A stretch of 64,000 nucleotides of DNA from Neoechinorhynchus agilis. Its lineage: Eukaryota > Animalia > Acanthocephala. The position numbers and the translations under genes are program-made. Where the stretch lies: assembly GCA_051530055.1 (NCBI GenBank), contig CM121342.1, positions 4,215,489 through 4,279,488 of the forward strand, in the 5' to 3' direction. The notes below the pieces were generated by a model. That model worked only from the letters and a program-made list of their open reading frames with translations. It did no database searches and had not been told where the DNA came from. Positions 1 through 64,000 of this stretch are shown here, one piece after another; the stretch's first letter is position 1; every line of letters begins with the position of its first letter.

Positions 1-143
1 GGCTTGTTTCAGCAGAATCCGAAGAAAAATAGACACCGAGGTCGGATCAGTGATAGATTCTTGAATTTCAAAGGTTCCTTTTCGTTTAGCCAAAGACTTT
101 ATCTTCGATTGATCGTTGATTATTTACAAAATCTTTTTTTTAA

Positions 144-428
144 ATCCCCTCATTTGTTTTTGATCCGGCCACCGTGGATAAAAAAAGGGTTCGGCGGAAA
201 AAGAAACCAAAGAAAAAGACGGTTCGTAAAGTAAAGAAAAAGGTTCAAAGGCCAAAGAAGAAGGCTGTTGAGCGTAAGCCAAAAGCAAAGAAAGCTAAGA
301 AAAGGATAAAAGGAAAAATGAAGAAGTCGATTGCGTCTAAACATAGCGCATATTTCCGTGCTTTAGAGAAAAGGATTGCTCGTCTTAAAGAAGAGTCGAT
401 GAAATTTGAGCATGAATATCAAAAATGA
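144..428 (+). CDS. Lysine-rich open frame, possibly the last exon of a gene starting upstream of the window
   Basis: Stop-free frame 144-428 encoding a very basic K/R-rich stretch followed by a helical C-terminus (SAYFRALEKRIARLKEESMKFEHEYQK). No ATG; low complexity, so it could be spurious. Confidence 0.3.
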   Translation: MPSFVFDPATVDKKRVRRKKKPKKKTVRKVKKKVQRPKKKAVERKPKAKKAKKRIKGKMKKSIASKHSAYFRALEKRIARLKEESMKFEHEYQK

Positions 429-453
429 TTATTTTTTCTGTGAAAGTGGAAAT

Positions 454-930
454 TTAGTTTTCTTTAAAGTATTCTTCAACCGCTTGAGAATCAATACCAA
501 ATTCACTGAGATCGGGTAGATGAGCTTCGTCCAATCTAAACCAATGAGCGCAATAACACCGCTTGGTTTCCCCTCGATAAATCTTCATGTATTTGACATG
601 GCATTGTTCCTCCTCGCAAACGCAACCCAAAACCGATTCGTCGTGAAAAGAAGTGACCACATTGGGATCTTCACGGGTACTTATTGCTTTTCTTTTGATT
701 TGAATTGGTCGCATTGGATTAGCGATTCCTCTGAGCCGTAAAGCAACATCGAGTCGTGCCATTCCATGCAAAGTATCCCATGGATCGAGCACACCATTAA
801 CCTGGCGATCATCGAATTTCGCCAGTACAGGACGTCTAAAGACCACTGGCGGAGAAGACTCCGGCGATTTTCGAAAATAACTTCGGAATCGATCAATCAG
901 AGCTCCACGATTCACCAAAGTAACTCTCAT
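454..930 (-). CDS. COX5B: Cytochrome c oxidase subunit 5B (zinc-binding), intronless
   Basis: ATG at 930 with an Arg-rich, presequence-like N-terminus. C-terminal TREDPNVVTS..LGCVCEEE..YRGETKRCYCAHWFRL matches the COX5B pattern with CxC and CxC zinc ligands. Confidence 0.87.
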   Translation of the reverse strand: MRVTLVNRGALIDRFRSYFRKSPESSPPVVFRRPVLAKFDDRQVNGVLDPWDTLHGMARLDVALRLRGIANPMRPIQIKRKAISTREDPNVVTSFHDESVLGCVCEEEQCHVKYMKIYRGETKRCYCAHWFRLDEAHLPDLSEFGIDSQAVEEYFKEN

Positions 931-1052
931 CCTCCTTTTTTTAATAACTCAGCACATCGCAAAGCGCCAGGAAATGTCTTATTCTTTCGAAGTTCATCGA
1001 AACAATGAGTATTTCCGATCGAGAAATACTCGTGTACTCATGGATCGCGAAA

Positions 1053-3266
1053 TTAAAAACATATTTGGAATCAGTGTCATTGGTCGAAGCACGAAATCTA
1101 GGACGAAATAAAGAAAATATTTGGAATTCTCAAAAAAGTGCTAGGACCTAGAGGACTATTAGCAAAAAAATCATTTTTCTCTATATTTTGCTTAAAAATG
1201 TATTTGGAATCAGTGTCATTGGTCGAAGCACGAAATCTAGGACGAAATAAAGAAAATATTTGGAATTCTCACAAAAGTGCTACGACCTAGAGGACTATTA
1301 GCAAAAAAATCATTTTTCTCTATATTTTGCTTAAAAACATATTTGGAATCAGTGTCATTGGTCGAAGCACGAAATCTAGGACGAAATAAAGAAAATATTT
1401 GGAATTCTCACAAAAGTGCTACGACCTAGAGGACTATTAGCAAAAAAATCATTTTTCTCTATATTTTGCTTAAAAACATATTTGGAATCAGTGTCATTGG
1501 TCGAAGCACGAAATCTAGGACGAAATAAAGAAAATATTTGGAATTCTCACAAAAGTGCTACGACCTAGAGGACTATTAGCAAAAAAATCATTTTTCTCTA
1601 TATTTTGCTTAAAAACATATTTGGAATCAGTGTCATTGGTCGAAGCACGAAATCTAGGACGAAATAAAGAAAATATTTGGAATTCTCACAAAAGTGCTAC
1701 GACCTAGAGGACTATTAGCAAAAAAATCATTTTTCTCTATATTTTGCTTAAAAACATATTTGGAATCAGTGTCATTGGTCGAAGCACGAAATCTAGGACG
1801 AAATAAAGAAAATATTTGGAATTCTCACAAAAGTGCTACGACCTAGAGGACTATTAGCAAAAAAATCATTTTTCTCTATATTTTGCTTAAAAACATATTT
1901 GGAATCAGTGTCATTGGTCGAAGCACGAAATCTAGGACGAAATAAAGAAAATATTTGGAATTCTCACAAAAGTGCTACGACCTAGAGGACTATTAGCAAA
2001 AAAATCATTTTTCTCTATATTTTGCTTAAAAACATATTTGGAATCAGTGTCATTGGTCGAAGCACGAAATCTAGGACGAAATAAAGAAAATATTTGGAAT
2101 TCTCACAAAAGTGCTACGACCTAGAGGACTATTAGCAAAAAAATCATTTTTCTCTATATTTTGCTTAAAAACATATTTGGAATCAGTGTCATTGGTCGAA
2201 GCACGAAATCTAGGACGAAATAAAGAAAATATTTGGAATTCTCACAAAAGTGCTACGACCTAGAGGACTATTAGCAAAAAATCATTTTTCTCTATATTTT
2301 GTAAAAAATGAATCAGTGTCATTGTCGAAGCACGAAATCTAGGACGAAATAAAGAAAATATTTGGAATTTCACAAAAGTGCTACGACCTAGAGGACTATT
2401 AGCGAAAAAATCATTTTTCTCTATATTTTGCTTAAAAACATATTTGGAATCAGTGTCATTGTTCGAAGCACGAAATCTAGGACGAAATAAAGAAAATATT
2501 TGGAATTTTCACAAAAGTGCTACGACCTAGAGGACTATTAGCGAAAAAATCATTTTTCTCTATATTTTGCTTAAAAACATATTTGGAATCAGTGTCATTG
2601 TTCGAAGCACGAAATCTAGGACGAAATAAAGAAAATATTTGGAATTTTCACAAAAGTCCTACGACCTAGAGGACTATTAGCGAAAAAATCATTTTTCTCT
2701 ATATTTTGCTTAAAAACATATTTGGAATCAGTGTCATTGTTCGAAGCACGAAATCTAGGACGAAATAAAGAAAATATTTGGAATTTTCACAAAAGTCCTA
2801 CGACCTAGAGGACTATTAGCGAAAAAATCATTTTTCTCTATATTTTGCTTAAAAACATATTTGGAATCAGTGTCATTGTTCGAAGCACGAAATCTAGGAC
2901 GAAATAAAGAAAATATTTGGAATTTTCACAAAAGTGCTACGACCTAGAGGACTATTAGCGAAAAAATCATTTTTCTCTATATTTTGCTTAAAAACATATT
3001 TGGAATCAGTGTCATTGGTCGAAGCACGAAATCTAGGACGAAATAAAGAAAATATTTGGAATTCTCACAAAAGTGCTACGACCTAGAGGACTATTAGCAA
3101 AAAAATCATTTTTCTCTATATTTTGCTTAAAAACATATTTGGAATCAGTGTCATTGGTCGAAGCACGAAATCTAGGACGAAATAAAGAAAATATTTGGAA
3201 TTCTCAAAAAAGTGCTAGGACCTAGAGGACTATTAGCAAAAAAATCATTTTTCTCTATATTTTGCT
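1053..3266. repeat. Tandem array A1: 139-bp unit x16
   Basis: Unit ttaaaaacatatttggaatcagtgtcattggtcgaagcacg... recurs at 1053, 1192, 1331 etc. One unit near 2300 has a ~10-nt deletion; units ~10-14 share a variant block. Confidence 0.98.
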
Positions 3267-3429
3267 CTCATCAAAAACAATTTGGTAGAAGTCTACGCGA
3301 ATTTTTAAGTATTTAACGTCTCCAAACACATTAGAAAATTGGCAAAAGATTTATTTCGTTAACGAGAAAATTGCAAGTCATTTTTTCCGTCCGACTCTCA
3401 ATAAACCCAGACGACTTATTTTGTTCCTC

Positions 3430-4029
3430 ATGAAACCAACAAAACAATTTGGTTCAGAGTTCACTGTATCGGAAACATCACTAAAACCTTTGACTATTTT
3501 AAGCGCTCGAAAATCAATTCAGTTGATCCAGGAAAGTAAATCGATCGGAACCAGAACTCTACATGAACTCGCTGATCAAAGCGAAAAGTTTAGGCGGATT
3601 CAAAGCGACCTGGACTGCGTCGATCAATCATTAAGCCAAACAAAACGCCACATCAGGAGGCTTCGTTGGAGAAATGTTCTCCCGTTCACTTTAATGAGTT
3701 TATTTAGTTGCGAAAAATGGATGTGGTTCATCTGTGGAAGTTGCTTGAACCGCCGATCAAAGTCAAAACAACCAATCAAAATAATCAAATTACGGAGTAT
3801 CTCAGAACCAAATTTGTTTGGTACCGAGTCAACGGACCAACTGAACTCCGCCCTTGTAGAAATGTCCAAGGGACTCGCAGGGCTAAAATCAATGGCAATG
3901 GAAATGAACGCCGAATTAAACGACCACAGCGAGTTGATCGATTCGACAAACATTCAAATCGACCAAACGAATAAAGACCTCGATGACCAGTGCCGTGATT
4001 TGATGAGAATCTCAAAGCGGAGGTTTTAG
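3430..4029 (+). CDS. SNAP-25/23/29-family Qbc-SNARE, intronless
   Basis: Two SNARE heptad motifs (SIQLIQESKSIGTRTLHELADQSEKFRRI; LVEMSKGLAGLKSMAMEMNAELNDHSELID) joined by a Cys-containing linker. ATG at 3430. Confidence 0.8.
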   Translation: MKPTKQFGSEFTVSETSLKPLTILSARKSIQLIQESKSIGTRTLHELADQSEKFRRIQSDLDCVDQSLSQTKRHIRRLRWRNVLPFTLMSLFSCEKWMWFICGSCLNRRSKSKQPIKIIKLRSISEPNLFGTESTDQLNSALVEMSKGLAGLKSMAMEMNAELNDHSELIDSTNIQIDQTNKDLDDQCRDLMRISKRRF

Positions 4030-4273
4030 TCGGCAACGATCTTGTGGATTTGTAAGTGGAAAATTAATGGCTTTTTTGGTAAATATTTGAAGGAATTTAT
4101 CATCAAACGTGAAAGTGTGAAGAGCAGAGAATAAATTTATCAATAGCGATTTGTTGAAATGTTTTTAATGTCAAAAGTGTTCGCATTTGTTAATACTCAC
4201 AAAGAAAAAGGTTGATAGTTTGCTCCATTCCTCGGAGCGATAAGACAAATCGAATATTCACCCTAAAAGGCAA

Positions 4274-5245
4274 AATCATTCTCGATCATTAACCTCAAAA
4301 TGAAATCCTTTTTATTGATCTCACTCATCGCTGCCCTCGCATTCTGCGCTCTCAGTGCCGCCGCCGCTGCAAGAAAAGATGCAAAATGGGTATCAGAGGA
4401 CGATCTCGACAAATCTTTGGTGGAGTTTGCCGTCAAAAGCGGAAAAGTTCCAATGAAAGTTGAACGTGGCAAGAGATGTGAGTTATAAGATGTCTTAACC
4501 TTTTAACAACTTTATCTTTAGTCTTCTTTGGACCTGGAATATTTCTGATCTACATTTTGTTCCTGCTTCCGTTCCTGATGGGCGGCTGTGGTGGATTTGG
4601 CGGTCCTGGACTCTGTGGATCGCCGCCCTGTGGACCACCTCAATGCTGTCCAACTTTTTAAACATCCTTAACCGATAGCTTAGTGTAGACGGGCGGAGAA
4701 ATAGTTTCTGCCTACCTTTAATTGTAGGCTTCTTAATTACCCAATAAAACTTTACATTGAAGAAATATTCATGGGAGCCATTAATAATTTATTATAAAGC
4801 AAAAATTAAACCGATTTGATCGAATTGTGAACAAACCTTGAAGTGTCCGATTTGTTTTTAAAGACGCGACCGCAAGCTGAACAACAGTCAAAAAAATCAG
4901 AGCGAATTTCGTTCGATTCCAGAAAGTTTTGCACTTTAACCATCTTTTCGGATTTCATCGATCAACTTTTTTTCATTAAAATTGAATTTAACACGCGTCT
5001 CCAAATTTGCTTTTCTCGATTACTTTTATTTATTGGAGATCGATCGGATCGTTTTAAAGTCAATATTCGTCAACGGAAAGTAGTTTGTCGGTATTTTAAG
5101 AGTAAATTTAATTGTTAATAAACCAGGAAATTCTACGATTCGCATAACAAAATGCTCAAATTATTTAATCGCTTTTGCTTCATCAATGTTCTTTAGATTA
5201 AATGAGAGATTTTCCAGGAGGTGAAAGTTTAATGGGAGTTTCGGT
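4274..5245. repeat. 972-bp block duplicated in inverted orientation at 14066-15037
   Basis: Near-identical reverse-complement match with sharp ends (aatcattctcg... and ...gggagtttcggt). Confidence 0.95.
4300..4661 (+). CDS. Secreted prepropeptide, copy 1 (105 aa; exons 4300-4477 and 4522-4661)
   Basis: GTGAGT donor at 4478 and TTTAG acceptor at 4521 give a 44-nt intron. Spliced product: signal peptide MKSFLLISLIAALAFCALSAAAA, then RK..GKR, then FFFGPGIFLIYILFLLPFLMGGCGGFGGPGLCGSPPCGPPQCCPTF*. AATAAA at 4743. Differences from copy 2 in exon 1 are all synonymous. Confidence 0.82.
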
Positions 5246-6790
5246 TAGAGACTGCCGCCAATCGAGTTCGGTTCACCGGGTCACGAGAATCTGAAATTAA
5301 AGAGTTATGAATTCTCGCTACCCGGGGTGAGTCCCAAAAAGGATTGTTTGCAACCATTGACGGGTACCTGCTCGCTGCCTGAATCTCCACACCAAAGATA
5401 AAGAGCCTCCAGGAAACCTTCATTTAAAGTGTAATTCTCGTCAAGAACGAATTTAACAACTTTTCGACTTGCTTCATACGATCCCAAATAAGAGGCGATC
5501 AGAGAAATATCGGCTGCTTTTCGGATAGCAAAACCTCCAAGACCGCAGAGGCAAGGACGTTTGACGCCGGGTCTCATCCGGCAGCTGAATATTTAGAATT
5601 TTCTCGAGAGAGGCTTTCACCGTCTCGTCTAATTTTGCCAGCTTATCCTTATGTCTAAAAAAAGGTGTTGTGCGCAGCTTATACAGCAGTTTTGGAATAA
5701 AGAGGATGTTCTTGATCAGGAACAGAGTTTCGTGTAAAGATAATTCATCAATTCGTTCGCACAACACTGAAAGTTGCGGTTTGAAGATTGGTAATCTCTG
5801 CTTAAACATTAGAATCAAAAATGCAACTTCCTAGAATACTCAACTGGTCTTAAGTGATCAATTCTATCCCGGGGGCAAGGTTCTGAAAATCTTTCACGAT
5901 AGTTTGCCTGGACGCTCCACGTTCATCACTAATATCTCGCATTTCGCAGCATTCAATTCAATGAAAAAATTTCTCCTCCACGAATGTCTCCAAATCGAGC
6001 AGTACAACAGAGACGTTGCCCCAGAGCTTGACATCATCCAAGTAAGAGCCCTTAAAGATGGATTGGAGAGTGCGCGACGGGATTGACTGCGAGTGAGAAG
6101 GCTATTGGGCCCAAAGGATCTCCTTGTTGAAATCCTGTTTCTGACCACGAAACTGACTTTTTCGAGAAAATCTGCTCAGTGAACTGTGTTGAATGAATTT
6201 TTGAAATTTTCCGGTGATGAACGTGCGGAGTGAATGAACAATCGCATCTACGCCCCAAGGTGTACAGAAGTCTGAGTAGGCCGAAGCAGTTTCCCTCCTT
6301 TTTCCGAGATCCATTTATTTAACATTTTTGATGTTAAGCGGCGCAGAGTTTTTCCAATTGCAATGCGACGGATTCCGACCTTTCTTTTTCGCGGCGACAC
6401 ACAAAGATGCGCCGAAAAATAGCTCAATTGCTTTCGGAATCAACTCTCCCCCTGCGAATTGGTCGACTAAGCGTGCCAATGCATCTTCTGGGGACTGGGC
6501 AGCGTCACTTACTGAAAAGGAAGTCACATCCTTTAGGTGCTGGGGCCGGAGTCCGTCAAGCCCTTTAGCTGATCCGTTAGAAAATGTTGAGTTTGTCATC
6601 TTCACTTCTGATTTCGATGATAAAACATAAGGAATCGTATCGAAGGACGAGGATTTCACGAAATACTTTAGACCGTCGCAACAGTTTCTTCGTTATTTTT
6701 GGCGAGACTGTCCATTGATGATAAAAGACGAGCTGCTCCTCTGACATCTCCGTCTGCGAGCTTCGAAGAAACGCGTATATTTTGGAATTC
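5246..6790 (-). mobile_element. Degenerate CRE-clade non-LTR retrotransposon remnant (RT region)
   Basis: Frameshifted fragments encode GLDGLRPQHLKD, FFGASLC, GFQQGDPLGPIAFSL, SYLDD (6033-6044), ELNAAKCE and FIPKLLYKLRT. Bases 5246-5660 closely match 17811-18210. Confidence 0.9.
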
Positions 6791-7154
6791 AACTAATTTT
6801 TAGGGCAGATTTGGGAATTTAAAACATCAGTTTTCACTCGTAAAATATCGAGATGTTCGCTCAGAGTTGAGTTGTTGTTTAGAATATAGAAATGAAGTCC
6901 TCGAATAGGACGGGTTTTTAAAAAACGACCTAAATAATTGAACAATCACGATGCGAAATAGTAATCTTTTTAGCTAAGAATTTATTAGGTGCGTGCTTTG
7001 ATGACTAATTACTGAAAAAAACTTCAACGAATTGAATACGCAAGTTTGTCAATACGAAGAAAAAGGTTGATAGTTTGCTCCCTTCCTCGGAGCGATAAGA
7101 CAAATCGAATATTCACCCTAAAAGGCAAAATCATTCTCGATCATTAACCTCAAA

Positions 7155-7546
7155 ATGAAATCCTTTTTATTGATCTCACTCATTGCCGCCCTCGCATTTT
7201 GCGCTCTCAGTGCCGCCGCCGCTGCAAGGAAGGATGCAAAATGGGTATCAGAGGACGATCTCGACAAATCTTTGGTGGAGTTTGCCGTCAAAAGCGGAAA
7301 AGTGCCAATGAAAGTTGAACGTGGCAAGAGATGTGAGTTATAAGATGTCTTAACCTTTTAACAACTTTATCTTTAGTCTTCTTTGGACCTGGAATATTTC
7401 TGATCTACATTTTGTTCCTGCTTCCGTTCCTGATGGGCGGCTGTGGTGGATTTGGCGGTCCTGGACTCTGTGGATCGCCGCCCTGTGGACCAGCGCAGTG
7501 CTGCCAGCCGTGCTGCCCGCTTCCATGTTGCCCTGTCCCGCAATAG
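7155..7546 (+). CDS. Secreted prepropeptide, copy 2 (115 aa; exons 7155-7332 and 7377-7546), long Cys tail
   Basis: Same exon 1 protein and identical 44-nt intron as copy 1. C-terminus is ...CGSPPCGPAQCCQPCCPLPCCPVPQ*. Shares ~95 nt of upstream sequence with copy 1. Confidence 0.82.
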
Positions 7547-7991
7547 ATAGCTATTAGATTCAATCGATTTTAGTTGCGTAGAATAAATAGTGGTTTATCG
7601 TAGTTTTGTACGGGATGCCCGGATTCAGAGATTAAAAATACGCTCAGAAATGCAAATTTTATCCGAGCAAAGGTGATTTTTTCTTTTCGTTCTTAATGAT
7701 AACTTTATCCGTTCTTAAAGCATCACTCAACGAGGCATAAAAGTTGGTCGTTTTTCTGCTCCTATTTTTTGGTACCTTTCCAATAATCTCATTTATGCCA
7801 ATTTGCCTATTTAGTGTTTAGGACATTAATAATCGGATCTATCAGATCTCAGAGTTTTTTTGGAGAAATCGAAAAAGCGTAATAAAAACGTTTTCAAACT
7901 AACTTTTAATTTAAAATTTGTCCGAAAAATCGTTTGAGTGAAGATCAAGGAATTGGTTTAAACATTTTAAAAAGAGAATTTTAATAAAGAT

Positions 7992-8049
7992 TGGCATTCG
8001 CGACACAAAGTTTCAAAGTGAATTTTCATTGTATCGGTCATTGGTGCCA
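7992..8049 (-). promoter_or_regulatory. Type II SECIS element in the GPX4 3' UTR
   Basis: Minus strand reads tggcacca-ATGA-ccgatacaatg-AAAA-ttcactttgaa-actttgtgtcgc-GA-atgcca. It has the AUGA/GA core, an 11-nt spacing to the AAR motif, a stem cgatacaa/ttgtgtcg, an apical mini-stem ttca/tgaa and a lower helix tggca/tgcca. Confidence 0.9.
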
Positions 8050-8086
8050 GTTCTTTTTTGAAATTTCTCTACATTCGCGAGTACGT

Positions 8087-8803
8087 TTAATTGTCCAATA
8101 GATCCTTCAAGTCACCTTCAATGTTCTAAAGAAAAAAACCTGAAAGTTTGAAAAAACATTTTCGAGAATGACCTTTGAGTCGACGTTTGTTCCGTATCGT
8201 TTCATTGGTTTGCCTTGTTTATTAATAAGAAACTTTGTAAAGTTCCATTTAACAAAACTAAACGGAATAAATGCGACTGCATGAAATAAATGGAAACTCC
8301 AACCTGCCCAAGAAACCGCCCGTTTGAGATTTTAGATACTTAAAGAGCGGGTGCGCTTTCGATCCGTTCACTTCTATTTTTGAGAACATATCGAAAGTAA
8401 CGCCCCTTTCCGCCGCAAAAGCCTTTATCTCAGATTCGGGCCAAGGTTCCTAAATTAATATCTTTTTCAGTACCAAGGATGCAATTTCGGAATTTCTTTA
8501 TTACCTGCGAACCGAATTGGTTGCACGGGAACGCAAGGATCCGGAGACCACTCGAAGAATACTTATTGAACAATTCTTGAAGGTGATTGTACTCGCGAGC
8601 AGTAACGCCTCATTTACACGCAACGTTCAATATTATACAGACTTTTCCTCTGGAGAAAACAGAACAACATCTCAAAAGAAAGTTGAACCTTCCAGTTACC
8701 TGTATCTCTCGAGATCCACTAAATTGCCGTCAATGTCCATGGCAGCAAAGTCGTAGATGCTTTTGGCTTTCTTGTAATCCAAATTCAGTTTGTCCTCAGA
8801 CAT
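8087..8803 (-). CDS. GPX4: Phospholipid-hydroperoxide glutathione peroxidase, selenoprotein (172 aa, 5 exons: 8803-8700, 8649-8505, 8449-8304, 8257-8173, 8125-8087)
   Basis: Spliced frame gives [31 protein letters not shown](TGA 8612-8610)-[28 protein letters not shown] and KWNFTKFLI. All intron phases agree (519 nt) and a SECIS lies downstream. An extra upstream exon is possible. Confidence 0.95.
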
Positions 8804-9362
8804 CGCAAAAGACAATCTCTGAAAAACGAGGAGGAAGGCAAGCAATGTTTTTGTACTCACGGCGCAAACTCGTTGATAACGAGCAAAACGACGGCTTGCA
8901 CGTGGGATTTATTATTTCGCCATTTTTATCGGTTGCAAAGTTCGTTTTGAACGTTTATTCACTTGATTTGTTCGTTTGAGTAAGTTAACATCATAATTCT
9001 GGTTTAATACAAAAAAAAGAACGTTTCAAACTAAAGATTTTTTGTCTTCATTTTAATCTCCGTCGATTTTAATGCTGTTAACAACGCCAAATCTTCTCGA
9101 TTCTCATAAAACCGTAAATAAGAAGTTTTCCCCCACGGTGTTCGTCGCTTCTTTTCCAAAACGGCCTCAATTTCTAATAACTGTCTTATTTCATTGTTTA
9201 TTAGAAACAACAACGGAGTAAAAATCTTATTTCTGAACTTATTTGATTGTAAAAATGTCATAGTATTAAAAAAAACTAAATCAGATAGTTGTTAAATCTT
9301 AATAATGCCCAGTTTTGTTTTAAAAACAATCCTTTTTACCTATAGATCATCTCTCTCTTTCA

Positions 9363-10289
9363 TCAGGCGTTTCCTTTCCTCGGTTCAGGTGATAAAGCAT
9401 TGGCCACCATCTCATAGACGACAAAAGTGATACAACTGGCAGGAGTGACCCTGACTAAAGTCGGTAAAAGTCCTTTATAAAGAGCAAAGAATCCTTCTGT
9501 TCGAAGAAGATCATCGATTGCATGCATGGTGCCTCGGTAATGCCGATGTTGTTGTTGCAATCGTGATTTAATGACTTGATGGGGATAAAGAGCAACGGCT
9601 GCCAGTATTTTGGACACTCCTGAACAAATGGCATAAATAATAGGGCCCATCATAGCATCCTTGTCCACTCCATAGTACAAACGAAACGATTGCTTCAAGT
9701 ATTCATAAGCACCAAACTGGATTGTACCATGGAAAGTTCCAAAGAACGCAGGTACGAGTCCACCGTATAAAGCAGTGAATCCTTCTTCCCTTACGACCTT
9801 AACCATTCCACCGAATACACCACTATATCGATTTGTATCCCATTTGTATTGGAGACAAAGACGAGTCTTCATAACCCAAATCGGATTGGTCACTAGCATG
9901 GTCAATACTCCTGCCAATGTGGCGTTTTGCATGTGAGTGATCGAGCTGAGTTGCCGAGTAGGATCGGATGATTGGTAATAGGATCTTAGAGAATTGTAAA
10001 CTAAAAAGTAGAGACCCCATGAAAGTCCAGCTCCTATCAGACTTGGATAAACTCCTTGATATAAAGCACCTATTCCACCTTCGATGTATATTTTGCGGAG
10101 TGCGTCAACAAAACCACTGTACCGAGGACGAATTACTTTGCTTTTCTTAGCTGCTGAAGTCCCTTCGTCGACTTGCATTCGAACCTTGACCAGATCAAGA
10201 GGGTGCAAAACGAGAGTGGATACTAGACCACCAGCTATTCCGGCAATAAAGTGACCAATCTTCAAGTGTCCAAACAAAGTAGAACGCAT
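9363..10289 (-). CDS. SLC25A32: Mitochondrial folate/FAD carrier (SLC25 family), intronless
   Basis: 308 aa with three carrier repeats and PxDxxKxR-type motifs (HPLDLVKVRMQ, NPIWVMKTRLCLQ, YPHQVIKSRLQ). The NPIWVxKTR motif is typical of the folate carrier. Confidence 0.88.
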   Translation of the reverse strand: MRSTLFGHLKIGHFIAGIAGGLVSTLVLHPLDLVKVRMQVDEGTSAAKKSKVIRPRYSGFVDALRKIYIEGGIGALYQGVYPSLIGAGLSWGLYFLVYNSLRSYYQSSDPTRQLSSITHMQNATLAGVLTMLVTNPIWVMKTRLCLQYKWDTNRYSGVFGGMVKVVREEGFTALYGGLVPAFFGTFHGTIQFGAYEYLKQSFRLYYGVDKDAMMGPIIYAICSGVSKILAAVALYPHQVIKSRLQQQHRHYRGTMHAIDDLLRTEGFFALYKGLLPTLVRVTPASCITFVVYEMVANALSPEPRKGNA

Positions 10290-10304
10290 TTTTTTATTTG
10301 TAGT

Positions 10305-11315
10305 GATAATCTACCAAAATCGAGTGGGAAATTGAGGCGGAAAAGTGGAAAAACAAACGAGAATTAGAATAATTTCTCATTTTGTGAGTCGAAAGAGCAA
10401 AAAAAAGTTGAAATTCTCCTTTAACAAAAAGGATCCAAAGAATATTCCGAAATATTTCCTCAAAAGTTATAATCAACTAAGAAAATCGAGTGGGAAATTG
10501 AGGTGGAAAAGTAGAAAAATAAACGAGAATTTTAACAATTTCTCATTTTGTGAGTCGATGGGTGAAAAAAAGGTTGAAATTCTCCTTTAAGAAGAAGGAT
10601 CCAACGAATATTCCGAAATATTTCCTCAAAAGTTATAATCAACTAAGAAAATCGAGTGGGAAATTGAGGTGGAAAAGTAGAAAAACAAACGAGAATTTAA
10701 ACAATTTCTCATTTTGTGAGTAGAAAGAGCAAAAAAAGGTTGAAATTCTCCTTTAACAAGAAGGATCCAAAGAATATTCCGAAATATTTCCTCAAAAGTT
10801 ATAATCAACTAAGAAAATCGAGTGGGAAATTCAGGCGGAAAAGTAGAAAAACAAACGAGAATTAGAACAATTTCTCATTTTGTGAGTCGATAGGAGAAAA
10901 AAAGGTTGAAATTCTCCTTTAAGAAGAAGGATCCAAAGAATATTCCAATATTTAATCAACTAAGAAAATCGATTGGGAAATTGAGGCGGAAAAGTAGAAA
11001 AACAAACGAGAATTAGAACAATTTCTCATTTTGTGAGTCGAAAGACCAAAAAAAGGTTGAAATTCTCCTTTAAGAAGAAGGACCCAAAGATTATTCCGAA
11101 ATATTTCCTCAAAAGTGATAATCAACTAAGAAAATCGAGTGGGAAATTAAGGCGGAAAAGTAGAAAAACAAACGAGAATTAGAACAATTTCTCATTTTGT
11201 GAGTAGAAAGAGCAAAAAAGGTTGAAATTCTCCTTTAAGAAGGACCCATAGAATAATCTCCAATATTTAATCAACTGAGAAAATCGAGTGGGAAATTCAG
11301 GCGGAAAAGTGGAAC
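10305..11315. repeat. Tandem array A2: ~166-bp unit x~6.1
   Basis: aatcaactaagaaaatcgagtgggaaatt recurs at 10471, 10637, 10803, 10954, 11120 and 11269; two units are ~150 bp. Confidence 0.96.
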
Positions 11316-11447
11316 CAACAAACGGACAAACGCAAGAATTTCTAAGTTTCTTTCGTTTTTGTCATTGAAATTAAAGTTCTTGAGATTCTCACTCGGATTA
11401 AGGTCTCGATTTTTCCTGCGAAACAATTGAATTGACCAAAAACGAAT

Positions 11448-14065
11448 ATGAGGAAATCAGACGATGGATATAGCGACGGATCAGATTCACCTCCCAGCAC
11501 TATACCTCCAAGAAGGCTCAGGACGATCTCAGCATCGGATAGGTTTTGCAGAAATTCCAAATTACGTCACAATGTGTTCAAATCGCCTACAATCGACGCT
11601 GGTGACGCAGATAATTTGAACGCGCCACTTATCGATCATAATCAACCTGAGAAGACCAACGCTGCCGGGCTCCCTTGCTTCTCTACTGGTTTGTGTCCGT
11701 TTTGCGGTAGGTCTTTTAAATTAACCAATCTGGGGGTTTTGTTTGTCCATGGTCCCCGAGATCTCCGCTGTAGTGGGTCTGGTTCTCCACCACAATTAAC
11801 CGAACCGTTCGTGCCTGAGACCCCTCAGATCACCACTGATTCTATTTCGATACCTGATATCGTGCGGTTTCTGCCCAGGAGCGTCCTGAAACGGATCTCT
11901 AAAGGCGAGCGATATCTGGTCGCCAAAGCATTTACGGGATTCCTCAACGAATGCCATCAAAGGAACCACGTCTCTTCGCTTTCCCACGCTTAGTCCTCTG
12001 CACCAGCGGTGATTCTGGGGTGTCTTTGACATCAACAATCAAGGAAAGGTTGGCCTCCTTTGAACAGACATTTAACGATTTTGAAAGGAATCTCATCGAG
12101 GTTCGTAAGGGACGCACGAAGGAAGAGTTTCGCTGCCGTTTTTCAAAACGATCACTGACTGAGCGTGTTTCTTCGAAGGGGGCTGTTCGGTTATTGTCAT
12201 CCTCCGACAGTTTCGCAAAAGGAGACAGCGAGACGCTACAAATACTCCGGTCGAAGCACCCATGTAGTAGCGGAAGTTTTGAAATTCCATCTCCTCCCAT
12301 ACAAGACAGGACGCCCACTCAAATTTCAGAGTTACAAAAGGCAATCTCATCTTTTGCAAATGGTTCGGGTAACGGGCTTGACGGACTAAGACCTCAGCAC
12401 CTAAAGGACTTTACAACTGGTGAAGCAGCTTTCTCGAATAGTCGACCGCCTGTCTGGAGAGGACCTGAATCCCGTTGCAAAAGACCTATTTTTCGGAGCA
12501 TTATTATGTGCCTTCACAGAAAAAGGAGGTGCGATTGGTCCCATCGCCGTATCTTCGACGACACGCCGACTCGCAGGAAAAATTATCTGTAAACGTATTA
12601 CAGAGAAAACCGGGCAGCAACTTCGCCCAGTCCAACTGGGCTGCTGCGGGGCGGAAGCTATTGTCCACTCGCTCCGAAACTTCACTGCAAGGAGCTCAGA
12701 GTCGTGCTTGATTCTTAAGTGTGATTTTTCAGAATGCCTTTAACTCTCTCAATAGAGAAACCATGTTCTGCGCAATTAGGGATCATGCCCTAGAAGCCCT
12801 CCAGTATTTTCTCAATGCCTTCGCGACGGCGACTGCTTTGCTTTTCGAAGACCACCTCATTTGGTCCGAAAGAGGAGTGCAGCAAGGAGATCCTCTCGGT
12901 CCAATTGCATTCTCCCTAACAGTAAATCCGATAGCGCATTCTCTCCAACGCTACGCCCGGAGGTGATCCCTCCGTTGTATTGCGCGATTTGGAGACGCTG
13001 ATTAGGGAGACCTCGAAGATGGGCATTGAGCTTAATGCTGGAAAATGTGAGCTCCTTGTATTGAATATTGGAGACGCCGCCAAAGTCAAAGAACTAATGG
13101 CTGGGTTCGAGGCCGTAGCTCCAGGCCTGAAACTCGTGACTCTGGAACAACTCAGCCTCCTGGGCAGTTGCGTCTTCGATTCAAATGTGGAAGATGAGAT
13201 CGGCCATATCATACCGAAACTTTCGTTGCTGTGCGATAGGGTGAGCGCTCTCTCGGCTCATGAAGCGTTATTTCTGATAAAGAACGCACTCTTCATCCCC
13301 AAATTATTGTACAAAGTTCGCACAGCAACATTTTTCAAACATAAGGAAGGATTGGCTAAGCTCGACGGCAAGGTGAGGGCTTGTCTCGAGCGTATTTTAA
13401 ATGTCCAGCTCTCAGATGAGGCGTGGCGACAAGCTTCTTTGCCTGTGTCATCTGGGGGATTGGGAATTCGGGCACTAGTGGACCTTGCTTTGCCGGACTT
13501 TTTTGGATCGTTTGAGGGGAGCCTATCAGTCTCGAAGAACATTTTGAAGGAAAAGTTGTGTCTTGACCGGGATTTCGTGGTGGCGGTTGAGGAATGGTGC
13601 CAGCAGACAGGCGCTAACCATGTTTCCGTGAATGGCCTCAGACAGTCGATCTGGGACGGACCTCCCGCAGCGAGAGCTCATAGCTCTCTACTTTCAGGTT
13701 CTCGCGATGGGGTCGTCCGAGCTAGACTGTTGGAAGTTTCAACACGAGAATCTGGGCGTGGTTGGAGGCTGTTCCTCTGGCATCAGTGGGAACTCTTCTC
13801 ACTGATGAGGTAACGAGGATCGCAGTATCCTTAAGACTTGGTCGCCCGATATGCACGCCCCATCGCTGTCGATGTGGGTCTTTGGTTGATGCTTTCGGGC
13901 GACACGGTCTCGTCTGCCGAAAGTCAGGAGGAAGGTTCTCACGCCATTCTGAAATCAATAACGCAATTTCTCGAGCGTTGAGAACGGCGAACTTCCCGAA
14001 CATCCTGGAACCCGCCCACCTCTGTAGACTAGACGGCCGTAGGCCCGATAGAATTTCGGTCTTTG
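11448..14065 (+). mobile_element. Near-full-length but inactivated CRE-clade non-LTR retrotransposon (zinc finger, RT, CCHC, truncated restriction-like endonuclease)
   Basis: N-terminal CPFC..HGP..CSGSG finger; GLDGLRPQHL; DFQNAFNSL; GVQQGDPLGP; CRCG..GRHGLVC; RHSEINN..EP..DGRRPD. There are at least 5 frameshifts, the YLDD segment is missing at ~12945 and the element is cut at 14065. Confidence 0.93.
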
Positions 14066-15037
14066 ACCGAAACTCCCATTAAACTTTCACCTCCTGGAAA
14101 ATCTCTGATTTAATCTAAAGAACATTGATGAAGCAAAAGCGATTAAATAATTTGAGCATTTTGTTATGCTAATCGTAGAATTTCCTGGTTTATTTACAAT
14201 TAAATTTACTCTTAAAATACCGACAAACTACTTTCCGTTGACGAATATTGACTTTAAAACGATCCGATCGATCTCCAATAAATAAAAGTAATCGAGAAAA
14301 GCAAATTTGGAGACGCGTGTTAAATTCAATTTTAATGAAAAAAAGTTGATCGATGAAATCCGAAAAGATGGTTAAAGTGCAAAACTTTCTTGAATCGAAC
14401 GAAATTCGCTCTGATTTTTTTGACTGTTGATCAGCTTGCGGTCGCGTCTTTAAAAACAAATCGGGCACTTCAAGGTTTGTTCACAATTCGATCAAAACGG
14501 TTTAATTTTTGCTTTATAATAAATTATTAATGGCTCCCATGAATATTTCTTCAATGTAAAGTTTTATTGGGTAATTAAGAAGCCTACAATTAAAGGTAGG
14601 CAGAAACTATTTCTCCGCCCGTCTACACTAAGCTATCGGTTAAGGATGTTTAAAAAGTTGGACAGCATTGAGGTGGTCCACAGGGCGGCGATCCACAGAG
14701 TCCAGGACCGCCAAATCCACCACAGCCGCCGATCAGGAACGGAAGCAGGAACAAAATGTAGATTAGAAATATTCCAGGTCCAAAGAAGACTAAAGATAAA
14801 GTTGTTAAAAGGTTAAGACATCTTATAACTCACATCTCTTGCCACGTTCAACTTTCATTGGCACTTTTCCGCTTTTGACGGCAAACTCCACCAAAGATTT
14901 GTCGAGATCGTCCTCTGATACCCATTTTGCATCTTTTCTTGCAGCGGCGGCGGCACTGAGAGTGCAGAATGCGAGGGCGGCAATGAGTGAGATCAATAAA
15001 AAGGATTTCATTTTGAGGTTAATGATCGAGAATGATT
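14066..15037. repeat. Inverted copy of the 972-bp block 4274-5245
   Basis: Reverse-complement near-identity, including the peptide gene with its intron. Confidence 0.95.
14650..15011 (-). CDS. Secreted prepropeptide, copy 3 (105 aa; exons 15011-14834 and 14789-14650)
   Basis: Intact frame and 44-nt intron. Two replacements versus copy 1 (A>T in the signal peptide, M>I after the hydrophobic segment). Only 26 nt of the shared upstream sequence is retained. Confidence 0.75.
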
Positions 15038-15693
15038 GTCCTATCGCTTTCGACGGCAGACAATCAAGCGATTGGTTGAATTGTTTTTAGTTCAACATAC
15101 AAATCGACGTTCAAAAACGATCAGAGCGATCTTTTTATTTAATAAATAGATTTTCGGCATTTTAAATTGGGTTACAATTAGCATTCACGGCGAAGAATAC
15201 TTACAATAAATTGGAAAACATCCGGATTATTGTTTTAGACTTAAAAGTTTACTAGTCGATATGACCGGAGTTGGCAACTTGATTTAAATGCTATGAATTT
15301 GAGTTATGCCCTCATTTTTATTTATTTTTTGCGCCATATACAACTAAATCTTCAAACATTTGTTTGGTAGAACCATTTTAGAAACTTTTAAGAGCCATTA
15401 ATTTTCTTTCTTCGGAAAAAGATTCATCTTTTGTACCATTGAGACGATTGCTTTTAGGCGTTACAAACACTACTTTTCCCCCCTTGCTATTCGACTTCCA
15501 TATTTTGATTAAAATCTATCATTGGAGACAGATCATCTCGATCGCAATAAGAGCCGAACTGATCGACGTCCGTAATTCCGATCACGGCTGTCAGATTAAG
15601 CCAAAATCAGTTCCAAAGTCTCATTTCTGTTCCGCATACAATGCTGATGCGATCCTTATCAGCGAATTGTTACTGATAAATGTTTATTTTTTT

Positions 15694-16560
15694 TTAATAA
15701 TTGATTCCCGGATAAATTCTGAACATGAAGTTCTATTTAAACTCTAAAAAGTACGATCTTTGAATTCTTATAAAATGGCTTCCCAATTCGGAACTTTAAA
15801 GAAAGATTCTAGATTTCGATGGTTTAATAATTGATTCCCGGATAAATTCTGAACATGAAGTTCTATTTAAACTCTAAAAAGTACGATCTTTGAATTCTTA
15901 TAAAATGGCTTCCCAATTCGGAACTTTAAAGAAAGATTCTAGATTTCGATGGTTTAATAATTGATTTCCGGATAAATTCTGAATATGAAGTTCTATTTAA
16001 ACACTAAAAAGTACGATCTTTGAATTCTTATAAAATGGCTTCTCCATTCGGAACTTTAAAGAAAGATTCTAGATTTCGATGGTTTAATAATCGATTTCCG
16101 GATAAATTCTGAATATGAAGTTCTATTTAAACTCTAAAAAGTACGATCTTTGAATTCTTATAAAATGGCTTCTCCATTCGGAACTTTAAAGAAAGATTCT
16201 AGATTTCGATGGTTTAATAATCGATTTCCGGATAAATTCTGAATATGAAGTTCTATTTAAACTCTAAAAAGTACGATCTTTGAATTCTTATAAAATGGCT
16301 TCCCAATTCGGAACTTTAAAGAAAGATTCTAGATTTCGATGGTTTAATAATTGATTCCCGGATAAATTCTGAATATGAAGTTCTATTTGAGCTCTAAAAA
16401 GTACGATCTTTGAATTCTTATAAAATGGCTTCCCAATTCGGAACTTTAAAGAAAGATTCTAGATTTCGATGGTTTAATAATCGATTTCCGGATAAATTCT
16501 GAATATGAAGTTCTATCTAAACACTAAAAAGTACGATCTTTGAATTCTTATAAAATGGCT
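15694..16560. repeat. Tandem array A3: 130-bp unit x~6.7
   Basis: t(t/c)gatt(c/t)ccggataaattctgaa recurs at 15701, 15831, 15961, 16091, 16221, 16351 and 16481. A degenerate completion of the last unit follows a ~35-nt insertion. Confidence 0.97.
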
Positions 16561-17345
16561 GATTTAAACTTCTCAAAATATTCCTTAACCGATTATTCCC
16601 ATTCGGAGCTTTGAAAAAGGATTCTTCGACGGTTTTGAATGTTAAAAAAGGATTTAATTATGATGGGGTTTTTTTTAAACATTCAGAGGTGTTAAATGTA
16701 AAAAAAGGAAGGTCTATAATTATTTCATTTGATGTAAATCCAATTCCAAATAAAGTTCAATTACGTTTAAGAAGTGTTCAATATTGACACTATCACGCAT
16801 TCACCAAAGGAGCGTTCGGCTGCCACATTAATCCGTCGTACCATCGACGTGTTGATTGCATTAAGTTTGATGGCGACGATGGTGGGATCGTTGCTGAGAC
16901 CATAAGAAATGGAAAACGTCTCGTGCGTTGAGAATCCTTCGAAATAGAAAGTTCGCTTATCCACGATGATCTAATCGAAGATTTTCTCTCTTTTGAATAT
17001 TATACCGAAAAATTGATTTTTGTCCACCAAAATTACGCTGTTCGTATTTAAAACAAAAATAATCTATTTCTTGTTCGGAATCGTTCCGGAATTCGAAAGC
17101 TCGAAAATGCCTCTTGAGGATTGAATTGTTAATATTTTTTGTGTCGGTGAAGAATTGAACGCATTTTAGTGAATTCGATAGAAAACATTCAATTTTTCCG
17201 CTATAAAAAACTTTTTATTCTCTCTCGAAGACAAATCCGATTCTACTTTTAAATATGAGAAATCGTTGGCATTTAAGTTACTTTTGTACTGATTTTAAAC
17301 ATTAAGAATTGAACCTGGGAGGTTCGTTGGGGTTTTTAATGAAAA

Positions 17346-18210
17346 TTACACCACCACCGCCTCTTTGGATCTCTCACCCAGGCGTCCTGGTGTAACGGTC
17401 GAAAAGATGGATGCAGTCGTCGTTCCCAATGCTCCTGTCCTCGGATCGCCAGTGATTCGTCTATTCAACCAGGGCAGAGGGTCTCGATGTCGATGGAAAC
17501 GAAATAATGATTTCGACCCAGCGGTCCTCAGCGGCGGTCGCTTCTCCCCTGATTTAATGCTTCCCTTGGCCACGGGAATACTGTGACATCGTCCGGTCTA
17601 CGGCTATCGAGTCGACAAGGAATTATTAAGCTCTAGGATGTTGGACACATTCACGAAATTCAGGACACGACTAAGAGAGTTACGTTCACTTCGGCGTGTC
17701 GTGAGTACCTTCCGCCTGATTGCCGATTTCCGTGGCATCTCGATGGTTCCACGGTCGCTCCGCACCGGCAACGATTGGGATAGCGTTGAGCCAAGCACCC
17801 GATTCTCCAGTAGAGACTGCCGCCAATCGAGTTCGGTTCACCGGGTCACGAGAATCTGAAATTAAAGAGTTGAGAATTCTCGCTACCCGGGGTGAGTCCC
17901 AAAAAGGATTGTTTGCAACCATTGACGGGTACCTGCTCGCTGCCTGAATCTCCACACCAAAGATAAAGAGCCTCCAGGAAACCTTCATTTAAAGTGTAAT
18001 TCTCGTCAAGAAAGGATTGAACTATTCTACGGCTTGCTTCATACGATCCCAAATAAGAGGCGATCAGAGAAATATCGGCTGCTTTTCGGATACCCAAACC
18101 TCCAAGACCGCAGAGGCAAGGGCGTTCGACGCCGGGTCTCATCCAGCATAGAATTTTCTCGAGAGATGCTTTCACCGTCTCGTCTAATTTTGCCAGCTGA
18201 TCCTTATGTC
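17346..18210 (-). mobile_element. CRE-clade retrotransposon fragment (late RT to endonuclease), internally deleted
   Basis: Encodes GGLGIR, RLAAVSTGESGAWLNAIP, RRPDDVTVFPW and TGDPR. Matches 5246-5660 (direct) and 30240-30570 (inverted). Confidence 0.88.
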
Positions 18211-18612
18211 TAGTGTTTAAGAAATTAGACAATGTGCCTTTGGCTCCTCATCACCGTTGGATCCTCTCCATGTACTTTTTTGATCCTCAGTATCTTTTGG
18301 TCCCCTTTTTACGTTTGAATCCTCTGTATTTTTTAGGTCTTCTGTCACAAAAAACCAACTGAAATACATAATTATATCGTTAGACCATTTCAAAGTTTAT
18401 AAGAACACAAAATAAAAATGTTTATCTTCGTCTTGCACCGCACTCATTCGCCGCTCCCACCGTGGGATTCGCGGAATCTAGGATACGCAAAATCGTTGCA
18501 TACGCCCGCTCATATGATGATGATGATGATGTTACTGCTTCCTCCATCGAAGCATCCGTTTTTCTTGATATACACAAAAGCTAAAACTCCATCCGATCAA
18601 CCCGTATGCGAA

Positions 18613-21600
18613 ATGTCACTAAGAGACACCCGCAACGATCATTTAAACCGAAAACACAAGTCCGAGATTGCATCGTGTGAGTTCGACTTCAACAATCAAT
18701 GTAAGATTCGATCAAAAAGTAAACGATATATCTGTGTTTAACTTGATTTTTAGCTTATGGGTCAACTTACGACCTTGAGGAGAAACCACATATCGATCTA
18801 TATCGCCGACCGGACACTATTACTGGCGATTTCAGGGAACGTCCTGCTTTGTTCGATCTGCATGAAAGTGTAAGTGAGAAATGGGTTCGCGTGTTTTCTT
18901 ATCACTTACAAACTGAAATGTTAAATCCGCTATTTTCCTTCAATGTTTCACCGACTTTCCTGAGCGATATTGCTCAAAACGCCACCCCCCCCACACAATA
19001 GAAGGATCACCAACATTTGTTTCAATCGTTCCGTTCGATTCCATCATGTCAAAACCAAAGAATAGCCCCTGATAAAGTAGTCAAGTTAGGATGGTGCTCT
19101 GGAGTTGTATTGCGTGGAGTTCTATCAATCATTGGTCAACTTCTCTTCTTACGACTCAGTTGGGTTATGGGGGAAGCTGGACTCGTTATGGGCTTTGCAA
19201 GTATCATATTCTCGGTCGTAATGAACCTTCTCTCTAAATGTAAGATTCGACAAATGTTCTAGGGAAGTCTATGGTCGAATCTTACAAGCTACGCTGTCAC
19301 TTTGTGCAATTGCAACCAATGGATTGATTGAAGGAGGCGGAACATACTTTCTTCTTTCTAGAACACTCGGTCCTCAATGGGGCTTAGTAACTGGTGTCCT
19401 ATTGAGTGTTTCAAACTGTCTTTTTACATCCTCGTGCCTTATTGGATTCGCTGAAACAGTTCGGGCAATTTTAACCGACTACCAAGTTCCATTAATTATT
19501 AGTTGGACAGATGATCTTAGAATTATAAGCAATGTAGCACTCGTATTTCTTATCTTGATCGTTATTGTCAATATCAGATTTGAGACAGTTGTACGTATTT
19601 TTTCGAGATATTTTAACTACATTCCAATTACCATTCAATCCGCATAGTGCATGTACGTGTTCTTGGTCATGTTAAGCGTTAGTCTGATTAACTTTTTGAT
19701 CGGTACATTCCTTCAACCGGATCTCGAAAAAATCTCAAAGGGAATAATTGGTATGTCGACTCATGCACTAAAGGCGAATCTGAAACCAAAACTCACGAAC
19801 GGAACGTCGATGGGCGAGATTTTCGGGATTGTGTTTACCGCAATGACGGGAGTACTCGCTGGAGTTAACATGTCTGAAAATCTTAAGGTTTGTCCTTTGT
19901 TCAAAACTAATTTTTACTGACAAAAATCATGTCCATAGGAGCCAAACAAAGCTATCCCAAAAGGAACAATCATCGCAACACTTTTATGTGGTGTCATTTA
20001 GGGCAAGGATCTTTAAATCCAATTTTGTCTTTTATGAGATTATGAAGATTCTTGGTTTTACATCTCCGCAGGGCTCCTCTGTGTTCTTACAATGTTGCCA
20101 CAAGCTCCAGGGTCAATAAAACTTATGTTCAATCTTTCACAAGATGCATCTTTTCTTAATTGTAAGTAGTTTCGTGCTATTGTCTTGTTCTATTCGGGTT
20201 TTTTTTGCTTCCGATCGTCAGTTTTATACCTTTTTCGTAAAAGTTAACAGATTCCATTCATTTTTTAGTCGGATTAAGCAATTGTTTAAAGTGTTGCACT
20301 TGTAAAATTATAAATTAATTGTACGTTGGCGAATCTTGTCTCATTTATTTGAGAAATATTTCGTAGAAAACTTAGAAGCAATAGAGATTGAAGAGGCAAG
20401 GAAAACCTTGCGAAATATTTCTCAAATGAGACAGGATTCACCCCGATTACAATGATACATGAAATCGATTAATATCGCAAGATTCCCTTCCCGAATACAG
20501 TCCAAGAAAATAATTAATGGTAGAATTCATTGCACTTTTAAAATAATGTACATTCTAGGATTAAATCGTCCCCCGGACGCTGACCGCATTTCCTCGTTGG
20601 ATTGCGAGGCTTATTCTTTGTATCAGGAAAATCCTCTCGCTTCGCTGTCGTCGTCCGAGTTCGGCACAAAAGCTTCGTGCCGAAGATCCCAGCGCCCCTT
20701 GTGTCTCCACGTCGAAAGGAAGGAAAATGTAATTTTGTTTGAGCTCATTGTATTTCTCCGCTTTCCTCCTTTCGGCAGCACTCGCTGCTCCTCCCATCTC
20801 CGCTTAGGTTTTCACCGCTAAAACTTTAAAAAAAACACGAATCGTACAGGTACTCACAGATTCAAGTATCCAATTGTTGAACTCATATGCGTAAAAGGAC
20901 AAGATGATTCAACGACCTCAACCGTTTTTAATTTCCTAAATAACCCATTGAATTCGTCTGCGATGCGGTCAGGCTTACTCAATGATTATAACATGATGAA
21001 AAGCACGAGTGCCTTTGGCTTGTTAACATATTTCGGCATAATCGCGGCTTCTCTTTCCTCTGCATCAGCTAATTTTGTTGCAGGACCTAAAGTATTTCAG
21101 GTACTTGTATTTGGCTAAAATCATAAACTTTAGAAAACTTTAGGCCTTATGCCGCGACAAGATACTACCTCGTTTCTTCACGTATTTCGCCGCAGGGGCA
21201 TCGAGGACGGATGAACCCCGCCGTGCTTATATTCTTACATTTGTCATCGTATCAGTTTTTAACCTTATTGGAAGTCTCAACGTAGTTTCGATCATTGCAG
21301 CCGAATGCACGATGGTCTGTTATGTTCTTATAAACTACGCTTGCTCATCAGTGACACTTTCTCGATCTCTCGGGTGGCGACCGACATTTCGATGGTACAA
21401 TGAGTATCTAAGTCTGATTACAATGCTCGTTACATCCATAATGATGTTTGTGGTCAATTGGCCGATCGCAATCGTAACCGGACTTATAGTTGTGACCTTG
21501 CTAACTATAGCACATCGAAGCAGTCTCAGTAAAATCTCTCATTATTGACTCTCTTTTTTTGAAATATGTTTAGATGTCGATTGGGGATCGTCGACTCATG

Positions 21601-23750
21601 CAAGACTTTACACCAAAGCTCTCGTTAATTTGCAAAGACATGTGAATCTTGATCCACACGTGAAGAACTTTAGACCGCAATGTCTCGTGTTGTCCGGATT
21701 TCCTAGTGATCGCCGGCACGTGCTTTATTTCATTCGTCAAGTAATGAAATCTCATTGTCTTGTTATCGCTGGAAACGTGGTCATGGTGAGTACTTGGCCT
21801 TTTTGGGTTGGTTATCCCGAAGACCAGCGAACCTCGTCGAGGTCATCATAATAACACGTTTAAATGTCGATATGCGACTTTTCGTTTAAAAAATCATCAG
21901 TTTGTTAGCAGTAGACGATATCGATCCCGACGAAGTTCGCAGAACTTTTCAATCGAAAAAAAACGCGGGTATGAAGACTTCTAACCAATATTTCCAATAA
22001 CACGTTCATTAAATGTATTCAATCAATCTTCATTTCTCGACAATTAACACACTCACCACCTCCCGCCGAATTCCAGCTTTTGTCCTTCCTCGACCGTCGC
22101 CATCACGCTGGCAGCATTGCCCCGTTGTACTGTTAGCGAGATATTTTGTCGAAGGAATACGCCTGCTCTTGAGTCTCCGGTCGTTTCTCTCAATTTCTTC
22201 GAGAGATCCTGGAGCAGAGTGCCGAGCTGCCGAGCGCTCCAAGTGAGCCTCGATAAGTGAAGATATTTCCGTATTTTCCTCCCTTCCGCTGCATTGGCGA
22301 CACCACCGGCGATTTCGAGGGAGTAGGGGATGTTGCTGGTTAATTAAAGATAAAATCCATTTGAAATATTTCGTCCAATCACGCTGGATTTCTTCAGTCA
22401 ATTATCATCTCAACTTTAGGGAATAATCTGTCTTGTTTATTAACAAAGAAAAGGACCCATGTATCGAGTTTTTTTTAACAGAGCGTCACTTTGAACTAAA
22501 ACAGCTTTTACCTTTTAATGGATTTTTTTAATATTTTGAACCAAATTCAGTTATTTTTTCCAACTTAGACTGATTGTTCATTAATTCCGTTTTTTCTTTC
22601 CTTTTTTTGCAAGGACGATGAACGCCCCATGGCTTTAAAAACACGAGACTGTAAGTCGGCTCAGCAATGGCTCAATGAAAATGGATTCAAATTCTTTTAC
22701 TGCCAAGTAGATGGAAATAGTTTACGAGAAGGTGTAAGAAATATGATGCAGGTGAGATAAATTAAAAATGACTTGCTAATTTACACTTAAACAGTGTGCC
22801 GGACTTGGTCAAATGCGACCAAACATTCTCACAATGGGCTTCAAATCCAATTTTAATCACGTTGAAGAAATCGAGAAATCCCTTGAATATTTCGAAATTA
22901 TTCAGTAAGTGTTTGTGGTGTTTAAAACTATTGTTTTCAATAACCTTCGACCAGTGACGCTTACGATATGTTCATGGGTGTAATGATTGTAAGAATCCGT
23001 GAGCATAATTCAGATTTGTGGCCCAATGAAGGGGATGATAAAAAGACAACGACTGATTTGACGGACTTTAAAATCCAGACAACCAACCGTGAATTCACGA
23101 TTCAATGTACCTCCGACGACAATACACTCACTGATTCTGGTTCGAACTTGGCTATACCACAAGATACAAAATTAGAAGATTCTCCAATTATCGAAGCACT
23201 CGCTGCAAAGCATAAGGGTTCCATTGATGTCTGGTGGCTGTTTGATGACGGTGGACTCAGTGCTCTTCTACCTTACATGTTGAGTCAATCCCGGAAATGG
23301 AAAGATTGCCAACTGAGAGTGTTCAGCATTATTCATAGTTCCGAAGATAAAGAAACAATCGAAAGTATGGCTCATTTACTCTCTCTTTTACGTATCAAAT
23401 GTGAATCTATTCATGTTGTTGATCACTTCGATGAAGCGGAAGAGGCTGAATCTCTCGCACACTTCAACGGACGATTGTCTGTCTTAATGGAACATAATGG
23501 TAAAGATAGCCTTATGGAAAGTGATATCATTCGAAATGAAACTAAGACTTTACAACACGTCCGACTCCGTAATTGCGTCCGTAAATATAGTGTAGGTGCT
23601 GATGTCGTATTCATTACAATGATTGTTCCACGGAAAAAGAGCATCCCAGGTCTTTTGTATCTATCTTGGTTGGACTATGTGAGCGAAGCACATCCAACCG
23701 TTTGTTTCGTCCGAGGAAACCAAGAAAACGTACTCACGTATTATACATAA
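18613..23750 (+). CDS. Cation-chloride cotransporter, NKCC/NCC-type SLC12 (multi-exon)
   Basis: Spliced pieces give PHIDLYRR..RPALFDLHE, VKLGWCSGVVLRG, GGGTYFLLSRTLGP, FTAMTGVLAGVNMS, KNFRPQCLVLSG, RPNILTMGFK, IDVWWLFDDGGL and VRGNQENVLTYYT*. The start codon is inferred from splice phase. Confidence 0.92.
20558..20820 (-). mobile_element. CRE 3'-terminal fragment inside an SLC12 intron
   Basis: AERRKAEKYNEL..FLPFDVETQGALG..QRISLAIQRGNAVSVRGTI*, the C-terminus of the restriction-like endonuclease. Confidence 0.9.
22030..22320 (-). mobile_element. Degenerate CRE endonuclease C-terminal fragment inside another SLC12 intron
   Basis: Frameshifted matches to the AA..K..KY, ET.G, RL..TG..S..YL and QRG motifs; GC-richer than the surrounding intron. 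Confidence 0.65.
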
Positions 23751-24386
23751 CAAAGGAAAAATTCGTTTCGATGCGACTAAATGCGTAGATAAACTATTAT
23801 AGTTACGAGTGTAGATGTTAAGTCTTATTGATCGATAAATCCGTTACCGCTTTAAATGTTTGGAAATTCCTTTGAACAATACAACTGATGTGACTATTCG
23901 ACAACTGATTTGTTTTTTCGCAGTTTTATCCTCTCCTTCAAGGTGTTCATGTCGATGACGATGTTTGCGATCAACAAGGAAAACAAAAGACACTTTGATA
24001 TTTAAATGAACGTTTATCTTTAGAAACCAAAAAATTCATGAATTAAAAAAATGTAAACGTTCCTTTAGATCATCAACCGGTAAAGGCAATCGATTTAAAG
24101 GTATCCTTCTGACGATGAGATTTCGCGAGATTATAAGAAATCGCCCGTAAGTTTAAGAGGACAGAGGATTCGAATCAGAAGAAAATGTACAACTAATATT
24201 CTGGTTAGATGTCTTCATCATGCTATTTTCCGCGATTTCTGCCCAAATGATCCTTGGCAAATGTAAATAAACGATTTTATAAAGTTTTTTCTTGCTCTTT
24301 ATCACACGCTTTGAGAAAAAACCCATCATTAATCTAACTGAGAAAATAGAAAAAAGAGGAAGCTTAAAAAGCAGTTTAGTTAATCA

Positions 24387-27300
24387 TCATTTGAGTAACT
24401 CTTCATCCAGTCCAAGTGGCATTCGATCATTCGATCTCAACAACTTAATAGTCGATCTCAATGCCCTAAACATTTGAAGAAGAAGTTTTTGGGAAAGAGC
24501 TTACTCGAAACTCATGGGGCAGCGTAGGTGGCACAGCTTAGATTTGGTTTTTGAGATTGGACAGCATAAAAAGCAATGGTTTCTGGAACCCACTTTATTG
24601 CGAATAACTCTTGGCAACGGTTCTTCTTCTCGTGCAGACATTTTGTATGTCAAATAAGCGTAATCGAATTTCATTCTCGCATTTGCTCGATAACAAATAC
24701 CGTCCAAATGAGGAACTGGATAGCTTCCATTGAAATAACAAAATCCAGCATCAATGGGAGATTCTGAATTTCTTCGGTAAGGACATGATTCATCTTGGCC
24801 ACACTAAATATTGCCATTTTATGGGAAAACAATGTTTGGTCAATTAAAGAGAATATTTTTTATTAAAGACGTTTCGAACCTCATCGGATTCATAACAATT
24901 TTCTCAAGTAAAAACCTAAATAATACTTCTCATTACGTATTGACCAGCGGTTTCGCTCGCTTAAACGAAACTAAAATTTCAGTGAAAAATTATCAATTTT
25001 ATGAGAAATGAATTTCATAATTTTAGTGCACAGTTAGGCGAAAAATGAAGAACCTTTTCAAGGTTATCGCTCTTTTCTAAATTTAGTCATAATAACTAAA
25101 AAACTACGATGTTCACAGAACATGGATTTGCCGAGTTTAAATCACTTAAATTTAAGAAGGAGAAAGATTAAAAACTTTTAATATAGGTCAAATTCTAAAT
25201 GTTTTAATAGAAACCGGCGATACGTACGGGAGCAAAGATGTGAGCGTCTATTTGACTTTTAAGTTTCCTAAATTGAAAATCAATGGATTATTTATGATAG
25301 AAACTATAAAACCTGTCTTTACCAATGTAGAATTGAGTAAATATTTGCCGAATTGTATGAAGTATTCTGAACCCATCCGTTGTACCGGGCTCGACGAATA
25401 TCTATTTTGCGTTTGAGAGTGATATGAGCAAAAAGTATTGAAATTTGAAACTGTGAAGAACATTGGGAAACTGCAAACAAGAAAATTGTCCAATAATGAT
25501 GAAGAATATTTTCAATGACTAATTACTTTTTCCAAATTTAGTGTTTCATTAAAAGTAGAAAATGGGAAACAATTATGGAAAATTAATTAGGTCTTTGAAA
25601 AGTCCGTCAAAAAACCAAATAAAAAGAAGCAATCTCATTAGTAGTCCATATTTTTGTTAGATTTTTACTTAGCGATCAATAATATATTTTTTATCCGGGA
25701 TGCCAACAAAAAAAGATAGCCGTATAAACGGACATTGTTTATTCGAGAGAAAAAAGAGCACAAAACAAATGAGCTAAGCAAATAATATTTAAAAGGAACA
25801 TTTTAAAAGGTTTCATACCAGGTATCCGTTTGGCTTTACAAGTTTGATAAGACGAGCTACAAGTTTCCTCAGATACAACCGTCTTGTGGGTAATCCATAT
25901 CCACTCACAACAATATCACACGGTTCAACAAGTGAAGGAAAAAAGATCTTGTGATGCACACGATCGAGTTCATTGTGCTCGCTGTCTAGTGTTAGCCAGA
26001 CTTTACCGTCTTCTCGGTAATATCTTTCAATTTCTTTGCTCAATTTAAGAAGTTCGCGATCTGGCTCATGAAGAGTGTAACATTCGAACTTTACATTTGG
26101 CCAGATTTGACGGAAAGACCTAAACAATACAGTTCGTTAGCTTTAAAAAAACTATAAATTACGGCTGAATTCATGGACACACAACCCACCAATATGGTCA
26201 CGGAAACGCTGGTCCGGGCTAAATGCCCCTGAATCCCCCGGGATTCTCAGAAATCATCAAAATTATATTTCGTCCCCTTTTGTTGAGCCATAGGCGACCG
26301 TGGATTTTGGATCCTTTGGACGCTCAAACTGAAGTCACTTTCGAAAATCACAACGTAATTCGAATCTTCTCAGGAGTAAAATGCGAAATTTTATGATCTC
26401 CAACGCCGTTCATTGGCTTTTTAGTTAGAAATGTGGTTAGAAATAATCCACTGGAGATTATTTTGGATTTTATGGCTTTTTAAAACAGGGGATCGCCATT
26501 TACGAGGATATGGACCCTGTTTCCGCTCCAAAGTGCCCGAGCCAAGCAATCGAGAAGACCACTAAAACCTTTTAAGATGCTGATGAAGCGATATCTCAAT
26601 TCACAAAACAAACCACAAACCAAAAAACCTTTTAAGATGGCTGATGAAGCGATATCTCAATTAAAAAATATAAAAGTTCTCTAATTAGTGGACCTTTCGA
26701 AAATCACAACGTAATTCGAATCTTCTCAGGAGTAAAATGCGAAATTTTGTGATTTCCATCGCTGTTCATGGGCTTTTTGGTTAGAAATGTGGATAGAAAT
26801 AATCCACTGGAGATTATTTTGGATTTTATGGCTTTTTAAAACAGGGGATCGTCATTTACGAGGATTTGGACCCTGTTTCCGCTCCAAAGTGCCCGAGCCA
26901 AGCAATCGAGAAGACCACTAAAACCTTTTAAGATGACTGATGAAGCGATATCTCAATTAAAAAATATAAAAGTTCTCTAATTAGTGGACCTTTCGAAAAT
27001 CACAACGTAATTCGAATCTTCTCAGGAGTAAAATGCGAAATTTTGTGATTTCCATCGCTGTTCATGGGCTTTTTGGTTAGAAATGTGGATAGAAATAATC
27101 CACTGGAGATTATTTTGGATTTTATGGCTTTTTAAAACAGGGGATCGTCATTTACGAGGATTTGGACCCTGTTTCCGCTCCAAAGTGCCCGAGCCAAGCA
27201 ATCGAGAAGACCACTAAAACCTTTTAAGATGACTGATGAAGCGATATCTCAATTAAAAAATATAAAAGTTCTCTAATTAGTGGACCTTTCGAAAATCACA

Positions 27301-28255
27301 ACGTAATTCGAATCTTCTCAGGAGTAAAATGCGAAATTTTGTGATTTCCATCGCTGTTCATGGGCTTTTTAGTTAGAAATGTGGTTAGAAATAATCCACT
27401 GGAGATTATTTTGGATTTTATGGCTTTTTAAAACAGGGGATCGTCATTTACGAGGATATGGACCCTGTTTCCGCTCCAAAGTGCCCGAGCCAAGCAATCG
27501 AGAAGACCACTAAAACCTTTTAAGATGACTGATGAAGCGATATCTCAATTAAAAAATATAAAAGTTCTCTAATTAGTGAAATGGATGGATCTAAATTCGT
27601 TTCTAGCAACATTTTCCAAAAAAGATACGACTATTTGGCTAAATAGACATTGAATCCAAATTTAAATGTACATACCACAGGGACGATCCAACTCCACTTG
27701 AACAGTCAACGATATTCATAGGTTTAAAATTGTGGTCCCGAATCTTCATCTGTAGACGAAGAACAAAGCACTCATTTGATTGGTAAGCTAAAGTACCTCG
27801 TTGAACAAATGACAAAGAGCTGAGAACTTTTGAATCGCCGTAACATACAAATAACCAAGTGCGGAGTATCGAGAATATTTAATTCGCAACGTATCGGCCT
27901 GATCGATTTTTTCCACCCTCTTTGATCGAAAGAGTTTCTGAATAGCCAATGGAGTGCTCTTATCCCCATTCTTTGGAGTGACTAAACGTTGGCATCGTTT
28001 TAATTGTTCAAAAATCACAAGAGAATCCTTCATGAGTTGTCTACTGTCAGTTCCTGTGAGATTTTGTAAAAAAAATGAAATTAGACATTAACGACCCTAT
28101 AAACCTGCCGCAAGTTCGGTTATAGCCTTGTCGACGTAAAGGGGAAGATCGCCACTACATTTCGTCAAAGATTGTCTCGGTTTAACAAAACTTTTGGTCC
28201 ATTGAAGCAAAATATTCTCTAAATTAGCAAGCTTTTGCCTGCTGAGACTATGCAT
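24387..28255 (-). CDS. METTL17: METTL17/RSM22-family mitoribosome small-subunit assembly methyltransferase-like protein (429 aa, 8 exons: 28255-28105, 28053-27797, 27749-27676, 26119-25819, 25401-25313, 25267-25228, 24803-24505, 24465-24387)
   Basis: All intron phases agree (1290 nt). Motifs: IKYSRYSALGYL, FKPMNIVDCSSGVGSSLW, GYLIFVEPGTTDGF, HIFAPCGQDESCP and PRVIR..HCFLCCP. Confidence 0.88.
25006..25087. repeat. Short dispersed repeat; inverted copy at 39045-39131
   Basis: aaatgaatttcataattttagt...aaccttttcaaggttatcgctcttttctaaatttagt matches the reverse complement of 39045-39131 with few differences. Confidence 0.9.
26338..27578. repeat. Tandem array A4: 296-bp unit x4, inside METTL17 intron 3
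   Basis: ttcgaaaatcacaacgtaattcg recurs at 26340, 26696, 26992 and 27288. The first unit carries an extra ~60-nt partial duplication. Confidence 0.97.
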
Positions 28256-28640
28256 CGCGAATATTGCAACGATTAAAATGAATTTAAAATAAATTAATAA
28301 CACAAATCGGGACACGGCCCAATGTGACGTCACGAGATGCACACGGAAGAATTCAGATTCGCAATAGTGACGTTTACGGCGTCGTTAATTCATTAATTCT
28401 TTCGTAGGTATTAACTATGTTTTCTTGGTGATTGTACGTTTTGTACTTCAATTAATTCAAGAACTGTTAAAGCTATCGCAAATCTTAAAACAGATTTGGA
28501 ATCAGCGCGTTTTCTTTCTGACTTAATTTCAGTGATTTTATTTCCCTGGTATTAACGTCGGATAATTGCCATATTTTTCCAAGGCTTGTGTTAGGTTGCC
28601 TAAGTGTCGAAATTATGAAACGTTAAATATCGAGGAAATG

Positions 28641-29770
28641 AATCAGTGAACTTTAATCCGGGGTGGCGAAACTAAGAAAAAGAAAGTATCGTTCTCTCCG
28701 AAGATCACAATCCGAGAAATCTTTTAATCGTTCCTTTTATTAGTTTTACCACCCCTCGGATTTGAATTCACTGCCTGAATTATCAGACGAGAAGTGAAAT
28801 ATCGGCGATAAATAAATCAGTGAATTTTTGAATCCCCAAAGTGGCGAAACTAAGAAAAAGAAAGTATCTTTTCCTCCTCCGAAGATAATAATCCAAGAAA
28901 TCTTTTTAACTTTCTTTTTCTTAATTTTGCCTCCCCTCGGATTTTATTTCACTGCCTGAATTATCAGACGAGAAGTGAAATTTCGGTGATAAATAAATCA
29001 GTGAATTTTTGAATCCCCAAAGTGGCACAACTAAGAAAAAGAAAGTCTCTTTTCCTCCCCCGAAGATAATAATCCAAGAAATCTTTTTAACTTTCTTTTA
29101 GTTTTGCCACCCCCGGATTTGAATTCACTGCCTGAATTATCAGACGAGAAGTGAAATTTCGGAGATAAATAAATCAGTGAATTTTTGAATCCCCAAAGTG
29201 GCAAAACTAAGAAAAGAAAGTATCTTTTCCTCCCCCGAAGATAATAATCCAAGAAATCTTTTTAACTTTCTTTTAGTTTTGCCTCCCCCGGATTTTATTT
29301 CACTGCCTGAATTATCAGACGAGAAGTGAAATTTCGGGATAAATAACAGTGAATTTTTGAATCCCCAAAGTGGCACAACTAAGAAAAGAAAGTTCTTTTC
29401 CTCCCCCGAAGATAATAATCCAAGAAATCTTTTTAACTTTCTTTTTCTTAGTTTTGCCTCCCCTCGGATTTGAATTCACTGCCTGAATTATCAGACGAGA
29501 AGTGAAATTTCGGAGATAAATAAGCCAGTGAATTTTTGAATCCCCAAAGTGGCAAAACTAAGAAAAGAAAGTATCTTTCCCTCCCCCGAAGATAATAATC
29601 CAAGAAATCTTTTTAGCTTTCTTTTTCTTAGTTTTGCCTCCCCTCGGATTTTATTTCACTGCCTGAATTATCAGACGAGAAGTGAAATTTTGGAGATAGA
29701 TAAATCAGTGAATTTTTGAATCCCCAAAGTGGCACAACTAAGAAAAGAAAGTATCTTTTCCCCGAAGATT
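28641..29770. repeat. Tandem array A5: ~173-181-bp unit x~6.3, each unit a long imperfect hairpin
   Basis: aatcagtgaa recurs at 28641, 28815, 28996, 29172, ~29345, ~29523 and 29703. Internal inverted arms run cagtg...ggcaaaactaagaaaagaaag / ctttc..ttcttagttttgcc...cactg. Confidence 0.96.
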
Positions 29771-30239
29771 ATAATACATGCTATTGAGTTTAGTGGATTT
29801 AAAAAATGCTACCGTTTTAGTCTTATCGTTTGTGTTACTTCCAAGTGTTTGCTGTGTTGTAATTTGCAATAAAAATAGTGAAATTGCACTTTGACCATTC
29901 AAATGTGTTATGAGTTTAGCCGAAAAATATTGCCTTTTTTGAGACCGGCAAAAGGTCTTTAAATCTCACGTTGGATCATTTTATTCGAATTTAGCAGAAT
30001 CTCACTGCCGTTCATTTTAGAACGCAATTTAACGGGGGTTTTAAAAGTAACTCTTTGAAATTTTTGGCGATTTTGCCTTGGCAATGCTCAAACGATCAAA
30101 TCAAATTTTCGTTAATCTCCCATAAAAAGAAGCTTTATTAGCAAACAGATTCTGCCCTGTGGGTTTAGAGGCAAGAGATATCGATGTATAAAATGATAAA
30201 TTAAAAATACGAAGAGATTTTTGACGACATTTCAATAAA

Positions 30240-30570
30240 ATCAGTCCTGGTAGCGAGAATTCATAACTCTTTAATTCCAGATTCTCGTGACCTGGTGAAC
30301 CGATCACGATTTGCGGCAGCCTCAACTCGAGAATTGGGTCCTTGGCTCAATGGTCTACCAATCACCCTTCTCTCCAACGAGACATTGAAGGTCGCAATGT
30401 CTTTGAGACTCCGATGTGTACATCCCGTCGCTGCCAACCTAGAGCCAAATAATTCTTTGCTGACTCGATAGCCGTCGTAGACCGGACGGTGTCACAGTAT
30501 TCCCGTGGTCATTCGCCCGCATCCAACCGCCGCAGATGAACGCAAGAAGACTAAATACGGCGACCTGGGT
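30240..30570 (+). mobile_element. Internally deleted CRE fragment
   Basis: Encodes RFAAASTRELGPWLNGLP, RRPDGVTVFPW and AADERKKTKYGDL; homologous to 17346-18210. Confidence 0.85.
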
Positions 30571-31294
30571 CATTGCGGCACAGACAAGTCACTGATGATC
30601 CGAAACCATAAATCCTGACTCCGCGGCTTCCGTCCATTGCTTGAAATCAGCATCTTTTTTCCTCGACTTGCGAAAAATAATATCTTGTACCTGAACTTTT
30701 CTCGAGATCGTTGCAGAGATACGGATATAAGGAAGACACAATTATCGTTTACTCATATCAACACAGTTTATAACGTTGGAAAATCAACAAGATCCGAAAT
30801 TCAAGGACTTCGCTACGGAAAAATGAAGGCGTCCAAATGGGTATAAAGATCAAATACGTGACTATTTTCTGCAAGTACGCTAAAATTATGTAATTCTTCC
30901 CCAATTTTCCCCTTTTAAGCTACTTCCCCCGCATTGTAGCTTTACAAATTCGGTCCGATCCCGATTGATTTTGATAAACGACTTTCTACTGCATTTCGAA
31001 AGAGGAAGCATCTCCTTATGTCATGAGCAATTTGAAAAGGTATTGCTTAATCCGAACTGATTTCCATTATCTAATTCCTCTAATTCTACTATTGGATTAA
31101 ACACTACGTTTATAGAAGAAATCTTTTCAAATTTTTTTACTAGTAACTACGAAAAGTCTTGTTTCTACGAGGAACCAAGCGGAAATTCTTCTATTCATAA
31201 GCACGATTTCCACAGGTTGTAAAGTGAAAACCAAAATCATGCAATCTAATCTTTACGAGTGCACTGCGGACTATCCATGACTTATTTTGAGGAA

Positions 31295-32811
31295 CCATTT
31301 AGTCTCATCCCTGAACCCCACGTTTTGCCCAGATTTTGTGTCACTTGCAACAAAGAAGCTTTGCCTACGTCATAATACTCAGCATTTAAACCATTTCGAA
31401 TCATTTTTCCATATAAACCTATCGAAAATGTGTTTATTGCCCAACTTTGCTTACGTCACCACAATTATCATTTTTTACGCGATGCTCTTCTCTCATGCAA
31501 TAGTACAATAATTTAGTCTCATCCCTTAACCCCACGTTTTGTCCAGATTTTGTGTCACTTGCAACAAAGAAGCTTTGCCTACGTCATAATACTCAGCATT
31601 TAAACCATTTCGAATCATTTTTCCATATAAACCTATCGAAAATGTGTTTATTGCCCAACTTTGCTTACGTCACCACAATTATCATTTTTTACGCGATGCT
31701 CTTCTCTCATGCAATAGTACAACCATTTAGTCTCATCCCTGAACCCCACGTTTTGTCCAGATTTTGTGTCACTTGCAACAAAGAAGCTTTGCCTACGTCA
31801 TAATACTCAGCATTTAAACCATTTCGAATCATTTTTCCATATAAACTTATCGAAAATGTGTTTATTGCCCAACTTTGCTACGTCACCACAATTATCATTT
31901 TTTACGCGATGCTCTTCTCTCATGCAATAGTACAACCATTTAGTCTCATCCCTTAACCCCACGTTTTGTCCAGATTTTGTGTCACTTGCAACAAAGAAGC
32001 TTTGCCTACGTCATAATACTCAGCATTTAAACCATTTCGAATCATTTTTCCATATAAACCTATCGAAAATGTGTTTATTGCCCAACTTTGCTTACGTCAC
32101 CACAATTATCATTTTTTACGCGATGCTCTTCTCTCATGCAATAGTACAACCATTTAGTCTCATCCCTTAACCCCACGTTTTGTCCAGATTTTGTGTCACT
32201 TGCAACAAAGAAGCTTTGCCTACGTCATAATACTCAGCATTTAAACCATTTCGAATCATTTTTCCATATAAACTTATCGAAAATGTGTTTATTGCCCAAC
32301 TTTGCTTACGTCACCACAATTATCATTTTTTACGCGATGCTCTTCTCTCATGCAATAGTACAACCATTTAGTCTCATCCCTGAACCCCACGTTTTGTCCA
32401 GATTTTGTGTCACTTGCAACAAAGAAGCTTTGCCTACGTCATAATACTCAGCATTTAAACCATTTCGAATCATTTTTCCATATAAACTTATCGAAAATGT
32501 GTTTATTGCCCAACTTTGCTTACGTCACCACAATTATCATTTTTTACGCGATGCTCTTCTCTCATGCAATAGTACAATAATTTAGTCTCATCCCTGAACC
32601 CCACGTTTTGTCCAGATTTTGTGTCACTTGCAACAAAGAAGCTTTGCCTACGTCATAATACTCAGCATTTAAACCATTTCGAATCATTTTTCCATATAAA
32701 CTTATCGAAAATGTGTTTATTGCCCAACTTTGCTTACGTCACCACAATTATCATTTTTTACGCGATGCTCTTCTCTCATGCAATAGTACAACCATTTAGT
32801 CTCATCCCTGA
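31295..32811. repeat. Tandem array A6: 214-bp unit x7, plus ~20 bp terminal redundancy
   Basis: atttagtctcatccct recurs at 31297, 31511, 31725, 31938, 32152, 32366, 32580 and 32794. Confidence 0.98.
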
Positions 32812-33902
32812 ATTTCTCATTGTTCAATAACTCGGAACATTGAACGCTTCAATCAACAACAGCAACCGTAAACTTCTCTACGTGCTTAGAGAGCTTTCAA
32901 TTGCGTCATCAACTAAGCATTCTTCGCTTTTAAGATTAGTTGATATGCCTAACGCTTCCAGAAAAATCTCCAGCGGACAATGGGAAGTTGCTCCCAAAGC
33001 CCTCCTCTTCCACTTCCACCTCGGCCGCTCCTCCTATCTTCACCGTGAACACTTTCAAAAACGAAGACAATCCTGGAACAAATTCTCGGATTTCGAAATT
33101 GCACACCGACTGCGATTTTAATTTAACGGAAAAAGAAAGCATTTGATGTTATGAAAACGTTTGGGGACACTAAAGATGAAGTTACTATTTTTATTTTTTC
33201 CTATAAACTCAGTCGCTTGATCAACGGAGAGTTGTAAAGAGAATAAAGTTCATTAACTTCATTTAAAGTTTGTTTTCCGGATTTTTAAACAAAGTTCGAC
33301 AAAAGATCCATAAACACTGAACAGACTTGCTCGCGTGACACTTTTGGGTCCGCATATCGAATATTTGCTATTCGATATATCAATGGTTTCAGACTATTTT
33401 GCGCCTTAAATTAAGGTAAAATTTATACGTAGGTCCACATTGCAAACTTTTCGATTTTTTTGGGACTAAATAATGGTCATTCTGACATTTGTCTTTGCTG
33501 GTCAAATAGATTGTCGTTTTGAGTTGGATAGAGAATTGTGTTTCGGTTGTAGATTATTTAAAGTCCGCAAAACAGAGTAGCTTTGTGCTACAATAAGATC
33601 TTTGGGAAAGAATACCTTGAAGATTTATATCCTTTAATTCGACTCGTAAGGGAAAACACATTTTGGTGCTTAATGATTTGTAATTAAGGACACGTTGTGA
33701 AATCCTATACTCTCGATTATAACTTTTTTTAAACCTCAGTTAAAAACGTATCGCATCAACAACTTGTTATAAGTTCTTTAGAAAACTGTTTTGCTTCTGT
33801 TTAAACTCTGTTGGCAAACAATGTTGAGTTCAGCGTGAGTATATTACTATGCGACACTGTATAGTTCGTCGACAAGTCTCATAGTGATAGAACTAAAACG
33901 CA

Positions 33903-36900
33903 ATGATCAGCTTCAAAGTTCAGGATATACCAAATATTGCATCTGGAAGCAATCTTCTTTCGAAACTTTATTTTGCGTTTGTAACTATTCCTTAAAATGT
34001 CTTTAAACTGAAACATTTCTTAGGTATATCGCACCAATCTTTTTCCGCATTCATAGACCTCTCCACGAAACGGACATTTCTGGATTACCTGAGAAAAGAA
34101 GAGTATCGCAAACTGCCAGGGAAATTGAACGGTATTAAAAAAATTGTGGAATTAATTTTTATTTTCGACAGGAGATGGAAAAATCAACTATCTTCAAAAA
34201 GGCGTAGTCTTACACGAATATTTCTCTGCGTATTTCTCAAACAAATGATACTGTCGACGTTCCTCAGCATATTAGAGGTCAGCATTTCCGACCACTTTTA
34301 AAACTGTACCACTTTAGCCTTTTCATTTGTTGAAACAAAATTGATATCCTTTAGATTTTTTCAATTCGCGACATGCGTAAGTGCCCGCTTTCCATTAAGT
34401 AAAAAATAGTGGAAAATTCTTTAATTCTTCATTTTTTGTGTCGTTTTAAAATGGGCAAACTCTTTCAATTTATTTGTTTCATGTCTCCTCAAACAGGCCG
34501 CACTTCTTCTCGCGATGATCCCTATATTCGGTCGAATCCTCCAATATCTAAAAGGAGAAATTACAGACAATCGTGCATGGATCTTCTTGATATCTCACAT
34601 TTCATTATTTCACGCAAGTTCACTTGCGAGTTGTTGGTCGCTGTACGAATCACTTTGTCTTGGTTTCGAAGCAAGAGCGGCTTTTACGAGATTGGTGTAT
34701 GCAAAGGTCGGAAATTTTGGGAATGATAGAAATTGCGCAATTTCTTGTCTACAACTTCTAGTGCTTGAAGCTTTCTCTTCATCAATGTGATAAAGTCGAA
34801 TCGGGACATCTTAGCAGTCTCATAAGTACCGATAGTTACTCGTTTGACATGTTTGCACAATATGGTATTCGAGTTCTTGGAAGCAGTTTGAAGTTTATTA
34901 TGGTATTTACATTCTGCTACTTTTGCATTGACACATTCGCTGCGATCGCGATATGCGTCTATCTCATTGCTTATGCACTTTTACCTTTCTATCTTATTGG
35001 CCTACGACTAATTAGGTTAGCCAATGAATGTGTAAGACAGGTTTTAATTTTTTTGTAGGAAACGAGTTAACAGGCAAGTGGATAAGAGACTGAGCAATCT
35101 CGCCATATATTGCCGCTTCGCTCAAACCCTTAAAATGTGCTGTTTGGATACAGTTATATATAAAGTGATGTGCCGATTAAATAAGAAGGAGACGTTCTTC
35201 TGCGCACTGAAAAATATTGTGGAAGCTATCGCTTTTACACTGCCGATTTTACTTCACTCATTTGTCACACTGACGTATATTGTAATAAGCTTTAAAGCTC
35301 ACGGATGTCTGCCAAAAGGAGTAAAGGTGTTCCAATTGATCGCGGTGTCTCCCGTTTTGCGAATTAATTTTGGATGTGATGTAATTCGATTCTACACTCG
35401 CTTCTCCGAAATTAAGCTCGCCATTGAAAGGTTACAGGTACGATTTGTTTCTTCGGGTAAAAAAAGATTTGCATTTGTATTCAGAAACTGGCCGAGGATG
35501 TTGATCTTAATCGCGATCATATAATTCGTCGATCAGAAAGCGTTAAGACTGATTCAAATTATGCTGCAGAATTGTCGTCTTTAAGTTCATCGTGGGACAA
35601 TGAGGTATGTAGCTTAGTCTTCTTTATTCCCTTTAACCTTTAATTTATTCTATTTAGGCTCCTTTGATTAATCTTAGAAATATTTCGTTAAAAATTGCAA
35701 AGGGAACTTTGACTTATATTGTCGGACCATCGAAATCAGGAAAAACGTCTCTGCTTTACTCAATATTGAACGAATTGCAAATTGTAAGCGGTAGTGTAAA
35801 CATCCATGGAACCGTCTCCATCAGCACTCAAACTCCGTGGCTGTTTTCGGGCACAATTCGACAGAATATAATATTCACCTCGAGACCGAATGTAGAGCGG
35901 TATAAAGCGGTTATTTATGCCTGTTGCTTAATTGAGGTTTTTTATTATTTTTTGATTTCAAACACTATAATGAATCACTTTCCTGTTCAGGATCTAAATG
36001 CTTTACCCAAAAAAGATCTTACGATTATCGGTGATGGTGGAAGTGGTTTAAGTGGTGGACAAAAGGCGAGAGTTTCATTGGCCAGAGCTATTTACAAAGA
36101 TGCTGACTTGTATCTTCTTGATGATTCTTTGACTGCAGTTGATTATAAAACGAGGAGACATATTTTAAAGCAGTTAGTATTTGCCTTAAATAATTTCAAA
36201 ACGAGATTTCAATCGAACTTAATGTAGTTGCATTCGAATATTTCTAAAAAACAAAACTGTATTATACTGCGCCTCCAAGGTCCTGGACGCCGGCCGAGCC
36301 GCCACAGTCGTAACTCTCAAATACGTACGACTTTGATTTCTTTAAAAGCAACCAAATCAATATCGTAGGGTTCAATTGACTGTTTGAACGAACAAGCAGC
36401 TTCAAACTCCGACGATGATTCCGATTCATCACATACTGAGCAAGGTTACGATTTCGAATTAATCACTCTGGAAAATGTGGCTCGGCGATACTCAATGTGT
36501 TCACAGCATGAAGAATCCGAAGTAGGCGGTTTTACTCTCAAGCCAAGAACTGTGGATGCCGTGAGCTGGATGAAACTACTATGGAAATTATTGACACCGA
36601 ACAAAATCGGAGCCGCTATTGTCCCTTTTTTATTTCTATTTTGGTGCGGATCACATTCTTTTCGCATTCTATCAGAATACTGGCTTTCTCGTTGGCTCTC
36701 TACTAAAAACGAAAATGGTACAAGGCTGCTAAGTGACAACGCTTATAAGGCTTTCTATCTAGGTTCGCTGATTTTAAATCGATTTGTTATTTACTAATTT
36801 TTATAGGTTATCTCCTCGGATTTTTAATCTGTGCTGGTATTGTTCTATTTATCATCGCCACCATGATTGGCTACGACACATTCTATGCTCATTCAAAGAG

Positions 36901-38982
36901 CTTGGCACGAGTGATGAAATCTTATTCGTTTATATTCGAGAAAGTACTGCGAGGTTTGTTTTGAAGTATTTTGAGAGATGAGATTATTTGCTTTAAAAAG
37001 GTGTTACGTTCAATCGATTGTCGTTCGATATCGGCGTTATGCAGAATTTTGTACCACTTTCAACTTATGCGATGGGACAGGTAAGGTCCAAATTTGATTA
37101 AACAAAATTGCCATCGAGATGTTCTTTAAGTATAATAATTTTAGAGAATACAGTAGGCAAATTTTTATTCTTCCTTTAGAGATAAGATCGAAAACGAGTC
37201 TTTAAAAAAAATTACTTTACCTTCAGAAGATTTTCGTTGTTAAATAGAAACGTTTCTTTTTAGAATGGAGCATTGGTCTTGTCACTTATGATCTACATTT
37301 GCTGCATCTGTCCGATAGCGATCGTTTTCGTACTACCGGCAATTTTTGCTTTATTTTTCGTGGTATACCACCAAGTAAATCTAGTCGCCGCAGGATATCA
37401 AATGGAGTCTGACAGTAAGAATTTCCTTTTTAAAAATACAAAACTCATTATCGGAACGTTCATATTGTAGCTCGAACAAATATGCTAACCCACTTGGTAG
37501 CAACTCACCAAGGTCTCGTATCCGTCCGAGCATCTAAAGCTGAAAATCAAATTATATCGGAGTTCGAGCACACAATTGGTTTGAAATTGCTTCGATAAAT
37601 GAGAATACTTTTGATTTAGTTGTTTTAGATACCAACAATCAACTGCGATACACTCTAATTTTACTCGATCGAATGGCTCAACTCACTGTTGATTTCGTTA
37701 TTCTCTTAGTCATTCTGGTGACTACGAGTGTTTTCTTGTTCTTCTACAACGGTTAGTTAATTTCAAGCAATTAAATAATTCGAGTACTGAAAAATCATAA
37801 AAGGAACATCTGAAGTCGGACAATTGGCAGTGACATATACAGTAGTAGTAGCTGAAATAGCCCGACTTTTTATTCAAACTGCCCAACTAAATATGAATCA
37901 CGTTCGTAAAAGCAGTGCTTTTCGAAGAAATAATGATCTCAATGATTAATAGTTGCTGTCAGCAGCTAGAGTTTTCGATCTTAATGATACTATTCAAGAA
38001 CCGAATCCCGGATCAGAGGATGAAAGCGAAATACCTCCCTATGTTGATAGCTCAATAGAATTCGTCAACGTCCGTTTCAAGTATTTTACAGATCTTCCCG
38101 TTGTTTTAAATATCCAAGATCTTAGGATTAAGCCTAGATCCAAGGTTATTATGCCAATAGTGCTTTGATGATATATTTTTAACACCTCAAACAAATAGGT
38201 TGCTATTGTTGGACCAACTGGAGCAGGAAAGAGTACCATATTTGGTGCTATATTTAGATTGGGAATTGTAGAAGGAAAGATTATTATTGGCGGTATTGAT
38301 ACGGAGTCAATGAATCTCAATCAATTAAGACGCAGTATTTCACTCCTTCCACAAGTATGATCGATTTTTCACCACAAAAAACAAATTGATCTATATTTTT
38401 TTAGGAAACGGTATTAATGAAGACTAGTATTCGGCTTAACGTGGACCCCTTCCAAGAAAAGACGGACACTGAGATTTGGGATGCCCTTCAGAAAGTACGT
38501 GTGATGGGTTTTTTAGTCTAAATCAAAGTGTAAAGTTATAGGTGGGACTCGATGGTAGAATTCGGCAATTGAGCGTTCCCGATTCAACTAAAAAACTCGA
38601 TTATGTATGCGAAAACGAGTCGGAATTCGGAATAAGTGAGCGGCAGTTATTGTGGTTGGCAAAAATACTGTTAGAAAGGAAATTAATTGTTCTCATTGAC
38701 GAGGCCAGTTCCAAAGTCGATCAGCAAACGCAGATCCAAATGCAAGAGATTATAAATAGGGAGCTAAAGGATAGTACTGTTGTCAGTATAATGCACAAGC
38801 TCGAAGATGCAATCTACAGCGATGTAGTTTTGCTTGTGAAAGACGGGGAAGTGATCGAGAGTGGAAAGCCATCAGAATTGTTAGCAAACAGAAACTCGAA
38901 ATTTTATCAGATGACGAATAACGGAAGCAATAATTATGTTGAAGCTTCAGAGATGGATAATGTCGAATATATCGAGTTTTAG
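33903..38982 (+). CDS. ABCC (MRP4-like) ABC transporter, multi-exon
   Basis: NBD1: GPSKSGKTS, TPWLFSGTIRQNI, LSGGQKARVSLARA, YLLDD. NBD2: GPTGAGKST, RQLLWLAK, IDEAS. TM-rich exons lie between. The start is inferred from splice phase (MISFKVQD..SKLYF-AYIAP). Confidence 0.88.
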
Positions 38983-39044
38983 AAACGTGGAGAAGGTTAA
39001 ACAAATTCAGCGCGGCACTTAGTTTCTTTAAAAGACCGAATGTA

Positions 39045-39131
39045 ACTAAATTTAGAAAAGAGCGATAACCTTGAAAAGGTTCTTCATTTTTTGCCTTTTT
39101 AGACTGTGTACTAAAATTATGAAATTCATTT
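39045..39131. repeat. Inverted copy of 25006-25087, just downstream of the ABCC stop
   Basis: Reverse-complement match. Confidence 0.9.
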
Positions 39132-40255
39132 GTGTTCTAATTTTTCAGTAAAATGCGAGCGATACCACTTTGATGGTTTGAAATGGAAACTTTTGCTATA
39201 GAACAACGACGACGCAATTTTCTCACCATTACATAGGCAAAATCGATGGACTAATTGTGGATTTTAAGCTGTCATAACTAACAAGGAATACTTTTTATGG
39301 TTGTTATTAAACGTATTTACTTTAGACACCGCCTCATTCGACCTTACCTGCCATTCTGATTTGACTTTTTTCTATTATAAATTATTTTATCACTTTCGGC
39401 GGAAAATTCGACCGCCCAAAGTGCTAAAATAATTCGTAATAAAAAGAAATATATACTTGCGGTCGAGAAAATAAGCTGCCAATCCAACAAATGATTCTGA
39501 TTTGACATGAAAGGGGCATTTCCTCGTGAATAAAAGAAGGTGCCATAAGTAAAGATGCTTCCGTCCGCGAAACAATTTAACCAATCCTGGGAAAACCATG
39601 GGAGATTCTAAGATCAAATGCCGAATCGAGTGGCGTTTCAGGTCTGAATCGTAAGGGCGTACTTTTAAAGGTTGACCAAGAAACTTACAGGCTGCCTTAA
39701 AAATATTCAACCAATAAAACGTTTCGTTGCTAAAACGCACATTTTCTTGTTTGAAATACGAAATCATTCAGCCGTTGATTGTTACATTGAAATCGCTAAA
39801 ATTCATAGAATACTGAACGGGTGATCATAGTTAAAAAAAATTAGCAATTGTTGTAATTATAGAGTCCTTAGTTTATTGAACACGCAGCTTTTGGTACTGT
39901 CAGATAAAATTCACTTTTGTGATGATTATGTCTTTTTTTTCTAAGATGCTAAATTCAAACTTGTAATCGTGGGATGGGTGTCGTTCGTACCACAACGATA
40001 GAGCCCCAAAGTACGAACTCGAATGTACAGGGTTCGATGCTGTTGGCGGCAATCACAGTGATGACTAACCAAACCTTCGTCCGAAAACGATGAGGAAATC
40101 CCTTGGCTGTCTGAGTGAGAGACGAGTTCGCTGATATTTCAAACAACGCCAATTAAGTTAGTCACATGCCCTTAGCATGCAAAAGACAATAGGCATTGGC
40201 AATAATATCCCAACGGATTTTCTCCACTTGAGCTCGTCATGAAGCCCACACTAAA

Positions 40256-41199
40256 GTCCGCGGACAAGATTTTTAGTCGTGTTCTCGAATCTTGAGTTTG
40301 TGACCGAGATATTCACATTCTTGTTTTGTTTGAGACAAACAAAGAATATACAAGTTTTTTATTTCCCGATGCGTTTCCTTCAAAATCCAGTTGTCACTTT
40401 CGTTTGAATTTTTGTCCGCGGACAAGATTTTAGTCGTGTTCTCGAATCTTGAGTTTGTGACCGAGATATTCACATTCTCGTTTTGTTTGAGACAAACAAA
40501 GAATATACAAGTTTTTTATTTCCCGATGCGTTTCCTTCAAAATCCAGTTGTCACTTTCGTTTGAATTTTTGTCCGCGGACAAGATTTTTAGTCGTGTTCT
40601 CGAATCTTGAGTTTGTGACCGAGATATTCACATTCTCGTTTTGTTTGAGACAAACAAAGAATATACAAGTTTTTTATTTCCCGATGCGTTTCCTTCAAAA
40701 TCCAGTTGTCACTTTGGTTTGAATTTTTGTCCGCGGACAAGATTTTTAGTCGTGTTCTCGAATCTTGAGTTTGTGACCGAGATATTCACATTCTCGTTTT
40801 GTTTGAGACAAACAAAGAATATACAAGTTTTTTATTTCCCGATGCGTTTCCTTCAAAATCCAGTTGTCACTTTCGTTTGAATTTTTGTCCGCGGACAAGA
40901 TTTTTAGTCGTGTTCTCGAATCTTGAGTTTGTGACCGAGATATTCACATTCTCGTTTTGTTTGAGACAAACAAAGAATATACAAGTTTTTTATTTCCCGA
41001 TGCGTTTCCTTCAAAATCCAGTTGTCACTTTCGTTTGAATTTTTGTCCGCGGACAAGATTTTTAGTCGTGTTCTCGAATCTTGAGTTTGTGACCGAGATA
41101 TTCACATTCTCGTTTTGTTTGAGACAAACAAAGAATATACAAGTTTTTTATTTCCCGATGCGTTTCCTTCAAAATCCAGTTGTCACTTTCGTTTGAATT
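40256..41199. repeat. Tandem array A7: 158-bp unit x6
   Basis: gtccgcggacaagatttttagtcgtgttctcg repeats with a 158-bp period; units are nearly identical. Confidence 0.98.
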
Positions 41200-41632
41200 A
41201 ATCTTGAGTTTATCTTGAATTGGTTAGTAAGCAATATTTAAAGATCTGTTAATTTTTTACTTTCTAGATTTTTTTAGTTTAAATTATTCCTTTTTTTAAT
41301 TAATAACTAATTTTTAGCACAAAACGTGCAATCACCATCGTCCGCAAAATTGGAGCTTGATGAGCAAATCATAGGAAAATAGGGAAGATTCCTTATTTTT
41401 TACGCTTTTTTTCTTAAACTTGAAACGGCGACTTTCGTTTGAATTTTGAGTCGTGTTCGAATCTTAAATTTATCTTGACTTGGTTAGCAAGCAATAGTTT
41501 AAAACTATTAATTTGTTCACTTTTTAAATTAGATGAGAAAAACATAAGAAAATTTCAAAGCTTACATTTGCCCCGTTCCCTCTAAGCGAAACGTACGAAT
41601 TCGGAATTTATTTTTCCGCTGCCTTATTGCAT

Positions 41633-42103
41633 TTAAGCAATTTTGGCAATATGAACGACTTTCGCGAATTCACGAAAATCGATATGACCGCTCTTGTCGG
41701 TGTCAATAATCCCGAAGAAGTGTTCGAATTTGTCATCAGGGATCTTCACACCCATTTTCTCGAGACCGGATTTGACCTCATGTTTATCCAGTTTCTTGCT
41801 TTTATCAGTATCGAGCTGTTCAAAAAGATTCTTGATAGCATCGTGTTCAATGTGTTCAATCTCGCATTTCGCAATGCAAGCAACCTTCTTGAATTCGTCA
41901 AAGTCCAAGGTTCCATCATGATTCTTGTCAATGCAATCGAACATTTGTCCAATGTCCTTTTCGTCCATTTCAAATCCAAGAGACTTTATCCCAGCTCCTA
42001 ATTCAGGCTTCTCAATGCGTCCACTGCCATCCTTATCGAGCTGCTTGAACACAACGAGAAGTTTGTCTTCGAAGTCTTTTGCGCAGCTTCCTCGGCAAGC
42101 CAT
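41633..42103 (-). CDS. Calmodulin-like protein with four EF-hands (156 aa), intronless
   Basis: ATG at 42103. Loops: DKDGSGRIEKPE, DKNHDGTLDFDE, DTDKSKKLDKHE, DTDKSGHIDFRE. Confidence 0.9.
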   Translation of the reverse strand: MACRGSCAKDFEDKLLVVFKQLDKDGSGRIEKPELGAGIKSLGFEMDEKDIGQMFDCIDKNHDGTLDFDEFKKVACIAKCEIEHIEHDAIKNLFEQLDTDKSKKLDKHEVKSGLEKMGVKIPDDKFEHFFGIIDTDKSGHIDFREFAKVVHIAKIA

Positions 42104-42770
42104 TTTGAGTTTTAGAGATGTCGAAAGCACGGGCTTTTATAGTCACGAAACTGTTTTGTTGAAAACATCTTAAGTTTTGTCGAAAACAAGTCTAAGTACC
42201 TACAGGTATGGTTGAGAAAACTACTATTGTTTTGGGAGCAGACTTTGGTTGAATTTACATATCTTCGTTTGTCTACCCGTCATCCTCCAGGATTTCATAT
42301 ACACAAAACAGAATCCATGAATGTAACCATTCCCATTTGTATTCTAAATCGCCTAGAGAATCATTGTTCCAGCCGAAAAATAGAGATAGATACTAAATTA
42401 CCAGCATGAACGTTTATAAGTGAAAAGTTTCAGCTTAGAACAAAATAAACGTAGCAGATTAAAGAATCATTGCCTAAATAATGAAGATAGTTCGCTAATC
42501 GGCCATAAGATGACAAAATAGACATTTTCTTAGTTTCCAACATAAAATCCAGTTAAAATTAATGGGCGTTTTTCCAATTAAATCAATGTTGCATTGGTCT
42601 TAGACACACTCCGAAGTAGACCATAAAATCAACTTACAGGTTACGAGAAGTTATATTTCAAAACGGCTTTCCACAAAGCCAAGAACATCCAAAATAGACA
42701 CGAGAATGACAAACCCAAATCGAACCCAAGGCGGGATTTGCGTTGAAGGCATTTCCTCGACTTTATCAAA

Positions 42771-44919
42771 TCATTCGGTGATTTTGATGGCTTGAATGTG
42801 TGTGATTAGCGTACAGCCATATTTACGAAATGGTTTTATAATGAAAGCCATCGAAATAGGCTGCTCAGTCCAATCGATGGAATATAATATAGCCAGTTTG
42901 AAATTGCTATTGAAAAGGTAGTCGAACCTTTGCTGCGAGGGTTCTAGTGGGCAATTAGTCCAGGAACAGGGATTTTGCGAACATGGCGCCCGATAATATC
43001 TAGTCCACAGAAAAATGCTATAATGTTTGTTTTTTAAATGGCAAACCTCGGGGGAAATGCTGGAATTATCCGAAAGGTGAAATATCGGGGAAATAAACCA
43101 AATAATTTAAATCCGAGCGATGGTATAACTACCAAAAAGTCTGTTTTCTCCGGGTAAAATAAGCCTGTCTAATTCTACACTCCTTATATTTAATTGAAAA
43201 ATTTAGAGGAACTATCAAGAGAAATTCCTTCGAGATGATAGGGTTGAAGATTTGGAAATCATAATTCTTCGGATACTCGATGATTTTATTTTAAAAGGTT
43301 AACTTTAAGGCTAATGACCGGCGTCTGGTTTAAAAATCAAAGAGAAACACCAATAATCGATTGACCAGTTTAACATTTTGCCTTTTTTCTATATGGAAAT
43401 ATTATATTAAATCGCCACCATGAATTTCGTTTTAAGATATTTCAGAGATAGATTTGGAAATCATAATTCCTCGGATACTCGATGATTTTATTTTAAAATG
43501 TTAACTTCAAGGCTAATGACCGGCGTCGTGTTAAAAATCAAAGAAAAACGCCAATAATCGATTGACCAGTTTAACATTTTGCCTTTTTTCAATATGGAAA
43601 TTTTATATTAAATCGCCACCACGAATTTCGTTTTAAGATATTTCAGAGATGGAGTTGGAAATCATAATTCTTCGGATACTCGATGATTTTATTTTAAAAT
43701 GTTAACTTTAAGGCTAATGACCGGCGTCTGGTTTAAAAATCAAAGAAAAACGCCAATAATCGATTGACCAGTTTAACATTTTGCCTTTTTTCAATATGGA
43801 AATTTTATATTAAATCGCCACCATGAATTTCGTTTTAAGATATTTCAGAGATAGATTTGGAAATCATAATTCTTCGGATACTCGATGATTTTATTTTAAA
43901 AATGTTAACTTTAAGGCTACTGACCGGCGTCTGGTTTAAAAATCAAAGAAAAACGCCAATAATCGATTGACCAGTTTAACATTTTGCCTTTTTTCTATAT
44001 GGAAATTTTATATTAAATCGCCACCATGAATTTCGTTTTAAGATATTTCAGAAATAGATTTGGAAATCATAATTCTTCGGATACTCGATGATTTTATTTT
44101 AAAATGTTAACTTTAAGGCTACTGACCGGCGTCTGTTAAAAATAAAAGAAAAACGCCAATAATCGATTGACCAGTTTAACATTTTGCCTTTTTTCTATAT
44201 GGAAATTTTATATTACATCGCCACCACGAATTTCGTTTTAAGATATTTCAGAGATAGATTTGGAAATCATAATTCTTCGGATACTCGATGATTTTATTTT
44301 AAAATGTTAACTTTAAGGCTAATGACCGGCGTCTGGTTTAAAAATCAAAGAGAAACGCCAATAATCGATTGACCAGTTTAACATTTTGCCTTTTTTCTAT
44401 ATGGAAATTTTACATTACATCGCCACCACGAATTTCGTTTTAAGATATTTCAGAGATAGATTTGGAAATCATAATTCTTCGGATACTCGATGATTTTATT
44501 TTAAAAAGGTTAACTTTAAGGCTAATGACCGGCGTCTGGTTTAAAAATCAAAGAAAAACGCCATACGAGCGGACCTCTTGAACAAAAACATTTTAGATTA
44601 CTGGCGAGGCGTGGTTTCCTCTTTGGAAATATCTTAATCAAATATCTTTTATCCGGGAGATTATGATGACCACAACTCCATTTAGAGGAACATTCATTTA
44701 AAATCAGAAAACAGTTCCTTGGTCGTTCAACTATCGGGAGTGTTAAGCTTCCTAAAGAACAAATTCGTTTTCACCAACGTCCAGTCAACAGAGGGATTAG
44801 CGAGTTTGTCAGTCTTTTTTCTTCATAAGCATAACGAATAATTCACTTTTATAGAAATTTTGATTATTTATTGATCTAAGAAGCCGAAGATATACTTCAA
44901 AAAGACTGAGATACACCAT
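42771..44919 (-). CDS. Hypothetical spliced gene (~202 aa; exons 44919-44847, 44751-44567, 43168-43047, 42999-42771), no family recognised
   Basis: Four stop-free segments bounded by GT/AG with mutually consistent phases (1, 0, 2), including one 47-nt intron. The 3' end is uncertain. Confidence 0.5.
43249..44563. repeat. Tandem array A8: ~202-bp unit x~6.5, filling the predicted intron 44566-43169
   Basis: gatttggaaatcataattcttcggatactcg recurs at 43249, 43451, 43653, 43854, 44057, 44257 and 44459. Confidence 0.97.
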
Positions 44920-45449
44920 AATACAAGTTAAAATTGAACGAGCTGCTTGAATCAACAATTTAAACGAATTTAAATGAATGGCCACATTTTTTTCACAACA
45001 AGTCCTACACTTTTTTATTTACCTTTTGCTAGCGAATTATCAAATAATTGATTTATTTTTATTTGATAATTTTCGGCCCCAAAAAATAATTCAATTATTT
45101 GATAATTCGCAAGAAATTAAAAAAATTATGAATATTTTTAGAAAAACTTATATACGCCCACCACATCCATTTTTAACAATGCTTAAGAATTAGGCTGAAT
45201 CTTTGAAAATTCTCAATGAAAAGTTCAATAATAAAGCTCGGGTGTGTGTAACAATTCGCCTCAACTCGAAGGAACAACTTTATTTTTGAAAGATTCTAAA
45301 AAAAATCAGTACCGACTCAAAAACTTACTATGAGTCGGGCAATCACTTATGATCTCGCATTTCTATGAATTTGTATTCATGATAAAAACAAAAGGCATTA
45401 ATAAACTTTAGACTACACATCAAACGGAAATTCGTGGAGCTTTCAAACT

Positions 45450-45720
45450 GTAGAATGCGACTATCTCAGTAGATGATCGAGTGCACTCAGCTCTCTCCTT
45501 GTGAAGGCGAAACACATCATCAATCAACATCAGCAAGCAATGACTTTCATTAGAACCTCGGCGCCAATTTCCGAAGCTTCAACAGATGGATGAACTTTCC
45601 CTTTTGTCATTGCATAACTCTCTCCCTAAGAGCTAATCAAAACCAATAAGATTATGCTTGACGAAGGGTAAATGCAACGGGTCTCAGTCTCGATCCCTTT
45701 TCTCACAACCGGTAAACGGA
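45450..45720 (+). mobile_element. Highly decayed CRE endonuclease-like fragment
   Basis: GC-richer island with weak remnants resembling the AAE..K.K, (A)LET.A and DP..TG motifs. The match is marginal. Confidence 0.3.
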
Positions 45721-46039
45721 ATTCACTCTCTTTAATGGAATTTTTAAGTGTATTTTAAAGTCTACATTGAGGATCGAGATGCTAATGACGGTGCCGATAG
45801 TCAACACAATGCGATTACGGCTCATTAGTTCGTTTTTTTACAACCGAACGTCTCATTGATAAAAAAAACCACATTAAAATTGTCGATATGTGAAGAGGTA
45901 CCGCCGAGGAGGAGCTAATAAAATTAAACTTAGTTTTTACGATTGAATTATTCATGCTTTTTTGTTGTATGACGGAAATTTTGAAGTATTTGGTCTCGTG
46001 AGATTTTAGAGTGTTTTTAACCTTCTAAAAAAAGACACT

Positions 46040-49020
46040 CGATTTTGCCTTCAAAAAATATCGGATTAAATTTTCACACACACTTAAAAATAAAGCTTAT
46101 TTAAAAATTGAATTGTTCATTTGCTCCTTTTTTTATGTTGTGACGGTGAAAATTTGAAGAAATTTATTGCTTGTAACCTCGATAAAGGCACACGATTTTG
46201 CCTTCAAAAAATATCGGATTCAATAAATTACTTCGATTTTTAACCGTCATAGAAAATATGAAAATGAACGGATTTTCAAGAATGAATTGTTCATTTTTAT
46301 GTGACGGTGAAAATTTGAAGAAATTTATCCCTTGCGATGGAAGCACACGATTTTGCCTCCAAAAAATATCGGATTCAATAAATTACTTCGATTTTTAACC
46401 GTCATAGAAAATATGAAAATGAACGGATTTTCAAGAATGAATTGTTCATTTTTATGTGACGGTGAAAAATTGAAGAAATTTATCCCTTGCGATGGAAGCA
46501 CACGATTTTGCCTTCAAAAAATATCGGATTCAATAAATTACTTCGATTTTTAACCGTCATAGAAAATATGAAAATGAACGGATTTTCAAGAATGAATTGT
46601 TCATTTTTATGTGACGGTGAAAAATTGAAGAAATTTTCCTTGCGATGAAGCACACGATTTTGCCTTCAAAAAATATCGGATTCAATAAATTACTTCGATT
46701 TTTAACCGTCATAGAAAATATGAAAATGAACGGATTTTTAAGAATGAATTGTTCATTTTTATGTGACGGTGAAAAATTGAAGAAATTTATCCCTTGCGAT
46801 GGAAGCACACGATTTTGCCTCAAAAATATCGGATTCAATAAATTACTTCGATTTTTAACCGTCATAGAAAATATGAAAATGAACGGATTTTCAAGAATGA
46901 ATTGTTCATTTTTATGTGACGGTGAAAAATTGAAGAAATTTGTTCCTTGCGATAGAAGCACACGATTTTGCCTCCAAAAAATATCGGATTCAATAAATTA
47001 CTTCGATTTTTAACCGTCATAGAAAATATGAAAATGAACGGATTTTTAAGAATGAATTGTTCATTTTTATGTGACGGTGAAAAATTGAAGAAATTTATCC
47101 CTTGCGATGGAAGCACACGATTTTGCCTTCAAAAAATATCGGATTCAATAAATTACTTCGATTTTTAACCGTCATAGAAAATATGAAAATGAACGGATTT
47201 TCAAGAATGAATTGTTCATTTTTATGTGACGGTGAAAAATTGAAGAAATTTATCCCTTGCGATGGAAGCACACGATTTTGCCTTCAAAAAATATCGGATT
47301 CAATAAATTACTTCGATTTTTAACCGTCATAGAAAATATGAAAATGAACGGATTTTTAAGAATGAATTGTTCATTTTTATGTGACGGTGAAAAATTGAAG
47401 AAATTTATCCCTTGCGATGGAAGCACACGATTTTGCCTTCAAAAAATATCGGATTCAATAAATTACTTCGATTTTTAACCGTCATAGAAAATATGAAAAT
47501 GAACGGATTTTTAAGAATGAATTGTTCATTTTTATGTGACGGTGAAAAATTGAAGAAATTTATCCCTTGCGATGGAAGCACACGATTTTGCCTTCAAAAA
47601 ATATCGGATTCAATAAATTACTTCGATTTTTAACCGTCATAGAAAATATGAAAATGAACGGATTTTTAAGAATGAATTGTTCATTTTTATGTGACGGTGA
47701 AAAATTGAAGAAATTTGTTCCTTGCGATAGAAGCACACGATTTTGCCTCCAAAAAATATCGGATTCAATAAATTACTTCGATTTTTAACCGTCATAGAAA
47801 ATATGAAAATGAACGGATTTTTAAGAATGAATTGTTCATTTTTATGTGACGGTGAAAAATTGAAGAAATTTATCCCTTGCGATGGAAGCACACGATTTTG
47901 CCTCCAAAAAATATCGGATTCAATAAATTACTTCGATTTTTAACCGTCATAGAAAATATGAAAATGAACGGATTTTTAAGAATGAATTGTTCATTTTTAT
48001 GTGACGGTGAAAAATTGAAGAAATTTGTTCCTTGCGATAGAAGCACACGATTTTGCCTTCAAAAATATCGGATTCAATAAATTACTTCGATTTTTAACCG
48101 TCATAGAAAATATGAAAATGAACGGATTTTTAAGAATGAATTGTTCATTTTTATGTGACGGTGAAAAATTGAAGAAATTTATTCCTTGCGATAGAGCACA
48201 CGATTTTGCCTTCAAAAATATCGGATTCAATAAATTACTTCGATTTTTAACCGTCATAGAAAATATGAAAATGAACGGATTTTTAAGAATGAATTGTTCA
48301 TTTTTATGTGACGGTGAAAAATTGAAGAAATTTATCCCTTGCGATGGAAGCACACGATTTTGCCTTCAAAAAATATCGGATTCAATAAATTACTTCGATT
48401 TTTAACCGTCATAGAAAATATGAAAATGAACGGATTTTTAAGAATGAATTGTTCATTTTTATGTGACGGTGAAAAATTGAAGAAATTTATCCCTTGCGAT
48501 GGAAGCACACGATTTTGCCTTCAAAAAATATCGGATTCAATAATTACTTCGATTTTTAACCGTCATAGAAAATATGAAAATGAACGGATTTTCAAGAATG
48601 AATTGTTCATTTTTATGTGACGGTGAAAAATTGAAGAAATTTATCCCTTGCGATGGAAGCACACGATTTTGCCTAAAATATCGGATTCAATAAATTACTT
48701 CGATTTTTAACCGTCATAGAAAATATGAAAATGAACGGATTTTCAAGAATGAATTGTTCGTTTTTATGTGACGGTGAAAAATTGAAGAAATTTATCCCTT
48801 GCGATGGAAGCACACGATTTTGCCTCCAAAAAATATCGGATTCAATAAATTACTTCGATTTTTAACCGTCATAGAAAATATGAAAATGAACGGATTTTTA
48901 AGAATGAATTGTTCATTTTTATGTGACGGTGAAAAATTGAAGAAATTTATCCCTTGCGATGGAAGCACACGATTTTGCCTTCAAAAAATATCGGATTAAA
49001 ATTTCACACACACTTAAAAA
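46040..49020. repeat. Tandem array A9: 155-bp unit x~19, bracketed by a 51-bp direct repeat
   Basis: cacgattttgccttcaaaaaatatcggattcaat repeats with a 155-bp period. 46040-46090 matches 48970-49020 with one mismatch. Confidence 0.98.
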
Positions 49021-50882
49021 ACAAGAATTAAATTTGTTTGCTTTGGTCATCGTTCGTTAACAAATCTTTTTTTCTCAGGTTACCATGTAAAGACCAAGAG
49101 TGCAAATTTTTTAAATAAAACTAAATTGAGATCGAACAGACGTTTCAATTTTAGGATATTGTATAAATCGATTAATGGATCTCGTTGCTATTAGTATATA
49201 GAGGTCCATGTTTGCGCCTGATTGAAACTGGAGGTTAATGGTTCACTTTGGTGTTTGGAGTCCACAGTGGCAGACTAGATTATTTAGGTAAAGATAACGA
49301 GAATATCGGTCGAATCTACGAGATGATAGGAGGAGACCAGACCTGACATTGGTAGTCTTGGCCATTTACACGCGTATACACTTCCAGGATCTGTATAACT
49401 GGAGGTCGACGATGCCAGCATTCGTGGCTAGGTCTCGGCTGCATTGGCAATCAGAAACTTGACAGTTGAATCTCATTTTGTAATTTGGAACGAAAATTGA
49501 TTTCGACCGTTACATTTAGACGGTGGCGTGACCATTTAAGTGGCCATCACATTTCAGGAGCCGATTGCGTACTATTAAAATTATTAGCACATTTGATTTT
49601 GATTTATTGGGGAAATATTTCGAAAGAGGTGACCTCTCCTCTTCGAAACGCTATTACCAGGATTATTTTGACCAAAACAAACCCTTATTTGAGAAATATT
49701 TCACAATGTCGTTTTTTTTTCGTTTTTTATCTTTGTATGTTTGATCTATGGCATGTGAAATTATAATTTTTATATTTGGGGGCCACTCGTAAAATTTGAA
49801 TCTATATTTTATCACCTTTGAGAGTTGGCCTGCATTTTTTTTGACGAATTCTTGATATTTTCCGCCCGGACTCACAATCAATGAAGCCGGATTCGCTAAT
49901 GATATTATTAAAATAGTCCAGATTGGAGACTTGGTTAATAATTTATAGATTCGGCTAAAGGCGAGAGGACAAAAAAATCGTTTATAAACCGCATTTCTTG
50001 ATTTGAAATTTTCGAGATGAATGACCGAATCTCAGACGGCACCATTGGTCCCTATTGAAGAATGGCCGTCTCTTCCCAGAAAGCATATTCCTAACCAAAT
50101 GTCACAATAGGGATGGACAGAGCGACTAGTGCTGCACTGGAAGTTCGATTCTCGCATTCTGGCAACGGTCTTCGAGATTTAATTAGCACATCAAGCCAAT
50201 TCTTGTGTAAGCGTAAAGACCGTGTTTCTTAAATATCAGACAGAGCCGGAAAAGCAAACTTGGATCAGGGTAGTGCCACTTGCTACGCTGCTATTACATT
50301 TTCGTAGCGCCAGTTTTATGATGTTAACACCGCCCTGGGGGATAAGCAGTTTTGAGGGAGTAGAAATGCCAGCAAAGACAAATTATTCTCTTAAATATCG
50401 ACCGGGGAGCAACAAGTCTAGAGGTCACACCTTCTAACGAAAAGAAGATCAATTTACACGCCCTTTTAGAACTCATCCATTTATGCTTTTTTAAAAAAAA
50501 TCCAGTCGGAGAAATGTAGTGCGGAATATTTCTCTAGATCTGTTGACGGGATAAATCTCTCAGAATTCTGGGGAAAATGTCATTCTAAGCGACAGACCAG
50601 AAAATTGCGATACTTTTCAAATAACCCATGAAATCCTTCTCTAATTAAAGTAATAAGATATTTCCCGGGGTGAATTTTATTCGAGTTTGGCGATATGATC
50701 ATTTATTCAAAATATTTCGTGCGAATCCGTGGATCCACGTCTATAGTCCAATTCTGATTTTAACTTAATTTGGAGATATAACTGAAGAGGTAAGCAAAAA
50801 GCTGATCAACAACAACGAATAAAATTCTTCGAATCTTCCATTGAGTATTTAGAGCAAAAACAATTCTGAAGAAACAGTACCC

Positions 50883-52296
50883 AAAAATATTAAAATCCTT
50901 TTTCTTGTTTTAAAGTGTATCCACACGGCTGATTATTTTATTATTTTTTGAAAAAAACCCAGCCTACCAAACCGAATAATCAGCCATGAAAAAGGTCTTT
51001 TACCCACGATTAATTCTTAATAATGAAAGCGGCCTTTTTTAAACCAAATTAAAATTTTCCAATGGATATTTTTCTCCGTTGAAATCGATATCCTAATGTC
51101 GCTATGATTACATCACGATCAGACGGCAAAGTTCGGGGGTAAAAATAAAATCTATAGGCTACCGTAAAAATATTAAAATCCTTTTTCTTGTTTTAAAGTG
51201 TATCCACACGGCTGATTATTTTATTATTTTTAAAAAAACCCAGCCTACCAAACCGAATAATCAGCCATGAAAAAGGTCTTTTACCCCGATTATTCTTAAT
51301 AATGAAAGCGGCCTTTTTTAAACCAAATTAAAATTTTCCAATTGATATTTTTCTCCGTTGAAATCGATATCCTAATGTCGCTATGATTACATCACGATCA
51401 GACGGCAAAGTTCGGGGGTAAAAATAAAATCTATAGGCTACCGTAAAAATATTAAAATCCTTTTTCTTGTTTTAAGTGTATCCACACGGCTGATTATTTT
51501 ATTATTTTTTGAAAAAAAACCCAGCCTACCAAACCGAATAATCAGCCATGAAAAAGGTCTTTTACCCACGATTTATTCTTAATAATGAAAGCGGCCTTTT
51601 TTAAACCAAATTAAAATTTTCCAATGGATATTTTTCTCCGTTGAAATCGATATCCTAATGTCGCTATGATTACATCACGATCAGACGGCAAAGTTCGGGG
51701 GTAAAAATAAAATCTATAGGCTACCGTAAAAATATTAAAATCCTTTTTCTTGTTTTAAAGTGTATCCACACGGCTGATTATTTTATTATTTTTTGAAAAA
51801 AACCCAGCCTACCAAACCGAATAATCAGCCATGAAAAAGGTCTTTTACCCACGATTAATTCTTAATAATGAAAGCGGCCTTTTTTAAACCAAATTAAAAT
51901 TTTCCAATGGATATTTTTCTCCGTTGAAATCGATATCCTAATGTCGCTATGATTACATCACGATCAGACGGCAAAGTTCGGGGGTAAAAATAAAATCTAT
52001 AGGCTACCGTAAAAATATTAAAATCCTTTTTCTTGTTTTAAAGTGTATCCACACGGCTGATTATTTTATTATTTTTTGAAAAAAACCCAGCCTACCAAAC
52101 CGAATAATCAGCCATGAAAAAGGTCTTTTACCCACGATTAATTCTTAATAATGAAAGCGGCCTTTTTTAAACCAAATTAAAATTTTCCAATTGATATTTT
52201 TCTCCGTTGAAATCGATATCCTAATGTCGCTATGATTACATCACGATCAGACGGCAAAGTTCGGGGGTAAAAATAAAATCTATAGGCTACCGTAAA
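50883..52296. repeat. Tandem array A10: 283-bp unit x5
   Basis: aaaaatattaaaatcc recurs at 50883, 51166, 51445, 51728 and 52011. Confidence 0.98.
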
Positions 52297-52566
52297 GTAC
52301 ACCTTTCAAGAAATTGTAGTATCTGGAGATAGACGAGACAGGTGACATCGTTCGAACGTCCACAATCCACTATTTCTTCGCTCGACTGCTATCCTTTCCC
52401 CACCACATCTTTATATATATCATTATCTCCAAGCCCGCCGCCAGTAAGCACTCTTAACCAACAAGTATTAACTGATTCGATCAAACACAAGGCACTTGAG
52501 AAACCTTTCAAGCTTAAATTCCTAATATTGTTGATCCAAAACAGTTCTAGATTAAATATTTGTGGT

Positions 52567-55500
52567 ATGGTGTGTACAATGTTCGTTCAAATGATCATGA
52601 TTCAACTACTCGTTCTTGCTCATACAGAAAATCCGACCATTATTTGCTCGTATTCAACCGTTCTAACAAACAAATCCTTAGTAATAAGTCCAAATATGCC
52701 CGATAAATGGTGTCGAGCTGCAGCTCAATCGTGCTCAATCGAACAATTTACGATTTTATACGACGAGTGCGGTTTAGTTTTCGATGTGGAACATGACAAT
52801 GGACAATTTTGCTGGATAAACCCGAGATCAATTCGAAGTTCTTTAACCAAGTGTCGCGTCCTTTTATCCAATCAGGACCACAATTTTAATCTTATATTCG
52901 ATTCTATTGATATTTCTGGAAATACTAGTGCCATTTATCAATTACAAAGGTGCCACGTCCTATCGTCAGTGTCGCCTTTTACTACACTTAAAGATTGTGT
53001 TCCTCTCCATGAGAATTTAAATGTTTCACTCATCTATGAATTACAAACTTTCAGTCCTTATTTCTCTCTTAAAAAACGATCCGGCCAATTAGTGACGAGA
53101 ATGCCACTTTTTACACTCACGAGCATTCCAAATTCCACAATAATCTTGACGGCGAATGCTTACCTATCGGACATAGACTCCCAGACTCATCTCTCGGGTG
53201 TTTATGCGTTCTTATCAATCGAAGTGATCATCATTGAAGATACCGTATTCAGATTTGATGCCGAATCGGGCATTAAGTTGAGATCGTCTTATAACTTATT
53301 TGAGAAATGTGAAATATCTGGACCAATGAAAGCGTTTTCACGTCTGAAAAGATTAGATACCGAGAGTTGGTCATTACAAGCACTAATCAGTCAAAAAATT
53401 AACCCCCGGTGGGATCGAATCGCATCACAAAGTTCAATCAAATTCTGCACAGCAGGATACTTTGACGGGTGCCAATTCTCTCCATTTCCATCGTTAACTA
53501 TGAAACTCGTTAATCACGTTACAGTCGATAAATTTAATATTGGAAATTTACGTGCCTGGATACATAAAAAGATCAATTGGCCGTTTTTAACGCTTACAAA
53601 TTTTCGATTTAGCAACCCAATCATGGGATTTCTGATCAATCGAATTACAGGTGGAATCTATACAATCGATCACAATGTCAACAATGGAACATATTTCCTA
53701 AAAGTAATATTCGACGCATTTGTCTTCAATACTTTCCAGTACAACAATACCGTTGATGTAGAATTGGAAATAAATGATCATATATATACCGATCAAATTA
53801 TTGAATATTTCGAAATCAAGGATCCTCATTTCAACTATTTAATACTTCCAAATGGATCGTTTATTTTGTTTCCCGAAGACGATAACATCGATTTCCGCCT
53901 TGAATACCTTTCCGTTGGACGCACTACATCGTCCGAAGTTTTTGATTTGAAGATTCACTGGGGACGGATCTACGAATGCGAATTTGACCAGAATTCAAAG
54001 TGTTGTCCTCGAATTACGCATTCTTTGTTCAAATCAGCTTCAAATTTTGCTTGCACACTTGATCCATTGACGGCTTGTGTAGTTAAAAATAATTTTACAT
54101 CTAACACCGGCGAAATTTGCTTAGTTTCTCAAACAGTATGCCATCATTTTTGTGAAGAGGAATTGTTCCAAGTTTCAACGAAGACAAATTCTAAACCAAA
54201 ACTTAAGTTTGTTTCGAATTCGGTTAATATTCAGGTTGATAATGCAGTTCTATTCGAGATAATTGGCAAATTGGACGTTCTTGCTTCATCGTTTAACTTA
54301 ACATTTGAACGAACCTATGCCAATGACGGATTCTGCCTCGAAAACAACACTGGATTCATCTATGTATGTACAAAACAAATGAGTTCAACATCATTTACAG
54401 TGAAAGTAATTGATCATGAAACTCATTTATCGGATCAGGCATTAGTTACAATAAGAGTTAATGTTAAAAATTGGGAAGACGAATGTTATTTGAATATATT
54501 GAAGAACCAATTCATGAATGTGGACCTCAATAAAAACTACGAAACGTCTAGATTTCCTATTTTACTAATGGATATCCGTAAACTCGCATGCTATTCTTCA
54601 GTTCATTGTCCAAATGATCTAAATAACATTATGGTATACAATGTGTCATCATCATCAAATAATTTAATATCAATAAACAAAGGATTCCTTGCTGTTCATG
54701 GTGTTCTAGAACCTATTCATGAAATTGCGATCTGTTTTGATCTCTTCAGTCTTAATTTGTACCGAGATCTTCGATTAATTGAGCATCTTACCAAATACCG
54801 ATCATGCTTATTAGTGCGACTAAAAGCACCAAAAGCTCAATTCGCTTTACCGCAATGTACTCACAAAACAACTGAAGTGATTTCAATGTCCTCTCTTCTT
54901 CGAAGACGATTGAACCATACATTTGAGTTATTAATGTTGGATATGGGTGATTTTGAGAAAGACAATATTCATTTCTCAATCAATCGACATGCGTATTCGA
55001 ATATCCCATTTAGAGTCGATGCCAAAACCGGTCTTGTGTGGACTACAATGGCACTTGTTAGAAAGTTCCAGCTTCCAAATACAATCACTATCCACGTTGA
55101 TGCTGAAACATCCTCAGGATTACAATCTAAATGTATTATTCGGTATAGAACATGTAGACCACGAATCGTCCATGCACCTCTTAAATTCTACGCTGAACCA
55201 GCAATGGAATCCAGGTTTAGAATTCCGGTGATAAATACGTGTGGAGACAACTATTTCAAATATGTTTTCTCAATCATTAACGTTTTTAGAGTCCGCGGCT
55301 CGTTCAATATCACAAATAAAATATCAATCGAAGAATTTACTGGTACTTTAATTGTCAAAAATCCTAATGGAATTTACGGTACTGTTCAAGTGACTGTTAA
55401 TGTAAACATAAAGCCACGAATCAGTGATTACCCAAACATAAAATTCGTCGATCTCATGAGTAGAAAGCTCAAAACTAAAGTCATTCTCGAGTTTATAGAC

Positions 55501-58500
55501 AAAAAACCGGTTGAAGTGTATCGTAGATTTACACAAATGGATCTGCCCGAAAAAGAGAAACCAGGACGCATATTGATAAGGTTCAATCCGACGCTTTTAA
55601 TGACTAAGCCGTTGTTTTCACTTGGAGGTTAGTTTTTTTGCAAAAACAAATATCTTTTTCATTTGTTTTATGTCGACATTTTTGTTTTGTTCCCAATTAT
55701 GAAATCAATGCTCAATTTTTGCTTCAGGAGCTGCCAAACTTAAGACTAAATAATTTTACTTTGTCTTAATTTTGTTTTGATTAATTCGAAGATGCAGGCA
55801 TCGTATTCGGTCCCAAAAATATTATTTATTTTGAAACGTTAATATTTCTGCCAAAAAATTCGTTAGGTCCTATTTCAATCTACCGTTTTAAGAACAAATA
55901 CAAATCTTTTAATAAATGATGTATTACATTTCTTTTCGAATTTAAATTTGTATGTTTTTTGAACGCCAATGATAGTTGTGCTCTTATTATTTACACTCTC
56001 CGGACAATAAAGATATTGATTTATTGCGATATTTCGCTGGGCAAATCCAGTATTCTAAAGCATTAATCCAAAATTAAACTTCAAAAATAAATTTAATTTT
56101 CGATTAATGCTTGACAAATGTCGACATTTTTGTTTTGTTCCCAATTATGAAATCAATGCTCAACTTTTGCTTCAGGAGCTGTCAAACTTAAGACTAAATA
56201 ATTTTACTTTATCTTAATTTTGTTTTGATTAATTCGAAGATGCAGGCATCGTATTCGCTCCCAAAAGTATTATTTATTTTGAAACGTTAATATTTCTGCC
56301 AAAAATTCGTTAGGTCCTATTTCAATCTACCGTTTTAAGAACAAATACAAATCTTTTAATAAATGATGTATTACATTTCTTTTCGAATTTAAATTTGTAG
56401 ATTAATTGCGATATTTCGCTGGGCAAATCCAGTATTCTAAAGCATTAATCCAAAATTAAACTTCAAAAATAAATTTAATTTTCGATTAATGCTTTAGAAT
56501 GTTGGATTTGCCCAGCGAAATATCGCAATAAATCAATATCTTTATTGTCCAGAGAGTAGGAATCACCTCAGCAACACAATACCTCCGAGGAACCTTTTAC
56601 ATCAGATTCTTATTATTTAATTAAAAAATTCGTAAACTCTTTTTTTTAGGTATAAACTCAAGTCTATTTTATATTGATCCCGATAAAGGAGATTTATATC
56701 TGACGGCGCATATCAATTCAGAACCAAGACAAGACGACATAAATCCATCTTCTTTTAATGTAATTATCTACGATGCCAACAAAGGCCAAAGCGAATACAT
56801 TGAAGTCGTTGTATTTCCAATTCGCAGTTACATTGAGGGAAAACGCGTTGATCCTTTGTCGAAAATCCGAAATCTAACATTGCAAGTAAATGTTCGAGAG
56901 AAGATGGATAAGATGATCGCTAATTTGGTAGACATCGATATGATTGAAGCTAAAACAATGTTGGAACTTATAGACTCACGTCCGTCGATAGGACTCGATT
57001 TATTTAAGATGAACTCTGGGATTTTATCACTAAAAAAAGACATTAATATCAAAGAAGTTCCTCTTAAATACGAACTTGTGATTCGCTGTACTTACGACAA
57101 TGCAAAAGTCGATTATTCAAGCTTATATGTGAATTTCAAATCAAATTTGCCTTCTGAAAACACTTCACTCCTATTTCCGTCGTTGATAAGAATCCCTCGG
57201 ACCACCGATAAAAGTAGCGTTTGTGTTGCGGCAATAAATAGGATAGGAACGATCGATGATGTGCCAAATGTTGTTCAATTTGATAATGCTAATGTTTGGA
57301 CCGAGCAGCAATTCAATCAAATGCTGATTTGCTTGAACTCACAGTCGGATTTCAATCACGGTGTCCAAGTTACATCCCATGGTAATCAAGAACTGATTTT
57401 TGAAAAGCCGCAAAATCATGACTATAAAGTATATGACATTGTTCTATCCAAAAATGATCCAAATATGGTATCTAACCTACGAAAAAGTCTGATAGCTCAA
57501 AGATATACTTTGGACGATATGAATACCATCGATATTCTTCAACACGCTATTATATTTGGACTTAGAAAAAATGAAGAATTTGTGATCGAATTTCCCTCCA
57601 TGAATCAACTTGCTTACGTCGAATCATTGAATTTTGACAGTTTTGAAGAAACTATTGAATTAATGGCGACGAAAATTACTAATTTATCATCTTGTGTGGT
57701 TCAGAAACTTACGAGAATTACGGCGAACGTGAGTCAATTGAACAAATCGTTTAAAATTTTCCTACCTAAGAGGAATGCGTCTTGTGTATTGAGATATGCT
57801 AAGGTTATTAACCAAAATGGAATCGCAACGATAATTCGTGGTGGAATTCTTTTAAACATTAAACAACTCAATGGAAACCAAGTGTTTTTGAAGTACTTTG
57901 CAAGTTGCGATCCAAATTGGGAATTGCTTATGGAAGGCGAGAGCGTCGTTGGGTTCGACTTTAATCTAACAACGATACGAGTAAATATAACACTTACAAC
58001 TTTGAACCCTGATATTCCTCTGGGACGAATTTCATTGGAAAAGGATGAAAAGGTTTATCTTGGTAATTCTTGCTATATTGAAATCAATCATAAATCTGGT
58101 TATATTTTTGTGAAACCGTTTAATTTTAAAAGAATTAATATCAAGAGGACAAAAGATAGATGTGATGGATACATAGGTGAGTACAATTTACCTACAAAAT
58201 TGCTGGAGGTTCATATAATACCTTCTCAAAATATATCTTATTATTTTAATGAATTTGTAAGACCATTCAATTTAATCACACGACTGCCGAGCAAAGGATC
58301 TATTGCTTTTGACTTAAAACCTTTCGTTAAGAACGAAATGAATTTTCGCCTGCATTGCTTTAATGGTACTCGTTGCAATGTTGCTCGAATCAATGAGAAA
58401 AATGGAATTATCGCAGTGGATACATTCGTTGACTTTAAAGAACACGTTACGATTGTTGAGGCTTTTGCTCCTAACACCTATCGACATTCGTTTGCTCACA

Positions 58501-61500
58501 TTTTGCTCACAACGGACTCGGAAAAGTTCAACGAAACGAGCTTAAAATGGATGATACGGCGGTCAATTTCAATTGCATACAACCGAATAAAAGATCAAGA
58601 TTATTTCTGGGTTCCTATATTTAAGAATTTATCCAATCAAAAGAGAATTCTTGTAAAACAACATGATGCCGATTGGGTGTCGATTGTCAATCTAAAAAAG
58701 TATGGAATTGTGGGAATAAAAACGCGATTGTTGCGACTAAATTCTGAACCAGTAAAAAGCGATCATTTATTGGTTTGCGACTACTTTAATCAATCTGATT
58801 GTGAGCTTGTTCGTCTGAATATCGTCATTGCCGAGGACAAATACCCACCTCAATTTCTGGACCAAGATATACTTGAAACTACTCGGTGGTGTGAAAAGTG
58901 GCCTTGCTATGCGACAAGTGCTTTTGATCCTGATGGTGGTCCAATTTCTTATACTCTTGAAAACAGCGACTTGTGCAAAGTCCTATCTATTGACTCTGAC
59001 ACTGGCACTATCAATATCATTGAAAATAATCAAAATCATCCATTTACGGACGTATTGGTGCGTGCTATTGATGGTGCTAATCGTAGTGCCATCAGTGGTC
59101 CTCATCGAATTATCTTCGACAATGAATGGTGCCGAAATTTCCATTTGATTGCCTTCAAATATACCGTCTACAGCAAATCTATGCCAATAAAATCCACTCT
59201 TCTAAAGGTTCGTTTAATTGAGGGTTTTTACTTTCAATAAGACTTTAATGTTTCGTTTTTAAGGTACCGATTGAACACGAGGATAATATAATAATCCGGT
59301 CACAAGATGGCGGAAAACCTTTTATTGTTTCTGTTGATAATTCGTTTTTAACGCTCAAATGGCGCAACATTGATGCGGAATCAGTGCCAGGTGAGTTGAA
59401 AGTTCTAACCGTAGTTTATCACCTAAAACGTTTCTATTGTCTTGTTTCCGAAATTCAGCAGAGAGAATACCAACGACAGTCTAGAAAACGAAATAAAGAA
59501 ATACCCTAACTTCTTTTTAGTTGACGGTTGGCATAATTTTTCAATAAGCGTATCGAAAAAGCACTGCAAAGATGATACAGGAAAAATTGCGATCAATGTT
59601 TTGGTTTCGGATTCCGGTCACAACAATCGTTTAAGACGACATCGACAAATTCAAAACAAAGTCAATGGAAGCAAATGGTGCTCATCTTCTCCTTTAAAAG
59701 ATAATGAAGTCGTATGTTACACATTCCGCCGACCGAATAGAAAGTACAAACGATCTTGCTTCCTAGAAGGACCCACGATTGGTTCTAAGCAATTGATTGA
59801 TCCTGAAAATGATCAGTGCTGTATTAAGTTCGGGCGTTCTACTGATGCCATTTGGATAAATGAAGATTTGCCTCTGGGTGCAATATACGGCATTTCCCTA
59901 ATGACGAGAAACGATTGCTGTGGAGGTCCTGAATCCTTTCCAGAAGTCATCATTGATTATAAAGCTTCTTCAGCCGGAGTCAAAAATGTATTTAATCTAA
60001 CCGATACTACGGTGCATTTGAAAACAAAATTAAACTCAAATCAAATGCAATTTTATAGGATCGTATTGAAAGTAGGCTTATGTGACCGAATGGAACTTGA
60101 TGTCCACATCATGGACGTCAACGATCATCCTCCCATTTTCATTCGTCCGAACTCTTCACAGAACTATTTAACATTAAACTTTGATCACTGTAAAATAAAT
60201 GGATCGCCAATCTACGACATTGAGATCAAAGATGAAGATCGACTTTGTGGTAATGTTCAGCTCTTCATAAGAGGAAAAGGAAGTCATTTCTTCAAAATTG
60301 AAAATAATCAGCTGGTGTGTTCATCGAGAACGCAGATCATAACTCTTGAGAGATGTTATCTGTCGATATTTGCATTCGATGGAACTTTCTTGACTAAAAC
60401 CTATTTGAATATAAACGTGACGCGTGTTTCCAATCAGATCTATTGTTTTAATCAGGTAAGTCAATTAAGTTCTAAAATTGACACAGTCTTTCCATTTATA
60501 AATTTTCAATCACCTTCCTCTCTTTTTTAAACATTAAACAAGATCTCATTCACTACCAAATGATTATTATCCGAATTTTAAACCTTTTTTTTAAGAATCA
60601 ATGTATTTTGAACTGCAAAGTCCCATAACTTATAATTTTAAAGACTTTCCTGATGTTCTCTCATTTAGGAGCCGATTCGTAGACTGTTTTCTGTATCAGG
60701 CAATCTTCCAATGGCACTATTCAACATAACCGAATATTATTATTCATTTTCGCCTCAAAATATATCGTTGGAAATTTCATTAGCAGCCAATGAGTTGCAC
60801 AATGATGCCTTATACATCGATGGTTCACTCTTAAGGACGATTTGGCTCTTACAAATACCGACTGTTGCATCAATGAGTATTGAAGTCTTCGTTGACGGTG
60901 GATGTAAACTACAGTTTATAGTTGAATTTACCCATAAAAATCGATACGAGCCACGGATTTCGCTACAAATGTTTGACCAAAACGAGTTTTTAAGACTAAG
61001 AAAAGACGAAGAATATTCAATTGGTCAAGTAATTGCAATGGACGATGACGATTATAATCCAGGAACCCGGAATAGTCTTTTGTCATACGAACTGTATTCG
61101 AATTCTTCATACCTAATGCTTGACAGAAACACTGGAACAATCATCGTCAAGGATCCTGGATCCGAGATGTTTCAATTGAACGTAAGCATTGCAGTTTGCG
61201 ATCATGGATTGGACGAAAAGTGTGTAAGAACGAGTTTTCCAATCACCGTTCGATTTCTTGATATAAATCAAGTTTTTAAAGATAATCAGAGCATAGAAGT
61301 GGAAGAAGACGCTGAAGTAGGACGAATGATATGGACAATACCTTCTGAGTTCAAACAGTATTTACTCAAGAATGAAATGAAACTCGATGTCCATTTTGAC
61401 GATACCCATTTCATATATAGTAACTATTCGATTTTTGTAAACAAAAAGCTCGACAGAGAAGTTCAATCGAATCATTCGCCACTAACTTTGTGTGTCCACT

Positions 61501-63780
61501 CGACAGTGTGTAAGCAAATAACAATCATTGTTGTCGATGTAAACGACAATTTCCCCATATTCTCAAATTTATCAGCCAACAAATGCGACTGTACTGCACA
61601 GAATCGGTTAGAATGCAAAATCGAAGCTTACGATGTCGATATTGGACTTAATGGTGATATTATTTATGGAATAGAAGATGGATATAAGTCGATAGAGGTT
61701 GATCCTTCAAATGGAACAATAAAATGTCTGCCTTCAAAATACACAAACAATCAAATCGTCACCTATAACGCAAATATCAGTGCATGCGACCAAGGATTTT
61801 CTCCAAAATGTTCATACACGAGTGTTCAGTTAAAAGTGTTCAAGGAACAGATAATCTGCAATCAACAAGAGACGGTTAGACTAGAGAAGATAAACATCAC
61901 GATTCCGATTTTTACCGTTTGTCTTAAGAGAAACGTACCTTTACATGTTTTAGCCACAAATCCTTCATATATTTCTGATCACATTGAACTTCACAATCGA
62001 TCGATCTATTTGTCAAAATGGTTTTGTTGTGTTCCACAGTTTGAAGTCTATCTTGCAGCTATGAGAAAAAACGCAAATGATACCGAGGAAGCTGTGATAA
62101 AGTTCGTCGTTCATCCTTATGCATTTCAAAAGGCAATAAGATTCAATACCCAAATCGACGTTTATCAGTCCGTGAGTACTTTGCGCAATCGTGACACTCA
62201 ATTTGTTGGTTATGCTGTAAGCTTACCTCCTTTTTTGGAGTGCTCGCTTAGCTTTTCGCAGTTGATTCCACATCCTGATTTTTCTGTTCAACCTTTAACT
62301 GGTATTATAAGGTTTCGATATTCAAAAACATCTCCTAGAAGTATCCAGAGTGGATTAATAGTCGCTGCCCATCCGATTTGTGATGGATTTTAAGGCGTCC
62401 ATTTGTTCGATAATGTGTTTTTGCGCTTCGAATTTACACCATTGTCTTTGATTTCAATCGGAGGGGGGAATTCCAATTTATTGATAGTTGCAACCTTATT
62501 AACGTCCCCGAGACTGGATTAATTTACAATACCTGAAGAGGTCTGCATGCAGACGAAAATTCGTACAAATCAGTCATCGAGGAGGTTAGTAAGGTTGCAA
62601 CTTACTAAAATCAATCTTTTGATCCGGTCTAAAATTATACTTATGACTTCCCACACTTTGTGATCTTTGAATGGTTGCAAATGGACGCTCAACACTTTTC
62701 CATCCGTTAGATCGGTGCTCCACATAAAAGTTCAAAACAATGCTCGACTACTAGAAAAGTCAAATTTGACATTAACGGTACAAAACCGATCTAATGTTGA
62801 AAGTATACTCACAAACGGAAGCGAAGTACTATTTGGGCTTGTTGAGAATTCGATTGGTCATTATGACGCCCTGATTGGCTCCATGAGCACTGATTCGATC
62901 ATTGGAAGGTCACTTGGAAGAGCAGACTCAATGTATCTTCTTCAAAATCCCAGTCGTCCACATCTCTTTGATTGTGAGGACAGTCCAAAAGGCGGAAAAT
63001 GCATTACGCTTCAAGTTATAGATGTTTTTTCGAAGCGCGAACTTTCTCGAAGAGTTGACGATGGAGAAAAATGCAGAAAAAATACAAGAATTAGGATTTT
63101 TAATGACACACATAACCTTTTTCGTCTCAATCGTCAAAACCATTCGATCGATGTTAATTCTGCTCTTAATTTGTCTGCGGTTAATTGGCTCAATGAATGC
63201 CAGATAGAAATGAGTTTAAAGACAAAAAGTTCTGATGGATCTCTAGTTTGTATTAGAGATAGTCGGATGATTTTACTGCTCGTGAAGATCGAATGGAATA
63301 TAGTCCGCCTGCTCATAAATTGTAAGGGAAGGTTTGTACGAAAAGCAATAGAAAATTTAAAGATATCCGACGGTCATTGGCACGATTTACGTTTGCAATA
63401 TTTCCCAAATGAGGTTAAACTCCGCATTGACAAAGTCTTCTATGTATCGTCTTTTTGTTCTGAGACTCACATTAATGATCAGTTGGACGTAAAGAATGTT
63501 CAATTAAGTATAGGAGGATGCGTTATAGAGTAAGTTTTGCATTTATTTGAACATTGTCACTAAATTCAAATTTAGTAAAAGATCAAAAGTGCAAGGAATT
63601 AGTGGTTGCTTAGGCAATGTATCCATCAATGGTGCTCATCTACCACAAAATGGATACGATTTCAAAAACGGTATCGGATGCCTTGAAGGTATAAAAAAAG
63701 TTTTATCTTTTTTTGTGAGAAAAATTCGCTCTACTTTATTTAGAATTATAAGTCTAATAGTAAAATTTTTTAACGAATAA
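52567..63780 (+). CDS. Very large divergent cadherin-superfamily protein with a laminin-G-like region (Fat/Flamingo-like); probably continues past the window
   Basis: Signal-like MVCTMFVQMIMIQLLVLA. Exon 52567-55627 splices in phase to 56650. Cadherin motifs: FYIDPDKG, AFDPDGG..ISYTL, DVNDHPPIF, LDRE, DVNDNFPIF, AYDVDIGLNG. LamG-like: SDGHWH, LSIGG, GISGCLGNVSING. Confidence 0.85.
55670..56556. repeat. Nested direct and inverted repeats in cadherin intron 1
   Basis: 55670-56112 is repeated at 56118-56494 with a ~70-nt deletion. 55996-56066 is inverted at 56485-56556. Confidence 0.92.
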
Positions 63781-63994
63781 TCTTTTTATTGTTTCTTTTT
63801 TTAAAGGACAATTTTAGATTAAATCGTCCCCCGGACGCTGGCCGCAATTCCTCGTTGGATTGCGAGGCTTCCCTGATCCAAAGAATAAGCCTCGCAATCC
63901 AACGAGGAAATGCGGCCAGCGTCCGGGGGACGATTTAATCTAAAATTGTCCTTTAAAAAAAGAAACAATAAAAAGATTATTCGTTTAAAAAAAA
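63766..63994. mobile_element. Fold-back insertion made of two head-to-head CRE 3' ends
   Basis: Arms 63766-63870 and 63887-63994 with a 16-nt spacer. The right arm reads LIQRISLAIQRGNAASVRGTI* + AATAAA + A8; the left arm is its reverse complement, ending in T6. aatagtaa flanks both sides in direct orientation. Confidence 0.9.
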
Positions 63995-64000
63995 TAGTAA

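Follow-up and report, generated by a model that had tools for sequence, protein, structure and literature searches.

The 64-kb stretch that we analysed (the window) of the genome of Neoechinorhynchus agilis, a fish parasite, holds three near-identical two-exon genes, each with a 44-nt GT-AG intron, raising the questions of whether these small genes encode a real protein and, if so, how that protein is processed and what it does.

Three gene copies and their intron

All three predicted copies are present (Table 1), and the repeats in the window are far above chance level. The inverted arms, of 979 nt, are 98% complementary, with copies 1 and 3 sharing only 26 nt of homology 5' of the ATG. The direct repeat between copies 1 and 2 (4199-4498 and 7054-7353, 97% identical, continuing to about 4640) includes approximately 100 nt 5' of the ATG and stops within the tail-coding part. 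Fragments of reverse transcriptase adjoin the copies, at 5305-6659 on the minus strand and 11448-14082 on the plus strand, with RVT_1 matches below threshold.

Table 1. Positions of the gene copies, their parts and the duplicated blocks within the window
Feature	Position	Strand	Remark
Block common to copies 1 and 3	4274-5252		Inverted partner 14059-15037
Block common to copies 2 and 1	7054-7495		Matches 4199 to about 4640, 97% identical
Copy 1, whole gene	4300-4661	+	Sequence read
Copy 1, exon 1	4300-4477	+	Colinear with intronless paralogues
Copy 1, predicted signal peptide	4300-4371	+	24 codons
Copy 1, conserved 28-residue module K29-R56	4384-4467	+	Preceded by RKDA
Copy 1, G-K-R	4468-4476	+	
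Copy 1, split Phe codon, base 1	4477	+	
Copy 1, intron	4478-4521	+	Phase 1, 44 nt, GTGAGT...TTTAG
Copy 1, exon 2	4522-4661	+	FFFGPGIFLIYILFLLPFLM then GGCGGFGGPGLCGSPPCGPPQCCPTF; TAA at 4659-4661
Copy 1, AATAAA, likely polyadenylation signal	4743-4748	+	Read directly
Copy 2, whole gene	7155-7546	+	Sequence read
Copy 2, exon 1	7155-7332	+	Protein identical to copy 1; 6 synonymous differences
Copy 2, intron	7333-7376	+	Identical to copy 1 intron
Copy 2, exon 2	7377-7546	+	Longer tail ...CGPAQCCQPCCPLPCCPVPQ; TAG at 7544-7546
Copy 2, AATAAA	7582-7587	+	
Copy 3, whole gene	15011-14650	-	Sequence read
Copy 3, exon 1	14834-15011	-	A17T versus copies 1 and 2
Copy 3, intron	14790-14833	-	Identical to introns of copies 1 and 2
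Copy 3, exon 2	14650-14789	-	M to I after PFL; stop 14652-14650
Copy 3, AATAAA	14568-14563	-	

Without splicing, the reading frame of copy 1 ends after CEL. The spliced product matches the predicted architecture, in which a signal peptide leads into a charged peptide with G-K-R at its end, and the hydrophobic segment and Gly/Cys/Pro tail come after it. Its sequence reads as originally written, except that the residue between PFL and GGCGG (Met, or Ile in copy 3) had been omitted and that the CC-rich extension, CCQPCCPLPCCPVPQ, is found in copy 2 only, copies 1 and 3 ending in PPQCCPTF.

The predicted intron is supported by the intronless ORFs of three related subfamilies (C, D and E; see below), which read straight across the junction and are colinear through GK(R) and the following [F/W]FF. 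Subfamily B contains a 48-nt intron that differs in length and sequence from the one in subfamily A, to which the window copies belong, and has the same position and phase. Intron-bearing and intronless paralogues thus constitute a clean control within the same genome. Additionally, the GenBank spliced models of copy 3 (KAL7670607.1, P0001, 105 aa) and copy 2 (KAL7670604.1, P0002, 115 aa) use the same splice junction; no model for copy 1 was found among the GenBank proteins matched. The original prediction had called the family unrecognised: two of its copies were already annotated as spliced genes, both named only 'hypothetical protein' and both assigned to Neoechinorhynchus agilis. The GenBank gene models derive from BRAKER with RNA-seq evidence, for a genome of 46 Mb and 13,655 genes (PMC12690905). 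Exact-product look-ups in public assemblies, from which the records of this genome itself may be missing, returned no spliced transcript contig on record for the six family proteins.

An orphan family under purifying selection

Describing these genes as a three-copy family proved an undercount, because the N. agilis genome contains at least 14 intact family genes, assigned to five subfamilies (A to E), plus two relics. The intact genes sit at five genomic sites, and every subfamily consists of two to four almost identical copies. In the pseudogene C1:9062351, whose reading frame is lost, stop codons fall precisely on the Gly and Arg positions of G-K-R.

For similarity searches, full-length queries were P0001, P0002 and P0006, as returned by database searches, and exons were queried separately. 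Pfam yielded nothing above cut-off for the exons and six database proteins, the sub-threshold matches to DUF4971, PepSY_2 and ETRAMP being attributable to signal-peptide or charge noise. There was no match in a PDB sequence profile search (best E 0.47), a word search of 5.8 billion proteins retrieved N. agilis only, and a HMMER profile against 1.84 billion representatives recovered only four clusters, all of N. agilis. The ESM Atlas (P0001 and P0005) gave no usable match, the best (0.79) being an oomycete 'glycine-rich protein' cluster within the noise range. No relatives of the family outside N. agilis were therefore found in Pfam, PDB sequences, the ESM Atlas or the 1.84-billion-protein profile search, and the view that it belongs to no known family holds, in that Pfam, PDB and the profile search gave no characterised match. 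Signal peptides, secreted proteins, neuropeptides and eggshell proteins are unmentioned in the genome paper (PMC12690905).

As predicted, all six differing sites between copies 1 and 2 in exon 1 are synonymous. The coding part common to the three copies contains seven synonymous sites and two at which copy 3 has a replacement (A17T and M/I), with P ~0.001 by a binomial estimate that assumes that around 1/4 of random changes are synonymous. Synonymous sites are saturated between subfamilies A and B (pS 0.77), whereas dN is 0.15-0.34, indicating a real protein under purifying selection. By parts, dN between A and B is 0.51 for the signal peptide, 0.25 for the charged module and 0.155 where the tail begins; recent duplicates within subfamily E have accumulated one replacement in the module, versus four replacements and a 4-codon indel in the tail. 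As far as can be judged from sequence, these genes are real and under selection.

All members are built from a predicted signal peptide, a charged module, Gly-Lys(-Arg) and an uncharged tail. By inspection only, the N-termini of all 14 comprise M-[K/R/Q], 12-20 hydrophobic residues, small residues (e.g. AAA) and then a polar part. The charged module is exactly 28 residues long in 14/14 genes, begins with [K/Q]W and has the form [K/Q]W-x-x-E-[D/E]-..-[K/R]-[V/I]-P-[K/M]-[K/M]-[V/I]-x-x; invariant residues in the proteins are W30, E33, P51, G57, K58, F61 and F67. Arg comes after the invariant Gly-Lys in every subfamily except D, where the sequence is G-K-F, with a single basic residue; A and B have a complete furin consensus, R-G-K-R, at this site. 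The N-terminal RK of subfamily A, originally taken as a second processing site, is not kept in other subfamilies: a single Lys lies directly before the Trp in A, B, D and E, and subfamily C has K-P-Q-W. Gly-Lys and the preceding 28-residue module form the family's conserved core.

The tails, of 24-56 residues, begin with [F/W]FF, are rich in Phe, Trp, Pro, Gly and Cys, and contain zero to two basic and no acidic residues. The Gly-Cys-Pro tail that had been predicted occurs in the window copies, and is just one among several types in the family, along with GMP[C/Y] repeats, GGYGG and pure Phe/Trp/Pro/Gly tails. As originally noted, they do not fit the CxxxCxxxCxxxCxxxCC spacing of minicollagens; Gly-X-Y repeats are also absent, and an acanthocephalan belongs to the wrong phylum. 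Likewise, uncharged tails led us to discard a cationic antimicrobial peptide. By inspection only, a GPI signal seems a poor fit: in A to C, 20-37 more Gly/Cys/Pro residues come after the hydrophobic stretch, whereas D and E end with this stretch but have no spacer between it and D/N-G-K, and the Lys would be omega+2.

Proposed processing of a precursor and alternative readings

Our preferred reading, to which we give somewhat less than an even chance, is that the genes encode precursors of the secretory pathway that a kexin/furin-type convertase would cut at Gly-Lys-(Arg). The signal peptide would bring the protein, of around 100 residues, into the ER, and a cut after G-K-R would produce two pieces. 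The first would be a charged N-terminal peptide, with the 28-residue module as its conserved part, whose exposed Gly could become a C-terminal amide once the basic residues were trimmed. The second would be the uncharged aromatic/Gly/Pro/Cys tail, which would keep the precursor membrane-bound or aggregated before the cut and remain there after it, possibly cross-linked through Cys or bearing lipid on Cys. The module would be the specific functional element, and the tail its compositionally constrained hydrophobic partner.

Such a processing route is available to the worm, whose genome includes a PHM-like gene and many kexin-type convertases. The PHM-like ORF, L044:1336-1914(-), matches solved PHM structures (E 5e-9), its best solved-structure matches being peptidylglycine alpha-hydroxylating monooxygenase, and contains a signal peptide immediately 5' of the copper monooxygenase domain. 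There is also a complete kexin-type convertase ORF with S8 and P domains, and about 40 P-domain loci.

Several features weigh against this proposal. The lone basic residue in subfamily D argues against cleavage, as would the resemblance of basic residues beside an aromatic belt to a membrane-water interface, so that G-K-R-[F/W]FF is not necessarily cleaved. The two to four near-identical copies per subfamily fit an abundant structural or defence product better than a peptide hormone. Release of the module is also put in question by its N-terminal site, which, with a single Lys before Trp or K-P-Q-W, does not seem clearly conserved. We see only a slim chance for the more specific proposal of a new type of peptide-signal precursor, in which a conserved 28-residue amidated peptide would be the outer part of a tiny protein held by an aromatic, Pro-rich hydrophobic tail and would be freed by a member of the greatly expanded kexin-type convertases; the 14 genes would then serve signalling or host interaction in a way specific to the acanthocephalan lineage.

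A rather unlikely but serious alternative is that the products are small type I proteins that span the membrane once and stay uncleaved after removal of the signal peptide, with the module as a short ectodomain kept at the surface by the hydrophobic segment and the Cys-rich end cytoplasmic and perhaps lipidated; G-K-R and [F/W]FF would then be merely a membrane-interface motif. The tails of subfamilies A, B and C include a Leu/Ile/Phe-rich stretch of 16-20 residues, for which a simple, position-independent sum of insertion energies, using scale values that are reportedly those of Hessa et al. 2005, was -1.9 to +0.1 for A/B and a borderline +1.2 for C. A low-confidence AlphaFold2 model from a 9-sequence alignment (pLDDT 54.5; below 50 in the tail) places a helix at residues 63-79, and no part of the protein evolves more slowly between A and B than the beginning of the hydrophobic segment. 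CC pairs close to the C-terminus (PCC, IPCC) are also consistent with a membrane protein, as is a weak likeness of P0003 to ETRAMP (PF09716; 16.8 bits, E 0.007, below the 29.1 gathering cut-off), for which the other five proteins gave no match. However, the tails of D and E contain 5-6 Pro and 2-4 Gly per 24-31 residues, and their sums of +6.4 to +6.7 (D) and +8.5 to +13.7 (E) are unfavourable, making them unlikely transmembrane helices in this calculation, in which topology, like the signal peptides, was called by inspection and the simple sum. The Pro-rich tails therefore also argue against a classical anchor across the whole family, as had been proposed in one of the two original readings. 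Moreover, the positive-inside rule would be reversed, with K/R on the luminal side and hardly any basic residue in the tails, and an anchor does not need an invariant Gly just before the basic residues.

It is less probable still that the tail itself is the product, either a hydrophobic material (for egg envelopes, copulatory cement, hooks or surface coat) or a membrane-active or defence peptide, with the module acting as a solubiliser and sorting propeptide that a convertase removes; the second original reading likewise had a propeptide unmasking a hydrophobic product. Cross-linkable structural peptides and glycine-rich defence peptides seem to resemble the tails (GGYGGFRGYGGYGHY, GPGxGMP[C/Y] repeats, CCQPCCPLPCC). 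The tails are hypervariable and the upstream part conserved, and the near-identical copies in each subfamily suggest a need for high output; acanthocephalan males produce cement and females huge numbers of shelled eggs (PMC12690905), both of which would suit this reading. Nevertheless, a mere solubility tag is not expected to keep an exact length of 28 residues and invariant residues across saturated divergence, and the tails are short and nearly uncharged, unlike most antimicrobial peptides.

Lastly, the highly improbable idea that the copies are non-functional, as chance ORFs or decaying fragments carried by neighbouring retrotransposons, could draw on the adjoining reverse-transcriptase fragments and on the short 5' homology of copy 3, which may lack a promoter, but appears close to refuted by the strong purifying selection (which refutes chance ORFs), the survival of 14 intact genes that have diverged into five subfamilies and occupy five sites, the conserved intron position, the downstream AATAAA signals and the stops and frameshifts carried by true pseudogenes of the family.

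Relation to known systems

Acanthocephalans are parasites of fish and livestock with strongly reduced genomes. Because 14 intact, selected genes of secreted type without relatives elsewhere are maintained in such a genome, the family likely serves something lineage-specific, for example signalling, interaction with the host, or a reproductive role in egg envelopes or copulatory cement. What we describe is, on the sequences analysed, a well-supported orphan gene family as opposed to a demonstrated mechanism.

The ETRAMPs of Plasmodium are similar in size, of around 100 residues, and in combining a signal peptide (predicted in our proteins) with short charged and hydrophobic segments, although membership is ruled out because only one of six proteins matched, below cut-off. 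Surfactant protein C is a very hydrophobic lipopeptide, with a palmitoylated Pro-Cys-Cys-Pro, that is released from a type II precursor lacking a cleaved signal peptide. It resembles our proteins in combining a short, very hydrophobic peptide with an adjacent CC (IPCC, PCCP), here only putatively cut from a larger precursor; however, there is no homology, the orientation is opposite, BRICHOS is absent and the D and E tails are aromatic/Pro-rich instead of poly-Val/Leu.

Precursors of frog-skin antimicrobial peptides and cone-snail toxins consist of a conserved prepro region, a basic cleavage site and a hypervariable C-terminal product. The family shows the same order of signal, conserved spacer to Lys-Arg and variable C-terminal peptide, and is likewise a multigene family with recent duplicates. 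Conversely, its spacer is better conserved than its putative signal peptide, and its C-terminal peptides are not cationic and have no fixed cysteine framework.

Teneurin C-terminal associated peptide and phoenixin (from SMIM20) have been proposed to arise by cleavage of membrane proteins beside an amidation motif of the Gly-Lys-Arg type. They share with our family a putative amidated peptide in a protein with a membrane-type hydrophobic segment; in them this segment is N-terminal to the peptide, whereas here it is directly C-terminal, abutting the putative cleavage site, and the sequences are unrelated.

Precursors of amidated peptide hormones and neuropeptides, a class processed by convertase, carboxypeptidase and PHM/PAL, resemble the family in several respects: here too a peptide of constant length is conserved ahead of Gly and basic residues, a signal peptide is predicted, and the genome encodes convertases and a PHM-like amidating enzyme. 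Unlike them, the family has no sequence relative, ends in a very hydrophobic uncharged tail instead of acidic spacers, amplifies near-identical genes and not peptide repeats inside one gene, and has an ambiguous N-terminal cleavage site. This architecture, a conserved peptide whose amidation-type signal abuts an uncharged aromatic tail, is unusual in itself and, if both fragments are made, would be an unusual form of peptide packaging.

Gene copies, genomic setting and existing annotation

The three two-exon genes announced by the original prediction were all present in the window, inside duplicated blocks and sharing one identical phase 1 intron of 44 nt (GTGAGT...TTTAG), in DNA that looks eukaryotic (GC about 38%, introns short). 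Without splicing, the three copies reach a stop codon three codons inside the intron; this accounts for the 62-aa stubs among the ORFs of the window. Reverse-transcriptase fragments, a 166-nt tandem repeat, a glutathione peroxidase and a mitochondrial carrier occur between or next to the copies; the peroxidase and the carrier, together with a SNARE-like ORF, are ordinary neighbour genes.

Using exon 1 alone as query, we retrieved KAL7670607.1, a 105-aa 'hypothetical protein ACOME3_005543 [Neoechinorhynchus agilis]', with KAL7670604.1 (115 aa) as its cluster mate. They are exactly what splicing of copy 3 and copy 2, respectively, would yield, and both contain the predicted junction GKR/FFFGPG; no model for copy 1 occurs in their protein cluster. 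The assembly (46.2 Mb, 102 contigs) was annotated using BRAKER with mRNA-seq evidence, and the genome paper does not discuss the gene models of the family (PMC12690905).

The family had been described as unrecognised. This does not hold for GenBank, where its models are already public, albeit unnamed, but it does hold in that no relatives outside N. agilis were found in Pfam or PDB sequences, by word matching against 5.8 billion proteins, for which exon 1 and the family profile served as queries, by running a HMMER profile against 1.84 billion cluster representatives, or in the ESM Atlas. Such negatives concern short, fast-evolving secreted proteins, which are hard to detect, and 'restricted to N. 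agilis' may instead mean 'restricted to acanthocephalans'. The predicted size of three copies was an underestimate: searching the whole assembly with DNA, KAL7670604.1 and then the family profile revealed 14 intact genes in five subfamilies (A to E), plus two relics. The family is multi-copy, selected and lineage-restricted.

Features of the gene family and its surroundings. Bare positions refer to the window; C denotes contigs of the N. agilis assembly and L loci in it; P denotes family proteins
Feature	Position	Strand	Remarks
Copy 1	exons 4300-4477 / 4522-4661	+	two-exon gene; AATAAA 3' of stop codon, 4743-4748
Copy 2	exons 7155-7332 / 7377-7546	+	two-exon gene; AATAAA 3' of stop codon, 7582-7587
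Copy 3	exons 15011-14834 / 14789-14650	-	two-exon gene; AATAAA 3' of stop codon, 14568-14563
Inverted repeat	4274-5252 vs 14059-15037	opposed	979 nt, 98%
Direct repeat	4199 to about 4640 vs 7054 to about 7495	same sense	97%
SNAP-type SNARE-like ORF	3421-4029	+	
Glutathione peroxidase gene (GSHPx)	8258-8860	-	30.7 bits; ORFs split
Mitochondrial carrier gene	9363-10289	-	intronless, 308 aa; Mito_carr, E 4e-67
166-nt tandem unit	10306-11308		4-5 copies, 85-96% identical; directly upstream of mitochondrial carrier gene
130-nt unit	15693-15952		two perfect copies, head-to-tail
Non-LTR retrotransposon ORF fragment	5305-6659	-	adjoins ends of duplicated gene blocks
Non-LTR retrotransposon ORF fragment	11448-14082	+	adjoins ends of duplicated gene blocks; RVT_1 match at 12721-12966 below threshold
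Inverted stretches I3 and I4			of retrotransposon fragments; 75-78% alike
Subfamily A	window		3 copies; 44-nt intron; tail: Leu/Ile/Phe stretch, then GGCGGFGGPGLCGSPPCGP, then Cys-Pro end, short or long
Subfamily B	C1 at 11.45 Mb	head-to-head	2 copies; 48-nt intron, position as in A; P0006, 114 aa; tail: Leu/Ile/Phe stretch as in A, then GPGxGMP[C/Y] repeats
Subfamily C	C2 at 3.27 and 3.42 Mb		2 copies; no intron; P0004, 117 aa; tail: Leu-rich stretch, then GGGCCGGYGGFRGYGGYGHY
Subfamily D	C2 at 3.28-3.35 Mb		4 copies; no intron; P0003, 106 aa; tail: FFFWG[FI]VPFFPWGFLYPFYYPCFRP[WF]IPCCF
Subfamily E	C1 at 7.39-7.41 Mb		3 copies; no intron; P0005, 110 aa; tail: WFFGFWPFFPWGFFPFFGPFGPWW, or variant with CCGR
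Relic 1, pseudogene	C1:9062351-9062482 (L037)	-	TGA at Gly and Arg of G-K-R; frame lost, frameshift upstream
Relic 2, stray 5' fragment of E-type gene	C2:4838600-4838722 (L038)	-	signal peptide and N-terminal region
PHM-like peptide-amidating monooxygenase gene	C1:5751823-5752149; L044:1336-1914 and 843-1160	-	
Second match	C3:225419-225721		interrupted
Convertase loci (examples)	C1:15937054-15937296; C1:17.50-18.05 Mb; C3:7127182-7148573; C77; C97		many near-identical, two-exon, open frames about 188 + 356 aa

Splicing, protein plan and coding constraint

Exons were handled one by one, and the full-length sequences are database proteins returned by the searches. Subfamilies C, D and E are unbroken ORFs whose alignment is gap-free across G-K-(R)/[F/W]-F-F, and the splice in A and B is supported because these intronless genes read through precisely that join. 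The intron of B is 48 nt long against 44 nt in A and, splice signals apart, has a different sequence, with the flanking codons kept. Since the B intron (L004:1546-1593, contig C1 at about 11.455 Mb, with a twin in L005) is a multiple of three and stop-free, an unspliced B message would remain open and specify a protein of 130 aa, in which 16 extra residues sit exactly at the G-K-R/FFF junction.

All genes follow one plan: a signal-peptide-like start, a charged module of fixed length, an invariant Gly-Lys(-Arg) and, last, an uncharged tail that is hypervariable and rich in aromatic residues, Gly, Pro and Cys. Invariant positions are M1, W30, E33, P51, G57, K58, F61 and F67 (KAL7670604.1 numbering). 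The module, which opens one residue ahead of the invariant Trp and closes one residue ahead of the invariant Gly, spans exactly 28 residues in every gene, 12-16 of them charged, and ends in [K/R]-[V/I]-P-[K/M]-[K/M]-[V/I]-x-x. G-K-R follows directly (G-K-F instead in D), the site in A and B being R-G-K-R, a furin-type consensus. Every tail starts with [F/W]FF and contains no acidic and at most two basic residues, the remainder varying by subfamily.

On recount, the six exon 1 differences between copies 1 and 2 were again all synonymous, and the common coding part of copies 1-3 contained 7 synonymous vs 2 replacement sites (binomial P of about 0.001, taking one in four random changes to be silent). 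The comparison of A with B provides stronger evidence of selection than the window copies: the synonymous difference proportion is 0.77, i.e. saturated, with dN values of 0.51 for the signal peptide, 0.25 for the charged region and 0.155 for the 22 codons that open exon 2. In the E subfamily, whose three copies are recent, the module shows one replacement and the tail four, plus a four-codon indel. The genes are truly protein-coding and have been under long-term constraint.

Membrane anchorage or proteolytic processing

We tentatively favour the reading that the family comprises convertase-processed precursors, in which a convertase would cleave at G-K-R and the module could then be amidated; the tail would stay behind at a membrane or in an aggregate.

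The main rival, that the products are small type I membrane proteins left uncleaved, is a serious one, if somewhat less likely. Insertion sums on the biological scale (best 19-residue window, residue position ignored; scale values reportedly those of Hessa et al. 2005), which are no more than indicative, were -1.9 to +0.1 for A and B, +1.2 for C, +6.4 to +6.7 for D and +8.5 to +13.7 for E, the high sums of D and E being due to the 5-6 prolines in those tails. By these sums, a classical transmembrane helix would be plausible in the tails of A-C, but not of D and E. The basic residues flank the hydrophobic segment luminally, contrary to the positive-inside rule. The only elements in a low-confidence AlphaFold model (pLDDT 54.5) were a signal helix, a short module helix and one covering the hydrophobic stretch of A type.

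In a sub-variant, which we consider less probable still, the tail would itself be the product made in abundance, with the module serving just as its propeptide, in keeping with tail compositions resembling structural proteins and with the amplification of each subfamily to 2-4 near-identical copies. That the genes are non-functional is scarcely credible. The original prediction was confirmed in its observations, and its interpretation is supported in part. The sequences point to a secretory prepropeptide without homologue and of unusual architecture.

Convertase processing is preferred because the invariant Gly is not easily accounted for in another way, because the tails of D and E would make poor membrane helices and because processing enzymes are encoded. 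The processing route is available in the N. agilis genome. In a PHM-like gene, a copper type II monooxygenase domain comes immediately after the signal peptide, with no DOMON domain ahead of it, and the solved structures that match best are those of peptidylglycine alpha-hydroxylating monooxygenase (PHM). Complete kexin-type convertase ORFs are also encoded and, unexpectedly, kexin/furin-type proprotein convertase genes are greatly expanded, with 40 P_proprotein (PF01483) matches over the cut-off and 74 exon-level Peptidase_S8 matches in this 46-Mb genome, where animals usually have a handful of convertase genes.

Follow-up and report, generated by a model that had tools for sequence, protein, structure and literature searches.

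Structure of the palindromic insert

How two short 3′ ends of a retrotransposon could come to lie head-to-head within a single insertion is the question raised by a hairpin-shaped insert of 228 bases at the right end of the window (the whole stretch of 64,000 nt analyzed here, from Neoechinorhynchus agilis contig CM121342.1). An inverted-repeat search placed the arms at 63766-63870 and 63887-63991 (105 nt each, 98% complementary, 16 nt between them). Two differences separate them: 63847 and 63910 are mismatched, and the tag that precedes the tail is CGTT in the left arm and CGTTT in the right arm, an indel of 1 nt. Each arm carries the end of an open reading frame (QRGNAASVRGTI), followed by a 3′ UTR of approximately 48 nt with AATAAA and then an A-run, and has matches in approximately 90 further 3′ ends, all belonging to a single retrotransposon family that is dispersed in the genome. 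The T-run at 63766-63771 and the A-run at 63987-63994 form tails that both point outward, and the last two A of the latter double as bases of the target-site duplication (TSD). The first-pass annotation, which had described arms of about 105 bp with one mismatch and one indel, made of the extreme 3′ ends of an element with outward tails and flanked by a direct repeat, was accurate in all of these points. The features are listed in Table 1.

Table 1. Features of the palindromic insert, its target site, and its surroundings in the window.
Feature	Position	Strand	Basis or remark
Host intron	63691-64000 and beyond	+	Donor GT at 63691; acceptor ~139 nt past the window
TSD, left copy, AATAGTAAA	63756-63764	.	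Sequence and chance estimate
Left arm: inverted, 5′-truncated element 3′ end	63766-63870	-	Repeat search and alignment
Lone C, in neither copy	63871	.	Alignment to six other copies
Right arm: direct, 5′-truncated copy	63872-63994	+	Sequence and alignment
Private variant in both arms	63841 (-); mirror position 63916 in the right arm		GCGGCCAG versus GCGGTCAG in all other genomic copies
TSD, right copy, AATAGTAAA	63993-64000, running one base past the window	.	Sequence beyond the window
Second 5′-truncated family copy, different sequence after the stop codon	20552-20804	-	

The left arm reads T6, the tag (AACG in this orientation), the 3′ UTR, and then the stop codon together with the 12 codons that end the reading frame. 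Its element sequence is truncated at AAGCCTC, 51 nt upstream of the last base of the stop codon and inside a truncation hotspot of the family. In the right arm, which has its stop codon at 63936-63938 and its AATAAA at 63967-63972, the element begins with CCTGATCC, about 65 nt upstream of the last stop-codon base. The 16-nt centre is not neutral. Positions 63872-63886, which appear as a "spacer" of the palindrome, are the continuation of the right-hand copy, so that this copy comprises about 115 nt of element plus the A-run, and the left one 99 nt of element plus T6. The inverted and the direct copy abut one base apart and overlap completely, each starting at its own tail. The lone C between them may be either a non-templated base at a cDNA-to-cDNA junction or a point change. 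The exact 23-mer that contains the private C was found only in the two palindrome arms when the 46-Mb genome was searched, and the assembly contains neither a source copy with this C nor a long or full-length copy with the CGTT tag.

Library artefacts can produce small palindromes, and the insert was judged from the assembly. A chimeric or hairpin read is nevertheless a scarcely credible source, given the two differences between the arms, the unique and direct flanks, the proper TSD, the location in an intron that is otherwise intact and flanked by two exons of the same gene, and the presence of a second, differently built example (L023) on another chromosome. We infer that the assembly is correct here and that the insert originated in a single event.

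Target-site duplication and flanks

The direct repeat AATAGTAA (63756-63763 and 63993-64000) extends to 9 bp, AATAGTAAA, with the first base outside the window; two further A had been predicted there by the first-pass annotation, and the second one is absent. On the right side, AATAGTAAA is followed by TTTTCAAATTTC. An alternative reading gives a TSD of 13 bp, AATAGTAAATTTT, the right copy of which ends five bases past the window (L001 positions 1994-2006) and the left copy of which occupies 63756-63769 (AATAGTAAAATTTT), where 63765 is an additional A. Among 200,000 random site pairs drawn from the same window, an exact direct repeat of at least 9 nt within 3 nt of both boundaries occurred 36 times (approximately 1.8e-4). 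Clear TSDs across the element family measure 10-14 bp, and the top-strand nick leaves a T-ended 3′ end, able to pair with A-rich RNA, in five of the six that are readable. At the palindrome, a top-strand end of TTTT, which pairs with poly(A), results from the 13-bp reading. The 9-bp reading, on which both tails are 6 nt long, leaves AAA-3′, which is unable to pair with poly(A) and counts against priming from both ends. The TSD brackets the entire composite insert and is the sole direct repeat at this locus; no separate target duplication flanks the left arm.

These flanks also bear on an origin at the DNA level, either by inverted duplication (fold-back repair or a template switch during replication) or from a mobile foldback or MITE-like element. 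Large perfect inverted duplications do occur in this genome, as at L014, where arms of 1,628 nt that include a family copy together with its flanks are 100% identical. In the palindrome, however, the flanks are direct rather than mirrored, the inverted copy stops exactly at the tail, and the centre does not coincide with the short inverted repeat of the element itself. No mirror image of 63700-63760, the pattern that the first-pass annotation had set against its own reading, was seen in the 1.5 kb read past position 64000, which consists of unique intron followed by an EGF exon. Fold-back is rejected because the flanks are unmirrored, and the palindrome is not a mobile unit because the genome contains no other copy of it; altogether, we regard a DNA-level origin as very unlikely.

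The element family

The element is a poly(A)-tailed, R2-like non-LTR retrotransposon and likely has a restriction-like endonuclease. Its reverse transcriptase domain matches Pfam RVT_1 (1.3e-22), and the best solved-structure matches are R2 proteins (5.8e-06). Non-LTR elements of the restriction-like endonuclease group (R2, CRE, NeSL, R4, and HERO) carry a C-terminal CCHC motif and then a PD...D...K nuclease motif, both downstream of the reverse transcriptase. In the 492-aa translation, a C..C.C...H...C pattern followed by RPDG, WDATCVD, and a lysine-rich stretch can be recognized by eye. Since searches of the C-terminal part against Pfam, PDB sequences, and the ESM Atlas returned no named nuclease family, the endonuclease is called from these by-eye motifs. 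Members of the CRE clade (CRE1, CRE2, SLACS, and CZAR) insert into spliced-leader genes. Such site specificity was not found for the family studied here, which the first-pass annotation had called CRE. Its copies are scattered over many unrelated places in AT-rich DNA, for which the element has a preference, and their TSDs differ.

Genome-wide, 93 cores of the open reading frame end were listed, and 89 copies were used for truncation statistics. Truncation close to the stop codon is common (40/89 copies end within 150 nt of it), and 15 of the 89 end in one 15-nt interval (expected 4; Poisson 2e-5). This hotspot holds the ends of both the left arm of the palindrome and the inverted arm of L023. 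RNA structure was considered as its cause and rejected: the last 234 nt fold mildly more stably than shuffled sequences (z -2.7), and the hotspot is not singled out. The short and similar lengths of the palindrome arms can be accounted for by the frequent truncation of the family near the stop codon or at the hotspot.

With short 5′-truncated copies so frequent and AT-rich DNA preferred, two independent insertions might be envisaged, in which a 5′-truncated copy was joined later by an opposite copy exactly at its 5′ junction. By a rough estimate, the probability that an insertion falls no more than about 1 nt from the 5′ end of an earlier copy is about 3e-6, and such a hit would be needed twice, in the window and at L023. 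The left arm lacks a target duplication of its own, and the two arms have a genome-unique variant in common. We therefore consider two insertions highly improbable.

Other inverted copies

Four inversions of the twin-priming type were found among the approximately 90 3′ ends. One has a gap of 10 nt between its two pieces (L024; 11-bp TSD and 3-nt microhomology), and in the others the pieces overlap by 27 nt (L025), 85 nt (L073), and ~121 nt (L079). These overlaps run counter to the first-pass annotation, which gave a non-overlapping 5′ inversion as the product of L1 twin priming. L073 has a perfect 13-bp TSD, AAATATGTAAATT, and a 3-nt microhomology (ATT) between the top-strand end and the RNA. 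In all four copies, the inverted piece has sequence that is missing from the direct piece and must thus have been copied from RNA rather than from the other arm.

L023, on another chromosome, is a second head-to-head pair but is built differently from the palindrome. Its inverted arm has a complete 3′ UTR of the second type, the tag, and a T7 tail; its direct arm ends 11 nt past the stop codon and extends 84 nt further 5′. It follows that neither arm is a copy of the other and that each was derived from RNA. A 14-nt direct repeat at this locus (871-884 and 1223-1236) was rejected as the TSD, as about one chance match is expected by estimate in an AT-rich stretch of 1.1 kb, and the alignment of the canonical 3′ UTR puts the true ends elsewhere. 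The TSD is possibly a 9-10-nt repeat, TTTAAAAA(A)T, which is located at the true ends and overlaps element sequence.

Wherever direct repeats are readable, the inverted structures of this family lie inside them. Across the inverted copies and L023, the priming site of the top strand is either the poly(A) tail or a position upstream of the stop codon, at a distance of about 91, 85, 52, or 46 nt from it. The inverted structures form a series from a gap through small and large overlaps to total overlap with two tails, and the palindrome stands at its far end.

The genome search for further palindromes that the first-pass annotation had proposed yielded one analogous pair and no second locus of the same build. 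Among the 93 listed cores, L023 is the only other close head-to-head pair. The far pair L014 was rejected as a similar case, since its duplication takes in the flanks and represents a different phenomenon. A genome pattern search for two cores 40-90 nt apart returned only the palindrome locus. For 23 ordinary copies, the 5′ junctions were aligned locally with the 3′ ends, and no short inverted tail fragment scored above background (best L039, 26; control maximum 29).

Probable priming from both ends of the cut

Taken as one insertion event, the palindrome is probably explained by priming of reverse transcription from both 3′-OH ends of a staggered cut, at the 3′ end of the element RNA. Most likely it was a single accident, with both ends of the cut DNA starting to copy from the poly(A) tail. 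The outward tails, the direct repeat around the composite, and the unmirrored flanks support this explanation. The first-pass annotation had proposed two-ended priming, which is strengthened by the four twin-priming copies, the L023 pair, and the T-ended nicks; that the priming was also "symmetric" or "simultaneous" is presumed rather than seen.

From the structure of the insert and the comparison with the family, we infer the following order of events. The bottom strand would be nicked to the left of AATAGTAAA, and the end ...CTATT-3′ would prime on the poly(A) tail, giving the right arm with ~115 nt of element. The top strand would be nicked 9 or, more likely, 13 nt downstream, leaving ...AAATTTT-3′. 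This T-ended overhang could then pair with the poly(A) tail instead of an internal site and prime a second cDNA, the left arm, which would halt at the truncation hotspot of the family. Finally, the 3′ ends of the two cDNAs would be joined with one extra base, and each strand would be filled in on the other. The predicted product is TSD, T-tail, inverted copy, direct copy, A-tail, and TSD. Since the arms share a variant that is unique in the genome, their template would be either a single RNA molecule or a pair of RNAs from the same source copy. This account draws on one fossil locus and one analogue (L023).

Several features of the palindrome count against two-ended priming and would suit the snap-back of a single cDNA. 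In such a snap-back, the right arm would lose its RNA, fold back, and extend to its own T-tail, after which its oligo(dA) 3′ end would pair with the T-ended top-strand overhang and start an ordinary second strand, so that direct TSDs would result as well. The left arm is contained entirely in the right arm and could be copied from it. The difference of 16 nt between the arms, which is also the length of the spacer, has a chance of 6.5% with independent lengths (two random family copies differ by no more than 16 nt that often) and mildly favours a model that ties the arm lengths together. The equal 6-nt tails of the 9-bp TSD reading point the same way, as do the private C and the rare CGTT tag common to both arms, for which the assembly offers no source. 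The shared variants are, however, equally explained by a common RNA source. Alignment and direct reading revealed no self-complementarity at the inner arm ends or the centre that could prime a fold-back, and a snap-back origin is excluded for each of the five further inverted structures of the family. A snap-back also requires removal of the RNA and a stop exactly within the tail. We consider it unlikely, albeit less so than the other alternatives to two-ended priming.

Comparison with known systems

Classical twin priming of L1 is said to have been set out by Ostertag and Kazazian in 2001. The family studied here resembles it in having two opposite pieces of one element within one TSD, microhomology between the top strand and the RNA, and small gaps or overlaps at the internal junction. 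L024, L025, L073, and L079 fit this pattern directly, and L1 twin-priming inversions with internal duplication have also been reported (bioRxiv 10.1101/2024.08.27.596794). In classical twin priming, the second primer anneals within the RNA, which results in a single tail and an inverted piece derived from a more 5′ region. The palindrome has neither a more 5′ inverted piece nor a single poly(A) tail; its total overlap and two tails are explained by a second primer on the tail.

Placement of both primers on the poly(A) tail was postulated for L1 as "dual priming," with two separate RNA molecules as templates, or as a variant of twin priming (Meyer, Srikanta, Conlin and Batzer, 2010, Mob DNA 1:7; PMC2837659). 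In both dual priming and the palindrome, one TSD pair encloses a poly(T) on the 5′ side and a poly(A) on the 3′ side, and a top-strand 3′ overhang would prime on the poly(A) tail after early nicking of the second strand. At the 39 primate L1 loci studied, no element sequence was found beside the poly(T), and dual priming was regarded as speculative by the authors themselves (PMC2837659). In contrast, at the palindrome the T6 is followed by the inverted 3′ UTR and open reading frame end, amounting to 99 nt of element, and the A-run closes the other side, which is the full predicted structure. One RNA copied twice and two sibling RNAs account equally well for the private C and the tag that both arms carry. 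A further difference from L1 is that the element is R2-like and likely has a restriction-like endonuclease, not an APE-type one, and resides in an invertebrate host.

L1 insertions of two oppositely oriented reverse-transcribed sequences derived from different RNAs have been described as well (Mendez-Dorantes et al., 2024 preprint; PMC11702581). Those cases are clones with engineered L1 over-expression and involve two different transcripts, whereas the palindrome is a natural germline insertion and owes its shape to both pieces being of the same element lineage. In light of these two precedents, the insertion class, which the first-pass annotation did not recognize as described, is not a new one. 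For the junction, an analogy may be drawn with the end-to-end template jumping of site-specific R2 in vitro (Bibillo and Eickbush, 2004, as cited in PMC2718515). According to that citing account, the cDNA end is joined to the 3′ end of another nucleic acid without homology and with addition of a non-templated base, to which the single odd C of the palindrome might correspond.

A possible regular side pathway and its implications

More tentatively, and with somewhat greater doubt than confidence, we suggest that two-ended priming is a regular side pathway of elements with a restriction-like endonuclease. Second-strand cleavage would then precede completion of the first strand, and the top-strand 3′ end would act as a full primer of target-primed reverse transcription, placed by T:A pairing. 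The T-rich end would find A-rich RNA either at the internal AAAGAAUAA tract or at the tail, and two-ended priming would account for ~6 of ~90 insertions. The truncation hotspot would follow as well, with the annealed top strand acting as an obstacle to the first reverse transcriptase. If this is true, the palindrome would show for the first time a natural and fully resolved trace of the dual priming postulated for L1.

To our knowledge, nearly all known cases of twin priming involve the L1 of mammals, which is an APE-type element. In the present genome, an invertebrate R2-like element exhibits the whole twin-priming series, from a gap to complete overlap with two tails. The palindrome would represent a route that was proposed for human L1 and has rarely been seen so clearly. 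If two-ended priming is correct, target-primed reverse transcription outside L1 allows an early second nick, and the top-strand end is able to prime on RNA at a site chosen by T:A microhomology. The order TSD, T-run, inverted 3′ end, direct 3′ end, A-run, and TSD provides a signature that can be searched for in other genomes.

The host intron

The first-pass annotation had placed the palindrome in a cadherin intron, and this placement holds. The intron lies between a laminin-G exon and an EGF plus transmembrane exon of a cadherin-like gene, for which Pfam returned matches to Cadherin (4.6e-07, weak), Laminin_G_2 (2.9e-06), and EGF (5.7e-05). The 105-bp hairpin is probably a by-product of the insertion; it could in principle feed dsRNA pathways or be unstable at the DNA level. 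The insert makes up approximately half of this intron of ~450 nt.

Structure of the Palindrome and Its Flanks

The window corresponds to G000:C2:4215489-4279488. The assembly analyzed here has 46 Mb in 102 contigs, and the copies examined are on the three largest. A repeat search at the right edge of the window recovered two 105-nt arms that are 98% complementary and separated by 16 nt, in agreement with the near-perfect palindrome (one mismatch and one 1-nt indel) described in the first-pass annotation. One difference is a substitution, at 63847 in the left arm and 63910 in the right; the other is a single T in the tag. Read outward, the left arm consists of T6, AACG, and the reverse complement of the 3' UTR, the stop codon, and twelve codons. 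Read in sense, the right arm contains ...QRGNAASVRGTI, the stop codon (63936-63938), a UTR with AATAAA (63967-63972), CGTTT, and an A-run (63987-63994). In an alignment with six other copies of the same retrotransposon, the centre bases 63872-63886 extend the right copy (CCTGATCCAAAGAAT...), so that the starts of the right and left copies lie ~65 nt and 51 nt, respectively, upstream of the end of the stop codon. The single junction base, C 63871, fits neither copy. At both positions where the arms differ, the right arm matches the state usual in the family, and the left arm is derived. As RNA, the region is predicted to form one hairpin (-176.5 kcal/mol, z -31.7), and this predicted fold implies no function.

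Past the A-run, the adjoining DNA continues with TAGTAAATTTTCAAATTTC..., then unique intron sequence and an EGF-encoding exon, and shows no mirroring of the left flank. The direct repeat noticed earlier is present as AATAGTAAA at 63756-63764 and 63993-64001, one base beyond the window. Among 200,000 random site pairs in the window, 36 had an exact repeat of at least 9 nt within 3 nt of both boundaries. The target-site duplication (TSD) can alternatively be read as 13 bp, with AATAGTAAATTTT on the right and AATAGTAAAATTTT with one extra A on the left; four of the six left-hand T are then target sequence.

The Retrotransposon Family

A genome search matched the arms to many loci, and a 22-mer at the ORF end has 93 exact or near-exact occurrences. 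Longer copies encode a reverse transcriptase (RT; Pfam RVT_1, 1.3e-22) whose nearest relatives of solved structure are R2 proteins. By eye, a 492-aa C-terminal translation contains, in this order, a CCHC-like motif, RPDG, WDATCVD, and a lysine-rich stretch. We read this part as a putative restriction-like endonuclease; Pfam, PDB sequences, and the ESM Atlas gave no confirming profile for it. The copies are scattered over unrelated AT-rich sites, have at least two 3' UTR types (each ending in AATAAA, a short heritable tag, and A5-A9), and have TSDs of 10-14 bp where readable. Based on the RT relatives, A-tails, and dispersed sites, the family is, as judged from sequence, R2-like, poly(A)-dependent, and not site-specific. 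The tag is 3-12 nt in each copy (e.g., L003-L010, L018-L020, and L026-L045), and some tags are shared among subsets of the copies (AGC, five; TATT, four; CGTT(T), three). The pattern is that of a heritable lineage marker, possibly set by the cleavage/polyadenylation sites of the source transcripts.

Both arms have a C (63916 and 63841) where every other copy has T, and the 23-mer with this private C has no occurrence in the genome outside the two arms. The CGTT tag is otherwise found only in L027, a 115-nt dead copy with the usual T. These shared variants indicate that the arms derive from one RNA, from sibling RNAs of a source now missing from the assembly, from copying of one arm from the other, or from subsequent gene conversion between them, and they do not separate the priming models.

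Strong 5' truncation is evident, with 40 of 89 copies ending within 150 nt of the stop codon. A hotspot between -60 and -46, at the 15-nt A-rich tract CAAAGAATAAGCC, accounts for 15 of the 89 ends, compared with 4 expected if ends were even over the last 150 nt (Poisson 2e-5); these figures come from BLAST alignment ends, possibly off by a few bases, and the 5' ends of 31 longer copies are approximate only. The hotspot holds the left arm end (-51) and the inverted arm end of L023, and the internal priming sites of L073 and L025 fall in its A-rich tract. One idea is that a T-ended top-strand overhang might anneal there, blocking the first RT or priming a second one.

Other Inverted Insertions

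We screened ~90 3' ends of the family for inverted structures, with positions counted from the end of the stop codon, and five comparators are listed in the table.

Features of the window palindrome, related family copies, and nearby sequences (inverted start is the 3'-most base of that piece)
Feature	Location	Strand	Direct start	Inverted start	Gap or overlap	TSD or remark
Left inverted arm	63766-63870	-				repeat search of window
Right inverted arm	63887-63991	+				repeat search of window
Truncation hotspot	63878-63892 (right arm), mirror in left arm
L024			-80	-91	10-nt gap	11 bp, TTTGTTTAGTT
L025			-72	-46	27-nt overlap	AT-rich direct repeat
L073	L073:596-1076 (G000:C3:7086662-7087142)		-136	-52	85-nt overlap	perfect 13 bp, AAATATGTAAATT
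L079			-206	~-85	~121-nt overlap	long inverted copy
L023			~-138 (end 11 nt past stop)	on poly(A) tail (arm end -54)
L003						12 bp
L028						10-14 bp
L029, extra bases	L029:374-400 (G000:C3:6020869-6020895)					14 bp; e.g. TTTTTTCTTTAATT
L030, extra bases	G000:C2:3658716-3659636	-
L042, extra bases	L042:368-376
Three long ORFs	window:52342-60530	+				1,096, 794, and 362 aa
L014 inverted repeat	L014:976-5414 (G000:C2:4084475-4088913)					~127 kb upstream of window
L012 tandem repeat and ORF	L012:1588-2856, L012:3938-4897 (G000:C1:8910587-8911855, 8912937-8913896)					upstream of one retrotransposon copy

In L024, the GTT of the TSD is common to the inverted piece. L073 has 84-nt inverted arms and a 197-nt spacer, and the last ATT of its TSD forms a 3-nt microhomology with the inverted piece. 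L073 is also a clean twin-priming copy, and past its stop codon the sequence is of a third 3' UTR type in which no A-tail is obvious. In L023, 67-nt perfect arms flank an 80-nt spacer, and a candidate TTTAAAAA(A)T repeat overlaps with the element; all of the second-type UTR is present in the inverted arm, along with its tag and a T7 tail, and the direct arm terminates within the UTR at TTTTAAAA, which matches the target. In all five comparators each arm holds sequence absent from the other, which means that RNA, rather than the opposite arm, was the template for both. The top-strand priming sites run from -91, -85, -52, and -46 to the tail, and the window palindrome would be the last step of this series.

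Origin of the Palindrome

In five of the six TSDs that can be read, the 3' end left by the top-strand nick terminates in T (...AAATT, ...AATTT, ...GAATT, ...TAGTT, and, on the 13-bp reading, ...ATTTT in the window), and for four of the six the same holds for the bottom-strand end. The window target begins with AA and ends with TTTT, so both 3' ends could pair with poly(A). In L024 and L073, the position of the second primer follows the same microhomology logic. Among otherwise ordinary 5'-truncated copies, several (L029, L030, and L042) carry 7-14 additional bases, starting with T, between the element's 5' end and the left TSD. A candidate source of these bases is very short top-strand cDNA made from the A-rich tail; scored against controls, this origin did not reach significance.

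We favor, with some reservation, two-ended priming as the explanation of the palindrome. The top strand would be nicked early, its 3' end would be extended on an RNA template, and the two cDNA ends would be joined. Such a process would need only steps already required by the five comparators, and it accounts for the T-ended overhang and the single odd junction base. Snap-back of one cDNA would also give direct TSDs and agrees with the short spacer and the shared variants, but the inner ends of the arms have no complementarity past the arms themselves that could prime it and the family offers no clear example, which makes it rather improbable. A length difference of 16 nt or less is seen in 6.5% of random pairs of family copies, such that the near-equal arms are a mild argument for a length-coupling model. 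Two independent insertions, a DNA-level inversion or mobile foldback unit, and an assembly artefact are unlikely, since the composite as a whole lies between the two copies of the sole direct repeat, the flanks are in direct rather than mirrored orientation, no other copy of the palindrome is present in the genome, the arms differ at two positions, and a second, differently built example is present on another chromosome. All of this evidence comes from one assembly of a single genome.

Comparison with Known Systems

The suggestion that this is an undescribed insertion class did not hold, because similar products have been reported or proposed for L1 (PMC2837659; PMC11702581; 10.1101/2024.08.27.596794). 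Meyer et al. (2010; PMC2837659) found 39 primate L1 loci with 5' poly(T) and proposed two routes, a form of twin priming in which a single long poly(A) receives both primers and "dual priming" with two RNAs; these routes were indistinguishable to the authors, who hoped for validation of the mechanism from later work. A 2024 preprint (PMC11702581) described engineered-L1 insertions with two reverse-transcribed sequences in opposite orientation, explained by opposite DNA ends that are each RT-extended and then ligated. Another preprint (10.1101/2024.08.27.596794) reported internal duplications in twin-primed insertions, as well as translocations bridged by L1 with two poly(A) tails. Template jumping by R2 RT is cited in a passage of PMC2718515. 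The novelty lies in a natural two-tailed insertion that is fully resolved, has element sequence in both arms, and comes from an R2-like element, accompanied by intermediates of the two-tailed structure in the same genome.

Host Gene and Nearby Sequences

The insert is in a ~450-nt intron; the upstream exon ends a laminin-G domain, and the downstream exon encodes EGF repeats and a transmembrane helix. The cadherin label given to this intron in the first-pass annotation is plausible given a weak cadherin match in upstream ORFs. Three further long ORFs located upstream of the cadherin, LamG, and EGF exons had no Pfam match at E of 0.001 or better and probably represent strongly diverged extracellular repeats belonging to that same large gene.

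On the same contig, L014 is a 1,628-nt inverted repeat whose 100% identical arms include a 5'-truncated copy of the palindrome's retrotransposon together with ~800 nt of flanking sequence. Either this segment was duplicated in inverted orientation very recently, or the assembly is in error here. At L012, we found a ~382-bp tandem repeat and an ORF with an AAA-ATPase match (PF00004, 1.1e-12), neither of which is part of the element. This tandem repeat is related to the ~330-bp tandem repeats in the 1,183-nt spacer of L014.
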